Source: an uncultured Oscillospiraceae bacterium (GTDB lineage Bacteria > Bacillota > Clostridia > Oscillospirales > Oscillospiraceae). From it: a stretch of DNA of 60,602 nucleotides. The notes below the pieces were generated by a model. The model was not told where the DNA came from. It worked only from the letters and a program-made list of their open reading frames with translations, and searched no databases. Numbering within the stretch: the first letter of the stretch is position 1; every line of letters begins with the position of its first letter. Position numbers and translations under genes: made by a program. Location: NCBI GenBank assembly GCA_947629755.1, contig CANREY010000001.1:1-60602 (forward strand). Reading direction: 5' to 3'. Below are positions 1 through 60,602 of the stretch, piece after piece.

Positions 1-7
1 GATACCC

Positions 8-2263
8 ATGCCTAAGAAAAAACCTGACGAGAACGTTAAAAAAGTAAATAACCCCAACGTGATGGGGCTCCGCGCGCAGGTGCTGGACCAGGAGATAACG
101 GACACCCTTGAGGTAAACTACATGCCCTACGCCATGTCCGTCATCGTCTCCCGCGCCATACCGGAGATAGACGGCTTCAAGCCCGCCCACAGAAAGCTCC
201 TCTACACCATGTACAAGATGGGCCTTCTCACCGGCGGGAGGACGAAGTCCGCCAACATCGTTGGCCAGACCATGCGGTTAAACCCCCACGGCGACGCGGC
301 CATATATGAGACCATGGTCCGCCTTTCCCGCGGCTATCAGGCCCTTTTGACGCCCTTCGTGGACTCAAAGGGCAACTTCGGCAAGGTATATTCGCGAGAT
401 ATGTCCTACGCCGCCTCCCGGTACACCGAGGCCAAGCTTGCCCCCATATGCGCCGAGCTTTTCCGGGACATCGACTCCGACACCGTGGACTTTGTGGACA
501 ACTACGACGCCACCATGAAGGAGCCCACCCTGCTCCCCACCACCTTCCCCAACGTGCTGGTCTCCGCCAACACGGGCATAGCCGTGGGCATGGCCTCGAA
601 TATCTGCTCCTTCAACTTGGAGGAGGTCTGCCGTACCGAGATAGAGTTCCTGTCGGACCCGGACTGCGACCTTCTCTCCACCCTCCGGGCGCCGGACTTT
701 CCCACCGGGGGAGAGGTCATATACGAGCCTGAGGCCCTCCGGGAGGTCTACGAGACGGGAAGGGGCAGCGTAAAGCTCCGCGCCAGATGGCGGTACGACA
801 AAAAGGAAAACCTCATCGAGATATATGAGATACCCTACACCACCACCGCCGAGGCCATAATGGACAAGGTGGCGGAGCTTGTGAAGACCGGAAAGCTCCG
901 GGAGATCTCCGACATGCGCGACGAGACGGACCTCACGGGCCTTAAGCTCACGGTGGATCTAAAGCGCGGCGTGGACCCGGAGAAGCTGATGGCGAAGCTC
1001 ATGAAGCTGACGCCCCTGCAGGACGCCTTCGCCTGCAACTTCAATATCCTCATCGCCGGCACCCCAAGGGTCATGGGAATACGTGAGATACTCACCGAGT
1101 GGACCGCGTGGAGGGAGGAATCCGTCCGCAGGCGTGTGTTCGCGGACCTTACTAAGAAAAAGGACAGGCTCCACCTTTTGCGGGGCCTTGGGAAGATACT
1201 TCTGGACATCGACAAGGCCATCGCCATAATCCGCGGCACCGAGGAGGAGCGGGAGGTGGTGCCGAACCTGATGATCGGCTTCGGCATCGACGAGATACAG
1301 GCGGAGTTCGTGGCGGAGATAAAGCTTCGCAACATAAATAAGGAGTACATCTTAAAGCGCCTTGAGGACATAGAGAAGCTGGAGGCGGAGATCGCGGACC
1401 TTGAGGACGTGCTCCGCAACCGCCGCCGCGTCAGGACCATCATCAAAAAAGAGCTTGAGAACGTCATAAAAAAGTACGCCGAGCCCCGAAAGACCGGCAT
1501 AGTCTACGCCCACGAGCTCCCGGAGCCTGAGGACGAAGCGCCTGAGGACGACTATCAGGTGACCGTATTCTTCTCCCGCGGCGGGTACCTCAAGAAGATA
1601 ACGCCCCAGTCGCTGCGCATGAGCGGCGAGCAGAAGTATAAGGAGGGCGACGGGCTTCTCACGAGCTTTGAGGCCAAAAACTCCTCGGAGCTTCTCGTTT
1701 TCACCGACAAATACCAGTGCTACAAGACCCGCCTCTCCGACTTCCCCGACGGGAAGGCCTCAAATCTCGGCACCTACGTGCCCACACAGCTCAACATGGA
1801 GGAGGGGGAGAACGCCCTCTACATCTGCGACCCCATGGATTACCGGGGGAGCCTCCTTCTCATGTTTGAAAACGGCAAGGCCGCGAAGATACAGCTTTCT
1901 GGCTTTGAGACAAAGACCAACAGGCGAAAGCTCACCGGCGCTTACTCCGACAAGAGCCCTCTCGTCGGCTTTTTGCCTGTCTACGAGGACTTCGAGGCGG
2001 CGGCCTACACCTCCGACGGCCGGTGCGTGGTGTTCTCCACGGCCCTTATGACGCCCAAGCCCACGAAGAACACCCAGGGCGTGGCGGTGGTCACGTTAAA
2101 GCGCCAGCGGACGGTTACTGAGCTTCACCGGGTGGAGGACACAAGCCTCAAAAACGTCGCCCGCTACCGTGTCCGCTCGATCCCCGCCGCCGGGGCCATA
2201 CTCCGGGACGAGGACCGGGAGGAACAGCAGTTGAGCTTACTGGGCGGTGACGGCGATGAGTAA
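8..2263 (+). CDS. Type IIA DNA topoisomerase subunit A (GyrA/ParC family)
   Basis: 751-aa ORF. YMPYAMSVIVSRAIPEIDGFKPAHRKLLY near the N-terminus and the catalytic-tyrosine segment YAASRYTEAKL are hallmarks of type IIA topoisomerase A subunits. I see no GyrA-box (QRRGGKG-like) in the C-terminal domain, so ParC-like is at least as likely as GyrA. The B subunit would lie upstream, outside the window. Confidence 0.9.
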   Translation: MPKKKPDENVKKVNNPNVMGLRAQVLDQEITDTLEVNYMPYAMSVIVSRAIPEIDGFKPAHRKLLYTMYKMGLLTGGRTKSANIVGQTMRLNPHGDAAIYETMVRLSRGYQALLTPFVDSKGNFGKVYSRDMSYAASRYTEAKLAPICAELFRDIDSDTVDFVDNYDATMKEPTLLPTTFPNVLVSANTGIAVGMASNICSFNLEEVCRTEIEFLSDPDCDLLSTLRAPDFPTGGEVIYEPEALREVYETGRGSVKLRARWRYDKKENLIEIYEIPYTTTAEAIMDKVAELVKTGKLREISDMRDETDLTGLKLTVDLKRGVDPEKLMAKLMKLTPLQDAFACNFNILIAGTPRVMGIREILTEWTAWREESVRRRVFADLTKKKDRLHLLRGLGKILLDIDKAIAIIRGTEEEREVVPNLMIGFGIDEIQAEFVAEIKLRNINKEYILKRLEDIEKLEAEIADLEDVLRNRRRVRTIIKKELENVIKKYAEPRKTGIVYAHELPEPEDEAPEDDYQVTVFFSRGGYLKKITPQSLRMSGEQKYKEGDGLLTSFEAKNSSELLVFTDKYQCYKTRLSDFPDGKASNLGTYVPTQLNMEEGENALYICDPMDYRGSLLLMFENGKAAKIQLSGFETKTNRRKLTGAYSDKSPLVGFLPVYEDFEAAAYTSDGRCVVFSTALMTPKPTKNTQGVAVVTLKRQRTVTELHRVEDTSLKNVARYRVRSIPAAGAILRDEDREEQQLSLLGGDGDE

Positions 2264-3446
2264 GATAAAAAGCCTCGTCGCCGCCGCGGTCCTGATAACT
2301 TTCGCCATCTCCGGCTGCTCAAACTCCTTCGACCGTGAGTGGTCAAGCTCCTCAAAGCACCAGGGCGTGTCCTCCCAAGACCCGGCTGACGCGGAGCTTA
2401 CGCTGGAGGCGGAGGACTACGCCAGCCTCTATGACGATCTCTACACCTTCATCTCAAAGGGCGTGGAGCACGGGGTCGTGCGCATCGCCGGCTACGCCGG
2501 GGACATCGACGCGGACATGGCTCAGGCCGTCCTCACCGTGTCCAACGAGACACCGGAGGGGGCCTACTGCGTCTACTACATGAACTACAACATAACAAGG
2601 CTCGTCTCCGTCCTTGAGGTCAGCGTCTCGGTGATCTACCGCCACTCACGGGCAGAGCTGGACGCCATAGACAGCTGCGCCGGCGGGACAGACATGGAAA
2701 AGCTAATGCTGGACACCCTGAAGGGCCGCCTTGACTTCGTCACCGTCCGCGTCACCGACGAAAACATAAACGAGACGTCCATCAGCGCCGCTATCGAGAA
2801 GGCGTACTACGAAAACCCGGAGGATATTCTGTATATCCCCACCTACACAGTAAATTCCTACCCGGAGGAGGGGAGCGAGAGGATACTTGAGATCTCCTTA
2901 AGCTACCCCTACGCCACCTCCACCGTGGCCACCCGCCACGCCGCCCTTGAGCGCAAGGCCGAGGAGATCGTCGCTATTACCGGCGAGGGCACGGTGAACG
3001 ACAGACTTTTGAGACTGGGCGAGTACATGGACGCCAACGTGACATACGATAACAGCGTTGACGCCTCCGACATCGACGCCCGCCGGTACAGCGCAATGAC
3101 CGCCTACGGGGCGCTGGTGCAGGGGAGTGCCGCAGGGGAGGGCTACGCCATGGCCGTGAAGGTCCTCTGCGACCGTATGGGCGTTGAATGCTATGTGGTC
3201 CGGGGACGGTACAACAACATGGACTACGCGTGGAATACGGTCAGAATGGATAACGGCCAGCTTTACCACCTTGACTTCTCCGTCTTCGACCCCGCCGGGG
3301 CCGTCTTCAAGACCGACGCACAACAGCTTGCCGCAAACTACTGGTGGGACAAGGCCGAGTACCAGCCCTGCCCCGGCCCCTCCCTCTACGGCCCTGAGTT
3401 CGACCCGCCGGTCATCGTGGACCCCTACCCGCCCGTGGGCCCCTGA
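2247..3446 (+). CDS. Lipoprotein with C-terminal transglutaminase-like domain (catalytic Cys and His apparently substituted)
   Basis: 399-aa ORF overlapping the topoisomerase gene end by 17 nt. Signal peptide with lipobox AISG|C. The segment GEGYAMAVKVLCDRMGVECYVVRGRYNNMDYAWNTVRMDNGQLYHLDFS aligns by eye with the transglutaminase-like core (GxCxGYA ... HAWN ... D), but has G for the Cys and Y for the His. Confidence 0.6.
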   Translation: MTAMSKIKSLVAAAVLITFAISGCSNSFDREWSSSSKHQGVSSQDPADAELTLEAEDYASLYDDLYTFISKGVEHGVVRIAGYAGDIDADMAQAVLTVSNETPEGAYCVYYMNYNITRLVSVLEVSVSVIYRHSRAELDAIDSCAGGTDMEKLMLDTLKGRLDFVTVRVTDENINETSISAAIEKAYYENPEDILYIPTYTVNSYPEEGSERILEISLSYPYATSTVATRHAALERKAEEIVAITGEGTVNDRLLRLGEYMDANVTYDNSVDASDIDARRYSAMTAYGALVQGSAAGEGYAMAVKVLCDRMGVECYVVRGRYNNMDYAWNTVRMDNGQLYHLDFSVFDPAGAVFKTDAQQLAANYWWDKAEYQPCPGPSLYGPEFDPPVIVDPYPPVGP

Positions 3447-3522
3447 GCACATTCGGAGAAAAATTCAAATTTTTGCTTGACAAAGCCGGAATGAGCGTTT
3501 ATAATAGGTCACGCTTTCAAGC

Positions 3523-3598
3523 GCGGCCTTAGCTCATCTGGTAGAGCGCCACCTTGCCAAGGTGGAGGTAGCGAGTTCGAGCCTCGTAGGCCGCTCCA
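3523..3598 (+). tRNA. tRNA-Gly (anticodon GCC)
   Basis: 76 nt. Acceptor stem GCGGCCT/AGGCCGC, D arm AGCTCATCTGGTAGAGC, anticodon stem-loop CCACC-TTGCCAA-GGTGG, T arm GCGAG-TTCGAGC-CTCGT, discriminator T and encoded CCA. Confidence 0.88.
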
Positions 3599-3600
3599 GC

Positions 3601-3637
3601 ACAAAAAATCCCGTCCGTCAGGACGGGATTTTTTTGT
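3601..3637 (+). terminator. Intrinsic terminator after tRNA-Gly(GCC)
   Basis: AAAAAATCCCGTCC-GTCA-GGACGGGATTTTTTT: a perfect GC-rich stem with an A-run before and a T-run after (bidirectional shape). Confidence 0.75.
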
Positions 3638-3640
3638 GCT

Positions 3641-3958
3641 GGAGCGTACGGCCTTTGCCGGAGGCAAAGGCCGCCCCGCCGCAAACGCGGCGGGGTTTTA
3701 TTTTGACGTGAAGGAAACCCCTGATGGGTTTCCTCCACAGCTCTTTCCTTTCCGATTATTTCGGCAAACCCCTTGATCCAATCAATTTTCGCGGCGACAT
3801 GCGCGTCGCGAAAATTACCTCTTGTTTTGCGGAGTGTACGGCCCTTCGGGCCGTGCGCGTAGCAAAACGGCAGGAATAAATTTTTTGAATTTCGCAAAAT
3901 TCAAAAAATTTATTCCTCTCGCCCCCATTGCATCAAAAGGCTTCGCCTTTTGATGCAA
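3641..3958 (-). repeat. Multi-hairpin intergenic element, copy A (reverse orientation)
   Basis: Core H4 (3784-3816, AATTTTCGCGGCGACATGCGCGTCGCGAAAATT) and H3 (3824-3868, GTTTTGCGGAGTGTACGGCCCTTCGGGCCGTGCGCGTAGCAAAAC) are near-identical to copies at 38356-38440 and 34788-34878, and to the reverse complement of 5529-5613. The H2 and H1 positions (3875-3914, 3928-3958) hold different perfect hairpins. Confidence 0.8.
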
Positions 3959-3987
3959 AAAAATTGCGGCCCGCGGGCCGCAATTTT
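3957..3987 (-). terminator. Intrinsic terminator after tRNA-Gly(CCC)
   Basis: AAAAATTGCGGCCCGCGGGCCGCAATTTTT palindrome immediately downstream (minus strand) of the tRNA 3' end. Confidence 0.7.
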
Positions 3988-4061
3988 TGGAGCAGATAAT
4001 GGGAATCGAACCCACCTCTACGGCTTGGGAAGCCGTCGTTCTACCGATGAACTATATCTGC
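3988..4061 (-). tRNA. tRNA-Gly (anticodon CCC)
   Basis: Reverse complement reads GCAGATATAGTTCATCGGTAGAACGACGGCTTCCCAAGCCGTAGAGGTGGGTTCGATTCCCATTATCTGCTCCA (74 nt). Acceptor GCAGATA/TATCTGC, anticodon loop TTCCCAA, T loop TTCGATT, encoded CCA. Confidence 0.85.
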
Positions 4062-4158
4062 ATCGTCTCTACTATAACACATGGCGGAGAAAATTTCAAG
4101 AGGAATATTTAAAACTTGACCACATATTCTTTTGTAGCGTGAAAAGGAGGGACGTGTT

Positions 4159-5370
4159 ATGAGAAAATTGGCACTCGCGCTGGCGCTGGCTCTTACGCTG
4201 TCGACTACGGCGCTGGCGGCGGACACGGTCATGGAGCAGGAGACTGACGAGGAGGTACCGGAGAGCGTATTTGACGACTCCGTCATATCCACCAGCGCCG
4301 ACGGGCTGGAGGTACCCGCGCCCTCGGCCATACTCATGGAGAAGGAGACGGGGACGGTGCTCTGGGAGAAAAATGCCGACGAGCGCTTAAGGCCCGCCTC
4401 CGTGACTAAGGTCATGACCATACTGCTCATCGTCGAGGCCGTGGACAGGGGGGAGCTGAAGCTCTCCGACACCGTGACATGCTCGGCCCACGCCGCCGGA
4501 ATGGGCGGGAGCCAGGTGTTTTTGGAGGAGGGGGAGCAGATGACCCTCCAGGAGATGCTCAAGTGCATCGTGGTGGCCTCCGCCAATGACGCCGCCTGCG
4601 CGGTGGCGGAGCATATGGCGGGCTCAGAACAGGCGTTCGTGGCCAGAATGAACGACAGGGCGCGGGAGCTGGGCATGGCCAACACAAATTTCACGAACTG
4701 CACCGGCCTCATGGACGACCCGGAGCACCTGACCACAGCCCGCGACATCGCCATAATGAGCCGGGAGCTCATACGCCACGACTGGATAAAGGAGTACACC
4801 ACCATATGGCTGGATACCATAAGAAACGGGGAATTTGGCATCTCCAACACAAATAAGCTCATCAGGTTTTACGACGGGGCCACGGGCCTCAAGACGGGCT
4901 ACACCTCCTCAGCCGGCCACTGCCTGGCGGCCACGGCCCAGCGCGACGGGGTGGAGTACATCGCCGTGGTGCTCCACTGCGCCTCCAGCTCCGACAGGTT
5001 TGAGAGCGCCAAGACACTTTTAAGCTACGCCTTCGGGGCCTACACCGTGGCGTCGCCCACCCCCAATGAGGTCCTGCCGCCAATACCCGTAAAGCTTGGG
5101 AAGGTCCACAACGTCCAGCCGGTCTTAAGTCAGGAGCCAAAGCTCTTAGTCAAAAAATCCGACGCCGGGAGCCTTGAGGTCACCGTAGATATGGCCCCGG
5201 AGCTCACCGCCCCGGTGGAGGCGGGAGCGGAGGTGGGCGTCATGACGGTCACCCTCGGCGGTAAGACCCTCTCCGAGACCCCCATAATCGCCGGCGACAG
5301 CGTGGAGCGCCTCACATGGTGGGACGTGACGAAATCGATTCTCAACCTGACCATCTACGGTGAGAGATGA
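4159..5370 (+). CDS. D-alanyl-D-alanine carboxypeptidase (serine-type, PBP5/6 family)
   Basis: 403 aa with a signal peptide. Active-site triad motifs are SVTK (SxxK), SAN (SxN) and KTG. RBS AAAGGAGGG lies upstream of the ATG. Confidence 0.88.
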   Translation: MRKLALALALALTLSTTALAADTVMEQETDEEVPESVFDDSVISTSADGLEVPAPSAILMEKETGTVLWEKNADERLRPASVTKVMTILLIVEAVDRGELKLSDTVTCSAHAAGMGGSQVFLEEGEQMTLQEMLKCIVVASANDAACAVAEHMAGSEQAFVARMNDRARELGMANTNFTNCTGLMDDPEHLTTARDIAIMSRELIRHDWIKEYTTIWLDTIRNGEFGISNTNKLIRFYDGATGLKTGYTSSAGHCLAATAQRDGVEYIAVVLHCASSSDRFESAKTLLSYAFGAYTVASPTPNEVLPPIPVKLGKVHNVQPVLSQEPKLLVKKSDAGSLEVTVDMAPELTAPVEAGAEVGVMTVTLGGKTLSETPIIAGDSVERLTWWDVTKSILNLTIYGER

Positions 5371-5409
5371 CCCACCAAAAGGGTCGCGCCCTCGGCGCCA
5401 ACCAAAAAA

Positions 5410-5678
5410 GCGGACGCCCTCGCGTCCGCTTGCCTGTCGGAAAAGGCCTGCGGCCTTTTCCGACAACGGGGAACGTGCGGAAAAATTTGCGAAAAGGTCT
5501 GCGGACCTATTCGCAAATTTTTCCTGCCGTTTTGCTCCGCGCACGGCCCGTAGGGCCGTACACTCCGCAAAACAAAAGGTATTTTTCGCAAGGCGCATGT
5601 CCTTGCGAAAAAAATTTGATTTGGGGTACGTTTAACAGGGGCTTGTCAACAGTCTGAAGCGGACGCCCTCGCGTCCGC
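5410..5678 (+). repeat. Multi-hairpin intergenic element, copy B, with flanking duplicated terminator hairpin
   Basis: GCGGACGCCCTCGCGTCCGC occurs at 5410-5429 and again at 5659-5678. The 229 bp between them comprises H1 5436-5464, H2 5483-5520, H3 5529-5573, H4 5582-5613 and the terminal CTTGTCAACAGTC at 5642-5654. Confidence 0.85.
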
Positions 5679-5700
5679 TTTACTATTCTTATATAACACC

Positions 5701-6405
5701 TTACACCGCGAATCCCCCGTCTACGCTCAATACCTGCCCGGTGATGAACGACGCACTGTCGGAGCATAGAAACGTGACGGCGTTTGCCACGTCCTCCGCC
5801 GTGCCAAGGCGTGTGAGGGGCGTGTCGTCCACGAGGGAGGACAGCGTGTCAGGGGAGAGGGCGGAGTTCATATCGGTGTCGATGACGCCGGGGGCCACGC
5901 AGTTTACGGTGATGTTTGAGGGCCCCAGCTCCTTGGCGAGGGCCTTTGTAAGGCCGATGAGGGCGGCCTTGCTGGCGGAGTACGCCACCTCACAGCTCGC
6001 GCCACGAATGCCCCACATGGAGCTTATTATGACTATCCTGCCCCATTTTTCGTGGATCATATGTGGGAGGGCGGCGTGTATGAGGTTGTAGGCTCCGTCC
6101 ACGTTCACGGAGAAAACGCGCCGCCAGTCGTCAAAGCTCGTGTCGGTAAAGAGCTTCTGCATGGCGATACCGGCGTTGACGACAAGAATGTCAATGCTTC
6201 CGGCGACGCCGAACATATCCCTGACGGCCTCCGGGTCCGATACGTCAGCCCTGACCGCCGCGCCGCCGATGTCGCTTGCCAGCTTCTCCGCCGCCTCACG
6301 GCTTTTACGGTAGTTTACGATCACGCTGTGTCCCGCGTCCGCAAGGGCCTTCGCGCAGGCCGCGCCAATACCGCGGGAGGCGCCGGAGACAAGGGCTTTT
6401 TTCAT
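5701..6405 (-). CDS. SDR-family oxidoreductase (3-oxoacyl-ACP reductase FabG-like)
   Basis: SGASRGIGAA cofactor motif and YSASK (YxxxK) catalytic motif. Start moved to the ATG of MKKALVSG, which is preceded by GAGGTG. Confidence 0.85.
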   Translation of the reverse strand: MKKALVSGASRGIGAACAKALADAGHSVIVNYRKSREAAEKLASDIGGAAVRADVSDPEAVRDMFGVAGSIDILVVNAGIAMQKLFTDTSFDDWRRVFSVNVDGAYNLIHAALPHMIHEKWGRIVIISSMWGIRGASCEVAYSASKAALIGLTKALAKELGPSNITVNCVAPGVIDTDMNSALSPDTLSSLVDDTPLTRLGTAEDVANAVTFLCSDSASFITGQVLSVDGGFAV

Positions 6406-6415
6406 ATCCCGCACC

Positions 6416-6751
6416 TCACATTATGCCTGCCCACTTCAAAATGAGCAGTACGGCCACGCCGGGAACGCCGAAAACTCCGGTGACCACGGCGTTTTGCCAG
6501 TTCACGGCAAGGGCGATGCCGAAGTCCGCGCCCAGCTTGTTTATCAAAATAAGCGCCACGAAGCCCACGGCGGTATTTATGAGTATCTTGAATACGAACC
6601 GTATGGGCTTTGTGAAGATGAATACGGCGATGAGCACCAGCACGATAAGGGCTATCGCCGCCACCTTCGGGTCCAGACCCGTGGCGGCGCTGACCTCGTC
6701 GATTATCTCCCCGGCCTTGTTCTCAAAATCCGTCAACGTCTCGGTAAGCAT
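6416..6751 (-). CDS. bofA: Pro-sigmaK processing inhibitor BofA family protein
   Basis: C-terminal KPIRFVFKILINTAVGFVALILINKLGADFGIALAVNWQNAVVTGVFGVPGVAVLLILKW aligns residue-for-residue by eye with B. subtilis BofA (KPLKWIG...GIPGIAALVVIKQF). Start at MLTETL is preceded by GGAGG. Confidence 0.72.
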   Translation of the reverse strand: MLTETLTDFENKAGEIIDEVSAATGLDPKVAAIALIVLVLIAVFIFTKPIRFVFKILINTAVGFVALILINKLGADFGIALAVNWQNAVVTGVFGVPGVAVLLILKWAGIM

Positions 6752-6815
6752 GGGATACCTCCTGAAAAAACTTTGACTATTATAAACCATATTAACGAAA
6801 AAGGCAAATTATTTA

Positions 6816-6843
6816 TTGACATTCAGGCGGTATTTGATATAGT
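6816..6843 (+). promoter_or_regulatory. Sigma-A-type promoter upstream of folC
   Basis: TTGACA (6816-6821), 16-nt spacer, TATAGT (6838-6843). Confidence 0.5.
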
Positions 6844-6863
6844 TTACCTGTAAAAAGGAGGCG

Positions 6864-8123
6864 GTGAGCTTGGAATACGATGAGGCGCTGGCCTTTATCC
6901 ACTCAAGACGCCACGGCGGCCCGGACCTTGAGAGAATGAGAGTTATTCTCGACCGTCTCGGCGCGCCGGACAGGGAGCTTAAATTCGTCCACGTGGCCGG
7001 GACCAACGGCAAGGGCTCCGTGTGCGCCTATATGGCGAATATTTTAAGGTGCTCCGGCTACAAGACCGGGCTTTTCACCTCGCCCTTCGTCCGCAGATTT
7101 AACGAGCGGATCGAGATAAACGGCGAGGACATACCGGATACTGAGCTCGCCAGCGTCACGGAGACAGTCCGCGCCGTCCTCGGCGAGTTTGAGGATAAGG
7201 TGGCGGAGTTTGAGCTCGTGACGCTTATCGGGCTTACCTATTTTGCCCAAAAGCGGTGCGATATAGTTGTCCTTGAGGTGGGCATGGGCGGCGTACACGA
7301 CGCCACCAACGTCATCGAGCACAGCGAGGTCTCCGTCATGACGGCCATCGGCCTTGACCACACGCAGTATCTCGGAAACACCGTGGAGGAGATAGCCAAG
7401 GTGAAGGCCGGGATAATCAAGGATAACGGCCGGTGCGTGGCGTACACCGATCCGGTTGGGGTCATTGAAAAGACCTGCCGTGAGCGCAATGCCGTATTCA
7501 CGGCCCTCGACCTTGACGCGCTTTGCGTAAAAAGCGCGGGACTTTCCGGCACATGCTTTGATTTTGGCTCCCTCACCGGCCTCAAAACGCCCCTCCTCGG
7601 CTCCCACCAGCCAAAAAACGCGGCCTTGGCCCTGACGGCGGTGGAGACGCTGAAAAAGCGGGGCTGGGATATAACCGACGAGAGCCTTCGCCGGGGAGTC
7701 GCCACGGTCGTCTGGCCGGGGAGATTTGAGCTTTTGCGGACACGCCCCAACGTCATAATCGACGGCGGCCACAATCCACAGGCGGTGGAGGCGGCGGTCG
7801 GGGGCCTTGATGAGTATTTTCCCGGAGAAAAGGCCGTCTTCGTCCTCGGCGTCATGGCTGACAAGGACGTGGAGGGCATAATTGAAAGGCTTGCCCCCGT
7901 GGCCGAGAGCTTCATATGCGTGGAGCCCCCGGCCCCACGGGCCCTTAAAAATACGCTTTTGGCGAAGATGCTGACTGACCGCGGACTTGCGGCCGAGACG
8001 GCCGACAGCGTCGCCGGCGGTGTCGCCGCCGCCGTGAAGCTTGCGGGGGAGGGCGGCACAGTCTGCGTGCTGGGCTCCCTATACATACTTGAGGAGGCCA
8101 GAGCGGCGGCGCTTTCAACGTGA
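6864..8123 (+). CDS. folC: Bifunctional folylpolyglutamate synthase / dihydrofolate synthase
   Basis: 419 aa with a GTG start after AAAGGAGG. Mur-ligase P-loop VHVAGTNGKGS. Overall FolC-like layout (DGGHNP motif). Confidence 0.88.
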   Translation: MSLEYDEALAFIHSRRHGGPDLERMRVILDRLGAPDRELKFVHVAGTNGKGSVCAYMANILRCSGYKTGLFTSPFVRRFNERIEINGEDIPDTELASVTETVRAVLGEFEDKVAEFELVTLIGLTYFAQKRCDIVVLEVGMGGVHDATNVIEHSEVSVMTAIGLDHTQYLGNTVEEIAKVKAGIIKDNGRCVAYTDPVGVIEKTCRERNAVFTALDLDALCVKSAGLSGTCFDFGSLTGLKTPLLGSHQPKNAALALTAVETLKKRGWDITDESLRRGVATVVWPGRFELLRTRPNVIIDGGHNPQAVEAAVGGLDEYFPGEKAVFVLGVMADKDVEGIIERLAPVAESFICVEPPAPRALKNTLLAKMLTDRGLAAETADSVAGGVAAAVKLAGEGGTVCVLGSLYILEEARAAALST

Positions 8124-8183
8124 TTTGGTCAAAAACGCCCACTCACGGCCCTCACGCGGGCAAAAAAACGGTATTACAATGGC

Positions 8184-8212
8184 TTGCATTGTGGTAAAGT
8201 ATAAGATATAAT
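8184..8212 (+). promoter_or_regulatory. Sigma-A-type promoter of pyrG with ~145-nt leader
   Basis: TTGCAT (8184-8189), 17-nt spacer, TATAAT (8207-8212). It is followed by a leader containing the stem CCAACGGTG...CACCGTTGG. Confidence 0.55.
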
Positions 8213-8357
8213 AACATATGTTGTGTTTCCAACGGTGGAAGGACGGGCCAAGGGGCTCACTCACCGTTGGCGCGTTCCCGATTCCGCGGGGGGACCTCCC
8301 TCAGTCGCGAGGCGACAGCTTTCACAGACGGGAAGCAGAAAGGAAAGGGATAAAATC

Positions 8358-9968
8358 ATGAGCAAATACATCTTTGTCACCGGCGGCGTGGTCTCAGGCC
8401 TTGGCAAGGGCATCACCGCCGCGTCTCTCGGACGCCTTTTAAAGGCCCGCGGCCTCAAGGTGGCGGCCCAGAAGCTGGACCCATACATCAACGTGGACCC
8501 CGGTACCATGAGCCCCTATCAGCACGGGGAGGTCTACGTCACCGAGGACGGGGCGGAGACGGACTTGGATTTGGGCCACTACGAGCGCTTTATCGACGAG
8601 GACCTCAACAAATTCTCCAACCTCACCACCGGCAAGGTCTACGCCAACGTCATTGGCAAGGAGCGCCGTGGGGAGTACCTTGGCAGTACGGTGCAGGTCA
8701 TACCCCACGTGACGGACGAGATAAAGGAATTTATATACTCCGTGGGCAAGAAGACAAATGCCGACGTGGTCATAACCGAGATCGGCGGCACCGCCGGCGA
8801 CATCGAGTCCCAGCCCTTCCTTGAGGCCATACGTCAGGTGGGACTTGAGGTCGGCTTTGAAAACCGCCTTTATATACACGTGACGCTTGTCCCTTATCTC
8901 AAGGCCAGCGGGGAGCACAAGTCAAAGCCCACCCAGCACTCCGTAAAGGAGCTTCAGGGCATGGGTATAAACCCGGACATCATCGTGCTCCGGTGCGACG
9001 AGCACATCGAGGACGAGAGCATCTTCAACAAGATCGCCCATTTTTGCAACGTAAAGCCCGACTGCGTCATCGAAAACGAGACGCTCCCCATACTGTATGA
9101 GGCGCCCCTCATGCTGGAAAAGGAGCACTTCTCCGACATGGTATGCCGTGAGCTCCACATCGACGCCCCCGCGCCGGATCTCACCGAGTGGCGCAACATG
9201 GTGGAGAGCATCAAAAATCTAAATAGGTCCGTCACCATCGGTCTTGTGGGCAAATACGTCCAGCTCCACGACGCGTACCTCTCCGTGTCCGAGGCCCTGC
9301 GCCACGCGGGCTTCGCCCTTGGTGCCAAGGTGGACATAGAGTGGATAGACTCCGAGACCATAACGGAGGAAAATTATAAGGACGTACTGGGCCGCCTTGA
9401 CGGCATAATCGTCCCCGGCGGCTTCGGCAAGCGGGGGATAGAGGGCATGGTTCTTGCCGCCCGCTACGCCAGAGAGACTAAAACGCCGTATTTCGGCATA
9501 TGCCTGGGAATGCAGATAATGTGCGTGGAGTTTGCCAGAGACGTCCTTGGCTGGTCCGACGCCAACTCCCGTGAGTTTGACGAGCGCAGCACCCACAAGG
9601 TCATCGACTTCATGCCCGGACAAAATGACGACATAGACAAGGGCGGAACACTCAGGCTCGGCGCCTGGCCCTGCCACATAAGGACCAACACCACCATGGA
9701 GCGGTGCTACAAGACCCAGCGGATAATGGAGCGCCACCGCCACCGCTACGAGTTCAACAACGAGTACTACATGGACTATGAGTCCGCCGGTATGGCCTTC
9801 TCCGGCATGAGCCCAGACGGCAGGCTCGTTGAGACCGTGGAGCTTCCGGGCCACAAATTCTATGTGGGCGTGCAGTACCACCCGGAGTTCAAGAGCCGTC
9901 CCAATAAGGCCCACCCACTGTTTTTGGGCTTTATTGGCGCGGCGCTGGAGCTTGAGAAAAAGGCATAG
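8358..9968 (+). CDS. pyrG: CTP synthase
   Basis: [19 protein letters not shown]-terminus and GATase motif GICLGMQ. Start re-picked at 8358 (the track ORF begins 45 codons upstream, in frame). Confidence 0.96.
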
Positions 9969-10035
9969 TCTTTTACGGCGCGCGTCGCCGAAAAATGTTT
10001 TTGATAAGTTTTCGCGGGAAAGGAATTGGATTTCT

Positions 10036-11856
10036 ATGTGCGGTATAGTCGGCTTTTCCGGTACAAGAGAGGCCGCCGCGGTGCTCATTGACGGACTGCG
10101 GAGGCTTGAATACAGGGGCTACGATTCCGCCGGCATTGCCGTGACGGACGGCGGAAAAATAAACGTGGCCAAGGTCAAGGGCTATGTGAAAAACTTAGCC
10201 GAGCTCACCCACGACGGGGCGGACGTCGCCGGCTTTGCCGGAGTGGGCCACACCCGCTGGGCCACCCACGGCGCGCCCAACGACGTAAACGCCCACCCCC
10301 ACCTGTCCTCCGACGGCCAGTTTGCCGTGGTCCACAACGGCATAATCGAAAATTACGCCGCTCTGCGCCAGGAGCTCACCAAAAAGGGCTACAAATTTGC
10401 CTCGGACACGGACACCGAGGTGGTGGCGCACCTTCTTGAGATGTACTACGACGGCGACGCAAAGAAGGCCGTGATGAAGACGGCCTCGCGCCTTGAGGGC
10501 TCCTATTCCCTGGGCGTCATCTGCCGTGACGGGCGGCTTTTCGCCATGCGGGAGCAGAGCCCGCTCATTCTGGGCCTTGGGGTGGGGGAGAACTACTTCG
10601 CCTCCGACGTGGCGGCCCTTGTGCCCCACACCAAGAACGTCATTTACCTTGACGACGGGGAATTTGCCGAGCTCACGCCGGAGACCATGACCGTCTACGA
10701 CGTCCGGGGCCGGGCCGTCGACAAGCCCGTCTCCCGCGTCACATGGGACGTGGAGGCCGCCGAGAAGGGCGGCTACGAGCACTTCATGCTCAAAGAGATA
10801 ATGGAACAGCCCGCCTGCTTCAGGGCCACAGTTGAGCCCAGAATAAAGGACGGCAGGATATGGTTTGAAAACTTCGAGCTCTCAGACGAGGAGCTCCACG
10901 GCATAAACCGCATCATAATCACCGCCTGCGGCTCCGCGGGGTACGCGGGCCAGGTGGGAAGATACGTCATTGAGGAGCTCTGCCGCATACCCGTGGCCGT
11001 GGAGCTTGCCAGCGAGCTTCGCTACCGGGGGCCCATAATCGATAAGCACACTCTGCTCATCGTCATTTCCCAGTCCGGCGAGACGGCTGACACCATCGCC
11101 GCCATGCGGGAGTGTAAGCAGAGAGGGGCCAGGACGCTCGCCATAGTCAACGTGGTTGGGAGCACCATCGCCAAGCTTGCCGACCACGTCATATACACAT
11201 GGGCCGGGCCTGAGATAGCCGTGGCAACTACGAAAGGCTACACCACCCAAGTGGCCGTCCTCGACATGCTGGCCATCTACCTTGCCGACAGGCTGGGGCT
11301 CATGGAGCGCCAGCGCTACGATGAGCTCATAGTGGCCCTTCACGACATGCCCGGCAAGATGCAAAGGGCCATCGACCTAAATCGCAATATAAAGAAGCTC
11401 GCCAAAAAGCTTTGCGGGCACAACGACATCTACTTCATCGGACGGAACCTTGATTACGCCGTCTGCATGGAGGGGGCCCTGAAGCTCAAGGAGATAAGCT
11501 ACATCTTCGCCGAGGCCTACGCCGCCGGGGAGCTCAAGCACGGCACCATCGCCCTTGTGGAGCAGGGGAGCTTAGTCGTGACGCTGGCCTGCTACGAGCC
11601 GCTTTTTGAAAAGACCATGTCCAACATCGAGGAGGTCAAGGCCCGCGGGGCGCAGGTGCTGGCGGTGTCCTTAGAGGACAACAGGCAGATACTCAAAAAG
11701 GCCGACGACTTTATCCTCGTCCCCCGCACTGACCCCATACTGAACCCCGTGTGCGAGGTGGTCCCCTTACAGCTCTTTGCCTACTATGTGGCCAGAGAGC
11801 GGGGGTGCGACATAGACAAGCCGAAAAACCTCGCGAAATCCGTGACTGTCGAGTAA
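10036..11856 (+). CDS. glmS: Glutamine--fructose-6-phosphate aminotransferase (isomerising)
   Basis: MCGIVGF N-terminal nucleophile, two SIS domains and a C-terminal ...NLAKSVTVE. Start re-picked at 10036. Confidence 0.96.
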   Translation: MCGIVGFSGTREAAAVLIDGLRRLEYRGYDSAGIAVTDGGKINVAKVKGYVKNLAELTHDGADVAGFAGVGHTRWATHGAPNDVNAHPHLSSDGQFAVVHNGIIENYAALRQELTKKGYKFASDTDTEVVAHLLEMYYDGDAKKAVMKTASRLEGSYSLGVICRDGRLFAMREQSPLILGLGVGENYFASDVAALVPHTKNVIYLDDGEFAELTPETMTVYDVRGRAVDKPVSRVTWDVEAAEKGGYEHFMLKEIMEQPACFRATVEPRIKDGRIWFENFELSDEELHGINRIIITACGSAGYAGQVGRYVIEELCRIPVAVELASELRYRGPIIDKHTLLIVISQSGETADTIAAMRECKQRGARTLAIVNVVGSTIAKLADHVIYTWAGPEIAVATTKGYTTQVAVLDMLAIYLADRLGLMERQRYDELIVALHDMPGKMQRAIDLNRNIKKLAKKLCGHNDIYFIGRNLDYAVCMEGALKLKEISYIFAEAYAAGELKHGTIALVEQGSLVVTLACYEPLFEKTMSNIEEVKARGAQVLAVSLEDNRQILKKADDFILVPRTDPILNPVCEVVPLQLFAYYVARERGCDIDKPKNLAKSVTVE

Positions 11857-11929
11857 CGCGTAAAATAAGAAGGTCACCCAGAACACCTGACTTGGCGACG
11901 CCATTCAGGGCGAAAGGAAAGATATACCA

Positions 11930-13360
11930 ATGAAAGACCGCTACGAAAATCCCCTCTGCAGCCGCTACGCCTCAGACGAGATGCAGTACATCTTCTCCCC
12001 GGACTTTAAGTTCTCCACCTGGCGAAAGCTCTGGATCGCCTTGGCCGAGAGCGAAAAGGAGCTGGGACTGCCCATAACCTCGGAGCAGATAGACGAGATG
12101 CGCTCCCACATCTACGACATCGACTATGACCTTGCCGATAAGTACGAGCACAAGCTCCGCCACGACGTTATGGCCCATGTGCACACCTTCGGGGACGCCT
12201 GCCCCAAGGCAAAGCCCATAATCCACCTTGGGGCCACCAGCTGCTATGTGGGGGACAACACGGACATCATTCAGATGCGCGAGGGGCTTTTGCTCATAAA
12301 AAAGCTCCTTGTGAACGCAATCGCGGCGCTGTCGGATTTTGCGAGGGAGCACAAGGACGTGCCCACTCTGGCCTACACCCACTTCCAGGCCGCCCAGCCC
12401 ACGACTGTGGGCAAGCGGGCCACGCTGTGGGCCCAAGACCTCTGCATGGACTTGGAGCGGCTGGACTTTGAGCTTGCGCACTTAAAGCTTCTTGGGTGCA
12501 AGGGCACAACGGGCACCGGGGCCAGCTTTTTGGAGCTTTTCCACGGTGACCATGAGAAGGTTAAGGCGCTGGAAGAAAAGATAGCGGAGAAGATGGGCTT
12601 TACGGCCTGTATGCCCGTCTCCGGCCAGACATACTCAAGAAAGGTGGACGCCTACGTCTTAAACGTCCTCTCCGGCGTGGCCGCCTCCTGCGCCAAGATG
12701 GCCACCGATATAAGGCTCCTTGCCCACATGAAGGAGTTTGACGAGCCCTTTGAGACGAACCAGATAGGCTCCTCCGCCATGGCCTACAAGCGCAACCCCA
12801 TGCGGTGCGAGCGGGCGGTCTCCCTCGCCCGGTATATCATAAACGACGCCAAAAACGCCAGCGACACCGCCGCCGCCCAGTGGCTGGAGCGGACGCTGGA
12901 CGACTCGGCCAACAGGCGAATATCCATTCCTGAGGCCTTCCTTGGCGTGGACGCCATACTGACCCTTATGATAAACGTCATAAAGAACGGGAAAATATAC
13001 CCCAAGGTCATGGAGAAGCATTTAAACGAGGAGCTCCCCTTCATGGCCAGCGAGAATATCATGATGGACGCCGTGGAGCGGGGCGGGGACAGGCAGGAGC
13101 TCCATGAGCATATCCGCCAGTACTCCCAGATAGCCGCCGCCAGAGTGAAGCTTGAGGGGAAGGACAATAACCTTCTGGAGCTTTTGCTTCAGGACGAGAA
13201 GTTCGGCCTTACCGAGGAGAGCCTCAAGGTGGTCCTTGACGTCCGCAAGTTCGTGGGGCGCTCCCCTGAGCAGACGGAGGAATTTTTGAGCGCCGTGGTG
13301 GAGCCCATACTTCAGGAAAATTCCGCTCTACTGGGACTTGACGCCCAAGTGCGGGTATAA
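11930..13360 (+). CDS. purB: Adenylosuccinate lyase
   Basis: 476 aa with the fumarate-lyase signature GSSAMAYKRNP and a PurB-type N-terminus (YENPLCSRYAS). Confidence 0.95.
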   Translation: MKDRYENPLCSRYASDEMQYIFSPDFKFSTWRKLWIALAESEKELGLPITSEQIDEMRSHIYDIDYDLADKYEHKLRHDVMAHVHTFGDACPKAKPIIHLGATSCYVGDNTDIIQMREGLLLIKKLLVNAIAALSDFAREHKDVPTLAYTHFQAAQPTTVGKRATLWAQDLCMDLERLDFELAHLKLLGCKGTTGTGASFLELFHGDHEKVKALEEKIAEKMGFTACMPVSGQTYSRKVDAYVLNVLSGVAASCAKMATDIRLLAHMKEFDEPFETNQIGSSAMAYKRNPMRCERAVSLARYIINDAKNASDTAAAQWLERTLDDSANRRISIPEAFLGVDAILTLMINVIKNGKIYPKVMEKHLNEELPFMASENIMMDAVERGGDRQELHEHIRQYSQIAAARVKLEGKDNNLLELLLQDEKFGLTEESLKVVLDVRKFVGRSPEQTEEFLSAVVEPILQENSALLGLDAQVRV

Positions 13361-13371
13361 GGAGAAGAATT

Positions 13372-14643
13372 ATGTTAACTGCTGTTGTTGGTATCAACTG
13401 GGGAGACGAGGGCAAGGGCCGCATGGTGGACCTTTTGAGCTCCCGCTACGACATAGTAATACGCTATCAGGGCGGCAACAACGCCGGCCACACGGTGATA
13501 AACGAGAAGGGCAAGTTTATCCTGAACCTCCTGCCCTCCGGCATTTTGCGGGACGAGACGGTGAACGTCATGGGCCCCGGCATGGTCATCGACTTAGAGC
13601 ACCTGACCGGCGAGATGGCGCGGCTCCGGGAGAAGGGCATCGAGATAACCCCGGAGCACCTCGTCATATCCGACCGGGCCACGGTCTGTATGCCCTACCA
13701 CAAGATGATGGACATCGTGGAGGAGGAGCGCCTTGGCGGCAAGGCCTACGGCTCCACGAGGCGCGGCATCGCCCCGGTGTACGCCGATAAGTACATGAAA
13801 AAGACCGTCCGCATGGGGGACCTCTTCCACCCGGAGACCCTGAAGGCCCACGTGAGGGACCTCTGCGAGTGGAAAAACCTCACCGTGGCCGGGGGCTACA
13901 AGCACGAGCCCATCGACGCCGAGGAGATGTACAAGTGGCTTGAGACCTACGGCTTCCCCCTCCGGGAGTACGTGAAGGACACCACCCGTTATCTCACCGA
14001 CGCCGTAAATTCCGGCAAGTCCGTGATGTTCGAGGCCCAGCTTGGGGCCCTTCGGGACATCGACTTTGGCATCTACCCCTACACCTCCAGCTCCAGCACT
14101 ATCGCCGCCTACGCCCCCATCGGCGCGGGCATACCGGCAAAGCGCTTAGATAACATCGTGGGCATCATGAAGGCGTATTCAAGCTGTGTGGGCGCGGGCC
14201 CCTTCACCTGCGAGATGTTCGGCGCGGAGGCCGAGGCATTGCGCGAGGCCGGCGGGGAGTACGGCGCGGCCACGGGCCGTCCCCGGAGGGTCGGCGGCTT
14301 CGACGTGGTGGCCTCCCGTTACGGCTGCCTCGTGCAGGGGGCCACGGAGATCGCCCTTACGAAGCTGGACGTCCTCTCCTACATGGACAAGATACCCGTT
14401 GTTACCCACTACGACGTGAACGGCAAAACAGTCGACTACTTCCCCACCGGGGACGAGCTTGAGGCCGCGAAGCCGGTAGTTGAGTACCTCCCCGGCTGGC
14501 AAAAGGACATCTCCGCCTGCCGCTCCTTCGACGAGCTGCCCAAAGAGGCGCAGGATTATGTAAACTTCATCGCCGAATCCACCAACACCCACATCAAATA
14601 CGTCTCCGTCGGCGCGGGGAGAGACGAGTATTTTGAGATGTGA
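13372..14643 (+). CDS. purA: Adenylosuccinate synthase
   Basis: 423 aa. P-loop GINWGDEGKGRMVD and the motif QGGNNAGHT. Confidence 0.95.
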   Translation: MLTAVVGINWGDEGKGRMVDLLSSRYDIVIRYQGGNNAGHTVINEKGKFILNLLPSGILRDETVNVMGPGMVIDLEHLTGEMARLREKGIEITPEHLVISDRATVCMPYHKMMDIVEEERLGGKAYGSTRRGIAPVYADKYMKKTVRMGDLFHPETLKAHVRDLCEWKNLTVAGGYKHEPIDAEEMYKWLETYGFPLREYVKDTTRYLTDAVNSGKSVMFEAQLGALRDIDFGIYPYTSSSSTIAAYAPIGAGIPAKRLDNIVGIMKAYSSCVGAGPFTCEMFGAEAEALREAGGEYGAATGRPRRVGGFDVVASRYGCLVQGATEIALTKLDVLSYMDKIPVVTHYDVNGKTVDYFPTGDELEAAKPVVEYLPGWQKDISACRSFDELPKEAQDYVNFIAESTNTHIKYVSVGAGRDEYFEM

Positions 14644-14699
14644 TCCCCGCCGGCAGTCCTCAGATACAAGAAAAATAAAACCCAAGGAGGTTATTTTAC

Positions 14700-15413
14700 A
14701 TGGAAAAGCGCGAACAGCTCTATGAGGGCAAGGCCAAGAAGGTCTTCGCCACCGACGATCCGAACCTTGTCATCGTAAGCTACAAGGACGACGCCACCGC
14801 CTTTGACGGGCTCAAGAAGGGCACCATCACCGGCAAGGGCTCCATCAACAACCGCATGACCAACTTCCTCATGAAGAAGCTTGAGGCCGCCGGCGTACCC
14901 ACACACTTAGTGGAGGAGCTATCCGACCGTGACACACTTGTCAAGAAGGTCAGCATCGTGCCCCTTGAGGTCATAATCCGCAACGTCTCCGCCGGGTCCT
15001 TCTCCAAGAAGTACGGCGTGCCTGAGGGCATAGTCTTTGACGCGCCCACCATCGAGTTTTCCTACAAAAACGACGACCTCCACGACCCACTTTTGAACGC
15101 CTACCACGCCGTGGCCCTCAAGCTGGCCACCTGGGAGGAGATAGAGCTCATAAAGAAGTACGCCTTCGCCGTCAACGACTTTTTGAAGGCCGAGATGCTC
15201 TCCTGCGGCGTGACGCTTGTGGACTTCAAGCTTGAGTTCGGCAAGACCGCCGACGGCCAGATCGTCCTTGCCGACGAGATAAGCCCCGACACCTGCCGGT
15301 TCTGGGACGTGAAGACAAACGAAAAGCTTGACAAGGACCGCTTCCGCCGTGACCTCGGCAATGTTGAGGGCGCCTACCATGAGATGATGAAAAGGCTTGG
15401 CCTTTCCGAGTAA
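14700..15413 (+). CDS. purC: Phosphoribosylaminoimidazole-succinocarboxamide (SAICAR) synthase
   Basis: 237 aa. LYEGKAKKVF N-terminus and ADEISPDTCRFWD are typical of PurC. Confidence 0.95.
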   Translation: MEKREQLYEGKAKKVFATDDPNLVIVSYKDDATAFDGLKKGTITGKGSINNRMTNFLMKKLEAAGVPTHLVEELSDRDTLVKKVSIVPLEVIIRNVSAGSFSKKYGVPEGIVFDAPTIEFSYKNDDLHDPLLNAYHAVALKLATWEEIELIKKYAFAVNDFLKAEMLSCGVTLVDFKLEFGKTADGQIVLADEISPDTCRFWDVKTNEKLDKDRFRRDLGNVEGAYHEMMKRLGLSE

Positions 15414-15481
15414 ACTTAATAAGTCTTTACTTGCCCCTCACAATCGAATATTTTGCGACGGGGCAGAATGGAGATAAAATT

Positions 15482-16906
15482 ATGGATTGTTGCGACACAC
15501 ATATCCATGAGGAGTGCGGCGTATTCGGGATATACGCCGCAAATCCTTTTCATGTGGGAAATACTGTATACTATGGCCTCTACGCCCTCCAGCACCGGGG
15601 GCAGGAGAGCTGTGGCATCACCGTCTCCAACGGCGGCCACTTCACGACCGTGAAGGACTTGGGGCTGGTGAGCGAGGTCTTCACCCCGGAGAGGCTGGCC
15701 TCGTTGGGCGAGGGGAACATGGCAGTGGGCCACGTGCGCTACGGCACCACGGGCAACTCCGGGCGCGAAAACGCCCAGCCAATCGTGGTGAGCCACTTCA
15801 CCGGCAACCTTGCCACCGTCCACAACGGCAACCTCACCAACGCCGCCGAGCTCCGGCGTGAGCTTGAGGGGCGGGGGAGCATATTCCACACCACCTCCGA
15901 CACAGAGATAATATCCTACGTCCTCACCCAAGAGCGGCTTGAGACCTACACCGCCGAGGACGCGGTCCTGCGGGCCATGCAGAGATTGAAGGGCGCCTAC
16001 TCCCTTATTTTGATGCTGGAGGACAAGCTCATCGCCGTCCGGGACAAAAACGGCTTCCGCCCACTTTGCTATGGCCGCAACGGCCACGGGGACTACGTCA
16101 TAGCCTCCGAGTCCTGCGCCCTGAGCTCCGTCTCGGCGGAGTACATTCGGGACCTGGAGCCCGGCGAGGTGGTCGTCTTCGACAAGGACGGCGTTCGCAG
16201 TATCCGGGATAACTGCGGCAAGGCCCCGGAGGCCATGTGCATCTTTGAGTATATCTACTTTGCCCGGCCCGACTCCTCCATCGACGGCTGTTCCATTCAC
16301 CACGCGAGGCTCCGGGCCGGAAAATTCTTAGCTATCGACCACCCGGCCGAGGCCGACATAGTCATCGGAGTGCCCGACTCCGGCACCGACGGGGCCCTCG
16401 GTTACTCCAAGGAGAGCGGCATACCCTACGACATCGGCCTCATCAAGAATAAGTATATAGGCCGCACCTTCATCTCTCCCGGCCAGCAGTCCCGTGAAAA
16501 CTCAGTCCGCATAAAGCTCAACGCCGTCCGCGAGACAGTGGAGGGCAAGCGTGTGGTGCTGGTGGACGACTCCATAGTGCGCAGTACCACCATCGCCCGC
16601 ACTGTGGCCATACTCCGGGAGGCCGGGGCCACTCAGGTCCACGTGCGCATAACCGCGCCACCCTTTTTAAACCCATGCTACTACGGCGTGGACATCGACT
16701 CCCGTGAAAATCTCATCGCCTGCAAGCACACGGTCCCTGAGATCTGTAAGCTCATCGGCGCGGACTCCCTTGGCTATCTCAAGGTAGAGCGACTTCCTGA
16801 GCTCACCGGCAGCCGGACCCACGGCTACTGCACCGCCTGCTTCACCGGCGAGTACAAAACCCGCCTCCCCGACGCCATAAAGCGCGACATGTTCGAGGGC
16901 TCTTGA
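15482..16906 (+). CDS. purF: Amidophosphoribosyltransferase
   Basis: Propeptide followed by the CGVFGI nucleophile. PRPP-binding motif VVLVDDSIVRSTT. C-terminal Cys ligands. Start at MDCCDTH is preceded by GGAGA. Confidence 0.92.
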   Translation: MDCCDTHIHEECGVFGIYAANPFHVGNTVYYGLYALQHRGQESCGITVSNGGHFTTVKDLGLVSEVFTPERLASLGEGNMAVGHVRYGTTGNSGRENAQPIVVSHFTGNLATVHNGNLTNAAELRRELEGRGSIFHTTSDTEIISYVLTQERLETYTAEDAVLRAMQRLKGAYSLILMLEDKLIAVRDKNGFRPLCYGRNGHGDYVIASESCALSSVSAEYIRDLEPGEVVVFDKDGVRSIRDNCGKAPEAMCIFEYIYFARPDSSIDGCSIHHARLRAGKFLAIDHPAEADIVIGVPDSGTDGALGYSKESGIPYDIGLIKNKYIGRTFISPGQQSRENSVRIKLNAVRETVEGKRVVLVDDSIVRSTTIARTVAILREAGATQVHVRITAPPFLNPCYYGVDIDSRENLIACKHTVPEICKLIGADSLGYLKVERLPELTGSRTHGYCTACFTGEYKTRLPDAIKRDMFEGS

Positions 16907-16907
16907 C

Positions 16908-17030
16908 TTACCCCCTTTTTGGAAAAGGGGGGCAGAGGGGATTAGAGCCCACGCTCTAACCTTTCGCTTGCCCTCAGCCCCTCCCTTTGGGAGGGGTGGC
17001 CGCGCGCAGCGCCGGCCGGGGTGGGCCGAA
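16908..17030. repeat. G-rich hairpin repeat family 2, locus a
   Basis: Hairpins CCCCCTTTTGGAAAAGGGGGG and CCCCTCCCTTTGGGAGGGG (16978-16996), followed by GGCCGGGGTGGGCCGAA (17014-17030). These are shared with 21122-21156 and 26464-26480. Confidence 0.65.
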
Positions 17031-17044
17031 TTGCATATTTATTA

Positions 17045-17073
17045 TTGAAAATTCCCTCCCGATATGCTAAAAT
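17045..17073 (+). promoter_or_regulatory. Extended -10 promoter of the aminotransferase-trpS operon
   Basis: TTGAAA (17045-17050), 17-nt spacer, TGC-TAAAAT (17068-17073). Confidence 0.5.
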
Positions 17074-17104
17074 ATCCACAACTGTGTGAAAACGGGGTGT
17101 TTAT

Positions 17105-18298
17105 ATGATTTCGGAAAAAATGATAAAGATGACCGAGGGCGGGAGCGCCATTCGGGCTATGTTCGAGGAAGGGGCCAGAATGGCCGAGAAGTACGGCCGC
17201 GAGAACGTCTACGACTTCTCCCTTGGCAACCCCAACATTCCCGCGCCGGAGAAGGTGAGGGAGGAGATAGTGCGTATCGCCGCGGAGACCGACCCCATGG
17301 AGCTTCACGGCTACATGTCAAATTCCGGCTACCCGGAGGTGAGGGCCAAGGTGGCCGCGTCCCTCAATAAGCGCTTCGGCACCGCTTTTTCCGAGAACAA
17401 TATAATCATGACCGTGGGGGCCGCCGGCGGGCTCAACGTGCTTTTAAAGACCCTCTTGAACCCCGGCGACGAGGTCCTTGTCTTCGCCCCCTATTTCCTT
17501 GAGTACGGCAACTACGTCTCCAACTTTGACGGCGTCCTGAAAGCCATAAAGGCCAACATCGCCGGCAGCTTCCAGCCCGACGCCAACGCCTTGAGGGAGG
17601 CCATAACAAAAAAGACAAAGGCCCTCATTCTGAATAACCCCAACAACCCAACCGGCGTTATATACACCGAGGAGACAATAAAGGCCATCGCGGCGGTGCT
17701 GGAGGAGAAGCAAAAGGAGCTCGGCACGAGCATCTACCTTATCTCCGACGAGCCCTACCGGGAGCTTGCCTACGACGGGAGGGAGGTGCCCTGGCTCACG
17801 AAATATTACCGCAACACTCTCGTGGGCTACTCCTGGTCCAAGTCCCTGTCCCTCCCCGGCGAGCGCATCGGGTATGTGGTCATACCCTCCGAGTGCGACG
17901 ACGCCCAGCTCATATTCGACGCCGCTGTCATCGCCAACCGTATTCTGGGCTTTGTCAACGCCCCCAGCTTACAGCAGAGAGTGGTGGCCGAGTGCCTTGA
18001 GGAGAGCACGGACGTGGCGGCCTACGACAAAAACCGCAGGGCCCTCTATAAGGGCCTCACGGAGGCCGGCTTTGAGTGCGTCTACCCGGACGGGGCGTTT
18101 TACATGTGGGTGAAAACTCCCGGCGACGACAAGGAGTTTTCAGATAACGCCAAGAAGTACAACATTCTTGTCGTCCCCGGCGCGTCCTTCGCCTGTCCGG
18201 GCTATGTGCGCGTGGCCTACTGCGTAAGCTACGATATGATAATAAGGTCCCTTCCCGCCTTTAAGAAATTAGCGGCGGATTATGGGCTCTCAAAATAG
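17105..18298 (+). CDS. Pyridoxal-phosphate-dependent aminotransferase (class I, aspartate aminotransferase-like)
   Basis: 397 aa. PLP-lysine motif YSWSKSLSLPGERIGY. NNPNNPTG motif. Confidence 0.85.
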   Translation: MISEKMIKMTEGGSAIRAMFEEGARMAEKYGRENVYDFSLGNPNIPAPEKVREEIVRIAAETDPMELHGYMSNSGYPEVRAKVAASLNKRFGTAFSENNIIMTVGAAGGLNVLLKTLLNPGDEVLVFAPYFLEYGNYVSNFDGVLKAIKANIAGSFQPDANALREAITKKTKALILNNPNNPTGVIYTEETIKAIAAVLEEKQKELGTSIYLISDEPYRELAYDGREVPWLTKYYRNTLVGYSWSKSLSLPGERIGYVVIPSECDDAQLIFDAAVIANRILGFVNAPSLQQRVVAECLEESTDVAAYDKNRRALYKGLTEAGFECVYPDGAFYMWVKTPGDDKEFSDNAKKYNILVVPGASFACPGYVRVAYCVSYDMIIRSLPAFKKLAADYGLSK

Positions 18299-18315
18299 AA
18301 ATTCGAGGAAAAACC

Positions 18316-19323
18316 ATGGAAAATACAGAAAACAGGAAAGTCATGCTCTCCGGCATTCAGCCAAGCGGGGCGCTCCATCTGGGAAACTACTTAGGGCCAC
18401 TCAGACACTGGCCGAAGATGATCGAGGAGTTTGACTGCTACTTCTTTTTGGCCGACCTCCACACCATCACCGTGCGTCAGGAGCCGGCGGCCCTTCGCCA
18501 GCAGACAATGACGCTTTTGGCAAGCTACATCGCCTGCGGTCTTGACCCTGAAAAGTGCACGCTCTTTATCCAGTCCCACGTCCACCAGCACGCGGAGCTT
18601 GGCTGGGTGCTCAACTGCTACGCCATGTTCGGGGAGCTTTCACGCATGACCCAGTTTAAGGACAAGTCCGCCAAGCACGCGGAGAACGTCAACGGCGGCC
18701 TTTTCACCTATCCCTGCCTTATGGCGGCGGACATACTGCTCTACCAGCCGGATTTCGTGCCGGTGGGGGAGGACCAGAGACAGCACGTGGAGCTTTGCCG
18801 GAACATCGTCCAGCGCTTCAACGGCCTCTACGGCGAGGTGTTCAAAATGCCGGAGCCCTATATAGCCAAGGTGGGGGCCCGGATAATGAGCCTCAACATG
18901 CCGGAGTCCAAGATGTCAAAGTCAATCCCCGACGGGTGCGTGTACCTTCTCGACAAGCCTGAGGACATCGCGAGAAAATTCAAGCGTGCCATCACCGACA
19001 GCGACACGGAAAACTGCGTCCGCTATGACCCTGAGACGAAGCCGGGAGTTTCAAACCTCATGACCATATACGCCTCCGTCACCGGCAAGAGCTACGACGA
19101 GATAGAGGCGGAGTTTGCTGGAAAAGGCTACGGCGTATTCAAGCCCGCCGTGGGCGAGGCGGTCATCGAAACACTCCGGCCAATCCGCGAGGAGGCCGAG
19201 AGACTTTTAAAGGACAAGGCGTATTTAGAGTCCGTCTACCGCAAGGGCGCGGAGAAGGCCTCATACGTGGCCGAGAAGACCCTGAGAAAGGTCTATAAAA
19301 AGGTCGGGTTTATCCAGAAGTGA
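18316..19323 (+). CDS. trpS: Tryptophan--tRNA ligase
   Basis: 335 aa. Class I motifs PSGALHLGNYLG (HIGH-type) and KMSKS. Only 17 nt from the preceding gene. Confidence 0.95.
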   Translation: MENTENRKVMLSGIQPSGALHLGNYLGPLRHWPKMIEEFDCYFFLADLHTITVRQEPAALRQQTMTLLASYIACGLDPEKCTLFIQSHVHQHAELGWVLNCYAMFGELSRMTQFKDKSAKHAENVNGGLFTYPCLMAADILLYQPDFVPVGEDQRQHVELCRNIVQRFNGLYGEVFKMPEPYIAKVGARIMSLNMPESKMSKSIPDGCVYLLDKPEDIARKFKRAITDSDTENCVRYDPETKPGVSNLMTIYASVTGKSYDEIEAEFAGKGYGVFKPAVGEAVIETLRPIREEAERLLKDKAYLESVYRKGAEKASYVAEKTLRKVYKKVGFIQK

Positions 19324-19347
19324 CCTTATAGAGGATTAGTTAGGGAT

Positions 19348-20502
19348 ATGAATATTGAACTGCAGGATCTCTTGAAAATCGCGCTGACTATGGTGGCGTC
19401 CCTTTTGGTGTGCTTTGCCATGACGCCTCTCGTGCGCTCCTTCGCCGTGAAGGTGGGCGCGGTGGACGTACCGAAGGACGGCCGGCGTATGCACGACCAC
19501 CCCATACCCAGACAGGGGGGCCTTGCCATATTCCTTGGCTTTTTGGTGGGCGTGGTGCTCTTTGCCGACCTTAACCGGCAGGTACAGGGCATACTCTTAG
19601 GCTCCGTGATAATCGTCACCGTTGGGGCCATCGACGACATCGTGCCCCTTCCGGCGCTACTTAAATTCGTGGTGCAGATCGGCGCCGCCGGCGTGGCGGT
19701 GGCCTTCGGCGTCAGGATCGAGCACATCGCCAACCCCATATTCTGGAGCGAGGCCCAGTATATAAGCTTCGGCGCGTGGAGCGTGCCGATAACCATATTC
19801 TGGATAGTGGGTATAACCAACTCCATAAACCTCATCGACGGCCTTGACGGCCTTGCCTGCGGCGTGTCGGCCATATCCAGCCTTTCCATACTGGTCATCT
19901 CCCTTGTGCTTGGGCAGGTGGAGATCGCCGTCCTGTTGGCGGCGGTGCTGGGCGCGTGCCTTGGCTTCATGCCCTACAACTTAAACCCCGCCAAGATATT
20001 CATGGGCGACACCGGGGCGCTTTTGCTGGGCTACGTGTTGTCCACAGTGTCGGTGATAGGGCTTTTGAAGTTTTACACCATAATCTCCTTTACCGTGCCA
20101 CTCCTCGCTCTGGCCCTCCCCATATTCGACACCTGCTTTGCCATAATAAGACGCCTCATAAAGGGCCAGAACCCCATGAGCCCCGACCGGGGCCATTTCC
20201 ACCACCGGCTCATGGACATGGGCTTTTCCCAGAAGCAGTCCGTGGCCGTACTCTACGCCATCTCCGCCGTCCTCGGCCTCTCCGCCGTCATAATCACCAC
20301 CAGCGGCGAGATGAAGGCGCTCATACTCGTGCTCTCCTTCTGCGTGGCCATCATAATCGGCATAGCTTTGATCAAAAGCCACGACGACAAGGTGGAAAAG
20401 GAGCAGGAGGAGGCCGCGGCCCAGCCCGAAAATCAGCCCACACTCTCCAACAGCGAAGTGCCGCCGGAGGAAAATACAGAAAATCAGGAGGACGGACACT
20501 AA
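19348..20502 (+). CDS. Glycosyltransferase family 4: undecaprenyl-phosphate HexNAc-1-phosphate transferase (WecA/TagO/MraY-like)
   Basis: 384 aa, polytopic. Motifs DVPKDGRRMHDHPIPRQGG, NSINLIDGLDGL and FMGDTGALLLG. Acidic, low-complexity C-terminal tail. Confidence 0.85.
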   Translation: MNIELQDLLKIALTMVASLLVCFAMTPLVRSFAVKVGAVDVPKDGRRMHDHPIPRQGGLAIFLGFLVGVVLFADLNRQVQGILLGSVIIVTVGAIDDIVPLPALLKFVVQIGAAGVAVAFGVRIEHIANPIFWSEAQYISFGAWSVPITIFWIVGITNSINLIDGLDGLACGVSAISSLSILVISLVLGQVEIAVLLAAVLGACLGFMPYNLNPAKIFMGDTGALLLGYVLSTVSVIGLLKFYTIISFTVPLLALALPIFDTCFAIIRRLIKGQNPMSPDRGHFHHRLMDMGFSQKQSVAVLYAISAVLGLSAVIITTSGEMKALILVLSFCVAIIIGIALIKSHDDKVEKEQEEAAAQPENQPTLSNSEVPPEENTENQEDGH

Positions 20503-20599
20503 CCGGCCGTCTTTCCCTCGTCCAATTATCCGATGTGGAAAATGTATCATAACACAAAATATGGCATAACAAACATTTTGTAATTGCCCGTTGCGGCAG

Positions 20600-20628
20600 T
20601 TGCGTATTACAAGTTTATGTGGTATGAT
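20600..20628 (+). promoter_or_regulatory. Extended -10 promoter of the small membrane protein gene
   Basis: TTGCGT (20600-20605), 17-nt spacer, TGG-TATGAT (20623-20628). Confidence 0.45.
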
Positions 20629-20675
20629 GCTGATAATGGAATTTACGGACCGATACGATTTTGAGGTGTTTGACA

Positions 20676-20993
20676 GTGTTGGCATACTCGATTATTATGT
20701 TTTTGGGCGCCGCCGTATTTTCGGCGTTCAGCATAGCGATTTATAAGGGCAAGACCGATTTGATACATGATTATCACCAGACAAAGGTCAAAGACAAGGC
20801 CGCTTACGGAAGGTCCTTTGGAAAGGCGCTATTTTGTTTTGCGCTGGCAATGCTGCTCAGCGGTGTCGTTGGCCTGTTTGCGAATAATAATATAATCGGG
20901 ACAGCCGCGGTCGTCATTCTCATAACAGGATTATGTATCGGTGTAATTTGTATTATCAAGGTACAAAACAAATACAACAAAGGAGTTTTCTGA
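20676..20993 (+). CDS. Small integral membrane protein (3 predicted TM segments), unknown function
   Basis: Hydrophobic ORF. GTG at 20676 lies 8 nt after GAGGTG, but the exact start is uncertain (the track ORF begins at 20661). Followed by terminator GCGGACGCCCGGCGTCCGC (21011-21029). Confidence 0.45.
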   Translation: MLAYSIIMFLGAAVFSAFSIAIYKGKTDLIHDYHQTKVKDKAAYGRSFGKALFCFALAMLLSGVVGLFANNNIIGTAAVVILITGLCIGVICIIKVQNKYNKGVF

Positions 20994-21030
20994 ATTACCC
21001 AATTAAAATAGCGGACGCCCGGCGTCCGCT

Positions 21031-21163
21031 TACTCATTCCCCGTCCCTCGTCCCGCCCGCAGGCGAAAAGCCTCCCCTTGCTAAAGGGGAGGACAGCCGC
21101 GAAGCGGCTGGAGAGGTTCCGCCCCTCCCTTGGGAGGGGGCAGGGGGTGGGCCGAACAACCCA
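21031..21163. repeat. G-rich hairpin repeat family 2, locus b
   Basis: Contains the 21-mer CTCGTCCCGCCCGCAGGCGAA (21047-21067, identical to 34762-34782). Also hairpins CCTCCCCTTGCTAAAGGGGAGG and CCCCTCCCTTGGGAGGGG (21122-21139), and GGGGTGGGCCGAA (21144-21156). Confidence 0.65.
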
Positions 21164-21240
21164 TAAAATCACCCCACATAAAATCTCACTGCCATAAAGC
21201 CGGATTTACATGTGGGGTATGATATTATAACCGTTTGCTT

Positions 21241-21561
21241 TTATTTGTTGCGCAGTACCGAAAAGCCCACCACGATCAGTATTATGAGAAAATCCTGATC
21301 CCGGCTCTCCAGATAGAGAAAGAGGAGCACCGTCAGCAGTAAAATATCCCCAGGGTCCCCGATGGAGAAGGGGAGCGCCGGATTTGCGCCCCGCACGGTT
21401 TTCGGGCTCTGCCTTGCCGTGGATACGTTGGGTGTCTGCTCCCTGCGCGCTGTTGCGGGAGCTCTCCCGGTGTTTTGGGCCCTCCGCGGCGCCGGCCTTT
21501 GCTGCTGCCTGTAATACCACTGGGGCTGAATATTATAGGCCAAGGTCCAGATCCCCTCCAA
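21241..21561 (-). CDS. Hypothetical protein with Gln/Arg/Pro-rich N-terminal half and C-terminal TM hairpin
   Basis: 106-aa ORF overlapping the upstream gene by 29 nt. Its C-terminus ILLLTVLLFLYLESRDQDFLIILIVVGFSVL looks membrane-embedded. An alternative frame (21206..21520) exists, so coding status and frame are uncertain. Confidence 0.35.
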   Translation of the reverse strand: MEGIWTLAYNIQPQWYYRQQQRPAPRRAQNTGRAPATARREQTPNVSTARQSPKTVRGANPALPFSIGDPGDILLLTVLLFLYLESRDQDFLIILIVVGFSVLRNK

Positions 21562-21901
21562 ACTCGTCTATGGCCGTCTTCGCGACCCTCGCCACACGGG
21601 CGATCTTCACGGCTTTGTCCAGCGTCTCCCGTCGCTGGGGCTTAAGGTACGGCTTCATGGAGGCGATAAGCGCCGCCTTGTTGTCGTCGCCGTGCTTCAG
21701 CTCGCCCATTATTTTCCCGATGGCCCCCAGCATACCGGGGCTTATATCCCCAAGGCCGGGTATGGCCTCGGTCTTTTTCTCCGGCTCCGGCGCTTTCGGG
21801 CTCTCGGAGCTCTTGGAGAGCTCCTTTGCCAAGCCCATTATCTTCTCCATCTCGTCAGGGGAGGAGAGGATCGAGCTCAGCATATCCTCAAACTCGCCCA
21901 T
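21533..21901 (-). CDS. Hypothetical small acidic/lysine-rich protein
   Basis: 122-aa ORF, second gene of a tight three-gene minus-strand operon. No motif I can assign. Confidence 0.5.
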   Translation of the reverse strand: MGEFEDMLSSILSSPDEMEKIMGLAKELSKSSESPKAPEPEKKTEAIPGLGDISPGMLGAIGKIMGELKHGDDNKAALIASMKPYLKPQRRETLDKAVKIARVARVAKTAIDEFGGDLDLGL

Positions 21902-21912
21902 ATCCCGGCCCC

Positions 21913-22179
21913 CTATCTTCCGCCCATGATCGAGCGCAGATTTTCAACGAGCCTCGCCCCTGAGTCGGTCTTCAGAATGTTCTCAACCGCGGTCTTTACG
22001 GCCTCGGTGTCGCCACGCTTTACCGCGTCCTCGAAGCCGCCCTTTTGAAGGGCCGCCCTGACCCGTTCCCCGTCGGGGGAGGAGGCCAGCCGCTCGATGT
22101 CCCCGCGCTTTTCGGCGATCTTCTTGCCGTCCTTGCCGGAGAGGAACCTGTCGGCGGTCTTTTGAAATTCGTTGTCCAT
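21913..22179 (-). CDS. Hypothetical small charged helical protein
   Basis: 88-aa ORF with GGAGGG upstream of the ATG. First gene of the three-gene operon. Confidence 0.5.
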   Translation of the reverse strand: MDNEFQKTADRFLSGKDGKKIAEKRGDIERLASSPDGERVRAALQKGGFEDAVKRGDTEAVKTAVENILKTDSGARLVENLRSIMGGR

Positions 22180-22235
22180 ATCTCACCCTCCGTTCTCACA
22201 AGCCAGTATATTCATTTATCTCAAGGAAGGTCACT

Positions 22236-22700
22236 ATGAAGATACTTGTTTTTTCCGACTCCCACAGATATGTTGAGCCCATGGTCACAGCCACGCTGGA
22301 GGAGAAGCCCGACCAGATAATACACTTAGGCGACATGGAGACCGACGCGGAGGAGCTCTCCCGCCGCTTTCCCACTATACCCGTGGCCTACATCGCCGGC
22401 AACTGCGACAGCTTCTTCGGAGGGGAGAGGTACCGGCTAATTTCAATTCGAGGCAAAAAGCTCTTTATCACCCACGGCCACTGCTTCGGCGTGAAGATGG
22501 GCCTTGACGGCCTCATAAACACCGCCCTCACCGCCGGAGCCGACGCCGTCCTCTTCGGACACACCCACTGTCCACACTTTGAGACAGTCAACGGTATGCT
22601 GGTAATAAATCCCGGCTCCGTGGGCATGGGCGGCCGCACCTACGGCGTTCTCACGGTTGACCCGTCCGGCAATATGGAGTATGAGCTTAAAACCGTCTGA
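22236..22700 (+). CDS. Metallophosphoesterase, YfcE/MJ0936 family
   Basis: 154 aa. Calcineurin-like motif series DSH, GDM, GNCD, HGH and GHTH. Confidence 0.85.
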   Translation: MKILVFSDSHRYVEPMVTATLEEKPDQIIHLGDMETDAEELSRRFPTIPVAYIAGNCDSFFGGERYRLISIRGKKLFITHGHCFGVKMGLDGLINTALTAGADAVLFGHTHCPHFETVNGMLVINPGSVGMGGRTYGVLTVDPSGNMEYELKTV

Positions 22701-22758
22701 ATATAAAAATGCCGGCGAAGGCGCTTGGCCTTTGCCGGCAATAAAAACAGGCGTTTTT

Positions 22759-23613
22759 TTATTTTTTAATTGGCAGCAGGGCCCTTGTGTCGGCCTTGTA
22801 GCCCGCGAAGCCCGGCTTTCTCGACTGGTGGCTGTCCGCCAGCGGGATACTCACAAGGAGGAAGAGCGCGGTATTCATAAGCGCGCCCAGCCCCAGCAGG
22901 TACATATCCGGGTACATGGAGACGACCGAGATGGCCACGCCCCACCACATAAGTATCTCGCCAAGATAATTGGGGTGGCGTGAATATCTCCACACTCCCT
23001 CTCTCAAAAAGCCCGTTCCGCCCATTTTGTGGAACCGGTGGTTTTGAATATCAGCCGCCCCCTCCATAGCCGTGGCGGCAAGGCTCACGCCAAGGCCAAG
23101 GAAGGAGAGAAGATTTGCCCTCGCCGGGTGATCGAGTGCGTACACCGCCGGGAGAAGGCAGGCGTAGACTATCACTGTCGGCATGAGGTGTATCCCGACG
23201 AGGTTGGCGACGGGGTAAAAAGCCCCCGTTTTCTCACGCACCCGCGTATACCGCCAGTCCTGACAGGCGAGGCTCCTGAAGGTGTAGGCCCAGTTTGCCG
23301 TGAGCCTCACCGCCCAGAGGGTGACCACGGTCAGGAGCGCGATCTCGTACACCGAGAGCCTCCGTCCCCAGCCGACGGCCCAGAGTATCACCGGCGGCTG
23401 GACGCTCCAGTATGGGTCGTACACCGAGGCGTTGTCCAGCAGCACGCTGAAAACGAACACCACCAGCGTTGCCGCCGTATCCGCCACCAGTATCGCCTGC
23501 CACCGGGGCAGGTGAAGCTGTGAATACTCCTTAAACCCCGCCAGACACGCCAGAGCGTATACCGCGATCATGATAATAAAGCTCAAGATCCTGTTCTCTT
23601 TAAGCCGTGACAC
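22759..23613 (-). CDS. DUF1295 / steroid-5-alpha-reductase-ICMT-like membrane protein
   Basis: 284 aa, polytopic. The C-terminal motif RYSRHPNYLGEILMWWG is characteristic of this family. Confidence 0.75.
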   Translation of the reverse strand: MSRLKENRILSFIIMIAVYALACLAGFKEYSQLHLPRWQAILVADTAATLVVFVFSVLLDNASVYDPYWSVQPPVILWAVGWGRRLSVYEIALLTVVTLWAVRLTANWAYTFRSLACQDWRYTRVREKTGAFYPVANLVGIHLMPTVIVYACLLPAVYALDHPARANLLSFLGLGVSLAATAMEGAADIQNHRFHKMGGTGFLREGVWRYSRHPNYLGEILMWWGVAISVVSMYPDMYLLGLGALMNTALFLLVSIPLADSHQSRKPGFAGYKADTRALLPIKK

Positions 23614-23727
23614 CGTATCCGCGCCCCTTTTTCCCGTTTTTTCGCAGTAAGGACATATTACACTATTGTAAAGATAATTTCAAGTGAAAGGACGGGAAAT
23701 TACCTGACGGGCGGGAAACTATGAAAG

Positions 23728-23756
23728 TTGACAAAAGCTTTTTGTTGTGTTAAAAT
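23728..23756 (+). promoter_or_regulatory. Near-consensus extended -10 promoter, ~400 nt upstream of rnj
   Basis: TTGACA (23728-23733), 17-nt spacer, TGT-TAAAAT (23751-23756). Confidence 0.6.
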
Positions 23757-23810
23757 ACTCAAATCTGGATAAAATTATTTAGGCTTTTTGCGCCAACGGC
23801 GCTTAAACAT

Positions 23811-23902
23811 ACGCAATATTATATAAATTCAGTTCAGAGAGCGACCGGCTTTTCGGCGATTCAGGGCCGAAAACCTGTACTCTGGGCTTTATAATGTTGC
23901 GT
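23811..23902 (+). other. Long imperfect hairpin 1 in the rnj upstream region
   Basis: The 13-bp basal stem ACGCAATATTATA / TATAATGTTGCGT encloses CAGAG/CTCTG and GGCTTTTCGGC/GCCGAAAACC helices. Confidence 0.5.
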
Positions 23903-23920
23903 CCATATTATTTCGTTGCT

Positions 23921-24088
23921 GTTATACTAATATCTATTTAAAAGGAGACACCGAGCGGCGAGGATTTTTCGCGTCAGGCAAGGAAGACGCCGCAGGGAAT
24001 ACCCATTGGTATTTCCAAGGCGGCTGACGCCGCATGACGCGAAAAAGGCCGTCGCGAATGTCTTGTTTTAATTAGATATTAGTATTAC
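23921..24088 (+). ncRNA. Candidate 6S-like RNA / structured rnj leader (long hairpin with large central bubble)
   Basis: Closing stem TACTAATATCTA (23925-23936) pairs with TAGATATTAGTA (24073-24084). A second helix is TTTTTCGCGTCA / TGACGCGAAAAA. An internal loop of about 18 x 18 nt is kept open because both sides carry the same 9-mer GACGCCGCA. The 3' side of the loop can form GCGGC-TGAC-GCCGC. Apical stem GGAATACC / GGTATTTCC. No covariance-model search was possible. Confidence 0.35.
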
Positions 24089-24157
24089 ATAAATCTCCGA
24101 CGCGAGGGCGTCCGGTCCTCGGCGGGGGAGCAACATGATTCAAAGGAGAATTTTTGC

Positions 24158-25825
<1,668 letters not shown>

Positions 25826-25829
25826 GGCC

Positions 25830-26162
25830 GTGAACATACAGATATTCGGCAAGGCCAAGTGCTTTGACACGAAGAAGGCCGAGCGCTATTTCAAGGAGCG
25901 CCGGATAAAATTCCAGTCTGTGGACATGGTCAAATACGGCATCAGCCCACGGGAGTTCGACTCCGTAAGGCGCGCCGTGGGCCTTGAGAACCTCATCGAC
26001 GAAAAGGCTAAGGGCGCGGAGCTGCTTAAATATCTCGCCTACGACGAGGACAAGGTGGAAAAGCTTCTTGCCGACCAGTCCCTCATAAAAACCCCCATCG
26101 TCCGCAACGGCAAGCTCGCCACCGTCGGCTACTGCCCGGAGGTTTGGAAAACGTGGGAATAA
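25830..26162 (+). CDS. ArsC/Spx/MgsR-family protein (thioredoxin-fold, single N-terminal Cys)
   Basis: 110 aa. IQIFGKAKCFDTKKAERYFKERRIKF plus the C-terminal LIKTPIVRNG...VGY pattern of the ArsC/YffB family. Starts 4 nt after the rnj stop. Confidence 0.7.
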   Translation: MNIQIFGKAKCFDTKKAERYFKERRIKFQSVDMVKYGISPREFDSVRRAVGLENLIDEKAKGAELLKYLAYDEDKVEKLLADQSLIKTPIVRNGKLATVGYCPEVWKTWE

Positions 26163-26171
26163 ACCAAAAAA

Positions 26172-26440
26172 GCGCCCCGACCGGGGCGCTTTTTTGGTTG
26201 TCGACAAAGGCCCAAGGGCCTTTGTCGACAATGGAGAACGTGCGGAAAAATTCGCGAAAAGGTCTGCGGACCTATTCGCAAATTTTTCCTGCCGTCACGC
26301 CGCGCGCGCCGCAAGCGGCACACTTGCGTGACAAGAGGTAATTTTCGCGACGTACATGCCGCCGCGAAAATCATTTGAAATGGAGTTTTACGCTTATCTG
26401 TGGTTTGCCAACAGTCTAAAAAGTGCCCCACTGGGGGTGC
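26172..26440 (+). repeat. Multi-hairpin intergenic element, copy C, with flanking related terminator hairpins
   Basis: Element at 26198-26416 (H1 TTGTCGACAAAGGCCCAAGGGCCTTTGTCGACAA at 26198-26231, ending CCAACAGTC). Flanked by GCGCCCCGACCGGGGCGC (26172-26189) and GTGCCCCACTGGGGGTGC (26423-26440), each with an A-run and a TTTTTTGGT tail. Confidence 0.85.
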
Positions 26441-26493
26441 TTTTTTGGTGAGCGGAGAATTGCGGCCGGGGTGGGACAAATATTCTCTTTTAA

Positions 26494-26522
26494 TTGACAA
26501 TACCCCTACAATAAACTATAAT
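26494..26522 (+). promoter_or_regulatory. Consensus sigma-A promoter of the beta-CASP RNase gene
   Basis: TTGACA (26494-26499), 17-nt spacer, TATAAT (26517-26522). Confidence 0.6.
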
Positions 26523-26553
26523 TGATTTATAAATTCTTACAGGGGGTGGCGGT

Positions 26554-28164
26554 ATGAGGATAACGTTTATCGGCGCGGCGCATGACGTTACGGGGAGCTG
26601 TACGCTGCTTGAGGTTGGAGGGCATAAGATGCTTGTCGACTGTGGCATGAAGCAGGGGAGCACGGCTTTTGAGAGCGTGGACCTGCCGGTGGCGGAGAAG
26701 GACATCGAGTGCGTGCTTCTGACCCACGCCCACGTGGACCACTCCGGAAATCTGCCGCTCCTCTACAAAAAGGGCTTTCGGGGCCCGGTCTACACCACCG
26801 AGGCCACGCGAAATCTCTGCGAGATAATGCTCCGCGACTGCGCCAACATACAGATGAGCGACGCGGAGTACAAGTCCCGTAAGGCCCGGCGGGCCGGGGA
26901 GCCGGAGGTGGAGCCCCTTTTCGACTTAAACGACGCGGAGGGGGTACTGAAGCACTTTCGCGGGTGCGAGTACGAAAGAGAGCTCACAATAAACGAGTGC
27001 GTTTCAGTGCGCTTTACGGACATCGGGCACCTTTTGGGCTCGGCCTGTATCGAGGTCTGGCTCCACGAGGGCGGCGAGAGCCGGAAGATGGTCTTCTCCG
27101 GGGACGTGGGCAACACGGACCAGCCCATAATCTGCGACCCCAAGAGGGTCTCGGACGCGGACTATCTGATGATCGAATCCACCTACGGCGACAGGTCCCA
27201 CGGGGAGCGGCACGAGTACATAAACACACTTGCCGGGTACATACAGAAGACCCTTGACCGGGGCGGCAACGTGATAATCCCCTCCTTCGCCGTGGGCAGG
27301 ACGCAGGAGATACTTTACTTTATACGTGAGATAAAAAACGCCAATCTCGTCACCGGCCACGGCGTGTGGCCAGTATACGTGGACAGCCCCCTTGCCAACG
27401 AGGCCACGTCCATCTTCATGCAGTGCGACACCCAGTATCTGGACGAGGAGACAAGGGCCGTCATGGCCGAGGGCGTGAACCCCCTCGTATTTGACGGGCT
27501 GTGCCTCACCACCTCCACGGAGGAGTCGAAGGCCCTCAACACCGACGAGACGCCCAAGGTCATAATCTCCGCCTCCGGCATGTGCGACGCGGGGCGCATA
27601 CGCCACCATTTAAAATACAATCTCTGGAGAAGTGAGTGCCTCATACTCTTTGTGGGCTATCAGGCCGCGGGGACCTTGGGGCGGATCATCTACGACGGGG
27701 CAAAGAGCGTGAAGCTCTTTGGCGACGACGTGGCGGTGAACGCCGAGATAGAGTACCTCCCCGGCGTATCGGGCCACGCGGACAAGCAGGGGCTTCTCGA
27801 CTGGCTGTCAGGCTTCTCGGAAAAGCCAAAGCACGTATTTGTTAACCACGGCGACGAGGGGGCCTGCGAGGAATTTGCCCGGTGCCTCCGGGAGGAGCAC
27901 GGCTACAACGCCTTCGCGCCCTATTCCGGCACGGAGTTCGACCTCATAACCGGGGAGTTTGTGAAGCTCACCGAGGGCGTTCGGGTGAGGAAGGTAAAGC
28001 CGGAGACTCAAGCCCGCAGAAGGGCCAACGAGGCCTTCAACCGCTTCATGGACGCGGTGACGAGGCTTGTGAACACCGCCAAGGAGTGCGACGGCATGGC
28101 CACGAAGGACTTGGCCCGGTTCACGGGTATGATAAATTCCCTTATAGACAAGATAAAAAAATAA
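26554..28164 (+). CDS. MBL-fold beta-CASP family hydrolase (RNA-metabolising metallo-beta-lactamase)
   Basis: 536 aa. N-terminus MRITFIGAAHDVTGSC, the HxHxDH motif LTHAHVDHSG, beta-CASP-type motifs downstream (ESTYGDR, GHADKQGL) and a C-terminal helical extension of about 80 aa. Confidence 0.85.
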   Translation: MRITFIGAAHDVTGSCTLLEVGGHKMLVDCGMKQGSTAFESVDLPVAEKDIECVLLTHAHVDHSGNLPLLYKKGFRGPVYTTEATRNLCEIMLRDCANIQMSDAEYKSRKARRAGEPEVEPLFDLNDAEGVLKHFRGCEYERELTINECVSVRFTDIGHLLGSACIEVWLHEGGESRKMVFSGDVGNTDQPIICDPKRVSDADYLMIESTYGDRSHGERHEYINTLAGYIQKTLDRGGNVIIPSFAVGRTQEILYFIREIKNANLVTGHGVWPVYVDSPLANEATSIFMQCDTQYLDEETRAVMAEGVNPLVFDGLCLTTSTEESKALNTDETPKVIISASGMCDAGRIRHHLKYNLWRSECLILFVGYQAAGTLGRIIYDGAKSVKLFGDDVAVNAEIEYLPGVSGHADKQGLLDWLSGFSEKPKHVFVNHGDEGACEEFARCLREEHGYNAFAPYSGTEFDLITGEFVKLTEGVRVRKVKPETQARRRANEAFNRFMDAVTRLVNTAKECDGMATKDLARFTGMINSLIDKIKK

Positions 28165-28171
28165 AAGAATA

Positions 28172-28203
28172 CAAAAAGCCGACGGAAACGCCGGCTTTTT
28201 TGA
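28172..28203. terminator. Bidirectional terminator between convergent genes
   Basis: AAAAAGCCGACGGAAACGCCGGCTTTTTT. Confidence 0.6.
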
Positions 28204-28210
28204 TGGGGGG

Positions 28211-28972
28211 TCATATTAGACTTCTTATTATCGCGCGGTTCTCGGCAAAATCGAGGAATGCCGTATGTATCCCGATATTTCCCGCGATCTCAAGCTTCCT
28301 TCTAACGGAATTGGCGTCGTCCCACATGACGAGCCTCACCCGGTCCCGGTCGCGAAAGCTCGTGTAGTTCGCCTCGAAGCACTGAGAGTAGAATACTCTG
28401 TCTGGCGCTACGCCTCCGGGGACCGGGGAGGGGAGACGGGAGGGCAGGCTGCGGCGGGCGGGGAGGAGGAAATCGGCGGGCCGTGTGTCCAGCCGGAGGG
28501 CTATTTTCTCAGGGCCGTATTTGCCCGCAAGCAGGCGGAGCCTGTCGGAAAAGGGGGAGCTGTAACTCTGGGCGTTTATAAGGAGCCCACGTTTACCCGG
28601 CACGCCGCCGTAGCCCTCAGGCAGGTAAAGCGTGAGCCCGCGGGGCGCCAACCTGTCGGCCATGAGCTCCGAGAGCGAGAGCAGCGCCGGCGTGGGCCGA
28701 GGGAGATCAAGAACGACGCCGGAGAAGCCGTAAATGAGGCAAAAGCGAAGTATATTCTCAACCAGCGCCTCCTGGGGGCCGAAGCCCGTGAGGCCGTGAC
28801 AGGCTATCTCCACCAGCCTCTCGCCCCGGAGGGCCGGGAGCGGGCCGAGACGCGTGAGCTTAAGTCCCCGCGTCACCTCACAGGCCATGATGCTCACTGG
28901 CCCATAATTTATGGCCTCCGATGCCAGCTCAGGCGGCGCGGAGAGATAAATTTTAAAATCTTTCATGTACAT
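28211..28972 (-). CDS. Hypothetical protein with weak GH18 (YaaH/YdhD-like) TIM-barrel resemblance, catalytic DxE missing
   Basis: 253 aa. YGFSGVVLDLPRP sits where GH18 enzymes have (F/Y)DG(I/V)D(I/L)DxE. The C-terminal VMWDDANSVRRKLEIAGNIGIHTAFLDFAEN resembles the GH18 C-terminal strand pattern. This is similarity judged by eye only. Confidence 0.4.
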   Translation of the reverse strand: MYMKDFKIYLSAPPELASEAINYGPVSIMACEVTRGLKLTRLGPLPALRGERLVEIACHGLTGFGPQEALVENILRFCLIYGFSGVVLDLPRPTPALLSLSELMADRLAPRGLTLYLPEGYGGVPGKRGLLINAQSYSSPFSDRLRLLAGKYGPEKIALRLDTRPADFLLPARRSLPSRLPSPVPGGVAPDRVFYSQCFEANYTSFRDRDRVRLVMWDDANSVRRKLEIAGNIGIHTAFLDFAENRAIIRSLI

Positions 28973-29066
28973 TTCCTTATCAATGTGCTATAATATCCGC
29001 GTTAATGATCGCGGCTTGCGGTTTTATACGGTTATCACTACCAATCTATGCGTAAAGGTGCGTCAT

Positions 29067-29555
29067 ATGAGCTTTTTTCTCACTCCCGCCCTCAGATTTG
29101 AAAAGGCCACGGACATAAGGCCGGAGCTTTTAAATTCCATGGGCGTAAGCCTTCTCATTCTGGACGTTGATAACACCATCGCCCCTTACGGGCAGGTGAC
29201 GCTGGATAATCAGGTGCTGAGCTGGGCGGGGGAGATGAAGGCCGCGGGCGTGAAGCTCTACATAGTCTCAAATAACAAGGGCGAGCGGCCGGAGATATTT
29301 TCAAAGCTCCTTGACGTGCCCTACATAAAAAGGGCCGGAAAGCCCAGCCCACGGGGCGTGCGAAAGGCCCTTGAGAACGCCGGCGTGCCGCCGGAGCGGG
29401 CGGCGCTGGTGGGGGACCAGATATACACCGACACCATCGCGGCAAATTTAGCTAAGGTGAAGATGCTCCTTGTGGAGCCCATAAAATTCACAAATCCCTT
29501 CTTGGCAATAAGATATTTTTTTGAACTGCCCTTCAGGACGGGGAAAAAGTTATAA
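29067..29555 (+). CDS. YqeG-family HAD-IIIA phosphatase
   Basis: 162 aa after re-picking the start. HAD motif I LILDVDNT, motif GKP, and GDQIYTD. Confidence 0.8.
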   Translation: MSFFLTPALRFEKATDIRPELLNSMGVSLLILDVDNTIAPYGQVTLDNQVLSWAGEMKAAGVKLYIVSNNKGERPEIFSKLLDVPYIKRAGKPSPRGVRKALENAGVPPERAALVGDQIYTDTIAANLAKVKMLLVEPIKFTNPFLAIRYFFELPFRTGKKL

Positions 29556-29568
29556 GGAGTGTATCAAT

Positions 29569-30639
29569 ATGAACAACTTAAAAAAGATAAGCGCCGCTGT
29601 GAAGGCCAGTGATGCCGACGCCATATTCGTCACCAGCGAGCAGAACAGGTACTACGCTACGGGCTTCGCCTCCTCGGCGGGGGAGCTCATAATCTGCGGC
29701 GACGGCACCTCAGCCCTCTTTATCGACGCTAGGTACTTTGAGGAGGCCAGCCGGGAAATATCCGGGGCGGAGGTCATCTGCTCCAACGATAAGCCGGTCT
29801 ACGAGCTCATGAACGCCTTTTTCAAGGAGCATGGCATAAATAAGCTGGCGGTGGAGGAGGGCTCTTTGAGCTACGCCGCCTATACGAGGATCGACGCCAA
29901 GCTGGAGCCTGAGTTTGTCCCCGGTCAGGCCATACTCCGTGACCTGCGGGCCATAAAGTCCGACGAGGAGATGGAGTTTCTCGTCGGGGCCCAGAGGATA
30001 GCGGACAGGGCCTTTACGAACACCTTAAAGCTCATAACCCCCGACATAACGGAGCGCGAGCTGGCCGCGGAGCTCACATGCCAGATGCTCAAGGCCGGAG
30101 CTCAGGATAAGTCCTTTGACCCCATCGTAGTCTCCGGGGCCCTCTCCAGCGTCCCCCACGGCAAGCCCAGGGACGTAAAGCTCCAGCGGGGCTTTTTGAC
30201 CATGGACTTCGGCGCCCTCTATAAGGGCTACTGTTCAGACACCACACGCACCGTGGCCATCGGCGAGCCCACTGCTGAGATGGTGAAGGTCTACGACACC
30301 GTCCTTCGTGCCCAGCTTGAGGCCATAGGGGCGGCGAAGGCGGGCCTCACCGGAGCTCAGCTTGACGGCGTGGCGAGGAAGGTCATAGCCGACGCCGGGT
30401 ACGGGGAGTACTTCACCCACTCTTTGAGCCACGGCGTGGGCATCGACATACACGAGTACCCCAACTGCTCCCCCAGAAGCGAATGCGTCCTAAAGGCCGG
30501 GGACGTCATATCCATGGAGCCGGGCATCTACCTTCCCGGACGGTTTGGCGTGAGGATAGAGGACGTTATCGAGATAAAGGAGGACGGGTGCTTTGACCTT
30601 ACCGAGCTTCCAAAGGAGCTTTTGGTCTTCTGCGCCTGA
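29569..30639 (+). CDS. M24-family Xaa-Pro aminopeptidase/dipeptidase
   Basis: 356 aa with AAGGAG before the ATG. Metal-binding motifs DFGALYKGYCSD, HSLSHGVGIDIHE, EPGIY and RIED. Confidence 0.87.
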   Translation: MNNLKKISAAVKASDADAIFVTSEQNRYYATGFASSAGELIICGDGTSALFIDARYFEEASREISGAEVICSNDKPVYELMNAFFKEHGINKLAVEEGSLSYAAYTRIDAKLEPEFVPGQAILRDLRAIKSDEEMEFLVGAQRIADRAFTNTLKLITPDITERELAAELTCQMLKAGAQDKSFDPIVVSGALSSVPHGKPRDVKLQRGFLTMDFGALYKGYCSDTTRTVAIGEPTAEMVKVYDTVLRAQLEAIGAAKAGLTGAQLDGVARKVIADAGYGEYFTHSLSHGVGIDIHEYPNCSPRSECVLKAGDVISMEPGIYLPGRFGVRIEDVIEIKEDGCFDLTELPKELLVFCA

Positions 30640-30679
30640 TGATTTTCTCGGATAAGAGCGGGATTTAACATATTTTTTC

Positions 30680-30708
30680 TTGCATTATCCGCGAAAATGA
30701 TGTAGAAT
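30680..30708 (+). promoter_or_regulatory. Sigma-A-type promoter of efp
   Basis: TTGCAT (30680-30685), 17-nt spacer, TAGAAT (30703-30708). Confidence 0.45.
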
Positions 30709-30778
30709 GTCTTAGATGTATTTAAATCTGTTATAAAATCGCGTCTTTTCAGAATAATACCTACGGGAGGATAAAAAC

Positions 30779-31348
30779 ATGGCAACAATCACCGCCAGCG
30801 ATTTCAGAAACGGAAAGACCTTTGAGTACGAGGGCAAGCCCGTCGTAGTCGTGGAGTTCCAGCACGTCAAGCCCGGCAAGGGCGCGGCCTTCGTGCGCAC
30901 CAAGATGAAGAACCTCATCACCGGCGCCGTCACCGAGACTTCCTTCAACCCCACCGCCAAATTTGAGGAGGCCTTTGTTGAGCGCAAGGAGGCCGAGTAC
31001 CTCTATCAGGACGGGGACCTCTACTATTTCATGGATCCGGAGACCTACGAGCAGGAGCCCGTCAGCGGCAGTAAGCTTGGCGACAATTTCCGCTTCGTCA
31101 AGGAGAATATGATCTGCACCATCAGCTCCTACAAGGGCGACGTGTTCGCGGTGGAGCCCCCCAACTTCGTGGAGCTTGAGATCACCGACACTGACCCCGG
31201 CTTTGCCGGAAACACCGCCACCAACACCTTAAAGCCCGCCACGCTGGAGACCGGCGCCGAGATCAAGGTCCCCCTCTTTATAAACGTTGGCGACAGGATC
31301 CGCATAGACACCCGCACCGGCGAGTATCTTGAGCGCGCCAAGGGCTGA
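30779..31348 (+). CDS. efp: Elongation factor P
   Basis: 189 aa. [38 protein letters not shown] contains the conserved modified-Lys loop KPGKG. Confidence 0.96.
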
Positions 31349-31449
31349 GCCCGTATTGATCCGTGGCGTTCGCTCCTCTCCGTATTTTGAATGGGCAGGG
31401 GCGTATAAATCTATCCCAAGGGCTGATATTTGAAAAGGAGGAATTTCAA

Positions 31450-31926
31450 ATGACACCTGCTGAGAAAGTGGCCTACATCAAGGGACTTATGGAGGGCATG
31501 GAGATGGACACCTCCAAGGGCGAGGGCAAGGTGCTGGCCGCCATTGCCGACGCGCTTGAGGATCTGGCTCTTGGCCAGGAGGACCTTCAGGACTCCATCG
31601 ACGAGCTCAACGAGGGCCTTGACGCCGTCTCCGACGATCTGGAGCTGGTGGAGGATCTTGTTTACAGCGAGGACGACGAGGACGACGAGTGCTGCTGCGG
31701 ACATCATCACCACGGCGACGAGGACGACGAGTATGAGTACGAGGTGGAGTGCCCGGCCTGCGGAGCCACCCTCATACTTGACGAGACCGACCTCGACCAG
31801 GGCGTTATCGAGTGCCCGGAGTGCGGCGAGACTCTTGAGCTTGAGCTCACCGAGGACGAGGGCGACGACGATGACGACGACGATTACGAGGAGTACGACG
31901 ACGAGGACCTTGAGCCTGAGGAGTGA
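31450..31926 (+). CDS. Highly acidic zinc-ribbon protein (conserved clostridial efp-neighbour; I recall the label CD1247 N-terminal domain family, unverified)
   Basis: 158 aa with AAGGAGG before the ATG. Helical N-terminus AEKVAYIKGLMEGME, a CCCGHHHH cluster, the CPACG...CPECG zinc ribbon, and a poly-D/E tail. Confidence 0.7.
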   Translation: MTPAEKVAYIKGLMEGMEMDTSKGEGKVLAAIADALEDLALGQEDLQDSIDELNEGLDAVSDDLELVEDLVYSEDDEDDECCCGHHHHGDEDDEYEYEVECPACGATLILDETDLDQGVIECPECGETLELELTEDEGDDDDDDDYEEYDDEDLEPEE

Positions 31927-32015
31927 TCCTAAGGGCGATCCCTTTGCGTCTCTCAAGTGAAAATCAATAACAAAAAGGCCGCCCGATGGACGGCCTTTTC
32001 GTGTGCTGGTGCTTT

Positions 32016-33887
32016 ATGATAGATCTTTCTGTACAAAAAATACGTATAGCCTTTGAAAAGGGCAACGATATATTGAAGGGCGTGACCTTCGACATAAACT
32101 CCGGGGAGCACGTTGGCATTCTTGGCCGGAACGGAGCGGGGAAGACCACCCTTTTTCGTATCATCTCCGGAGAGCTCGACTCCGACGAGGGTCAGGTCGT
32201 CACCGCCCCCGGCAAGCGCGTGGGCGTGCTGAGCCAGATACCGGTGTACCCGGAGCACTTCACCGGCGAGGACGTACTTCGTCAGGCCCAGAGGCGCATC
32301 GAGCGCATGGGGGAGGAGATGGAGGCGCTGGCCGGGAAAATGGCCGAGGGCGACTCAAGCTCCGACACCCTCCGGGCCTACGACAGGCTGTCGGCGGAGT
32401 TTCTGCGCCTTGGCGGCTATGAGCTTCAGCGCTTCAGGGACACTGTGGCGAACGGCCTTGGGATACCGAAGCTCCAGCGGGAACAGCCCTACTCGGAGCT
32501 GTCCGGCGGGGAGCGCACGCGGCTCAATCTGGCAAGGCTCATTTTGGAGGACACCGACATATTGCTCCTTGACGAGCCCACCAACCATCTGGACATGTCC
32601 GCCTCCGAGTGGCTTGAGGACTATATAACGAGGTTCAAGGGCACGGTCCTCGCCATCTCCCACGACAGATATTTTCTCGACAGGACCGTCAGCCGTATAA
32701 TCGAGATCGTTGACGGTATGCCTGAATTTTACAGCGGCAACTACTCCTTCTACCTTCAGGAGAAGGAGCGCCGCTATGAGGAGCGCCTTCGCCAGTACGA
32801 AAAGCAGGAGGCGAAGATAGCCCAGCTCCAGAAGGCCGCGGACGACCTGCATCTCTGGGCCTTTATGGGGGCCGACAAGCTCCACAAGCGGGCCTTTTCC
32901 ATTGAGAAGCGCATTGAAAAAATGCGCGTCACCGACAGGCCCAAAACCGAGGCCAAAATGCGCTCCCGCTTCGGGGAGCGGGAATTTCGCGGCGACGAGG
33001 TGCTTGTGGCAAAGGGGCTGTCAAAGTCCTTCGGCGACAAGCGTATAATCGAGAATACCGACCTTCTCATAGAGCCCGGAGAGGCCGTGGCCCTCATCGG
33101 CGACAACGGCACGGGAAAGTCCACGCTCATAAAGATGATAATGGGGGAGGAGCCCCAGGACGGAGGCTTTGTCCGCCTTGGCCCCGCGGTGAAGGCCGCC
33201 TATCTTCCCCAGACCGTGACCTTTGAGGACGGGAGCCTTTCGGTACTTGAGACCATGATGTACGAGGGCCGCTGTACCCAGCAGGAGGCCCGCGACAGGC
33301 TGGCGGCCTTCCTTTTCCGGGGCGAGCAGGTCTTCACCCCGGTGTCGGCCCTGTCCGGCGGGGAGAGAAGCAGGTTGAAGCTGTGTATGCTCATGCGCTC
33401 CGACATAAACCTCCTTATCCTCGACGAGCCCACGAACCACTTGGACGCCGCGAGCCGTGAGTGGATAGAGGAGGCCCTGTCCGACTACACCGAGACGCTT
33501 TTATTCGTCTCCCACGACAGGTATTTTATAAACCGCTTCGCCACCCGCATATGGGCAATGGAGAACGGCGAGCTTCACGACTACCGCATGGGCTACGAGG
33601 AGTACAGGGCCTACCTCGACCGCCAAAAGGAGCTCGCCCAGTCCGCGCCCGCAAAGTCGGAAAAGCCGAAAAAGGAGATAAAAAAGCCCGCCGCATCAAG
33701 GGAAAAGAGCCTTGGCAGGGTGGAGCGGGATATATCGAAGCTTGAGGAGAAGATCTCGGAAAACGAAAGGGCCCAGGAGGCCGCCGCCACGGATTACACA
33801 AGACTCATGGAGCTGACCTCGGAGCGTGAGGCTCTGGAAACCGAGCTCACAAGGCTCATGGAGGAATGGGAGGAGCTTGCCCAGTGA
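32016..33887 (+). CDS. ABC-F family ATPase (translation-associated, no transmembrane domain)
   Basis: Two ABC cassettes: Walker A GRNGAGKTT and GDNGTGKST, signatures LSGGERTRL and LSGGERSRL. An inter-domain linker and a C-terminal Lys/Glu coiled coil are present. Start at 32016 because 31986 lies inside the preceding terminator hairpin. Confidence 0.85.
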   Translation: MIDLSVQKIRIAFEKGNDILKGVTFDINSGEHVGILGRNGAGKTTLFRIISGELDSDEGQVVTAPGKRVGVLSQIPVYPEHFTGEDVLRQAQRRIERMGEEMEALAGKMAEGDSSSDTLRAYDRLSAEFLRLGGYELQRFRDTVANGLGIPKLQREQPYSELSGGERTRLNLARLILEDTDILLLDEPTNHLDMSASEWLEDYITRFKGTVLAISHDRYFLDRTVSRIIEIVDGMPEFYSGNYSFYLQEKERRYEERLRQYEKQEAKIAQLQKAADDLHLWAFMGADKLHKRAFSIEKRIEKMRVTDRPKTEAKMRSRFGEREFRGDEVLVAKGLSKSFGDKRIIENTDLLIEPGEAVALIGDNGTGKSTLIKMIMGEEPQDGGFVRLGPAVKAAYLPQTVTFEDGSLSVLETMMYEGRCTQQEARDRLAAFLFRGEQVFTPVSALSGGERSRLKLCMLMRSDINLLILDEPTNHLDAASREWIEEALSDYTETLLFVSHDRYFINRFATRIWAMENGELHDYRMGYEEYRAYLDRQKELAQSAPAKSEKPKKEIKKPAASREKSLGRVERDISKLEEKISENERAQEAAATDYTRLMELTSEREALETELTRLMEEWEELAQ

Positions 33888-34639
33888 AAAAATACGGAGC
33901 GTACCTTCTCGGCGCGGGCGTGTGCCTCATATTCGCCGCATTTTTCGCTTTCGCGCTGGTGGGATACAGATTTCTTGGGCTGTGCTTTCTCGCTTTGGCG
34001 GTGCTCATATTGGCCTTTGCCGCGCTCAAGGCGATGGGCGTAAAGCACCGCAAGGCCGCGAGAGGGATAAAAACCGCCATCTGGTGCCTTATCGCCGTCG
34101 CCGCCGTGGCGACAGTCATAACCGAGGCGTTCATAATCTCGGAGGCCACCGCCAAAAGGGCCTCCCCTGAGCCACAGACCGCCATAGTCCTTGGCGCGGG
34201 GGTCCACGGGACCGTGCCCTCAAGGTCCCTCAAAGCCCGCCTTAAGGCCGCCTTGGAGTACGCCAATGATAACCCGGACGCCCGTCTTGTCCTCTCCGGC
34301 GGACAGGGCAGGGGGGAGGACGTGACGGAGGCTCGTTGCATGTACGACTGGCTCGTATCCCGCGGCGTTTCGGGCGACAGGCTCATATTGGAGGAGCGGG
34401 CGTCCAGCACCGAGGAGAATCTTGAGTTTTCAAAGAAGATTCTGGACGGCATGGGCTATGCCGGCGGCGTGTGCGTCATAACCGCCGGCTACCACATAGC
34501 CCGCGCCAAGCTCATGGCCCGCGATGCCGGCTTCACCTCCGTCACCGCCCGCGGCCGCGCCACCGACATGCCCGTATTGGAGCTCAATTACTACCTTAGA
34601 GAGGCGCCGGGGATTTGGGTGTATCTGCTGACGAGATGA
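33884..34639 (+). CDS. YdcF/ElyC/SanA (DUF218) family membrane-anchored protein
   Basis: N-terminal TM segments followed by AIVLGAGV...LVLSGGQGRGEDVTEA...EERASSTEEN, typical of DUF218. The GTG start overlaps the ABC-F stop (GTGA), with GGGAGGAG upstream. The alternative ATG at 33866 is not excluded. Confidence 0.72.
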   Translation: MKKYGAYLLGAGVCLIFAAFFAFALVGYRFLGLCFLALAVLILAFAALKAMGVKHRKAARGIKTAIWCLIAVAAVATVITEAFIISEATAKRASPEPQTAIVLGAGVHGTVPSRSLKARLKAALEYANDNPDARLVLSGGQGRGEDVTEARCMYDWLVSRGVSGDRLILEERASSTEENLEFSKKILDGMGYAGGVCVITAGYHIARAKLMARDAGFTSVTARGRATDMPVLELNYYLREAPGIWVYLLTR

Positions 34640-34671
34640 CATATTAAAGGTTGCGCCTACGGCGCGAACCA

Positions 34672-34782
34672 AAAAGGGGAGGGTTTAGAACCCTCCCCTA
34701 CGGCGATTTTAGGAGATTTGCCCAAACAACCCGTAGGGGCGGGTTCCAAACCCGCCCACTCCTCGTCCCGCCCGCAGGCGAA
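34672..34782. repeat. G-rich hairpin repeat family 2, locus c
   Basis: GGGGAGGGTTTAGAACCCTCCCC hairpin, CCCAAACAACCC (compare GCCGAACAACCC at 21151-21162), GGCGGGTTCCAAACCCGCC hairpin, and the 21-mer CTCGTCCCGCCCGCAGGCGAA (34762-34782). Confidence 0.65.
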
Positions 34783-34787
34783 TTCAA

Positions 34788-34917
34788 TATTTTTCGCAAG
34801 GACATGTGCCTTGCGAAAAATCCCTCTTGTTTTGCGGAGTGTATGGCCCTTCGGGCCATGCGTGGAGCAAAACGGCAGAAAAAATTTCCGGAATTGGAAT
34901 TCCGGAAATTTTTTCGC
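34788..34917 (-). repeat. Multi-hairpin intergenic element, copy D (truncated: H4-H3-H2 only)
   Basis: H4 is ATTTTTCGCAAGGACATGTGCCTTGCGAAAAAT. H3 is GTTTTGCGGAGTGTATGGCCCTTCGGGCCATGCGTGGAGCAAAAC. The H2 position holds AAAAAATTTCCGGAATTGGAATTCCGGAAATTTTTT. The copy ends in TCGCACG (compare the conserved CCGCACGTTC linker). Confidence 0.8.
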
Positions 34918-34926
34918 ACGCATACC

Positions 34927-34957
34927 TGAAAAATAAAAAACCGCCTCAGCGGTTTTT
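34927..34957. terminator. Bidirectional terminator (ydcF-like + / carD-like -)
   Basis: AAAAATAAAAAACCGCCTCAGCGGTTTTTTATTTT. Confidence 0.7.
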
Positions 34958-34961
34958 TATT

Positions 34962-35489
34962 TTACCCGTTAAATTCCTCTCCGGCCTCCATCTGGGCGAT
35001 GGCGTTTTTGATGTAGGGGCCGACCTCGCTGCGGTCCATGCTGAGGGCCACGGCCAGCTCGCCGTAGAGCATATCCTCGGCCCGCTTCATGTACCGCTCG
35101 TCGATCTGCCCTAACTTCTTGCCCTGGGAGGTCACGTGCTGGCGCTTTAAGTAGACGTCCTTTATGAGCTTCACAAGCCCCGCGCAGCTATATGACTGTA
35201 TTGTCTGCTGATAGTGCTCCGTGAGAAAGCGGAGGTTTGAGTTTTCGTAGAGCTCCCCAGTGACCTTGGGCATGGTGCGGATAAGGTCGATGGCCTCGTC
35301 ACGGCTTATGACCGGGCGCATGAATACCGGGGTATCCACCGGGGCGAATACTCTTCCGGTCCTATATAGCGGCGACAGGGTATAGTAAAGCCTGTCCTTA
35401 TTGGCGCCGGACACATTGGGCGAGCCGATGTCCTCAACGACGCAGACGCCCTCCCCGCCGTAAACTATCATTTCCCCGGTCTCAAACAT
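34962..35489 (-). CDS. CarD/CdnL-family transcriptional regulator
   Basis: 175 aa from MFETGEMIVYGGEGVCVVEDIG (a CarD_TRCF-type N-terminal Tudor-like motif). The upstream in-frame extension in the track ORF is AT-rich and unlikely to be coding. Confidence 0.72.
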   Translation of the reverse strand: MFETGEMIVYGGEGVCVVEDIGSPNVSGANKDRLYYTLSPLYRTGRVFAPVDTPVFMRPVISRDEAIDLIRTMPKVTGELYENSNLRFLTEHYQQTIQSYSCAGLVKLIKDVYLKRQHVTSQGKKLGQIDERYMKRAEDMLYGELAVALSMDRSEVGPYIKNAIAQMEAGEEFNG

Positions 35490-35640
35490 AAGAATATCTC
35501 TCCCAAAACGCAGTAAAATTCGGATACAATGTACAATTCGTCCAATATGTAGTATATCATAGATTTTGCCCGAATGTAAGTAAAACTTTTCGTTTTTTTC
35601 AAAAAAAGCTTGCGTTTTTTGCGTATATGTGAAAATTGTA

Positions 35641-35669
35641 TTGCCTTTTGGGCCGTAAAAATCTATAAT
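35641..35669 (+). promoter_or_regulatory. Sigma-A-type promoter of the AKR-flavoprotein operon
   Basis: TTGCCT (35641-35646), 17-nt spacer, TATAAT (35664-35669). Confidence 0.5.
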
Positions 35670-35701
35670 AAAATATAATCTGTACAAATATGGAGGGGAA
35701 T

Positions 35702-36823
35702 ATGAAAAAACTGGGTTTTGGGCTCATGCGCCTGCCGGTGACGGACGAAAACGACCAGAAGAGCATCGACATGACCGAGCTTTGTAAAATGGTGGACACC
35801 TTCCTTCAGCGTGGCTTTACATACTTCGACACGGCCTACATGTACCACGACCACCAGAGCGAGATAGCCATTCGGGAGGCGCTGGTAAAGCGCCACCCCA
35901 GGGACAGCTTCACCCTGACGACTAAGCTCCCGGTGTCCATGTGCAAGGCCGAGGGGGACCAGGAGCGGATATTCGAGGAGCAGAGGCAAAAGTGCGGAGT
36001 GGAGTACTTTGACTACTACCTCCTGCATAACCTTAACAGCAGGAATATTGACACCGCCGAGAGGTTTGACGCCTTCGGGTTCCAGAAAAGGCTCCTTGCT
36101 GAGGGGAAGATAAAGCACATGGGCTTCTCCTTCCACGACAACGCCGAGACCCTTGACAAAATACTCACCGCCCACCCGGAGGAGGAGTTTGTTCAGCTCC
36201 AGATAAATTACTTGGATTGGGACTCTGAGCGCGTCCAGTCGAGGCTCTGCTATGAGACAGCCGTCCGCCACGGGAAGAAGGTCATAATCATGGAGCCCGT
36301 GAAGGGCGGGGCGCTGGCAAAGCTCCCTGAGGACGCGGAGGCGCTTTTGAGGGCCGAGGACCCGGAGGCGTCCATAGCCTCCTGGGCAATAAGGTTCGCG
36401 GCGGGACTTGACAACGTCCACGTGGTGCTCTCCGGCATGAGCGATCTTGCCCAGCTTGAGGACAACACCGCCTTTATGTCGGACTTCAAGCCCATAACGG
36501 GCGATCAGCGTGATAAGCTTTATAGGTGCGCCGAGATAATCAATAACTACGTGGCCGTGCCCTGCACCGCCTGCCGCTACTGCACCGAGGGGTGCCCAAT
36601 GGGCATCGAGATACCCGACATCTTCTCCATCTACAACGCCCACATGAAGGCAAAGCTCCTCCACTCCTGGGGGGATAAGTCAAAGGAGAAGTATCAGGAG
36701 TTCACGTCCACCCGCGCCAAGGCCTCCCAGTGCGTAAAATGCCGCCAGTGCGAGGGAATATGCCCCCAGCACCTGCCGGTGGTGGATACCCTTGCCGAGA
36801 TCGCCGGAATATTTGAAAACTGA
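35702..36823 (+). CDS. Aldo/keto reductase with C-terminal 2x[4Fe-4S] ferredoxin-like domain
   Basis: MKKLGFGLMRLP N-terminus and AKR core. C-terminal CTACRYCTEGCP and CVKCRQCEGICP cluster motifs. Confidence 0.85.
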   Translation: MKKLGFGLMRLPVTDENDQKSIDMTELCKMVDTFLQRGFTYFDTAYMYHDHQSEIAIREALVKRHPRDSFTLTTKLPVSMCKAEGDQERIFEEQRQKCGVEYFDYYLLHNLNSRNIDTAERFDAFGFQKRLLAEGKIKHMGFSFHDNAETLDKILTAHPEEEFVQLQINYLDWDSERVQSRLCYETAVRHGKKVIIMEPVKGGALAKLPEDAEALLRAEDPEASIASWAIRFAAGLDNVHVVLSGMSDLAQLEDNTAFMSDFKPITGDQRDKLYRCAEIINNYVAVPCTACRYCTEGCPMGIEIPDIFSIYNAHMKAKLLHSWGDKSKEKYQEFTSTRAKASQCVKCRQCEGICPQHLPVVDTLAEIAGIFEN

Positions 36824-36833
36824 GGTGAATAAA

Positions 36834-37457
36834 ATGAAGGTTTTACTTGTAAACGGAAGTCCCCACGAGAAGGGCTGTACCTACACCGCCCTCGCCGAGT
36901 GCGCGAAGGCCCTCAACGATAACGGCGTAGAGACGGATTTTTTCTGGCTTGGCACCGCCCCCATTGGCGGTTGCCGGGGCTGCGGCGGCTGCCGGAAGGC
37001 CGGAAAATGCGTCTTCGGCGGGGACAAGGTCACGGAATTTACGGACATCTGCGATAACTACGACGGCTTCATCTTCGGCTCCCCGGTCCACTACGCGGCC
37101 ATGAGCGGGGCCATGACGAGCTTCATGGACCGGGTGTTCTACTCCGCCGGCGGAAGGCTCCGCTCAAAGCCCGGCGCCGGGGTGGTCTCCGCCCGCCGCG
37201 GCGGCACCACGGCGGCTCTCGATCAGCTCCAGAAGTACTTCTACATAACCGGTATGCCCATTCCCACCAGCCAGTACTGGCCCATGGTCCACGGCAACAC
37301 CCCCGCCGAGGTGGCGGAGGATCTGGAGGGCCTTCAGACCATGCGCCTTTTAGGCGAAAATATGGCATGGCTTTTAAAGTGCATCGAGGCCGGGAAAAAG
37401 GCCGGGATAGATCCCCCCGAAAGACAGCAGAAGATAAACACGAACTTCGTGAGATAA
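36834..37457 (+). CDS. Flavodoxin-like NAD(P)H-dependent FMN reductase / iron-sulfur flavoprotein family
   Basis: MKVLLVNGSPHEKGCTY N-terminus, the compact Cys cluster CRGCGGCRKAGKC, and GSPVHY. Confidence 0.8.
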   Translation: MKVLLVNGSPHEKGCTYTALAECAKALNDNGVETDFFWLGTAPIGGCRGCGGCRKAGKCVFGGDKVTEFTDICDNYDGFIFGSPVHYAAMSGAMTSFMDRVFYSAGGRLRSKPGAGVVSARRGGTTAALDQLQKYFYITGMPIPTSQYWPMVHGNTPAEVAEDLEGLQTMRLLGENMAWLLKCIEAGKKAGIDPPERQQKINTNFVR

Positions 37458-37460
37458 GGC

Positions 37461-37492
37461 TTTTCCCCTCCGACCGGAGGGGAAAATTTTTT
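37461..37492 (+). terminator. Intrinsic terminator after the flavoprotein gene
   Basis: TTTTCCCCTCCGACCGGAGGGGAAAATTTTTT. Confidence 0.7.
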
Positions 37493-37512
37493 AGATATTC
37501 TGTAAAATATAC

Positions 37513-37541
37513 TTGACAATATATCCGGAAAGTATTACACT
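37513..37541 (+). promoter_or_regulatory. Sigma-A-type promoter of the membrane protein-HTH pair
   Basis: TTGACA (37513-37518), 17-nt spacer, TACACT (37536-37541). Confidence 0.5.
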
Positions 37542-37564
37542 AAGAGGCGAAAGGGGAGAGATAC

Positions 37565-38071
37565 ATGAGAAAAATAATTATCCCGGTGACGCTCATTGTA
37601 CTCGTTGGCGGCCTTACAGCACTGGCGTACGTCGCCGGCCGTGACAGGCGGGACAAATACGACGAAAGACAGCTCATGGAGCAGGGAAAGGGCTTTCAAT
37701 ACGCCATGCTCACCATGCTCATTTACAATCTGGTGGAGCCGCTTTGCGAGCTAATGATTGGGCGCAAATTCATGGACGCGAATGTGGCCCTTTGGCTGAG
37801 CGCCTGTTTGGGCCTTGTGGTGTTCGCTGTATACTGCGTCATAAAGGACGCCTACGTGACGGTCAAAAAGAGCCCATGGGTCCAGACACTTGTAATGGGG
37901 CTTTTTGCGGTGACGTATACCGCCAGCGCCTTTTTGAGGCTGGACGGGGGACTTATCAAGGACCGGAAGCTAACGGTGGACTGCGCGAATTTCGCCATCG
38001 CGGCGGATATTATTATCATATTCCTGACACTGCTCATAAAAACTCTCCGTGACCGGAGGAACAGGGAATGA
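37565..38071 (+). CDS. Integral membrane protein (4-5 TM), unknown function
   Basis: 168-aa hydrophobic ORF with GGGGAGAG before the ATG. Its stop overlaps the start of the HTH gene (ATGA). Confidence 0.55.
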   Translation: MRKIIIPVTLIVLVGGLTALAYVAGRDRRDKYDERQLMEQGKGFQYAMLTMLIYNLVEPLCELMIGRKFMDANVALWLSACLGLVVFAVYCVIKDAYVTVKKSPWVQTLVMGLFAVTYTASAFLRLDGGLIKDRKLTVDCANFAIAADIIIIFLTLLIKTLRDRRNRE

Positions 38072-38265
38072 AAAATCTCCGTCTCAAGGCCGCCCGCGCC
38101 GCCATGGACCTCTCCCAGCAGGCCCTGGCGGAGGAGGTGGGCGTCTCCCGCCAGACCATAAACGCCATCGAGAGCGGCGACTACAACCCCACCATCAACC
38201 TCTGCATCGCCATCTGCCGCGTCCTTGGAAGGACCCTGGACGAAATATTCTGGGAGGATAAATAA
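38068..38265 (+). CDS. XRE-family helix-turn-helix transcriptional regulator (short, 65 aa)
   Basis: LSQQALAEEVGVSRQTINAIESGDYNPTINLCIAICRVLGRTLDEIF is a canonical Cro/C1-type HTH. Confidence 0.85.
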   Translation: MKNLRLKAARAAMDLSQQALAEEVGVSRQTINAIESGDYNPTINLCIAICRVLGRTLDEIFWEDK

Positions 38266-38284
38266 GCCCACCGAAAAGCCAAAA

Positions 38285-38562
38285 GCCCGCTCAAACCTGA
38301 GCGGGCTTTAAACTGTTGACAAACCCCAGATAAGCGTAAAACCCCATTTCAAATAATTTTCGCGGCGACATGTGCGTCGCGAAAATTACCTTTTGTTTTG
38401 CGGAGTGTACGGCCCTTTGGGCCGTGCGCGGAGCAAAACGGCAGGAAAAAATCGCAAATAGGCCCGCAGGCCTTTTTGCGATTTTTTCCGCACGTTCCCC
38501 CTTGTCGACAAAGGCCAACGGACTTTGTCGACAATCTAAAGCCCGCTCACGTTTGAGCGGGC
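38285..38562 (-). repeat. Multi-hairpin intergenic element, copy E (reverse orientation), with flanking duplicated terminator hairpin
   Basis: Element at 38312-38535 (ACTGTTGACAAACCCC ... TTGTCGACAAAGGCCAACGGACTTTGTCGACAA). Flanked by GCCCGCTCAAACCTGAGCGGGC (38285-38306) and GCCCGCTCACGTTTGAGCGGGC (38541-38562). Confidence 0.85.
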
Positions 38563-38583
38563 TTTATCACTATACTATAAGCT

Positions 38584-38844
38584 TTAATATTGGTTTTCCG
38601 CTATAAGCTTTAATTTCTGCTCCCTCGTAAGTCCCTTTATCGCAAGCTCCCTTTTAAGGGCGGAGGACTTATCGAGTGCCGGCTCGGAGTACACAAGCTC
38701 CACGGGCTCATGGGAGCGGGTATACTTGGCTCCACGGCCTGAGCTGTGGGCCTTTAAACGGCGATCAAGGTCGTTCGTTATGCCGGTATAGAGGCTCCCG
38801 TCGCCGCACCGGAGGATATAGACGCGCCACTCTCTCAAGCTCAC
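38584..38844 (-). CDS. GIY-YIG nuclease family protein (small stand-alone URI domain)
   Basis: 86 aa. WRVYILRCGDGSLYTGITNDLDRRLKAHSSGRGAKYTR is the GIY-YIG core. Overlaps the upstream lipoprotein gene by 4 nt. Confidence 0.85.
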   Translation of the reverse strand: MSLREWRVYILRCGDGSLYTGITNDLDRRLKAHSSGRGAKYTRSHEPVELVYSEPALDKSSALKRELAIKGLTREQKLKLIAENQY

Positions 38845-39983
38845 TCACCCGCAAGCTTTTCCCAGAGCGCGTGGAGCTCCTCACGACTGAGCCTCGTCAG
38901 CACCACGATGTCCAGCGGTATTTCGGCGCCGTTGGAGATCTCAAGGTCCAAATCGTACATGTCTCCCCGGTTGCCGGTGAGGGCGTAGCCGGTGAAGGTG
39001 AGATTTTTAAAGTCATACTGCCCCTCCACCGCGAGACCGGTGACGTCGGTGGAGTAGTGGATATAGCTCAGCGACCCGTCGTCGCCCACGTCCAAGCTCA
39101 GCTTGGTGCTGTCGCCGTAGCTGAGCGTGCCCTCGGCGTGTATGCCGTTATTGAGATCGACTGTGAGGGAGCCAAGCTTCTCGATCTCGATGGAGACGGC
39201 GTTATTTTCAAGCTTCATCGTCGCGTCGGCGCTCCCGGCCACGTCGATGCCCGTCAGCACACCGTCTGTTACCGTGAAGGTGACGTAAAACTCCCCGCCC
39301 TCCAATGCCTTAAAGGCGCTTTTTGGGTCAAGCCCCCGCTCGTCGCCGGAGATCAGGGCGTAGAGGAAGGGAATGGCAGGCAACGCCTCGGCCACGTCGG
39401 AGAGGAGCGCCGCCATATTTGCCCCGGACACCGTGCCGGTGTAGCCCTTGCCGTCCTCAAGGGCCGTGAGCTCCATGGCCTCCATATGTGGCTCCGCCGC
39501 GCCCTTGAGGGGCTCGATGCCGCCGAAGTCCACCACCCGGAGCCTGTCGTCGCCCCACTTCTCCGGCGCGGAAAACGTAAACGTACCGCTGCCCTGCTGG
39601 AAGCTGATAGGGGAGGGGTCGTGCGCAACTTCCTCGTCGTCCACATATGTCATGGTGCCGGCGGCGCGGTAGAACTCAGGCAGATTATCAAGGGGCGTCT
39701 CAATGGCGTCCAGCTTCTCAAGGGCCTTTTCAAAAGCTATAATCAGCTCCTCGTTTTGTACCCCGTACAGAGGCTCCGTGCCCTCGGTCTCCTTATTTGA
39801 GGGGCCGGGCTCGGTCCCGCCGGCGGTCTCCGGGGGCTCGGTTGCCACGGTGGGGCTTGAGGTCTCCGGCTCCTCCTTTTTCTCCGTGGGGGACGTGTTA
39901 CCGTCGGCCCTGCCAATAAAGGCGCACCCGGATAGGGAGAGGACAAGAGCCAGAATAAGTGCCAGCGCTGTAAGCTTTTTCAT
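38841..39983 (-). CDS. Lipoprotein, unknown function (distant paralogue of 40103..41503)
   Basis: Signal peptide MKKLTALALILALVLSLSG|C. T/E/P-rich linker. The C-terminal segment TGNRGDMYDLDLEISNG...REELHALW resembles TGEGMDGEDLGLDIRYTDG...DRELTELI in the neighbouring lipoprotein. Confidence 0.65.
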   Translation of the reverse strand: MKKLTALALILALVLSLSGCAFIGRADGNTSPTEKKEEPETSSPTVATEPPETAGGTEPGPSNKETEGTEPLYGVQNEELIIAFEKALEKLDAIETPLDNLPEFYRAAGTMTYVDDEEVAHDPSPISFQQGSGTFTFSAPEKWGDDRLRVVDFGGIEPLKGAAEPHMEAMELTALEDGKGYTGTVSGANMAALLSDVAEALPAIPFLYALISGDERGLDPKSAFKALEGGEFYVTFTVTDGVLTGIDVAGSADATMKLENNAVSIEIEKLGSLTVDLNNGIHAEGTLSYGDSTKLSLDVGDDGSLSYIHYSTDVTGLAVEGQYDFKNLTFTGYALTGNRGDMYDLDLEISNGAEIPLDIVVLTRLSREELHALWEKLAGE

Positions 39984-40102
39984 TTTATCACTCCTTATCA
40001 CAAGTAGTATGTGCCGTTTATAAACAGTTTACCCCGGTATGCAACGCACACCGGGGTAGAGGTGGCGGAGGCGCGGTTTGGCCTCTCCGTCACTTTGTAG
40101 CT

Positions 40103-41503
40103 TCACGAAATCGCGTCAGGGTCGAGCTGAGCGACCACGGAGAGAATGAGCTCCGTGAGCTCCCGGTCGTCCATGGTAAAGATGTTCTTGAGCTCCGCCG
40201 GCGTCTCCACGGTGCCGCCGTCGGTGTAGCGAATGTCAAGGCCCAGATCCTCGCCGTCCATGCCCTCGCCCGTCAGCTTCCCGCCGGTGAGGTAGAAGCC
40301 GTCGGCGGATACACCGAAGTCCCCGGTGAGGCTCAGAAGCGTCTCGCCGTCCATCGTCATGCTGAGGTCAAGGCGGTTGTCCGTCCAGTCGGCGGTCACG
40401 GTCATGGTCTGGCCGTCGCTTGTCATTGTCAGGGTGTGCTTGTAGCTGCCCTTTTCGGACTTGACCTCGCTTGTAAGCGTGACGGGGTCGGAGCCCTCGC
40501 TTACGACATCGAAGGTTACTTTGTCGCCGTCGTAGAGATCCACGGTTATGCTGTTGCCCTCAGGCGCGTTCTCACCCTCAGGCGTAATGGCGACCTTTAC
40601 AAGCTTCTCACCGGCTATGTAATAGCTCACCGTGAGCTTTCCGCCGGAGGCCCTCATGTCCCGGAACGTTTCGCTAAGCTGGGAGCGAAGGTCCTCCACA
40701 TCAGCGGCCTCGCCGGAGGCGGCCATGCCGGAGAGCGCCCCGATGGAGGAGCTGTCAAGGGCCACGTTTGTAACGCTTTCAAGAAGATCCGCGAGCGCCT
40801 CAGCGGTGACCATGCCCTCGACTATCCAGCCGTCGCCGTCGGCCTTGGCCGTAAGCTCAACGGAATCGGCGAAGTCACGGCAGAGCTTCTCGATCTCCTT
40901 TGAGCTCTCCTCCATAGCCGCGGGGTCGATGGAGTTAAAGGAATCAAGGAGCGCGTCGATCTCCTTGAAGGCCTCAAGGGTCTCGTCGTCAAGATACTTC
41001 CCAATGGCGCTTCCCGCGGCCTGGTCGTAGAGGTCGTGGGGCACGAAGCCGTAGTATGTATCGCTCCCCAAGAGCATGGGGACGGACAGCCCCAGATAGT
41101 CCTTATCGAGGTAGAGCCCCGCGTCGATATTCTCGCCCATGTAGTCCACGGAGGCCTTCAAAAGGAGCTTCCCGGCGTCCGTGTCAAAGCCCAGATCCCC
41201 GCCGAGGGCGACGGTCTCGCCGTCCTGACTGGCGCTGAGGCTGAAGGCGGCGGAGCCTGACTTGCACTGAAGCGCGGAAAGAGCCAACATGGGGGAGCCG
41301 GAGTAGCGGGCCTTGAGGTCCGAAAGGGTGTTGCCGGAGGCGGCCCTGAGGTACGCCGCGGGGTCGTCCGCGGGGGTTATGTCGGCGATGTCGTCGGCGG
41401 GGGAGCCGCCCTTGTCCTCGTCCTTCTTGCCGCAGGCCCCAAGGGACAGGACAAGAACGAGTATCAGTGTCACCGACAGTAAGCGTCTTATGGTTTTATT
41501 CAT
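40103..41503 (-). CDS. Lipoprotein, unknown function
   Basis: 466 aa with signal peptide and lipobox LSLGA|C. No enzymatic motif recognised. Confidence 0.65.
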   Translation of the reverse strand: MNKTIRRLLSVTLILVLVLSLGACGKKDEDKGGSPADDIADITPADDPAAYLRAASGNTLSDLKARYSGSPMLALSALQCKSGSAAFSLSASQDGETVALGGDLGFDTDAGKLLLKASVDYMGENIDAGLYLDKDYLGLSVPMLLGSDTYYGFVPHDLYDQAAGSAIGKYLDDETLEAFKEIDALLDSFNSIDPAAMEESSKEIEKLCRDFADSVELTAKADGDGWIVEGMVTAEALADLLESVTNVALDSSSIGALSGMAASGEAADVEDLRSQLSETFRDMRASGGKLTVSYYIAGEKLVKVAITPEGENAPEGNSITVDLYDGDKVTFDVVSEGSDPVTLTSEVKSEKGSYKHTLTMTSDGQTMTVTADWTDNRLDLSMTMDGETLLSLTGDFGVSADGFYLTGGKLTGEGMDGEDLGLDIRYTDGGTVETPAELKNIFTMDDRELTELILSVVAQLDPDAIS

Positions 41504-41591
41504 ATCAAAATCTCCTTTGAAAGGGTGATAGTTACATTATTATACAATCGAACCGCAAAATCAAGTGTAAATCCGCCCAAATCCGAAAAAC

Positions 41592-42704
41592 TTACCGCAT
41601 TATCATCGCCGTATTTAGCACAATGGTGGAATTTATAAAAAGCACGTCGGAATCTGGCGTGAACTCCACAAAATTGGGCAGGTACTGGCTGGTCACGTAC
41701 CTTAAGTCGATGACCGTTATCTTTTTGTAGGCCCCGGTGAACAGCGGCACGAAGGAGGAGCCGAAGGAGTCCCGGAACACGTAGAGCTCCCTGTCCGTTT
41801 TCGCGTCCTCGTTGACGATCTCGATTATCGACTGTGTGCCGCCGAGAAACACGTCGTACCCGTCCATGCCCTCAAACTTGCTCAAGGTGTAGACCCCCTC
41901 GGAGCTCTCCTCCATTACGCCGGAGTTGGACATGTAGGAGACCTTCGCGCCCTCCGTGTACGGGCTTGTGAGATATGTAAGCTCGTCGGGCTTTATGGGC
42001 AGGGCCGCCTGCCCAAGATACACGCCGTAGAAGGGGGAGAGGGTGTGGGGCGTATATTCGCGCTTATCCGTCAGATACTCCCCGACGCCCATGCCCTCGC
42101 CTAAAGCCTTCACCGTGTCAAAAAGCTCCGGCTGGAGCCAGTGGGTGTCGGTGCGGTAGTATTTGCTTGTGTCCAGCGTGCCGGTGATGTCGATGTACTT
42201 ACCGTTCACATTTGATGTCATGAGCTCAATGAGGCGGTCGTAGTCTATATGGGGGTGGTTTTTATCCTCAGCGTAGTAGCTCTTGTCGGGAATTATGGAC
42301 CAGTAGACGTGGCAGTCCTTGAGATATGAATCGATTATGGCGTTATAGAGCTTATAGGCGTAAGCTATCTGGTTTTCGTTTGTGACGGGCTCGTTTTTAT
42401 AGACCCTGTCGCCGTCTATCCATATGCCGTTGGAGTCAAGCTGTCCCATGGCGTAAAACCGGGTGGCGGCGTTTACCTGGCGGAAGGACTCACGCATGGG
42501 GAACTGGTCCAGCATGTAGCTTTCAAGCTTGTCGGAAAATTCCCGGTTGAATACGGCCTTTGCCGTGACGGACGGGGCTTGGGCCAGCTCCCGGCGCTCC
42601 GAGCTGCTGACGGCCTTGTCGGGAACTATGAGGTGGGCTATGGCAAGGCCGAATATCACAAGGGCGAAGGAGGCCACGGTGAGGATATATTTTATTTTTT
42701 TCAT
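41592..42704 (-). CDS. DHHW-family / AlgJ-AlgX-like SGNH acyltransferase partner protein
   Basis: 370 aa. N-terminal membrane anchor MKKIKYILTVASFALVIFGLAIAHL, the motif YRTDTHW, and its position immediately downstream of an MBOAT gene. Confidence 0.7.
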   Translation of the reverse strand: MKKIKYILTVASFALVIFGLAIAHLIVPDKAVSSSERRELAQAPSVTAKAVFNREFSDKLESYMLDQFPMRESFRQVNAATRFYAMGQLDSNGIWIDGDRVYKNEPVTNENQIAYAYKLYNAIIDSYLKDCHVYWSIIPDKSYYAEDKNHPHIDYDRLIELMTSNVNGKYIDITGTLDTSKYYRTDTHWLQPELFDTVKALGEGMGVGEYLTDKREYTPHTLSPFYGVYLGQAALPIKPDELTYLTSPYTEGAKVSYMSNSGVMEESSEGVYTLSKFEGMDGYDVFLGGTQSIIEIVNEDAKTDRELYVFRDSFGSSFVPLFTGAYKKITVIDLRYVTSQYLPNFVEFTPDSDVLFINSTIVLNTAMIMR

Positions 42705-42716
42705 GTCAGCGCCTCC

Positions 42717-44108
42717 TTAAAATCTGAAGTAGAGGAAGGGGTTGAAGGAGCCGTTAATTATGAACGCCGTGGAGACGATTATAAGCGCCGCCGTGGCTAT
42801 GGGCTCCAGCGCCACCTTGGGCCCCTCGGAGAGCTTATTGTAGAGAATCTTCGGTATTGGCGTAGCGCCGATAATGGCCACAATAATGGGCACAGCGTAG
42901 CTTCTGAGGTAATAGACCGCCTCGGAGCTTATAAGCGGCAGGTTCCCCGCCCCGAAAAGTCCGCCGATGTCGGACACGACGCCCTTCAGCCCCGCGGCGT
43001 TGAACACCGTGAAGCTTATGACGACTAAAAACAGCACGTAGATGTGGGAGACGAAGGAGGGGAGCTTTTCGAGTATCCTCCCAAGCCACAGCTTCTCAAT
43101 TATGAGCAGTACCCCGAACATCACGCCCCAGAGGACGAAATTCCACTCCGCCCCGTGCCAGGCGCCGGTGAGTATCCACACCACGGCTATGTTCCGGAGC
43201 CACTTGAGCTTCGTGGTCCTGTTGCCGCCCATGGGGATATATACGTAGTCCCGAAACCAGCTCCCAAGCGTCATGTGCCAGCGCCGCCAGAACTCGGTTA
43301 TGGACTTTGATATATAGGGGTAGTTGAAGTTTTCCGGGAATTTAAAGCCGAACATGGCCCCAAGGCCGATGGCCATATCTGAATAGCCGGAGAAGTCGAA
43401 GTAAATCTGCAAAGCGTAGGCCAACGCGTAGAGCCAGTAAAAGAGCACCGATTTGTCGGTGGAATCTCTGAATATCTGCGTAAGCTCACCCATGACGTTT
43501 GCTATGAGCACTTTCTTGCCAAGGCCGAAGGCGAAGCGCCGGACGCCCAGCGCCACGTTTTCAAGGGTAATTTTCCTGTCCTCCAGCTCCGCCGCCACGT
43601 CAACATACCTGACGATGGGCCCGGCGATAAGCTGTGGGAAGAGGCACACGAAGGTGGCCATGGTCCCGAGGTCCCGCTGTGCGTGGGCCCGGCCACGGTA
43701 GACGTCGATGGTGTAGCTCATGGTCTGGAAGGTGAAGAAGCTTATGCCGATGGGCAACGGCACGCCGGTCTTGGGTATGGAGGTGCCGAAGATCGAGTTC
43801 ACCGTGCCGATGAGAAAATCGGTGTACTTGAAAAAGCCAAGCATACCGAGATTTATAACGATGGAGGAGATAAGGGCGATCTTCGCCTTTTTATCCCCCC
43901 GGTGCTTTTCTATGTAGATGCTGTGGAGCCAGTCCGAGATGGAGGAGAATATGAGCAACAGCACATATATGGGCTCCCCGAAGAAGTAAAAGACGAGGCT
44001 GGCTATCAAAAGCACGTAGTTTTTGCACTTTACCCCCGGCGCCAGGGCGTAGAGGAGCAGTACTATGGGCAAAAACACATAGAGGAATGTGGCTCCCGAA
44101 AATAACAT
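42717..44108 (-). CDS. MBOAT-family membrane-bound O-acyltransferase (AlgI/DltB-like)
   Basis: 463 aa, polytopic. Conserved-His region FWRRWHMTLGSWFRDYVYIPMGGNR. Confidence 0.9.
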   Translation of the reverse strand: MLFSGATFLYVFLPIVLLLYALAPGVKCKNYVLLIASLVFYFFGEPIYVLLLIFSSISDWLHSIYIEKHRGDKKAKIALISSIVINLGMLGFFKYTDFLIGTVNSIFGTSIPKTGVPLPIGISFFTFQTMSYTIDVYRGRAHAQRDLGTMATFVCLFPQLIAGPIVRYVDVAAELEDRKITLENVALGVRRFAFGLGKKVLIANVMGELTQIFRDSTDKSVLFYWLYALAYALQIYFDFSGYSDMAIGLGAMFGFKFPENFNYPYISKSITEFWRRWHMTLGSWFRDYVYIPMGGNRTTKLKWLRNIAVVWILTGAWHGAEWNFVLWGVMFGVLLIIEKLWLGRILEKLPSFVSHIYVLFLVVISFTVFNAAGLKGVVSDIGGLFGAGNLPLISSEAVYYLRSYAVPIIVAIIGATPIPKILYNKLSEGPKVALEPIATAALIIVSTAFIINGSFNPFLYFRF

Positions 44109-44194
44109 GGGCGTCTCTCCCTAACAAAGATTTTTAGATTATCGAAAAGGGCGGGTCATTGTAACCCGCCCCTCGGCGATTATTTGGGTTTTGC

Positions 44195-44713
44195 TCAGGC
44201 GTTGAAGGCGTCGATGATGCCCTGAGCGTCGATGGTGCTGCCCTCCTCGGTGGTGGTCATCACAAAGAGGATAAGGCCGTCCTTCACCTCACACTTGACA
44301 AAGTTGGCGGTGGTGCACACGTTCCAGTTGGGGTTGGCCTTGCCCTCCAGCTCCTTGGCGTAGTCCTCGGCAGAGGTGCCGCCGGCGGGCTGAATCAGGA
44401 ACACGATATGGGGCTGGCCCATCATCATGGCCTGATTGATGGCCACCAGCGTCCCGTCGGGAAGGGAGGCTCCGGGAAACCATGTGCCGAAGAAGTCCGC
44501 GGGCTTGCCGCCGGCGTTCTCAGCGAGAGTGGTGAGGGCGATGTTCTCCACCATCATTTCCCCGGTCTTGCCGTCGCAGATTGCGGTGAGCTTCTCAACA
44601 AGCTCGTCCTCGGTGAGGTTCGACGTCGCGCCGCCCTTGTCCCCGTTGCCGCCGCAGGCCACCAAAGCCAGCGCCAGCACAAGCGCCAGCGTCAAAGCGA
44701 TTACCTTTTTCAT
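44195..44713 (-). CDS. Small lipoprotein, unknown function (possibly DUF4358-like; paralogue of the C-terminal domain of 44746..45573)
   Basis: 172 aa with lipobox LALVA|C. LTAICDGKTGEMMVENIAL ... VKDGLILFVMTTTEE ... IIDAFNA parallels LAAICEGKTGEMMVDNHSL ... VKDGLILFIMTNSE ... VISAFKG in the next gene. Confidence 0.65.
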   Translation of the reverse strand: MKKVIALTLALVLALALVACGGNGDKGGATSNLTEDELVEKLTAICDGKTGEMMVENIALTTLAENAGGKPADFFGTWFPGASLPDGTLVAINQAMMMGQPHIVFLIQPAGGTSAEDYAKELEGKANPNWNVCTTANFVKCEVKDGLILFVMTTTEEGSTIDAQGIIDAFNA

Positions 44714-44745
44714 TTTTCGTCTCTCCTTAACAGTAAATTTATTGC

Positions 44746-45573
44746 TCAGCCTTTAAAAGCAGAGATAACATCATCGGCGTTCACGATCTCGGAGTTGGTC
44801 ATTATAAAGAGTATAAGACCGTCCTTGACCGCGTACTTTACAGTGTCGGCGGAGACGCATATCTGCCAGCGCGGGTTAGCGTTCCGCTCAAGCTCCTTTG
44901 CGTACTCCCCGGCGTCAACGCCCTCGGCGGGCTCAATGAGGAGTATGACATGGGCGATGGAGCCCATCATGGGGGCGTTCACCGCCACCTTCGTGCCCTC
45001 GGTATAGGCCATACCGCCAAACCAGTTGGAGAACATGCCGGAGCTGGAAAGGGAGTGGTTATCCACCATCATCTCGCCGGTCTTGCCCTCACAAATGGCG
45101 GCCAGCCTGTCGACCAGATCTCCCGCGTCAGTCACGGGCACGTCCTGCGTCTCTCCGCCGCCGTTACCGCCGGGGGTGATTATACCGCCCGGCCCAAGCT
45201 GGAACCCCGGCCCGATGGGCGGGTGGCTCTCACTCGGCTCAGTGGTGGGGGGCTCCGTGGCCGGAGGCTCGGTGGACTGAGGCTCAGTCTCCGGGGGCTG
45301 GGTGTCAGCGGGCTTCGTCTCAGGAGGCTCCGTCTCCGTGGGGTTAGTGCCTTCAGTCTCCGTAGGCTCCGTGGCTTCGGTCTCCGTAGGCTCCGTGGCT
45401 TCGGTCTCCGTAGGCTCCGTGTCCTCAGTCTCCGCAGGCTTCGTGCCCTCGGTATCATTGGGCCTCGTGTCCTCGGTTCCCGTGGGCTCCGTCACGCCCT
45501 GCGTCCTGCCGCCGCAGGCGGCCAGCGCCAAAACGAGCGTCAGGGCGAGTATTATCGCGACGATCTTTTTCAT
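44746..45573 (-). CDS. Lipoprotein with T/E/P-rich tandem-repeat linker and the same C-terminal domain as 44195..44713
   Basis: 275 aa from MKKIVAIILALTLVLALAA|C. The linker contains TEPTETEA repeats. Confidence 0.65.
   Translation of the reverse strand: MKKIVAIILALTLVLALAACGGRTQGVTEPTGTEDTRPNDTEGTKPAETEDTEPTETEATEPTETEATEPTETEGTNPTETEPPETKPADTQPPETEPQSTEPPATEPPTTEPSESHPPIGPGFQLGPGGIITPGGNGGGETQDVPVTDAGDLVDRLAAICEGKTGEMMVDNHSLSSSGMFSNWFGGMAYTEGTKVAVNAPMMGSIAHVILLIEPAEGVDAGEYAKELERNANPRWQICVSADTVKYAVKDGLILFIMTNSEIVNADDVISAFKG
45337..45480 (-). repeat. In-frame 24-nt tandem repeat (about 6 units, 2 perfect) encoding TEPTETEA
   Basis: Plus-strand units are CGTAGGCTCCGTGGCTTCGGTCTC x2 (identical), flanked by degenerate units (CGTAGGCTCCGTGTCCTCAGTCTC, CGCAGGCTTCGTGCCCTCGGTATC, ...). 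Confidence 0.8.
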
Positions 45574-45670
45574 ATCTATGTATTCCTTTCGGCTGATTTG
45601 CCCCACATATTGGGGTATCCGGCCTTAAGACTACATATAGATATGAAATGTTCCCGAAAAAGGAAAATTT

Positions 45671-46411
45671 TTATCTGTTTTCCGGATAATTTTCCCCAAG
45701 TATGAGCTTTACGGCCTCGGAGGCCATAATAAGTCCGGCGGCGGCGGGGACAAAGGCCGTGCTCCCCGGCACGTCCCTTCTTCCCGGATTTTCCGCCGCG
45801 GCGGCCTCCCGCTCCGGCCCCTCCGGCCTCAGCGCCGGCTCCCTTGAGTACACCACCGTCAGCTTTTTCACTCCCCGGCGGCGAAGCTCCTTTCGCATTA
45901 TCCGGGCCAAGGGATCAAAGGAGGTATCGAAAATATCCGCAACCTCCAGCCTTGTGGGGTCCAGCTTGTTCCCGCACCCCATGGCCGAAATGACCGGCGT
46001 CCCGGCCTCAAAGGCCTTAGTTATGAGCTCCAGCTTTCCCGACACCGTATCTATGGCGTCCAGCACGCAGTCGTAGACGGAGAAATCGATTTTGTCCGAC
46101 GTGTCCGGCATGAAAAAGAGCTTTATGGCGTTGACCCTTATCTCCGGGTCGATGTCCCTTATCCTCGCGGCCGCCGCCTCCGCCTTGTAGAGCCCCACGG
46201 TGGAGCGAAGGGCGTGGAGCTGGCGGTTTAGGTTGCTTTCGGAAAAGACGTCGTGGTCTATAAGGTCCAGCGCCCCGACCCCGGACCTTGCCAGGGCCTC
46301 GGCGGCATATCCGCCCACGCCGCCGAGGCCGAACACGGCCACGCGGGCAAGGCGAAGCCTTTTCATATTGTCCCGGCCCAAAAGCATAGCCGTCCTGACA
46401 AGCCGGTCCAT
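45671..46411 (-). CDS. tcdA: tRNA threonylcarbamoyladenosine dehydratase (ThiF/MoeB-fold, TcdA/CsdL-like)
   Basis: VAVFGLGGVGGYAAEALARSGVGALDLIDHDVFSESNLNRQ nucleotide-binding region and an overall length of about 245 aa. ATG at 46411 is preceded by AGGTGAGG. Confidence 0.78.
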   Translation of the reverse strand: MDRLVRTAMLLGRDNMKRLRLARVAVFGLGGVGGYAAEALARSGVGALDLIDHDVFSESNLNRQLHALRSTVGLYKAEAAAARIRDIDPEIRVNAIKLFFMPDTSDKIDFSVYDCVLDAIDTVSGKLELITKAFEAGTPVISAMGCGNKLDPTRLEVADIFDTSFDPLARIMRKELRRRGVKKLTVVYSREPALRPEGPEREAAAAENPGRRDVPGSTAFVPAAAGLIMASEAVKLILGENYPENR

Positions 46412-46632
46412 GACCCTCACCTCGCTTAAAGCTCCTTTTTATTGGATTTTATCATAGACGGGGCCGATTGTCAAATTATTCCCGGAGCTTAATAATAAAA
46501 CAAACGGGGAATAATGAGAAAAATTGTAGAGCGCTATTGAAATCAGGGGAGTTTTGTGATAAAGTTATGTTGTAAAATTCGGGGAAATGTGAGCTTTTCC
46601 CCAAAAGACGAAAGTAAAAACGGAGGGTAACT

Positions 46633-47259
46633 ATGGCTTTTTTTGAACAGCTTGGTAAAAAAATCTCCGACGCCGGTCAGGGCATCTCCCAGTCCACGAA
46701 AAATCTGGCGGAGATCTCCCGCCTCAACAGCGCCATCGCCGAGGACAAGAAGCACATCGCCGGCTACACCGCGGCCATCGGCGAGTCATATTACAGAAGG
46801 CACAGGGACGACCCCATGAACGAGGAGCCTGAGAGGATTAACAACATAAACAAGCTCTACGCCGAGATCGCCCGCTATGAGGACCGCATCAAGGAGCTTC
46901 GCGGCATCGGCAAGTGCCCCAACTGCGGGGCCGACGTGCCCAACGGCGCGGCCTTCTGCAACGCCTGCGGTGCGAGACAGCAGCCGCCGAAGGCCATGGA
47001 GACGCCTGTCTCCGGCGTTGAGTGCCCCAACTGCCACAATATCATTCCCGAAGGGAACAGATTTTGCACAAACTGCGGCGCTCCAGCGCCCCAAAAGCCC
47101 GTGGAGCCCAATGCCGAAGTCCCCGCCGAGCCGAATACCGGGAGTGAGGCCGCGACGGCTGAGAGCGCCCCGCAGGAGCCCCGCGTGTGTAAAAATTGCG
47201 GCCAGCCGGTGACTGAGGGCTCCAACTTCTGCACCAACTGCGGCGCACACCTTGACTGA
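46633..47259 (+). CDS. Triple zinc-ribbon protein with N-terminal coiled-coil
   Basis: 208 aa with three CxxC-x(10-12)-CxxC ribbons (CPNCGADVPNGAAFCNACG, CPNCHNIIPEGNRFCTNCG, CKNCGQPVTEGSNFCTNCG). GGAGGG before the ATG. Confidence 0.7.
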   Translation: MAFFEQLGKKISDAGQGISQSTKNLAEISRLNSAIAEDKKHIAGYTAAIGESYYRRHRDDPMNEEPERINNINKLYAEIARYEDRIKELRGIGKCPNCGADVPNGAAFCNACGARQQPPKAMETPVSGVECPNCHNIIPEGNRFCTNCGAPAPQKPVEPNAEVPAEPNTGSEAATAESAPQEPRVCKNCGQPVTEGSNFCTNCGAHLD

Positions 47260-47271
47260 TCGGATAAGAGC

Positions 47272-47892
47272 ATGAAGGTGACGGAGAGCGAAAGGGAGAG
47301 CCCGGAGACGGAGAGCCCGGATAAGTCAGGCCCCGGCGCGTCAAATTCAGCAAAGACGGCCGAGGGTGGCAAGCCTAACCGCGGGAGGGGCCTTGCGGTG
47401 GCGTTGTCAGTTATTGGGGTAGTTGTCCTCGCGGCAATATCCATATTCATCTTCACCGGCACGGTGGCGCTGAGAGCCGAAAGGCTCGCGAGGGCCCTTA
47501 TTGACGGCGACGGCACAGCGGCGGTGCGCCTCCTTCCGGCCAAGGTCATATCCGAGGCCGCCGCGGAGGCCGGTATAGACGAGACTGAGGCCAAAAGCCT
47601 CATAGCGAGGCGCCTCGACACCGCCGTCAGCGACTACGGGCCCGTGGGGAAGCCGGAGGCGAAGGCCGGGGACGTCCGGGAGCTTGCCGGGAGGGAGCTG
47701 GAGGCCATATCGGACCTCTACGCCCAAATCGGCATAGAACCCTCAAAGGCCGCCGAGGTCCGTCTGTCGGTGACATACGGCGGCGAGAGCTCAAGCTTGA
47801 CTGTGACCATGGTCAAGGTGGGCCTTTTGTGGTACGCCGACTACACCTCCCTTGACGATCTCGCCTGCAGGATAGCGGGCGTGGGAAAATAA
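47272..47892 (+). CDS. Single-pass membrane protein, unknown function (extracytoplasmic domain paralogous to next gene)
   Basis: 206 aa. Disordered acidic/Ser-rich N-terminus, TM segment LAVALSVIGVVVLAAISIFIF, and C-terminus ...VKVGLLWYADYTSLDDL. Confidence 0.5.
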   Translation: MKVTESERESPETESPDKSGPGASNSAKTAEGGKPNRGRGLAVALSVIGVVVLAAISIFIFTGTVALRAERLARALIDGDGTAAVRLLPAKVISEAAAEAGIDETEAKSLIARRLDTAVSDYGPVGKPEAKAGDVRELAGRELEAISDLYAQIGIEPSKAAEVRLSVTYGGESSSLTVTMVKVGLLWYADYTSLDDLACRIAGVGK

Positions 47893-47911
47893 AATTTTCA
47901 GGAGGAGAAAC

Positions 47912-48544
47912 ATGTATTGCGGAAATTGCGGAGCGCAGAACCCTGACGGCGCCGTCCACTGCGGAAACTGCGGAGCGGCTTTGAACCCCGCCCCCACTGT
48001 GGACGCGGCGACCTCAAAAAAGCACAGGACCATAGGCATCGCCGCCATAGCCGGAGCCGTGGCCGTTGTGGCGGTCATAGTGCTCCTTATCGTGCTTTTG
48101 AGCGGCGGCGGCAGCTCCAGCCCCAAGGCCGCGGCCAAGGACTTTGTGGAGACGATGCTCTCCGGCAAGATGAGCAAGCTTGCGGATATGATACCCGACG
48201 AGCTCCTGACCGGCGTGGCAAAGGAGCAGGGCCTGACAAAGAGCGAGGCGCGTGACCAGCTCGCCAAGGGCCTTGACCAGCTCAGCGGCATCGGCGGCAT
48301 TTTACAGCTCGTGGAGTTCAAAATAGGCGATGCCGACGTGGAGAGCATGGACAGAGACGACCTTGAGAGGGTGAAGGACGCCTACTCCAAGTACGACGTC
48401 AAGGTCAAGGACGGCAAGACCGTGGAGCTGGAGCTCACCATGGAGTACTTAGGCGAGAAGGAGACCGAGACCATGGACGTGCCCACGGTGAAGATCGGCG
48501 GGGACTGGTACGTGGACTTCCTCAACCTTGACGACATGTTCTGA
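47912..48544 (+). CDS. Zinc-ribbon - TM - extracytoplasmic domain protein
   Basis: 210 aa. N-terminal MYCGNCGAQNPDGAVHCGNCG, TM segment IGIAAIAGAVAVVAVIVLLIVLL, and C-terminus ...VKIGGDWYVDFLNLDDMF, matching the previous gene. Followed by terminator CCCCGGCGCGTGG...CCACGCGCCGGTTTT. Confidence 0.65.
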   Translation: MYCGNCGAQNPDGAVHCGNCGAALNPAPTVDAATSKKHRTIGIAAIAGAVAVVAVIVLLIVLLSGGGSSSPKAAAKDFVETMLSGKMSKLADMIPDELLTGVAKEQGLTKSEARDQLAKGLDQLSGIGGILQLVEFKIGDADVESMDRDDLERVKDAYSKYDVKVKDGKTVELELTMEYLGEKETETMDVPTVKIGGDWYVDFLNLDDMF

Positions 48545-48593
48545 AACCCCCGGCGCGTGGTTCCCCCACGCGCCGGTTTTGAAAGGAAATATT

Positions 48594-49085
48594 ATGTATA
48601 TCGACATTGAGTACCCGAAGGAAAAGGGAGAATTTTATAGGACCCTCCGGGACCAGCTGGGGCTCTACTCCGGCGGGGAGACGGACGGGACGGCGGCGCT
48701 GGCAAATTTCTGCTCTGTCCTTTCCATAGCCTTTGAGAAGGCCAACTGGGCGGGGTTTTACCTTATCAAAAATAATGAGCTGGTCCTTGGCCCCTTTCAG
48801 GGCAGGCCCGCAGTGACGAGGATCGCCTACGGCGCTGGCGTGTGCGGCACGGCATGGCGGGAGGACCGCTCCCAGGTGGTGGAGGACGTGGAGTGCTTTT
48901 CCGGCCACATCGCCTGCGACTGCAACACACATTCGGAGATAGTCATACCCCTGCGCCGCCCTGACGGCTCCATATGGGGCGTTTTAGATATGGACAGCGT
49001 GGAGACGGGGTATTTCACCGACGAGGACCGGGAGGGCCTTGAGGAGTGCGTAAGGCTCCTTGAAAAATTCGGAGGCAGATTATGA
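48594..49085 (+). CDS. GAF-domain free methionine-(R)-sulfoxide reductase (fRMsr/MsrC-like)
   Basis: 163 aa. WAGFYL, GPFQGRPAVTRI, GVCGTA and HIACDCNTHSEIVIPL match the fRMsr active-site Cys pattern. Confidence 0.78.
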   Translation: MYIDIEYPKEKGEFYRTLRDQLGLYSGGETDGTAALANFCSVLSIAFEKANWAGFYLIKNNELVLGPFQGRPAVTRIAYGAGVCGTAWREDRSQVVEDVECFSGHIACDCNTHSEIVIPLRRPDGSIWGVLDMDSVETGYFTDEDREGLEECVRLLEKFGGRL

Positions 49086-49954
49086 TAAGGGAAAAAAGCT
49101 GTGGGGCGGTAGTCTTTACGGAAAGGGACGGGGAGAGGCTCTATCTTATCGAGCACATGCAAAAGGGCCACACCTCCATCTGCAAGGGCCACGTGGAAAA
49201 CGAGGAGACCGAGCACGAGACGGCCTTCCGCGAGATACTTGAGGAGACGGGGCTCAGCGTCAGCTTTATCGACGGCTTTCGCCGGACCATACAGTATTCG
49301 CCATACGAAGATTGCGTAAAGGACGTGGTCTTTTTCCTCGCGAGAGCCGGGAGCACGACCGTCACGGCGCAGGAGGAGGAAGTGGCGTCCATCGAGTGGC
49401 TGCCCTTCGACAGGGCCGTCGCCGCCCTCACCCACTTGTCCGACCGTGAGACGCTCACGGCTGCGGAGGATTTTCTGACGCTCATATCGAGAAAAATGCG
49501 CCGGGAGAAAAGGGAGCTTTCATTTGACAGAAGCGAGGAAATACTAAAGGCCGGCATCTCCGGCGTGCTGGCGCTTCTTGGCGACGGGGGCTACCCCTAC
49601 GCCGTGCCGCTGAGCTACGTATACGACAAGGAAAAAATATATTTCCACGGCGCCAAGACCGGCCACAAGGCCGAGGCCATCGGGCGCTGCTCCAAGGCGT
49701 CCTTCTGTGTTGTGGCATCGGACGACGTGGAGCCGGGGGAGTACACCACCAGATACCGCAGCGCCATCGCCTTCGGGCGGATAAGAAAAATCGACGGCGA
49801 GGCGGAGATAAGGGCGGCGGTGGAGCTCTTGGCGAAAAAATATAACCCCACGGACACAGACGAACACAGAAATAAGTACATTGAGGCCGAATTTTCGGCT
49901 CTTGCCATGTGGGAGCTTGAGGTGGAGCGGCTCACGGGCAAATCAAACATGTGA
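49082..49954 (+). CDS. Fusion protein: N-terminal Nudix hydrolase + C-terminal pyridoxamine-5'-phosphate-oxidase-like (FMN-binding split-barrel) domain
   Basis: Intact Nudix box GHVENEETEHETAFREILEETGL. From residue ~140, MRREKRELSFDRSEEILKAGISGVLALLGDGGYPYAVPLSYVY reads like the N-terminus of stand-alone PNPOx/Nim-type proteins. There is no stop between the halves. The ATG overlaps the fRMsr stop (ATGA). Confidence 0.75.
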   Translation: MIREKSCGAVVFTERDGERLYLIEHMQKGHTSICKGHVENEETEHETAFREILEETGLSVSFIDGFRRTIQYSPYEDCVKDVVFFLARAGSTTVTAQEEEVASIEWLPFDRAVAALTHLSDRETLTAAEDFLTLISRKMRREKRELSFDRSEEILKAGISGVLALLGDGGYPYAVPLSYVYDKEKIYFHGAKTGHKAEAIGRCSKASFCVVASDDVEPGEYTTRYRSAIAFGRIRKIDGEAEIRAAVELLAKKYNPTDTDEHRNKYIEAEFSALAMWELEVERLTGKSNM

Positions 49955-49982
49955 CAAAGTAAAAAACAATATCAATTGCCCC

Positions 49983-50011
49983 TTTACATACGGGCCCCGT
50001 GGTTATATAAT
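49983..50011 (+). promoter_or_regulatory. Sigma-A-type promoter of the carrier-protein-like/GH5 pair
   Basis: TTTACA (49983-49988), 17-nt spacer, TATAAT (50006-50011). Confidence 0.5.
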
Positions 50012-50066
50012 GGTATGGGGAGAAAGAAAAAATTTCCTGAAAAAAGACCCGCGGGGAGGTATTGTA

Positions 50067-50288
50067 ATGGAAAGAGAGGAACTTCTTGATTTGATGCTTG
50101 AGGCCATAGCAGGGTACAGGGACTTAGACTGCGTTGGCCCCACGGACAGCTTTGCCGCGCTGGAGCTGGAGCCCGGAGACATCGCGAACATCGTCCGGGA
50201 GGTCACAGGGGAGCTGGACATGGAGCTTCCCCGCGGCTATGAGTACACCCAGAACGCCGACGAGCTCGTGGATTTCATCTGCGGATAA
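50067..50288 (+). CDS. Small acyl/peptidyl-carrier-protein-like protein (73 aa)
   Basis: GGGGAGG RBS. GPTDSFAALELEPGDIANIVREV resembles the (D/T)S(L/F) phosphopantetheine attachment region followed by helix 3. C-terminal ADELVDFI resembles the ACP C-terminus. Confidence 0.45.
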   Translation: MEREELLDLMLEAIAGYRDLDCVGPTDSFAALELEPGDIANIVREVTGELDMELPRGYEYTQNADELVDFICG

Positions 50289-50291
50289 TTT

Positions 50292-51935
50292 ATGAAGAAA
50301 ACAGTTTTATTGCCCGCGGTGTGCATGGCCTTGCTCCTGCTCACCGCGGGTTGCTCCAAAAATATGGCAGCTTCCGCAAAAGACCCGCCCTCCGAACCGG
50401 CCGAGACGGTATCAGTGCCGGCGAGTGAGGCGACGGCGCCGGAGGACAGGATAACAGAGGGGACCGCTGCCGGAGCGTCGATACCGGAGGGCACAGAACC
50501 CGTAGAAACGCAACACGGGAGCGCGCCGACAGGGGGCGAGCCTACCGATGTGTCAGGACCCGCGAGCGTGAGCACGGAGCCGACTGCTCCTCATACCGAT
50601 ACGACGGAGACAAAGCCGGGAAAAACGGATACGACGCCGGATACGCGGACGGGGCTTGCGCGGCCCTCAAACGCCGGAGCGCTGAGAGTTTTGGGCGCGG
50701 ACCTTGTGGGCAGTGACGGCAAAAAAGTACAGCTTCGGGGGATAAGCACCCACGGGTTGGCATGGTACCCGGATTATGTAAACTTAAAGCTCTTTCATGA
50801 GCTATCGGAGGACTGGGGCGTCAACGCTGTGCGCCTTGCCATGTACACCGCCGAGTACGGCGGCTACTGCTCCGGCGGGGACAGGGAGGCGCTGTATGAG
50901 CTCATAACGGACGGGGCCCGCTGGGCCAAAGATTGCGACATGTACGTCATAATCGACTGGCACATCCTATCCGACGGCGACCCAAACACCAACGCCGGTA
51001 ACGCGGCCGGGTTTTTCGACCGGGTGAGCCGGGAGCTTAGTTACATGGACAACGTGCTCTATGAAATTTGCAACGAGCCCAACGGCTCTACCGGCTGGCC
51101 TGACATAAAGCGCTACGCCGAAAAAATAATTCCCGTCATACGCCAAAACGACCCCGATGCCGTTATCCTTGTTGGCACGCCCCAGTGGTGCCAGCGTGTG
51201 GACCTGGCGGCGGAGGACCCATTGGGCTTTGACAACGTGATGTACACTCTCCATTTTTACGCCGCCACCCATAAAGGCGAGCTCCGGGAGCGGATGGAGA
51301 GGGCCGTAAGCGACGGGCTCCCCATTTTTGTCAGCGAGTTTGGTATCTGCGACGCCTCAGGCAGCGGGAATATTGACACCGCCGAGGCCGACAGGTGGGT
51401 GGAGGCCATGGACAGCCTCAACATAAGCTACATGATGTGGAGCTTATCAAATAAGGCAGAGAGCGCCTCCGCCATCTCAAGCTCCTGCCAAAAGACCTCA
51501 GGCTTTGCTTCCTCCGACCTCACGGACACGGGAAGGTGGCTTTTAAAGACGCTCTCAGGTAGACCGGCGTCGTCCGGCCCGCCCGCAGTCCCGACAGAGC
51601 CTGTACCGTCCGGGACCTCGCCGTCCGGCACTGTGCCGAGCCCCCAAACCCCGCCCTCCGATGATGAGGGCCGATTTGAGTGGACGCTGGAGGCGGTAAA
51701 CTCCTGGGCGTCTGACGACGGGGAGTACTGCCAGTACACCCTTACGGTGAAAAATACCGGCGGCGACGCCGAAAGCTGGAGCGTGGACATTCCGGTGGAC
51801 GGCGAGATCGTCAACAGCTGGAACGGGATTTTTACAAAGACCGCCGGCGGTTATAATGTCAAGAGCATGGACTATAACGGTAAGCTTTCTACCGGTGAGC
51901 ACACCGGCGATATAGGATTTATCGTGAGAAAATGA
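50292..51935 (+). CDS. Secreted lipoprotein endoglucanase: GH5 catalytic domain + Pro/Ser linker + C-terminal CBM2-like module
   Basis: Lipobox LLTAG|C. GH5 motifs LRGISTHGLAWY, acid/base ICNEPNG, HFYAATH and nucleophile VSEFG. The C-terminal W...W...N...G pattern is typical of cellulose-binding modules. Confidence 0.85.
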   Translation: MKKTVLLPAVCMALLLLTAGCSKNMAASAKDPPSEPAETVSVPASEATAPEDRITEGTAAGASIPEGTEPVETQHGSAPTGGEPTDVSGPASVSTEPTAPHTDTTETKPGKTDTTPDTRTGLARPSNAGALRVLGADLVGSDGKKVQLRGISTHGLAWYPDYVNLKLFHELSEDWGVNAVRLAMYTAEYGGYCSGGDREALYELITDGARWAKDCDMYVIIDWHILSDGDPNTNAGNAAGFFDRVSRELSYMDNVLYEICNEPNGSTGWPDIKRYAEKIIPVIRQNDPDAVILVGTPQWCQRVDLAAEDPLGFDNVMYTLHFYAATHKGELRERMERAVSDGLPIFVSEFGICDASGSGNIDTAEADRWVEAMDSLNISYMMWSLSNKAESASAISSSCQKTSGFASSDLTDTGRWLLKTLSGRPASSGPPAVPTEPVPSGTSPSGTVPSPQTPPSDDEGRFEWTLEAVNSWASDDGEYCQYTLTVKNTGGDAESWSVDIPVDGEIVNSWNGIFTKTAGGYNVKSMDYNGKLSTGEHTGDIGFIVRK

Positions 51936-51967
51936 CCGGGCGGTGTCGCGTTAAAAGGACAATTGTT

Positions 51968-52005
51968 GAAAATCCGGGGTCAGCGCCCCGGATTTTCCGC
52001 TTTTT
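51968..52005 (+). terminator. Intrinsic terminator after the GH5 gene
   Basis: GAAAATCCGGGGTCAGCGCCCCGGATTTTCCGCTTTTT. Confidence 0.7.
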
Positions 52006-52150
52006 GAGTGAAAAGTTGGGATTTCCGAAAATAATCGCAAGAAACGCAATGATTATTTTCAAAATATTGTGGCAAAACAGAAAACTGTATGCTATAATGT
52101 GTGCTCGCGGGTCAAATCGGCTTTTTTCAACGGTGAAATAGGAGCGGAAC

Positions 52151-53932
52151 ATGATTTTCGGAAAATACATAAACAAATATTACTTAAAATACGGTCCGGT
52201 GCTTTTGTTGGGCCTTGTGGCGCTGGCGCTGGTGGACTATATGCAGCTTGTGGTGCCCCGGCTCTACCAGATGGTTGTCAACGGCATGAACGACGGCTTT
52301 GTCACGGTGGACAACGTACAGATGAAATTCGACATGCCGTTTCTCTTAAATGAGATATGCCTTCCAATGATCGTGGTGGTGGTCTCCATGGTATTCGGTC
52401 GTTTTTTGTGGCGCGTGTGCTTCTTCGGCTCGGCCATTTGGGTGGAGACGGACATACGCAACGCCATGTTCGACCACTGCAAGGATCTGAGCCAGCAGTT
52501 TTATCAGGTGAACAAGGTGGGCAACATGATGAGCCTTTTCACCAACGACCTTGACACGGTCCAGGACTGCTACGGCTCCGGCCTTCTCATGCTGGCCGAC
52601 GCATTGATGCTGGGCGTCATGTCCATGGGCCGCATGTTCGACATGGACTTAAAGCTCACGCTCCTTGCCCTTATCCCAATGGCATTTTTGTTCGCCATAA
52701 GCATGACCGTGGGCAGGTACATGGAGAAGAAGTGGGATATACGGCAGGAGGCATTTTCAAAGCTCTCCGACTTCTCCCAGGAGTCCTTCTCCGGCATCGC
52801 CGTCATAAAGGCCTTCGTCAAGGAGGCCAAGGAGCTCTGGGCCTTTAAAAAGCTGAACATCGAAAACGAGAAGGCCAACGTGGACTTCACAAGGGCCTCG
52901 GTGCTCCTGCACATCTTAGTGACCCTCTTTGTGGAGTCGGTCATATGCGTAGTGCTGGGCTACGGCGGTTATCTTGTCCACGAGGGCGTATTTAACGCCG
53001 GACAGTTAGTCGAGTACATCGGCTACTTCAACACCATCGTCTGGCCAATAATGGCGGTGTCGGAGCTCATCGACATGACGAGCCGGGGCAAGGCGTCCTT
53101 AAAGCGCATAAGCGAGCTTCTTGACGCAAAGCAGGACGTGGTGGACCGGGAGGGCGTGGAGGAGCTTTCAGACGTCCGGGGGGACATAGAGTTTAAAAAC
53201 CTCACCTTCCGCTACCCCGACGGTGAGTACGACGTGCTTAAGGACCTGTCCTTCAAAATAAACGCCGGTGAGAACATCGGCCTTGTGGGCCGCACGGGAG
53301 CGGGGAAGACCACCCTTGTGGACCTCATTTTGCGGACCTACAACGTGCCCGACGGCACGGTGTTCATTGACGGCCATGACGTGAACGATGTGAAAATACA
53401 CGACGTGCGGGCCGCCTGCGCCTACGTGCCTCAGGATAACTTCCTTTTCTCCGACACTATCGCCAGAAACATCGCCTTCATGCCGGGCAGCCCCGACATG
53501 GAGAAGGTCAAGGCCGCGGCGGTGCTCTCCGACGTGGACGACAACATAATGGAGTTCTCCGACGGCTACGACACCGTCATGGGCGAGCGCGGCGTCACCG
53601 TCTCCGGCGGACAGAAGCAGCGCATCTCCATCGCCCGCGCCCTTATGAAGGACGCGCCCATACTCATACTTGACGACTCCGTCTCCGCCGTTGACACGGG
53701 CACGGAGAAGACCATACTTGAAAACCTCGGCAGGACCCGCAAGGGCCGTACCACCATACTCATAGCCCACAGAATTTCCACCATTGAGAAGATGGACAGG
53801 ATAATATACCTTGAGGACGGACGCCTTGTGGCCATGGGACCCCACAGCGAGCTCTATGAGACCTGCCCGGAGTATAAGCACATGGTGGACCTTCAGAAGC
53901 TGGAGGAGGAGGGAGGCGAGCGCAATGGGTGA
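52151..53932 (+). CDS. ABC exporter, fused permease/ATPase (heterodimer subunit 1)
   Basis: 593 aa. Six-TM domain, Walker A GRTGAGKTT, signature VSGGQKQRISIARAL and Walker B ILILDD. Confidence 0.9.
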   Translation: MIFGKYINKYYLKYGPVLLLGLVALALVDYMQLVVPRLYQMVVNGMNDGFVTVDNVQMKFDMPFLLNEICLPMIVVVVSMVFGRFLWRVCFFGSAIWVETDIRNAMFDHCKDLSQQFYQVNKVGNMMSLFTNDLDTVQDCYGSGLLMLADALMLGVMSMGRMFDMDLKLTLLALIPMAFLFAISMTVGRYMEKKWDIRQEAFSKLSDFSQESFSGIAVIKAFVKEAKELWAFKKLNIENEKANVDFTRASVLLHILVTLFVESVICVVLGYGGYLVHEGVFNAGQLVEYIGYFNTIVWPIMAVSELIDMTSRGKASLKRISELLDAKQDVVDREGVEELSDVRGDIEFKNLTFRYPDGEYDVLKDLSFKINAGENIGLVGRTGAGKTTLVDLILRTYNVPDGTVFIDGHDVNDVKIHDVRAACAYVPQDNFLFSDTIARNIAFMPGSPDMEKVKAAAVLSDVDDNIMEFSDGYDTVMGERGVTVSGGQKQRISIARALMKDAPILILDDSVSAVDTGTEKTILENLGRTRKGRTTILIAHRISTIEKMDRIIYLEDGRLVAMGPHSELYETCPEYKHMVDLQKLEEEGGERNG

Positions 53933-55826
53933 GTTTTCCCCGCTTATAATCGTCGGCGCCATAATCGGAGTATTCACCGTGATATTTGTGGCCGCCTATA
54001 TTGTACTTAAGAAAAAGAAGGCCGCCGTGACCTTCGACCGCAACATGCCCGACAGCGAGATAATGGCCCGTATGCTTCCCTACGCCAAGCCCTACCTTGG
54101 GAGCTTCGCGGCGGTGCTTTTCATGATGCTCGTTGCCACGGCCTACGACATACTCTCGCCCCTTTTGGTGGGCGACATCGAGCGGGTCATAAAGGACGAC
54201 TTTGAGCTCCGTGACCTCTTTATTCGTGTGGCCGTCTACGCCTCGATACTCATTATCTCCCTTATCAGCAACTATTTTCAGTCCATCGTCCTGCAAAAGA
54301 CCGGGCAGAAGATACTCTCCGCCCTCCGTCAGGACCTCTTTACCCACATCGAGAGCCTTTCCCACAATCAGCTCAACCAGATACCCGTGGGCAAGCTCGT
54401 GACCCGCGTCACAAACGACACGAACGCTATCTCCATGATGTTCACGAACATACTCGTGAACATGCTCCGCAACGTGTTCGTGATCGTGGGCGTACTGGGC
54501 GCAATGCTCCTTTTAAACTACGAGCTTACGCTCATGATACTGTGCTTCATACCGTTTCTGGTGCTCTTTACGGTCATATTCCGCACCTTCACCCGCCGCG
54601 TGTTCCGCACGGTGAAGGACAGGACCACGGACATAAACACCTACCTATCCGAGAACCTCTCCGGCATCAAGATAACCCAGATATTCAACCGGGAGCAGGT
54701 CAAGATGGAGGAGTTCCTTCAAAAGTCCGAGGGCCTCAAAAAGGCCAAGCGCCAGCAGATGTTCGTCTTCGGCATCTTCCGGCCCATGGTCTACATGCTC
54801 TACATAAGCTCCGTGCTTTGCCTTCTCTATCTGTGCGGACGGGGGTACATAAGGGAGACCAGCTTCATGGGTCAGGTCATCGAGAGCGAGACCCTTGTCA
54901 GCTTCTACATGTTTATCTCCAAGTTCTTCAACCCGATCCAGACCTTGGCCGAGCAGTTTAACCAGCTCCAGTCCGCCTTCGCCTCCGCCGAGAAGATATT
55001 CTCCATCTTCGACATGGAGCCTGAGCTCGTGGACGAGCCCGACGCCATCGAGCTTGACCACATCGAGGGGGAGATAGAGTTCAAGGACGTGTGGTTTTCC
55101 TACATACCCGGCGAGTGGGTGCTCAAGGGCGTGAGCTTTCACGTAAAGCCCAAGGAGACCGTGGCCTTCGTGGGCTCCACCGGCTCAGGCAAGACCACAA
55201 TACTGTCGCTCATATGCCGCAACTACGACATTCAAAAGGGTCAGATACTCATTGACGGCATAGACATAAAGCACATCAAGATCTCCTCTCTCCGCCGCCA
55301 CTTCGGCCAGATGCTCCAGGACGTGTTCCTCTTCTCCGGCACTATCCGCTCGAACATCGTTTTGCGTGAGGAGTCCTTCACCGACGAGGAGATTTGGCAG
55401 GCCTGCCGCTACGTCAACGCCGACAGGTTCATTGACAAGCTGGAGGGCGGCTTAGACGAGGTGGTCCGTGAGCGTGGCAACAATTTCTCCGCCGGCCAAC
55501 GACAGCTCCTGTCCTTCGCCCGCACCATACTCCACCGGCCTGAGGTCATGATCCTTGACGAGGCCACGGCCAACATCGACACGGAGACCGAGATACTTAT
55601 TCAGGACTCGCTGGAGAAGATGAAGAACATCGGCACCATGCTTATAGTTGCCCACAGGCTCTCCACCATACAGCACTCCGACAACATTATCCTTCTCAGC
55701 CACGGCGTCATAAAGGAGCAGGGCACCCACCAGGAGCTCCTTCACAAGAAGGGCCGCTACTACAAGCTCTACACACTCCAGTTCAACGAGCAGCAGCGTG
55801 CCCTCGCGGGAAATAGAGACAATTAA
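53925..55826 (+). CDS. ABC exporter, fused permease/ATPase (heterodimer subunit 2)
   Basis: 633 aa from MGEFSPLII (8-nt overlap with the previous gene). Walker A GSTGSGKTT, signature FSAGQRQLLSFARTIL and Walker B MILDEA. Confidence 0.9.
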   Translation: MGEFSPLIIVGAIIGVFTVIFVAAYIVLKKKKAAVTFDRNMPDSEIMARMLPYAKPYLGSFAAVLFMMLVATAYDILSPLLVGDIERVIKDDFELRDLFIRVAVYASILIISLISNYFQSIVLQKTGQKILSALRQDLFTHIESLSHNQLNQIPVGKLVTRVTNDTNAISMMFTNILVNMLRNVFVIVGVLGAMLLLNYELTLMILCFIPFLVLFTVIFRTFTRRVFRTVKDRTTDINTYLSENLSGIKITQIFNREQVKMEEFLQKSEGLKKAKRQQMFVFGIFRPMVYMLYISSVLCLLYLCGRGYIRETSFMGQVIESETLVSFYMFISKFFNPIQTLAEQFNQLQSAFASAEKIFSIFDMEPELVDEPDAIELDHIEGEIEFKDVWFSYIPGEWVLKGVSFHVKPKETVAFVGSTGSGKTTILSLICRNYDIQKGQILIDGIDIKHIKISSLRRHFGQMLQDVFLFSGTIRSNIVLREESFTDEEIWQACRYVNADRFIDKLEGGLDEVVRERGNNFSAGQRQLLSFARTILHRPEVMILDEATANIDTETEILIQDSLEKMKNIGTMLIVAHRLSTIQHSDNIILLSHGVIKEQGTHQELLHKKGRYYKLYTLQFNEQQRALAGNRDN

Positions 55827-55832
55827 AATTAT

Positions 55833-55857
55833 CCCCCTCCGGTAACGCCGGAGGGGG
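55833..55857. terminator. Hairpin between convergent ABC genes
   Basis: CCCCCTCCGG-TAACG-CCGGAGGGGG, with a T-rich tail on the minus strand. Confidence 0.55.
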
Positions 55858-55866
55858 AGCTTTCGT

Positions 55867-56445
55867 CTATTTAAGCTTCAGCGGGGGACCGGAGAGGCTT
55901 ATTATTTCGTCGGCCAATGAGAGGCTCTCCGCGTCGTGGGCGGAGTAGAGGATCGGGAGATTGAGCGCCCGGAGGGCAATCATTATCCCCTTCGCCGTCT
56001 CCGGGTCAACGCCGGTGAAGGGCTCGTCCAGAATGAGGAGGCTCTTATTTTCGGCGAAGGCCATGGCTCTCGCCAGCGCCACCCTCCGCCGCATACCGCC
56101 GGAGAGGGCCTCGACCTTTGTATTTGCCTCCCCGGAGAGCCCCACGGCGGCGAGGTACCTCTCCGTATCCGCTTTTCGCCTCAATACGGCCCTGAGCTGA
56201 TCGGAGGCCGTAAAGCCGGGCAGCAGCCTGTCCTCCTGAAAAAGTACGGCGGTTTCCCTTATGCCGGGGGAGACTATAACGCCGCTATTTGGCGTCTCAA
56301 GGCCGGCCACGAGCCGTAGAAGTGTGGTCTTCCCGCACCCGGAGGGGCCGGACAGGGCGGTCACTCCGGCGTCCGGGAGGGTAATCGTGAAATTATCGAG
56401 TATCACCTTGTCCCCGTAGGAGAAGCACACGTTTTCAAGCCTCAT
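55867..56445 (-). CDS. ABC importer ATP-binding protein (NitT/TauT-type, compact 192 aa)
   Basis: Walker A GPSGCGKTT, Q-loop FQEDRLL, signature LSGGMRRRV, Walker B LLILDEPF and H-loop SAHD. Confidence 0.85.
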   Translation of the reverse strand: MRLENVCFSYGDKVILDNFTITLPDAGVTALSGPSGCGKTTLLRLVAGLETPNSGVIVSPGIRETAVLFQEDRLLPGFTASDQLRAVLRRKADTERYLAAVGLSGEANTKVEALSGGMRRRVALARAMAFAENKSLLILDEPFTGVDPETAKGIMIALRALNLPILYSAHDAESLSLADEIISLSGPPLKLK

Positions 56446-57218
56446 TTTGCCCCTCCTTTCCCGCCGAGGGCCAGGCGGACGAGGGCCTCAAGTATCATCG
56501 ACAGGGCCACCACGACGATGGTCCAGGCGAAGAGCGACGGCACCTCAAGGTAGAGCTTGGAGTAGTATATCTTCGTCCCGATGGCGTGGCGTGGATATGC
56601 CAGCACCTCGGCGGCCACGCCGGACTTCCAGGCAAGGCCCACGGAGCTCAGGACGGCGCTGCGCAGATAGGGCAGGGCGGCGGGCAGGTGTATATACCTA
56701 AGGCGGCGAAGTAGGCCCATCTCGTAGCTCCCGGCCATCTCAAGCATCTCGCGGGAGGGACTTGTAAGACCGGCGGAGGTATTTTCCCACACCACGGGCA
56801 GGACCATAAGGGCGGAGATCGCCACCGGCACGGCGGAGGAGCCCACCCACAGGAGCACTAAGATTATGAAGCTTGCCACCGGCGTGGACCTCACCACCCG
56901 TATGGCGGGGGAGAGGAGGGCCGAGGCGGCGGGGGAGACGAAGGTCAGCAGGGCCAAGATGATCCCCGCCGCAACTCCCGCCACAGTGCCCGCCAGTATA
57001 CGCGTAAGCGTCATTGCGGCGGTCCGCCAAAAATCAGCCGTGGGCAAAAGCTCCAAAAGACGCCTCGCCACCGAGAGAGGCCCCGGAAGGAAAAGCTCCT
57101 GACCTATTATAAGGCTCAATAACTCCCAAAGCCCCAGCCAGAAAAGGGCCGGGGCTATAATTCGGACTATTTTGTTTATTGCGGGCCTCTCAGCCCTTTT
57201 GCCAGTAGAAGGCGTCAT
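56442..57218 (-). CDS. ABC importer permease (NitT/TauT family)
   Basis: 258 aa, six TM segments, with a BPD-transporter EAA-like region. 4-nt overlap with the ATPase gene. Confidence 0.85.
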   Translation of the reverse strand: MTPSTGKRAERPAINKIVRIIAPALFWLGLWELLSLIIGQELFLPGPLSVARRLLELLPTADFWRTAAMTLTRILAGTVAGVAAGIILALLTFVSPAASALLSPAIRVVRSTPVASFIILVLLWVGSSAVPVAISALMVLPVVWENTSAGLTSPSREMLEMAGSYEMGLLRRLRYIHLPAALPYLRSAVLSSVGLAWKSGVAAEVLAYPRHAIGTKIYYSKLYLEVPSLFAWTIVVVALSMILEALVRLALGGKGGAK

Positions 57219-58290
57219 CGGGCATCGCTCCTCCGATCGAGGCGGGATTCGCGTCGAAAAGTACCTGATAGTAGGGCTCCAGCACGGCCTTTATTTCGGA
57301 AGCGCCGGCGACGAAGGTGAGGTTGCAGTCGGGAATGGCCCTCTTGGCTATGGCGGCCTTGGGGACAATGCCGTAGCTCTCGCACAGGGTGGAGGCGCGG
57401 TCCGGGTCGGCCTTAACGGCGTTTATGGACTTCTCATACTCCTGAAGGAACCGCTCTACCGCCTCAGGGTTTTCCTCGGCAAACTGGGCCCTCACGGCCA
57501 CACAGCCCATGGTGAGCTGTCCGCCGGTCTTGAGGGCGTCCCACTCTTTTGTCATGTCGAGGGCTGAGCGGACGTCCTTATTCTGAATGAGCACCGCCGT
57601 GGCGGCGGGGACGGGGAGCATGGCAAGGTCGATCTCCCCGGCGGCCATCTTAGTCTGTATGACGGAGGCGTCGTCAAAAATGACGTTCACGTCGGCGTTC
57701 TCCACCTCATTTGCGGAGGTGCTGACGGTGAGGCCGTTTTTGGTGAGTATGTGGGCGAGCACATACTCAGGGTTCGCGCCCTGACCGGCGGAGTAGATTG
57801 TCTTGCCCTTGAGATCCGCCACCGAGTGGACCGTGTCGCCCTTTTCGAGGACGTAGAGCACGCCCAGAGTGTTTATGGCTATGACCTTCACCTGACCCTG
57901 AGTTTTGTTGTAGAGGGCGGAGGCCACGTTGGTGGCCACGGCGGCGATGTCGTAGTCGCCGTTTATGAGCCCGGCCTGGATCTGGCTGTTGTCGGCCACG
58001 GCCGAGATGACGTACCGGTCCACGGTCTCACCGGCGTCGGCCCTCTCCCAGAGGTCCACGGCTCCAACGCCCGTGGGCCCGGTGAGGACGGCGAAATTGA
58101 CGTCCACGGGCTCTACTTGAGGCTCCGTGGGGGCCGAGGTCCCGGTGGGCTCAGTCGACGCTGAGGTGTCGGGGGGATTTGTGGCCCCGGTGGTGTCGCT
58201 GGGCTCGGTGGTGTCGCCGCCGTTCCCGGCGCAGGCGGCCAGAGACAGGACGAGGGAGAGTGTCAGAAGCAAAATGAGAAGCTTTTTCAT
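57190..58290 (-). CDS. ABC importer substrate-binding lipoprotein (NMT1/THI5/SsuA-like)
   Basis: MKKLLILLLTLSLVLSLAA|C lipobox, a T/P/E-rich linker, then a periplasmic-binding fold. Substrate unknown. Confidence 0.78.
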   Translation of the reverse strand: MKKLLILLLTLSLVLSLAACAGNGGDTTEPSDTTGATNPPDTSASTEPTGTSAPTEPQVEPVDVNFAVLTGPTGVGAVDLWERADAGETVDRYVISAVADNSQIQAGLINGDYDIAAVATNVASALYNKTQGQVKVIAINTLGVLYVLEKGDTVHSVADLKGKTIYSAGQGANPEYVLAHILTKNGLTVSTSANEVENADVNVIFDDASVIQTKMAAGEIDLAMLPVPAATAVLIQNKDVRSALDMTKEWDALKTGGQLTMGCVAVRAQFAEENPEAVERFLQEYEKSINAVKADPDRASTLCESYGIVPKAAIAKRAIPDCNLTFVAGASEIKAVLEPYYQVLFDANPASIGGAMPDDAFYWQKG

Positions 58291-58367
58291 GGTTTTTCCT
58301 TTCTTTAACGGAGCCAATATTTTTAAATATGGTAAATACCCGTGAAAACGGTTATCTTCAGGTATTT

Positions 58368-59012
58368 TTATTTTAAAAGCTCCGGCTTTAACAGCTTTAC
58401 GGTCTTGCCGCTGTGGTCTATTATGCCCGCGGCTTGGAGCTTGGAAAGCTCCCTATACAGGCTGGCCCTGCCGATGCCCAGGCGGGAGGCCAGCTCCGTC
58501 ATGGACCTGACGGTCAAAAGCCCGTCGGGCCCGGCGTTTTGCAGGATATAGGAGCTTAGCTTGTCGCCCCCTGAGCCGCCGGACAGCGCGTCCACCTTGG
58601 CCGAGAGGAAGCGTATGCGCTGGGCAAGGTAGCTTATGTAATTTGCCCGGACATGCCTGTCCGCGTCAATAAGCGATTCCACGGCGGACTGGGAGAGAAA
58701 GAGGATAGTGGAGCGTACCCTCGCCGTCAGTGTGGAGACGTAGCGCTCCCCGTCCGTGAACAGCGCCGCCGCCCCGAAAAGGTCCCCGGAGTGGAGCTCG
58801 CTCACCGTGAGCGGCCCCTTTGTCACGGTGATAACGCCTGAGATTATAATGCCCAGCTCCCGGCGAAAGCGCTCCGGGGAATATATTATCTCGCCCCTTG
58901 AAAAGGCGAGGGTCGTAGTCTCGACCGTGCCCAAAAGCTCCTCCACGCGCCCCGGCTCAATGCCCTGAAAGAGGAAGGTGCGGGAGAGCAGCGAAAGTGT
59001 GTCGCTGTCCAT
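58368..59012 (-). CDS. Crp/Fnr-family transcriptional regulator
   Basis: 214 aa from MDSDTLSLL (GAAGGTGA RBS). cNMP-binding-like beta-roll (FQGIEP...GDLFGAAALF). C-terminal HTH MTELASRLGIGRASLYRELSKL. Confidence 0.8.
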   Translation of the reverse strand: MDSDTLSLLSRTFLFQGIEPGRVEELLGTVETTTLAFSRGEIIYSPERFRRELGIIISGVITVTKGPLTVSELHSGDLFGAAALFTDGERYVSTLTARVRSTILFLSQSAVESLIDADRHVRANYISYLAQRIRFLSAKVDALSGGSGGDKLSSYILQNAGPDGLLTVRSMTELASRLGIGRASLYRELSKLQAAGIIDHSGKTVKLLKPELLK

Positions 59013-59198
59013 GGATATTTCACCTTCAATCATCTTAAATGTCTCATATGAGACATTTTGCGTAATTATACCACGGTAAATGGCTGTTGTCAACAGGGGA
59101 AGATAGTGGTTTTTGTGGAATACTTTTTGTATTTAAATATTGAATAAGCGCTGGTATAATAGCTATACCCCCCAAGGGGGCAAAGGAGGCGGTATGAT

Positions 59199-59690
59199 AT
59201 GGAGATACAGGCCATAGGCGCGCGGGCCTTTTCGGTATACATAGCGGGGGAGGAGCTGGAAAAGCGCCATCTTGACCCAAAGGAGATGACGGCCTCGGAC
59301 GCAAGGCGCATCGTCAGCGGCATCGTGGAAAATGACGCCCTTGGGACGGTGAGCCTTGAGCTCTATCCCGGACGGCACGAGGTACTTATTTTTGTGCGAA
59401 GAAGCTCCGGCGAGCCGGAGTTTTTTGCCTTTACGGACCTTGAGACGCTCCTCGCGGCAATAAGCGAGTGCGGCGAGGAGCTTACGGCGTCCCTTTTTTA
59501 TTACGAGGGCAGGTACATACTGGCCGTCTGGACCATGGACAGGACAAGGCCGGAGACGCTTTTCGAGTTCGGAACGCCCCTCTACATGCCGGGGGAGTAT
59601 CTTCTGCACCTGCGTGAGCACGCACGGAGCTTATGCGACGGGGACGCGGCGGCCCGGCTCCGGGAGGCGTTTTGCGGCGGAGGGAAGTAA
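59199..59690 (+). CDS. MecA-like adaptor protein (short form)
   Basis: 163 aa with AAAGGAGG RBS. N-terminus MEIQAIGARAFSVYIAGEELEKRHL parallels the MecA MKIERI..T.KV....DL..RG pattern. SLFYYEGRYILAVW resembles the MecA C-terminal SLYKY...YYL. Confidence 0.45.
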   Translation: MEIQAIGARAFSVYIAGEELEKRHLDPKEMTASDARRIVSGIVENDALGTVSLELYPGRHEVLIFVRRSSGEPEFFAFTDLETLLAAISECGEELTASLFYYEGRYILAVWTMDRTRPETLFEFGTPLYMPGEYLLHLREHARSLCDGDAAARLREAFCGGGK

Positions 59691-59786
59691 AATTACATTT
59701 TTGCGCTAATTTGCCGTTTTCCACTTTTATTTTTTCTATTCATGTGTTATAATCACCTCACACGCGCTTTAAAGGGGGGTGACTCA

Positions 59787-60254
59787 ATGCCGAAGGCCAG
59801 GGGCGTAAAGCCCATAGCACAAAATAAGAAGGCGTACCACGACTACTTCATCGAGGAGAAGCTGGAGGCCGGCATTGAGCTCTACGGCACGGAGGTCAAG
59901 TCCGTCCGGGCGGGGGCCGTCAACCTGAAGGACGCCTTCTGCTCGGTGAAAAACGGGGAGCTTTTCGCCTACGGTATGCACATCTCCCCCTACGAGAAGG
60001 GCAACATCTTCAACCGTGACCCGCTTCGCCCGAAGCGCCTGCTTATGCACCGGCGGGAGATAAACAAGCTCCAGGCGAGAGTCCAGCAGGACGGTATGAC
60101 GCTGGTGCCCCTGTCGCTCTACCTCAAGGACTCCCTTGTGAAGGTGGAGCTGGGCGTGGCCAAGGGCAAGAAGCTCTACGACAAGCGCGAGAGCGAGGCT
60201 AAGCGGGACGCCGACCGGGAGATAGACCGGACCATGAAGGAAAAAATCCGATGA
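59787..60254 (+). CDS. smpB: SsrA-binding protein
   Basis: 155 aa. [32 protein letters not shown] and the basic C-terminal tail are canonical SmpB. Confidence 0.95.
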
Positions 60255-60282
60255 CCATCGGTGAAAGAAAGGAAAGAATAAA

Positions 60283-60602
60283 ATGGCAAATCCCATAGCG
60301 ACCATCGAAATGGAAAACGGCAAGACCATAAAGGTGGAGCTCAGGCCCGACGTGGCCCCTGTCTCCGTGGCGAATTTTATCTCTCTGGCGAACAAGGGCT
60401 TTTATAACGGCCTTATTTTCCATCGGGTCATAAAGGACTTTATGATCCAGGGCGGCTGCCCCAAGGGCAACGGCACCGGCGGCCCCGGCTACTGCATAAA
60501 GGGCGAGTTCTCCGCCAACGGCGTAAATAACCCCATCGCCCACGAGCGCGGCGTCATATCCATGGCCCGCACCTCCATACCCGACAGCGCCGGGAGCCAG
60601 TT
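60283..60602 (+). CDS. Cyclophilin-type peptidyl-prolyl cis-trans isomerase (3' end outside window)
   Basis: Not in the ORF track because it is open-ended. Translating from ATG 60283 gives [70 protein letters not shown]..., a canonical cyclophilin. Confidence 0.9.

Follow-up and report, generated by a model that had tools for sequence, protein, structure and literature searches.

Among described mobile elements, those closest in behaviour to the one reported here are IS1272 and TnSha1 (IS1182 family), which insert in both orientations into terminator hairpins that share no sequence; the hairpin is partly deleted and nothing is duplicated (PMC4923244, PMC5678879). The authors of the IS1272 work proposed a cruciform model in which one route, 'pathway b', an attack on the 5' feet, duplicates the whole stem-loop (PMC4923244, PMC5678879). 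The element described below was found in a stretch of 60,602 nucleotides from an uncultured Oscillospiraceae bacterium, hereafter the window. Like IS1272 it targets stem-loops or terminators of any sequence and joins them at the hairpin stem or foot, and the whole-stem-loop duplication that it displays is exactly the one predicted by pathway b. IS1272, however, is a 1.9-kb autonomous insertion sequence that deletes or replaces the hairpin, whereas this element measures 0.2 kb, lacks a transposase and duplicates the hairpin. Its targeting works like that of IS1272, with the opposite outcome; the likeness is one of behaviour. Direct repeats of 0-60 bp are recorded for the IS1182 family in the ISfinder table.

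Several other systems share part of these properties. The classical MITEs (Correia, RUP, ERIC, bcr1, Nezha) are also small, non-coding, multi-copy and intergenic, with terminal inverted repeats, target duplications and stable hairpins. Their duplications, however, are short, fixed (2-10 bp) and made at sequence-defined targets, whereas those of the element span 19-34 bp and are set by the target hairpin; a classical MITE forms one long fold-back, in contrast to the four independently covarying hairpins found here. REP and BIME sequences resemble the element as hairpin mosaics with conserved linkers at the 3' ends of genes, and IS1397, ISKpn1 and IS110/IS1111 relatives likewise use palindromes as insertion targets. 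Insertion sequences that target REPs insert at a fixed position of the loop or stem, with duplications of 0-4 bp. REPs themselves, unlike the element, are single palindromes of ~35 nt with a GTAG head, moved by RAYT without duplication. In the CRISPR Cas1-Cas2 system and in casposons, integration is staggered across the two borders of a unit, often a palindrome, which is thereby duplicated in full; the repeat is fixed and sequence-defined and the integrase is known, whereas the targets of the element are unrelated in sequence and the DNA examined showed no cas genes. Class C group II introns home just downstream of the stem-loops of intrinsic terminators. Such an intron is a ribozyme longer than 0.7 kb, carries a reverse transcriptase and duplicates no target, unlike the element, for which Rfam gave no group II intron hit. 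In the literature searched, the duplication of a whole stem-loop appears only as the hypothetical IS1272 pathway, and no MITE or insertion sequence of this kind is described.

Copy B and its empty site

The best-defined insertion in the window, copy B (5408-5680), lies between two convergent genes. The initial annotation, made from the letters alone, had named them as carboxypeptidase and SDR, and the Pfam assignments agree (Peptidase_S11 ending at 5370, adh_short at 5701). The features of the locus are the following.

4159-5370, plus strand: Peptidase_S11 D-Ala-D-Ala carboxypeptidase, left neighbour
5408-5431, no strand: left target copy AAGCGGACGCCCTCGCGTCCGCTT, 10-bp stem and 4-nt loop, keeping the upstream A-run; minus-strand terminator-like
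5432-5656, plus strand: element copy B, GCCTGTCGG...CAACAGTCTG, 225 bp, without conserved or credible ORF
5432-5446, plus strand: left terminal inverted repeat GCCTGTCGGAAAAGG, doubling as the 5' arm of H1, from the comparison of 12 insertion junctions
5435-5465, plus strand: hairpin H1, TGTCGGAAAAGGCC-TGC-GGCCTTTTCCGACA
5473-5475 (ACG) with 5528-5530 (CGT), plus strand: basal extension of H2, spanning a TGC/TGC internal loop
5479-5524, plus strand: hairpin H2, 16 of 17 pairs covarying
5529-5573, plus strand: hairpin H3, with the invariant internal motif CGCGC / CACACT
5582-5612, plus strand: hairpin H4, TTTTTCGCAAGG-CGCATGT-CCTTGCGAAAAA
5642-5656, plus strand: right terminal inverted repeat CTTGTCAACAGTCTG, from the junction comparison
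5657-5680, no strand: right target copy, keeping the TTTACTATTCTT tail; plus-strand terminator-like
5701-6405/6414, minus strand: adh_short SDR (short-chain dehydrogenase), right neighbour, convergent with the carboxypeptidase

A search of the window returned exactly two occurrences of the 20-mer GCGGACGCCCTCGCGTCCGC, in the same orientation at 5410-5429 and 5659-5678, as first reported; the next-best match has 3 mismatches, and at least 3 matches were obtained in 0 of 100 shuffles. The full repeat is an exact one of 24 bp (AA, the 20-mer, TT; 5408-5431 and 5657-5680) and encloses 225 bp. The A-run noted at the left copy and the T-rich tail noted at the right one correspond to terminators called on opposite strands by a consensus scan: on the minus strand the left copy (hairpin then TTTTGGTTGG), on the plus strand the right copy (hairpin then CTATTCTTAT). 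All four hairpins that had been read inside the element are present, with coordinates correct to within a few bases. The hairpins that the same annotation had mentioned elsewhere as a caveat, AGCGGACGCCCGGCGTCCGCT and CCGGACGCCCTCGCGTCGGA at 21011-21029 and 24096-24115 (minus strand), are present as well; their stem is nearly that of the copy B target, a terminator stem type that recurs in the window.

An orthologous site carrying a single hairpin had been predicted beforehand as a test of the insertion. It was found in L084, a metagenome contig whose carboxypeptidase is 98% identical. This site consists of CAACCAAAAAAA-GCGGACGCCCTCGCGTCCGC-TTTACTATTCTT, that is, one hairpin without the element, and reads ...CAACCAAAAAAAGCGGACGCCCTCGCGTCCGCTTTACTATTCTTAAATAAC..., with the A-run upstream of the hairpin and the T-rich tail downstream; the convergent genes are 83 bp apart, versus 331 bp in the window. 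No relative with both hairpins and without the element, an arrangement that would have contradicted the insertion, was found. At a syntenic locus of 78% identity, where the carboxypeptidase is followed by the convergent SDR, BofA and Mur ligase genes, a 100-bp spacer holds one different hairpin and lacks the element. In another species the terminator of the same gene received an independent insertion, with an exact duplication of a different 32-bp hairpin, CGCGCGGGCCGCCCCACCAGGCGGCCCGCGCT.

The target of copy B is also close to another junction. A strain variant with an identical carboxypeptidase (L002, 1790-2003) departs from the window right after CCAACCAA (~5401), a few nucleotides before the 5' foot of the terminator hairpin of copy B. 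Beyond this point it continues with unrelated DNA (TGGGCATTAATCTAGAAGC...) containing two 29-nt direct repeats, GCTAAGCAsGAATTGnTCCAAGTTGGGAC. This foreign DNA may be the end of another mobile element that used the same target.

A family that duplicates whole hairpins

A conserved 22-mer of the element occurs at at least 73 loci in a collection of species-representative genomes and, among the matches listed, a single chance hit aside, every locus belongs to one of 11 uncultured Oscillospiraceae genomes of the rabbit gut. A profile search of ~0.54 Mb of related loci yielded 63 near-full copies, and the length of the element is 202-227 bp. It was not found in the viral contigs of IMG/VR or the plasmids of PLSDB; a first scan of JGI metagenomes, with a pattern limited to one H1 variant, found none and a second scan gave a single chance hit within a coding region. 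Rfam returned no match to the element at the gathering score or at permissive thresholds, only two tRNAs being matched in the window; weaker hits on the element are to generic hairpins, with E ≥0.005 and bit scores that fall far short of the cut-offs. No ORF is conserved in the element because the hairpin modules are swapped between copies. With its terminal inverted repeats, its target duplication and empty site, its small size, its many copies and the lack of a transposase ORF, the element is a new, unnamed MITE-like family.

The termini deduced from a comparison of junctions are 5'-(C)AGnYTGTCGAAAAAGG ... TTTTTTGACAAnCTG-3' and form imperfect inverted repeats of ~15 bp; those of copy B are given as 5'-(C)AGnYTGTCRAAAAA ... 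TTTGTCAACAGTCTG-3'. In the 12 junction pairs the left end CAGnYTGTCRAAAAA corresponds to the reverse complement of TTTTTTGACAAnCTG at the right end, and the left half of the repeat is the 5' arm of H1. The right end of the window's own copies is TTTGYCAACAGTYT, the variant of the window genome being ...GGTTTGTCAACAGTYT. The imperfect terminal inverted repeat suspected in the window is thus genuine, and clearer in other genomes.

The window contains five copies, the following four in addition to copy B.

3766-3958 (start approximate), minus strand: copy A, diverged, between convergent tRNA-Gly genes
26167-26449, plus strand: copy C, a 219-bp element (26199-26417) flanked by a duplicated 32-bp hairpin sequence (26167-26198 and 26418-26449, 6 mismatches)
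34782-34920, minus strand: copy D, partial (H4-H3-H2 only), adjoining a REP-like hairpin with a GTAG head, without duplication
38282-38566, minus strand: copy E, a 227-bp element (38311-38537) flanked by a duplicated 29-bp hairpin sequence (38282-38310 and 38538-38566)

The initial annotation had reported the same architecture at these four loci. The element is indeed present at all of them, but the duplication only at C and E, which are full-length; A and D are diverged or partial and have none. Copy A carries other versions of H1 and H2 and lacks the right terminal repeat. For copies C and E no empty site was obtained, every strain variant retrieved being occupied and L095 representing a different genomic context. 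A further match at 28540 was discarded as a chance hit within coding sequence. The syntenic tRNA-Gly spacer of Lapin-033 bin58 (L068, 2120-2260) holds a fragment of the element, half of H3 plus H4, in the orientation opposite to that of copy A, pointing to an independent insertion or an inversion in the same spacer.

Direct matches between the left and right flanks were found in 11 of the 62 near-full copies and in one further locus (L077), with scores of 14-31; the null, 948 mismatched flank pairs, had a maximum of 13 and no score of 15 or more. The 12 duplications measure 24, 32, 29, 22, 34, 22, 28, 29, 29, 25, 19 and 32 bp (range 19-34) and each holds a different hairpin, with a stem of 6-14 bp and a loop of 3-6 nt. 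On the 5' side, 11 of the 12 duplications start 0-1 nt from the stem foot; on the 3' side the boundary lies 0-4 nt past it, and the orientation of the loop is unchanged wherever both hairpin copies are identical. Since the length of the duplication is set by the structure of the target, no transposase with a fixed stagger would produce such lengths. Moreover, the flanking hairpin is not part of the element consensus, because it differs at each of the 12 insertions.

These data bear on the alternative that a tandem pair of terminators existed beforehand and was later separated by the insertion, or that the hairpin belongs to the element itself. The hairpins of similar stem at 21011-21029 and 24096-24115 could be cited in its favour, but the empty site has a single hairpin, all 12 insertions have their own distinct hairpin pair, and mismatched flank pairs never match each other. 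This alternative is considered extremely improbable and, for copy B, is refuted by the empty site of L084.

The association with hairpins is not limited to the duplicated copies. When both termini could be located automatically, all 16 copies adjoined a hairpin foot on at least one side, the foot being within 5 nt on both sides in 11, on the right only in 3, on the left only in 2 and on neither in 0. A hairpin foot is thus found at 27 of 32 termini, versus 12-14% (~13%) of 1675 random intergenic positions of the same loci; such structure-dependent insertion at hairpins is the behaviour described for IS1272 of the IS1182 family. Most copies are nevertheless non-canonical, lacking the right terminal repeat and the duplication and lying directly against stop codons.

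The mismatches between duplicate hairpins are unevenly placed: 11 of 14 are in 4-nt loops (four in copy E, where all 4 loop bases differ, four in copy C, two in L072 and one in L060) and the stems are nearly identical. A simple fill-in followed by neutral drift does not predict such a concentration in the loops.

The element had first been presented as MITE/REP-like, targeting terminator hairpins and duplicating them. The targeting and the duplication stand, on the strength of L084 and of the 12 insertions; the REP-like mechanism does not, because the element has terminal inverted repeats and target duplications, whereas REP and BIME sequences have a GTAG head and neither of these.

The hairpin core and its gene context

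In an alignment of 62 copies, 97.6% of the cells that make up H2, H4 and the outer stem of H3 are paired, versus 74.5% after column shuffles and 38-60% when the partners are slid; two-sided changes occur in 27 of 35 pairs (470 cells versus 136 expected). H2, H3 and H4 each occur as unrelated sequence versions, those of H2 being for instance GGAAAAATTCGCGAAAAGG..., GGAATAAATTTTTTGAATTT... and GGACCCGGGATTTGAAATT..., and the motif CGCGC/CACACT inside H3 is constant throughout, as are the linkers ACGTGCGG, CCTGCYGT and ACAARAGGKA. The two strands are not equivalent, as the reverse complement of the copy B orientation is the more stable in 60 of 62 copies, by a mean of 10 kcal/mol. H3 alone accounts for 8 kcal/mol of this preference, seen in 62 of 62 copies, and G.U pairs number 279 on the better-folding strand versus 129 on the other. 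The copies being related, neither the covariation nor the folding counts are independent. In one subfamily the tip of H3 is also enlarged by ~110 nt of conserved, GC-rich sequence (…CTCGTCGTCGCTGATGCCGCTTTACCTCGCCCTCCC…GGGGGCCCC), located as follows.

L066, 1110-1235: H3-tip expansion
L031, 1355-1470: H3-tip expansion
L031, 2690-2790: H3-tip expansion

Nested insertions were considered for these split copies and rejected, the copies belonging to the subfamily with the expansion.

The position of the element relative to genes is also biased. Using GC3-filtered ORFs, a gene reads into its 5' end only in 28 cases, into its 3' end only in 13, into both in 10 and into neither in 13, and in 23 of 38 cases the stop codon falls between -22 and +5 nt relative to H1. 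Most copies abutting a stop codon are devoid of the right terminal repeat or duplication, and some occupy orthologous positions across species-level genomes; they look older and immobilised. In such copies H1, which resembles a bidirectional terminator with its A-run, GGCC stem and T-run, may be the terminator of the gene.

Taken together, the paired and compensatory positions, the exchange of H2, H3 and H4 versions between fixed linkers, the conserved H3-tip expansion, the strand preference maintained through conserved H3 G.U pairs, the insertions common to species-level genomes at orthologous sites and the gene-context bias would suit a mainly functional structured RNA module kept by the host, whether it stabilises 3' UTRs, works as a terminator or insulator, or is a small RNA; selection on the RNA would maintain its four hairpins and conserved linkers, and mobility would serve only for its spread. 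The better-folding strand is, however, antisense to the adjacent gene in most copies, no convincing promoter was detected inside the element or its tail, Rfam gave only the noise of generic hairpins, and copy B is present in one strain and absent from another. Furthermore, even if selection played no part, the arms could stay complementary through template-switch correction of quasi-palindromes. We hold this account to be possible, if on the unlikely side.

An orthologous site upstream of an apparent purD gene, recognised by eye from its N-terminal sequence, is occupied in two genomes (L004, ~7029-7075; L075, ~815-853). In L004 the upstream gene runs into H1, whose 5' arm shares sequence with the final codons and the stop codon (TCATCATTAA) and whose 3' arm is complementary to that coding sequence. 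The outer stem of H1 in L075 is wholly different and yet paired, which suggests templated correction or strong selection for pairing.

Proposed insertion mechanism and candidate enzymes

The observations comprise an insertion polymorphism, the duplication of whole hairpins, insertion at hairpin feet, inverted repeats at the termini and hairpins that covary. From these we infer, as a probable though by no means certain reading, a non-autonomous MITE moved by a transposase that is supplied in trans and reads the shape of its target, not the sequence. The putative enzyme would be of the DDE class, IS1182-like. The target would be an intrinsic terminator whose palindrome has probably been extruded into a cruciform. 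The simplest reading is a DDE-type strand transfer at this cruciform, where the four strand crossings would lie next to one another in space. If, on each strand, one 3' end of the element were joined to the 5' foot of the hairpin, the stagger would equal the whole palindrome, and gap repair would copy the whole hairpin, leaving one copy on each side of the element. If both ends were instead joined at the same foot (one 5' foot and the opposite 3' foot), the element would be inserted beside an unduplicated hairpin, and it is to this attack that the left-only and right-only classes are proposed to be due. An attack on both 3' feet would delete the hairpin, as described for IS1272 and TnSha1.

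Duplication lengths that track the size of the hairpin (19-34 bp, with boundaries at the stem foot) would record the sites of strand transfer and point to a shape-recognising insertion machinery, for which the family gives a dozen worked examples of whole-stem-loop duplication and a true empty site. Each insertion converts a bidirectional terminator into two one-directional halves and brings ~200 nt of very stable structure into 3' UTRs. At copy B a single bidirectional terminator was divided so that the left half serves the minus strand and the right half the plus strand, and ~225 nt of highly structured sequence now extends both convergent 3' UTRs. The two direct hairpin copies also pair with each other because each flank is a palindrome; in the predicted folds of both strands a stem of ~21 bp closes the element, which may favour precise excision. 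If it is real, a terminator-targeting transposase independent of sequence would be a useful tool, and a hazard for synthetic constructs that rely on terminators.

The window contains no transposase, as stated at the outset: Pfam scans of its ~50 ORFs revealed only housekeeping or unknown functions, without transposase or integrase. In ~580 kb from 11 related genomes no transposase, no longer element with the same termini and no multi-copy ORF was found, and the terminal motifs gave only chance hits outside the known copies. This absence is weak evidence, because the assemblies are fragmented and copies of insertion sequences tend to be lost from them. ORFs of atypical GC3 were examined as candidate transposases and rejected, being defence genes or unknowns. 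Among atypical genes, those of L047 (559-1725) and L060 (6001-7998), encoding a GmrSD_N plus HNH endonuclease (GC3 0.36) and a large DNA methylase, look like horizontally acquired defence genes.

The conservation of the core (covariation, linkers and one-strand preference) is more than needed by a passive MITE. A bolder reading, judged unlikely, is that of an undescribed structure-guided integration, in which an enzyme so far not connected with transposition, or an unknown branch of transposases, would attack the extruded four-way junction in any geometry. The duplicated, left-only and right-only insertions would then be the resolved geometries of the junction, and the hairpin core, with its strand preference and an invariant G.U motif, would be a functional single-stranded nucleic acid, serving mobility or domesticated as a terminator or 3'-UTR module.

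Another integrase that measures across the palindrome, Cas1- or casposase-like, or a structure-specific recombinase or nuclease followed by repair, would also explain a duplication equal to the whole palindrome and varying with its length, formally the same as the duplication of a CRISPR repeat, and would agree with the failure to find a DDE transposase. An 86-aa protein with a GIY-YIG domain is encoded at 38584-38844 (minus strand), 18 nt past the right flank hairpin of copy E. Structure-specific nucleases are found among GIY-YIG enzymes, and the small gene could be counted on this side; its position is probably a coincidence. However, the window and the related DNA examined showed no gene for Cas1, a casposase or a recombinase, the 15-bp terminal inverted repeats suit a DDE element, and the IS1272 precedent already ties a DDE family to hairpin targets, so that this alternative appears improbable.

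Finally, the hairpin mosaic with conserved linkers, reminiscent of BIMEs, and the clear preference for folding on one strand are features expected if an HUH/Y1 transposase (IS200/IS605 relatives or REP-RAYT) moved the element as single-stranded DNA by reading hairpins on one strand. A second repeat family of the same genomes can be added to these arguments, namely REP-like hairpins with a GTAG head such as CCGTAGGGGCGGGTTCCAAACCCGCCC (window 34722-34760 and 21040-21060; L068 380-600), which often directly adjoin truncated four-hairpin copies (L020, L033, L042, L045, L027). Y1 transposition, however, makes no target duplication, and 12 copies have duplications of 19-34 bp; the element has terminal inverted repeats, and both orientations coexist within one gene-strand block of the window. 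Young copies are largely duplicated and largely without the conserved 5' target tetranucleotide typical of Y1, and no Y1 or RAYT gene was seen in the window and the related DNA examined. Mobility of this type is decidedly improbable for the element, for which the shape-recognising transposase acting in trans is preferred.

Two minor observations concern other repeats of these genomes. About seven 24-nt tandem repeats at 45290-45500 of the window belong to an ORF without Pfam hit (44746-45606, minus strand), where they encode a repetitive protein segment. The GTAG-head family, for its part, is distinct from the four-hairpin element and might represent a REP/RAYT-type system in Oscillospiraceae.

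Follow-up and report, generated by a model that had tools for sequence, protein, structure and literature searches.

The region at positions 26172-26440 of the DNA analysed here raises the question of how a hairpin-forming repeat can differ from its relatives across a whole stem, on both arms, and still pair. The window, i.e. the whole stretch of 60,602 nucleotides under analysis, comprises positions 1-60,602 of the forward strand of contig CANREY010000001.1 from an uncultured Oscillospiraceae bacterium (assembly GCA_947629755.1). The original prediction read one repeat copy of this region, copy C, as a compensatory stem replacement with preserved architecture, and took this as a sign of selection on hairpins, or of their templated generation, in a functional RNA or a structured DNA. 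Its sequences and coordinates for 26172-26440 were all correct on re-reading.

Copy C (26199..26417, plus strand, 219 nt) consists of a first hairpin (H1), a linker, three further hairpins (H2, H3 and H4) and a tail, and is matched by nhmmer at 26197-26416 (E 1e-61). The following features all lie on the plus strand. H1, GTCGACAAAGGCCC-AA-GGGCCTTTGTCGAC at 26200..26229 as read from the sequence and the family alignment, is followed by a conserved single-stranded linker (26230..26243) with the consensus GGGGAACGTGCG in alignment A3, and then by H2 (26244..26289), a hairpin of 21 bp. This H2 is of the allele type found in copy B of the window and differs from the H2 of that copy by a single base, in line with the near identity noted before; it contains one C:A mismatch and an A:A mismatch common to the B-type allele. 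H3 (26294..26332) belongs to a variant subfamily. Its outer stem, GTCACGC (26294-26300) / GCGTGAC (26326-26332), and its inner hairpin GCCGC-AA-GCGGC (26308..26319, by direct reading) were found where they had been placed, and the internal loop between them, CGCGCGC ... ACACTT, is conserved. H4 (26342..26370) reads TTTTCGCGACG-TACATGC-CGCCGCGAAAA, with a conserved loop motif (CRCATG) and a shared A:C mismatch. The tail (26371..26417) ends in GCCAACAGTCT; at this right end the left end, TGTCGACAAAG, recurs imperfectly and in inverted form. Two independent assemblies from ENA (L042 and L043) carry copy C base for base, which is therefore no assembly artefact, and the fold z-score of the region is about -10 relative to shuffled sequences on either strand.

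Copy C is a member of a family of non-coding repeats of ~205-227 nt, in which four hairpins and conserved linkers occur in fixed order. Searching the 60.6 kb of the window with an nhmmer profile built from the window copies recovers exactly five of them. Copy A (about 3739..3960, minus strand) lies behind tRNA-Gly(ccc) and the terminator of this tRNA, a position that is also occupied by a repeat copy in another locus (L057). Copy B (5432..5656, plus strand) has the canonical H3 and is bordered by a perfect 24-nt target duplication (5408-5431 / 5657-5680). Copy D (about 34753..34945, minus strand) is devoid of H1 and begins directly after the terminator of a CarD-like gene, while copy E (38311..38537, minus strand) sits between duplicated hairpins (38282-38310 / 38538-38566) that agree in 25 of 29 positions and whose loops match better in inverted than in direct orientation.

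Beyond the window, about 30 copies were found in roughly ten related Oscillospiraceae assemblies from the rabbit gut. Twenty-three full copies are contained in 21 fetched loci (L001-L021) of six such assemblies, all of them uncultured MAGs, and extra copies came to light in loci retrieved for other purposes, namely second copies in L006 and L016 and copies in L018, L052, L056 and L057. Many matches of the genome scan lie at contig ends, and in metagenome runs from the rabbit gut the element reaches 100-700 times the depth of unique flanks. The genes beside the copies are ordinary housekeeping genes. Truncated and internally deleted copies exist, including copies without H1, without H2, or without both H2 and H3. 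A degenerate H3-H4 pattern gave 20 loci in the JGI metagenomes, all chance matches, and a scan of the viral collection IMG/VR gave no match. In the window, Rfam reports only two tRNAs at gathering score, and nothing meaningful was obtained for copies B and C at permissive E-values (up to 10).

Several candidate identities were rejected. The element contains no conserved ORF; the conserved ATG in the H4 loop was discarded as the start of a small peptide because the codons after it covary with the opposite arm, and the ribosome-binding-site-like AAAGG is 17 nt away. H1 is neither the host gene's own terminator nor a separate repeat: its subtypes recur at unrelated loci, and no stand-alone H1-like hairpins were found in the window. 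An integron attC site, a group II intron, a retron and a CRISPR array were likewise dismissed, with no supporting feature for any of them.

The borders of the copies indicate how the family spreads. Copy C is bracketed by two terminator-like hairpins not assigned to either strand, one at 26167..26198, a two-way hairpin behind an ArsC-family gene (stop at 26162) that is composed of an A-run, a 7-bp G+C stem and a T-run, and the other at 26418..26449, with 91% identity to the corresponding hairpin of the orthologous locus L021. A terminator scan of the window did not pick up either of them, probably on account of pairing between the A-run and the T-run. As originally described, the two are related and form a direct repeat, with 26 of 32 positions identical; they are, however, target-site duplications and not parts of the element. 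Duplications of 24-32 nt, each comprising a whole locus-specific hairpin, occur at five independent loci (32/32 nt in L056, 24/24 nt in B, 26/32 nt in C, 25/29 nt in E, and about 25 nt in L001) and in L021, the orthologue of C. At copy B, the left target copy retains the A-run and the right one the T-run of a former single two-way terminator. The duplicated hairpins are spaced 237-256 nt from start to start where this was measured (L056, B, C and E), and the inserted unit therefore amounts to 205-227 nt. It may have short, weak terminal inverted repeats: the left end, TGTCGAAAAAG, matches the reverse-complemented right end, TGTCAAAAAAA or TGTTGGCAAAC, at 8-9 of 11 positions (by eye). A duplicated hairpin is seen in only six of roughly 35 copies, most being without a recognisable duplication.

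The orientation of the copies is equally regular. A same-strand ORF ends at most 100 nt upstream in 25 of 32 copies, with a gap of at most 8 nt in 16, and these 16 copies abut the stop codon so closely that there is no space for a left duplicate. Two further copies follow a tRNA or tRNA-like 3' end. In convergent intergenic regions the left end of the element is the one nearer to a stop codon in all nine clear cases, and a strong hairpin with a T-run stands downstream of many copies. Two copies at different loci of one genome (L001 and L009) share 201 of 205 bases. In 20 kb, relatives with 86-89% identity in the ArsC protein contain at most one, partial copy, and behind the ArsC-family gene two loci of relatives that differ in synteny (L052 and L054) possess a single terminator and no element. 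An empty site for copy B was sought by way of PBP5 orthologues; the species thus reached have another synteny, and the search yielded instead a fresh independent insertion (L056) and the tRNA-side copy mentioned above (L057). Among the loci compared, no pair of a filled and an empty site at one identical locus was obtained. From the target duplications, the near-identical copies and the polarity it follows that the family spreads by insertion at terminators, in a fixed polarity.

The pairing of the arms was assessed in alignment A3, which contains 28 copies and for which RNAalifold gives a consensus of four hairpins with 53 pairs. Double-sided changes are present in at least one sequence in 36 of these pairs. 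Paired cells account for 97.4%, as against 80.0 +/- 0.7% in shuffled alignments (0/500 as high) and 41-56% in slid controls, and 235 cells are altered on both sides, as against 66.8 in the shuffles and 15-61 in the slid controls, so that the multi-copy test places the observed values above all 500 shuffles and all slid controls. This compensatory excess bears out the view that the stem differences are compensatory; simple decay of a repeat therefore fails to explain the family. In H2, the 28 copies have 21 different 5'-arm haplotypes, and the 3' arm matches in every case; in H4, both sides have changed in 7 of 13 pairs across the family; and the outer 5-6 bp of H1 are hypervariable among copies with complementarity kept, in agreement with the covariation that had been reported for H1. 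The pairs are almost exclusively of the Watson-Crick type (1420 of 1477 cells), G:T (18) and A:C (9) being about equally rare. Tolerance of G:U on one strand, which would be the signature of that strand, is thus not observed, and the only mismatch common to many copies, located in H4, is an A:C when read on the sense strand. Strong covariation combined with almost pure Watson-Crick pairing means, therefore, that the hairpin structure is clearly maintained, without anything that singles out one strand as RNA. The hairpins are kept by selection or by a templated process, and to this extent the original prediction stands; a functional RNA is unproven, given the similar numbers of G:T and A:C pairs and RNA contigs that are unstranded.

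Taken together, we think it probable that copy C is an inserted member of a new palindromic family of small mobile repeats, which are non-coding and non-autonomous, and we hold this with moderate confidence. The mobile unit would comprise the four hairpins and the conserved linkers, bounded by imperfect terminal inverted repeats of ~11 nt. Its insertion at intrinsic-terminator hairpins directly behind genes, in the orientation of the gene, is shown, with duplication of the whole hairpin at five independent loci, and in this way it would have spread through the chromosomes of a rabbit-gut Oscillospiraceae clade. The copying machinery may read the hairpins as folded single-stranded nucleic acid, and only variants with still-pairing arms would have founded new copies. 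Compensation over several bases probably arises at the DNA level, with template switching within the palindrome or exchange of modules between copies as candidate routes, and compensated stems would then have spread together with a successful subfamily. The left part of copy C was probably gained by exchange with copies of the same genome.

A different reading, which we regard as rather unlikely and which can coexist with mobility, is that the host uses the repeat as a structured RNA module in 3' untranslated regions, where it could act as an exonuclease barrier, a processing site or a protein platform. The strict sense orientation directly behind genes agrees with such a role, and so does one copy located between grpE and dnaK, which inside this operon must be co-transcribed. 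The linkers and the internal loop are conserved, the helices are free in sequence and fixed in length (the 7-bp helix of H3 occurs in at least six versions), and the apex of H3 accepts an insertion of variable length. Furthermore, H4 and the tail are 97.5% identical between copy C and its orthologue, compared with 87-97% for the neighbouring coding sequence. Indeed, conserved linkers and internal loops, covarying helices, sense orientation and the grpE-dnaK copy are equally expected of a functional RNA. The element is also present in contigs of two RNA-seq runs (X19 and X21), with the H3 of the copy C type at about twice the depth of the canonical one, but these contigs are unstranded, and where copy C adjoins its two flanking hairpins the depth is 0-0.8 in an RNA run. 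The available RNA data do not suffice to classify the family as an RNA gene. Moreover, the near absence of G:U pairs is unusual for selection on a single RNA strand, Rfam gives no matching family even with permissive E-values, near-identical copies at separate loci and target duplications show spread by insertion, and 20 kb of the close relatives L052 and L054 contain few copies or none.

Mutation alone might also be held responsible, as template switching or mismatch correction could recopy the arms of any palindrome without selection. Template switching is documented to yield multi-base compensatory mutations (PMC8794818), and several traits of the family look like its products. Pairing is almost purely of the Watson-Crick type, and blocks of adjacent bases change on both arms together, as in the H3 of copy C and the H2 alleles. 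Loops have flipped, with CC against GG in the H2 of copy D and of L003 and an inverted loop at the flanks of copy E; L019 has a 5' arm from one allele and a 3' arm from another; and the left terminator of copy C has lost one base pair, on both sides, relative to L021. Such a process gives no account, however, of the conserved linkers, the constant helix lengths, the order of the hairpins and the polarity of insertion, nor of whole alleles that are common to unrelated loci and species, and we consider it improbable as the full explanation.

The way in which alleles are distributed suggests that copies exchange parts. The locus orthologous to that of copy C in a second species, L021, contains the same ArsC-family and beta-CASP genes, and the coding background of the two loci is 87-97% identical. 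Along the locus, identity amounts to 92% in the upstream gene, 75% in the left hairpin, 79% in H1, 84% in H2, 61.5% in H3, 97.5% in H4 plus tail, and 98.8% downstream. The H1 of copy C resembles that of copy E; conversely, L021 shares its H2 with copy E and its H1 with L010, mismatch included. A second orthologous pair, L020 and L010, differs by a canonical versus a variant inner H3, from which it follows that the swapping of alleles is recurrent. Alleles that are common to unrelated loci and swapped at orthologous ones argue for exchange between copies and not for stepwise change in place, and on these sequence comparisons copy C is probably a mosaic. At the same locus, a third species (L050) retains no more than the 3' arm of H4 and the tail, together with the terminator. 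As a separate observation, the locus-specific left hairpin of C shows a raised divergence of which the exchange model gives no account.

The H3 of copy C itself is no peculiarity of this copy. An exact 43-nt contig over 26289-26331 has a depth of 110 in run X1, compared with ~5 in the unique flanks. Summed over the contigs on 26284-26343, the C-type H3 reaches a depth of 325-500 in X1, 2500-3670 in X4, 1270-2690 in X9 and 200-245 in the RNA run X19, and the canonical H3 reaches 800, 4500, 2700 and 110 in the same four runs. In the rabbit-gut metagenomes the C-type H3 thus attains about half or more of the canonical depth. At its CAC/GTG positions the contigs contain no other letters, and at their loose ends many distinct H2 and H4 types are joined to it. 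The variant inner hairpin also occurs with a canonical outer stem (L010:3798-3997), and other complementary outer stems are GTCGCCC/GGGCGAC (L006), GGAATAC/GTATTCC (L052) and GTTGCCC/GGGCAAC (L057), while GTCGCCC/GTGCGAC of L056 is complementary but for one mismatch. With at least six versions of the outer stem, the 7-bp helix of H3 thus varies freely in sequence but not in length; the adjoining sequences of the internal loop are conserved (TCCGCGC/CGCGCGC and ACACTCC/ACACTT). The GTCACGC/GCGTGAC H3 is a standard allele of a large subfamily and not specific to copy C.

The narrow form of the original prediction, a one-off compensatory replacement of H3 within copy C after its insertion, is therefore very hard to believe: the orthologue L021 has the canonical H3 where C has the variant, and in alignment A3 copy C alone departs at three outer-stem pairs, but the genome collection had been scanned for A3 with a pattern that required the canonical 3' half of H3 and so inflated the conservation of H3, the C-type H3 stands at 20-100 times unique depth in combination with many other H2 and H4 modules, its contigs have differing flanks that exclude an origin from a single locus, its inner hairpin is also paired with the canonical outer stem, alleles are recurrently swapped as in L020/L010, and copy C looks like a mosaic with the H4 and tail of L021, the H2 of B and the H1 of E.

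Two kinds of enzyme may be considered as candidate mobilisers of the repeat: a RAYT-like HUH tyrosine transposase encoded beside the window, or a transposase that acts in trans with wide staggered cuts around hairpins, similar to that of IS1630. In related species (L058 and L059), a gene for a RAYT-like protein of 191-200 aa lies immediately upstream of, and overlaps, the orthologue of the first gene of the window. The protein matches Pfam Y1_Tnp (E 3e-6) and the structure of E. coli TnpA-REP (PDB 4ER8, E 2e-4); against NCBIfam REP_Tyr_transpos, the L058 protein has an E-value of 8e-18 and 64.7 bits, below the cutoff of 80. A His-x-His triplet (HVH), like that of the HUH motif, is present in the protein, whose C-terminal segment with a Tyr can be aligned to the 4ER8 protein. 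Three homologues (P0242-P0244) all end in DTHA. Positions 1..15 of the window (plus strand) correspond to the last 15 nt of such a RAYT-like tyrosine transposase gene (DTHA-stop), being identical to L058:1905-1919 and L059:842-856, and this end overlaps the start of the window's 751-aa gene. It is therefore very probable that the contig begins where this gene ends, and most of the gene would be situated just upstream of the window.

As the mobiliser of the repeat, the RAYT-like gene is a candidate and serves as a lead only. In L058 and L059 it is closely enclosed by two housekeeping genes, the upstream one 36 nt away and the downstream one overlapping it; no repeats flank it in either locus, and nhmmer finds no element in L058. 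To our knowledge, IS200/IS605-type enzymes are not known to produce target duplications. Roughly 300 kb of fetched loci contained no autonomous IS or transposase with matching ends, and no IS30-type transposase gene was present among the scanned ORFs of the window. A GIY-YIG gene beside copy E was rejected as a mobiliser, being the sole such gene in all loci.

The comparison with known systems favours, as the best explanation, a new family of small mobile repeats of the REP, BOX or MITE kind. With the REP, BIME and REPIN sequences and their RAYT enzymes it shares a high number of extragenic palindromes at gene 3' ends and inside operons, a lineage-specific expansion, and a single-copy RAYT-like gene with conserved synteny in the same clade. 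Unlike REP sequences, which measure 20-40 nt or form an inverted doublet, the repeat is 205-227 nt long and has four non-homologous hairpins; copies of it do not flank the RAYT-like gene, and its insertion duplicates a target of 24-32 nt. We know of no report of a target duplication for REPINs. A further likeness lies in the hairpin, which in REPINs is upheld by common compensatory changes (PMC3116915). The pneumococcal BOX, RUP and SPRITE repeats (PMC3049150) are likewise modular, tightly folded and non-coding, with modules present or absent; they are enriched behind genes and between convergent genes and are co-transcribed with their neighbours, and SPRITE resembles a terminator, as does H1 here. 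By contrast, there is no sequence relationship with them, the host belongs to another branch of the phylum, and whole-hairpin target duplications and a much stronger covariation of stems between subfamilies set the present family apart.

MITEs such as Correia, Nezha and MITEAba12 are similarly small intergenic sequences without coding capacity that occur in many copies, fold strongly, carry terminal inverted repeats and duplicate their target. The present repeat agrees with them in its small, non-coding, dispersed copies and its target duplication, which is atypical in length (24-32 nt rather than 2-10); its putative terminal inverted repeats are short and imperfect, and it is the internal architecture rather than the termini that is conserved. 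Group IIC introns insert in sense orientation beside intrinsic terminators, and the repeat resembles them in being sense-oriented and next to terminator hairpins; it differs in having no intron domains (no Rfam match), a length of only ~220 nt, and a target duplication. The targets of the insertion sequence IS1630 are reportedly inverted repeats resembling terminators, a finding attributed to Calcutt et al. from 1999. This member of the IS30 family from Mycoplasma fermentans also generates long target duplications of variable length (19-26 bp, PMC2853133), yet it is an autonomous IS with a DDE transposase, whereas the element described here contains no ORF.

A more far-reaching view, to which we give little credence, is that of an undescribed mobile structured element that recognises terminators as folded hairpins, inserts behind genes in fixed polarity and duplicates the terminator. 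Its four-hairpin fold, with the conserved internal loop of H3 and the loop of H4, would then be an active partner, either as a substrate that programmes a domesticated RAYT-like enzyme or as a host RNA that shapes many mRNA 3' ends; if true, this would amount to a REP-like system in Clostridia whose insertion chemistry is new.

The mobile repeat that we favour adds a well-defined and very abundant family to uncultured gut bacteria in which none had been annotated, and it accounts for breaks in the assembly of these genomes, many matches lying at contig ends. It also provides a clean natural data set on hairpin evolution, with at least six versions of a 7-bp helix, 21 of a 21-bp helix and almost no wobble pairs. 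The clear cases of duplication of a whole terminator hairpin bear on how transposition machineries read DNA structure. If the RAYT-like neighbour is the mobiliser, the family would represent a testable REP-like system in Firmicutes.

In two cases, hairpins associated with the element, a non-coding repeat of four hairpins (H1-H4), match each other except in their loops. The hairpins flanking copy E (38282-38310 and 38538-38566) are identical except that the loop of one, of the AACC type, is the reverse complement of the other, and the H2 loops of copy D (~34865) and of the comparison locus L003 are likewise reverse-complemented, CC versus GG, in otherwise identical hairpins. Palindrome-mediated events would be expected to produce flips of this kind, in which a loop is reverse-complemented.

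Other repeats occur beside or inside the element. Next to copy D, 34650-34770 holds a second hairpin repeat of unrelated type, GGGNGGGTTNNNAACCCNCCC flanked by sequence of the CCTACGG type (its hairpins are 34677-34697 and 34737-34757); this repeat is again found next to element copies in other species (right flank of L012; L050:8480-8560). The H3 apex of two copies carries a nested third repeat of ~110 nt (L018:5301-5418 and L057:9568-9677). The two nested repeats run in opposite orientations, with 92 of 118 positions matching as reverse complement. Further occurrences are at L052:17253-17354 and 17423-17497, L019:72-172 and L020:449-549, and the repeat can stand by itself, as it does between dnaK and dnaJ. 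In these genomes, insertions seem to target the apices of hairpins.

Two convergent tRNA-Gly genes lie on either side of copy A (GCC, 3523-3598, +; CCC, 3988-4061, -), and since the copy in L057 likewise lies directly behind tRNA-Gly(CCC), insertion here is either ancient or has recurred. Copy E has immediately upstream a stand-alone gene for a GIY-YIG nuclease domain (86 aa; 38584-38844, -), a neighbour found beside no other element copy in the loci. The window opens with the last 15 nt (1-15) of the gene for a RAYT-like (REP-associated tyrosine transposase-like) protein, a candidate mobilising enzyme for the element. In related species this gene (L058:1317-1919; L059:281-856) runs into the beginning of the 751-aa topoisomerase-type gene, and the contig therefore seems to end at the RAYT-like gene or within it. 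Elsewhere, a 24-nt tandem repeat of ~7 units with 76-87% matches (45290-45496) lies inside a 286-aa ORF (44746-45606, -) without a Pfam match, and probably encodes a repetitive protein segment, which is perhaps surface-exposed.

A perfect sigma-70-type promoter (TTGACA, 17 nt, TATAAT; 12/12) is located at 26494-26522 (+), between the right hairpin of copy C, which it closely follows, and the beta-CASP gene downstream. Identity to the orthologous locus L021 is 98.8% over this stretch, higher than in the surrounding coding sequence. The 110-aa ArsC-family protein encoded at the locus of copy C recurs in identical form, but in a different gene context, on a Logan contig (L044:2281-2383), where an AAA-ATPase gene precedes it and the element does not follow; this contig may be chimeric or derive from a rearranged strain. 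In the minimum-free-energy RNA fold of 26164-26450 (+), the duplicated flanking hairpins are predicted to pair with each other, forming a long-range stem around the whole element. This pairing is a trivial outcome of palindrome duplication, but it could become relevant upon transcription of the region.
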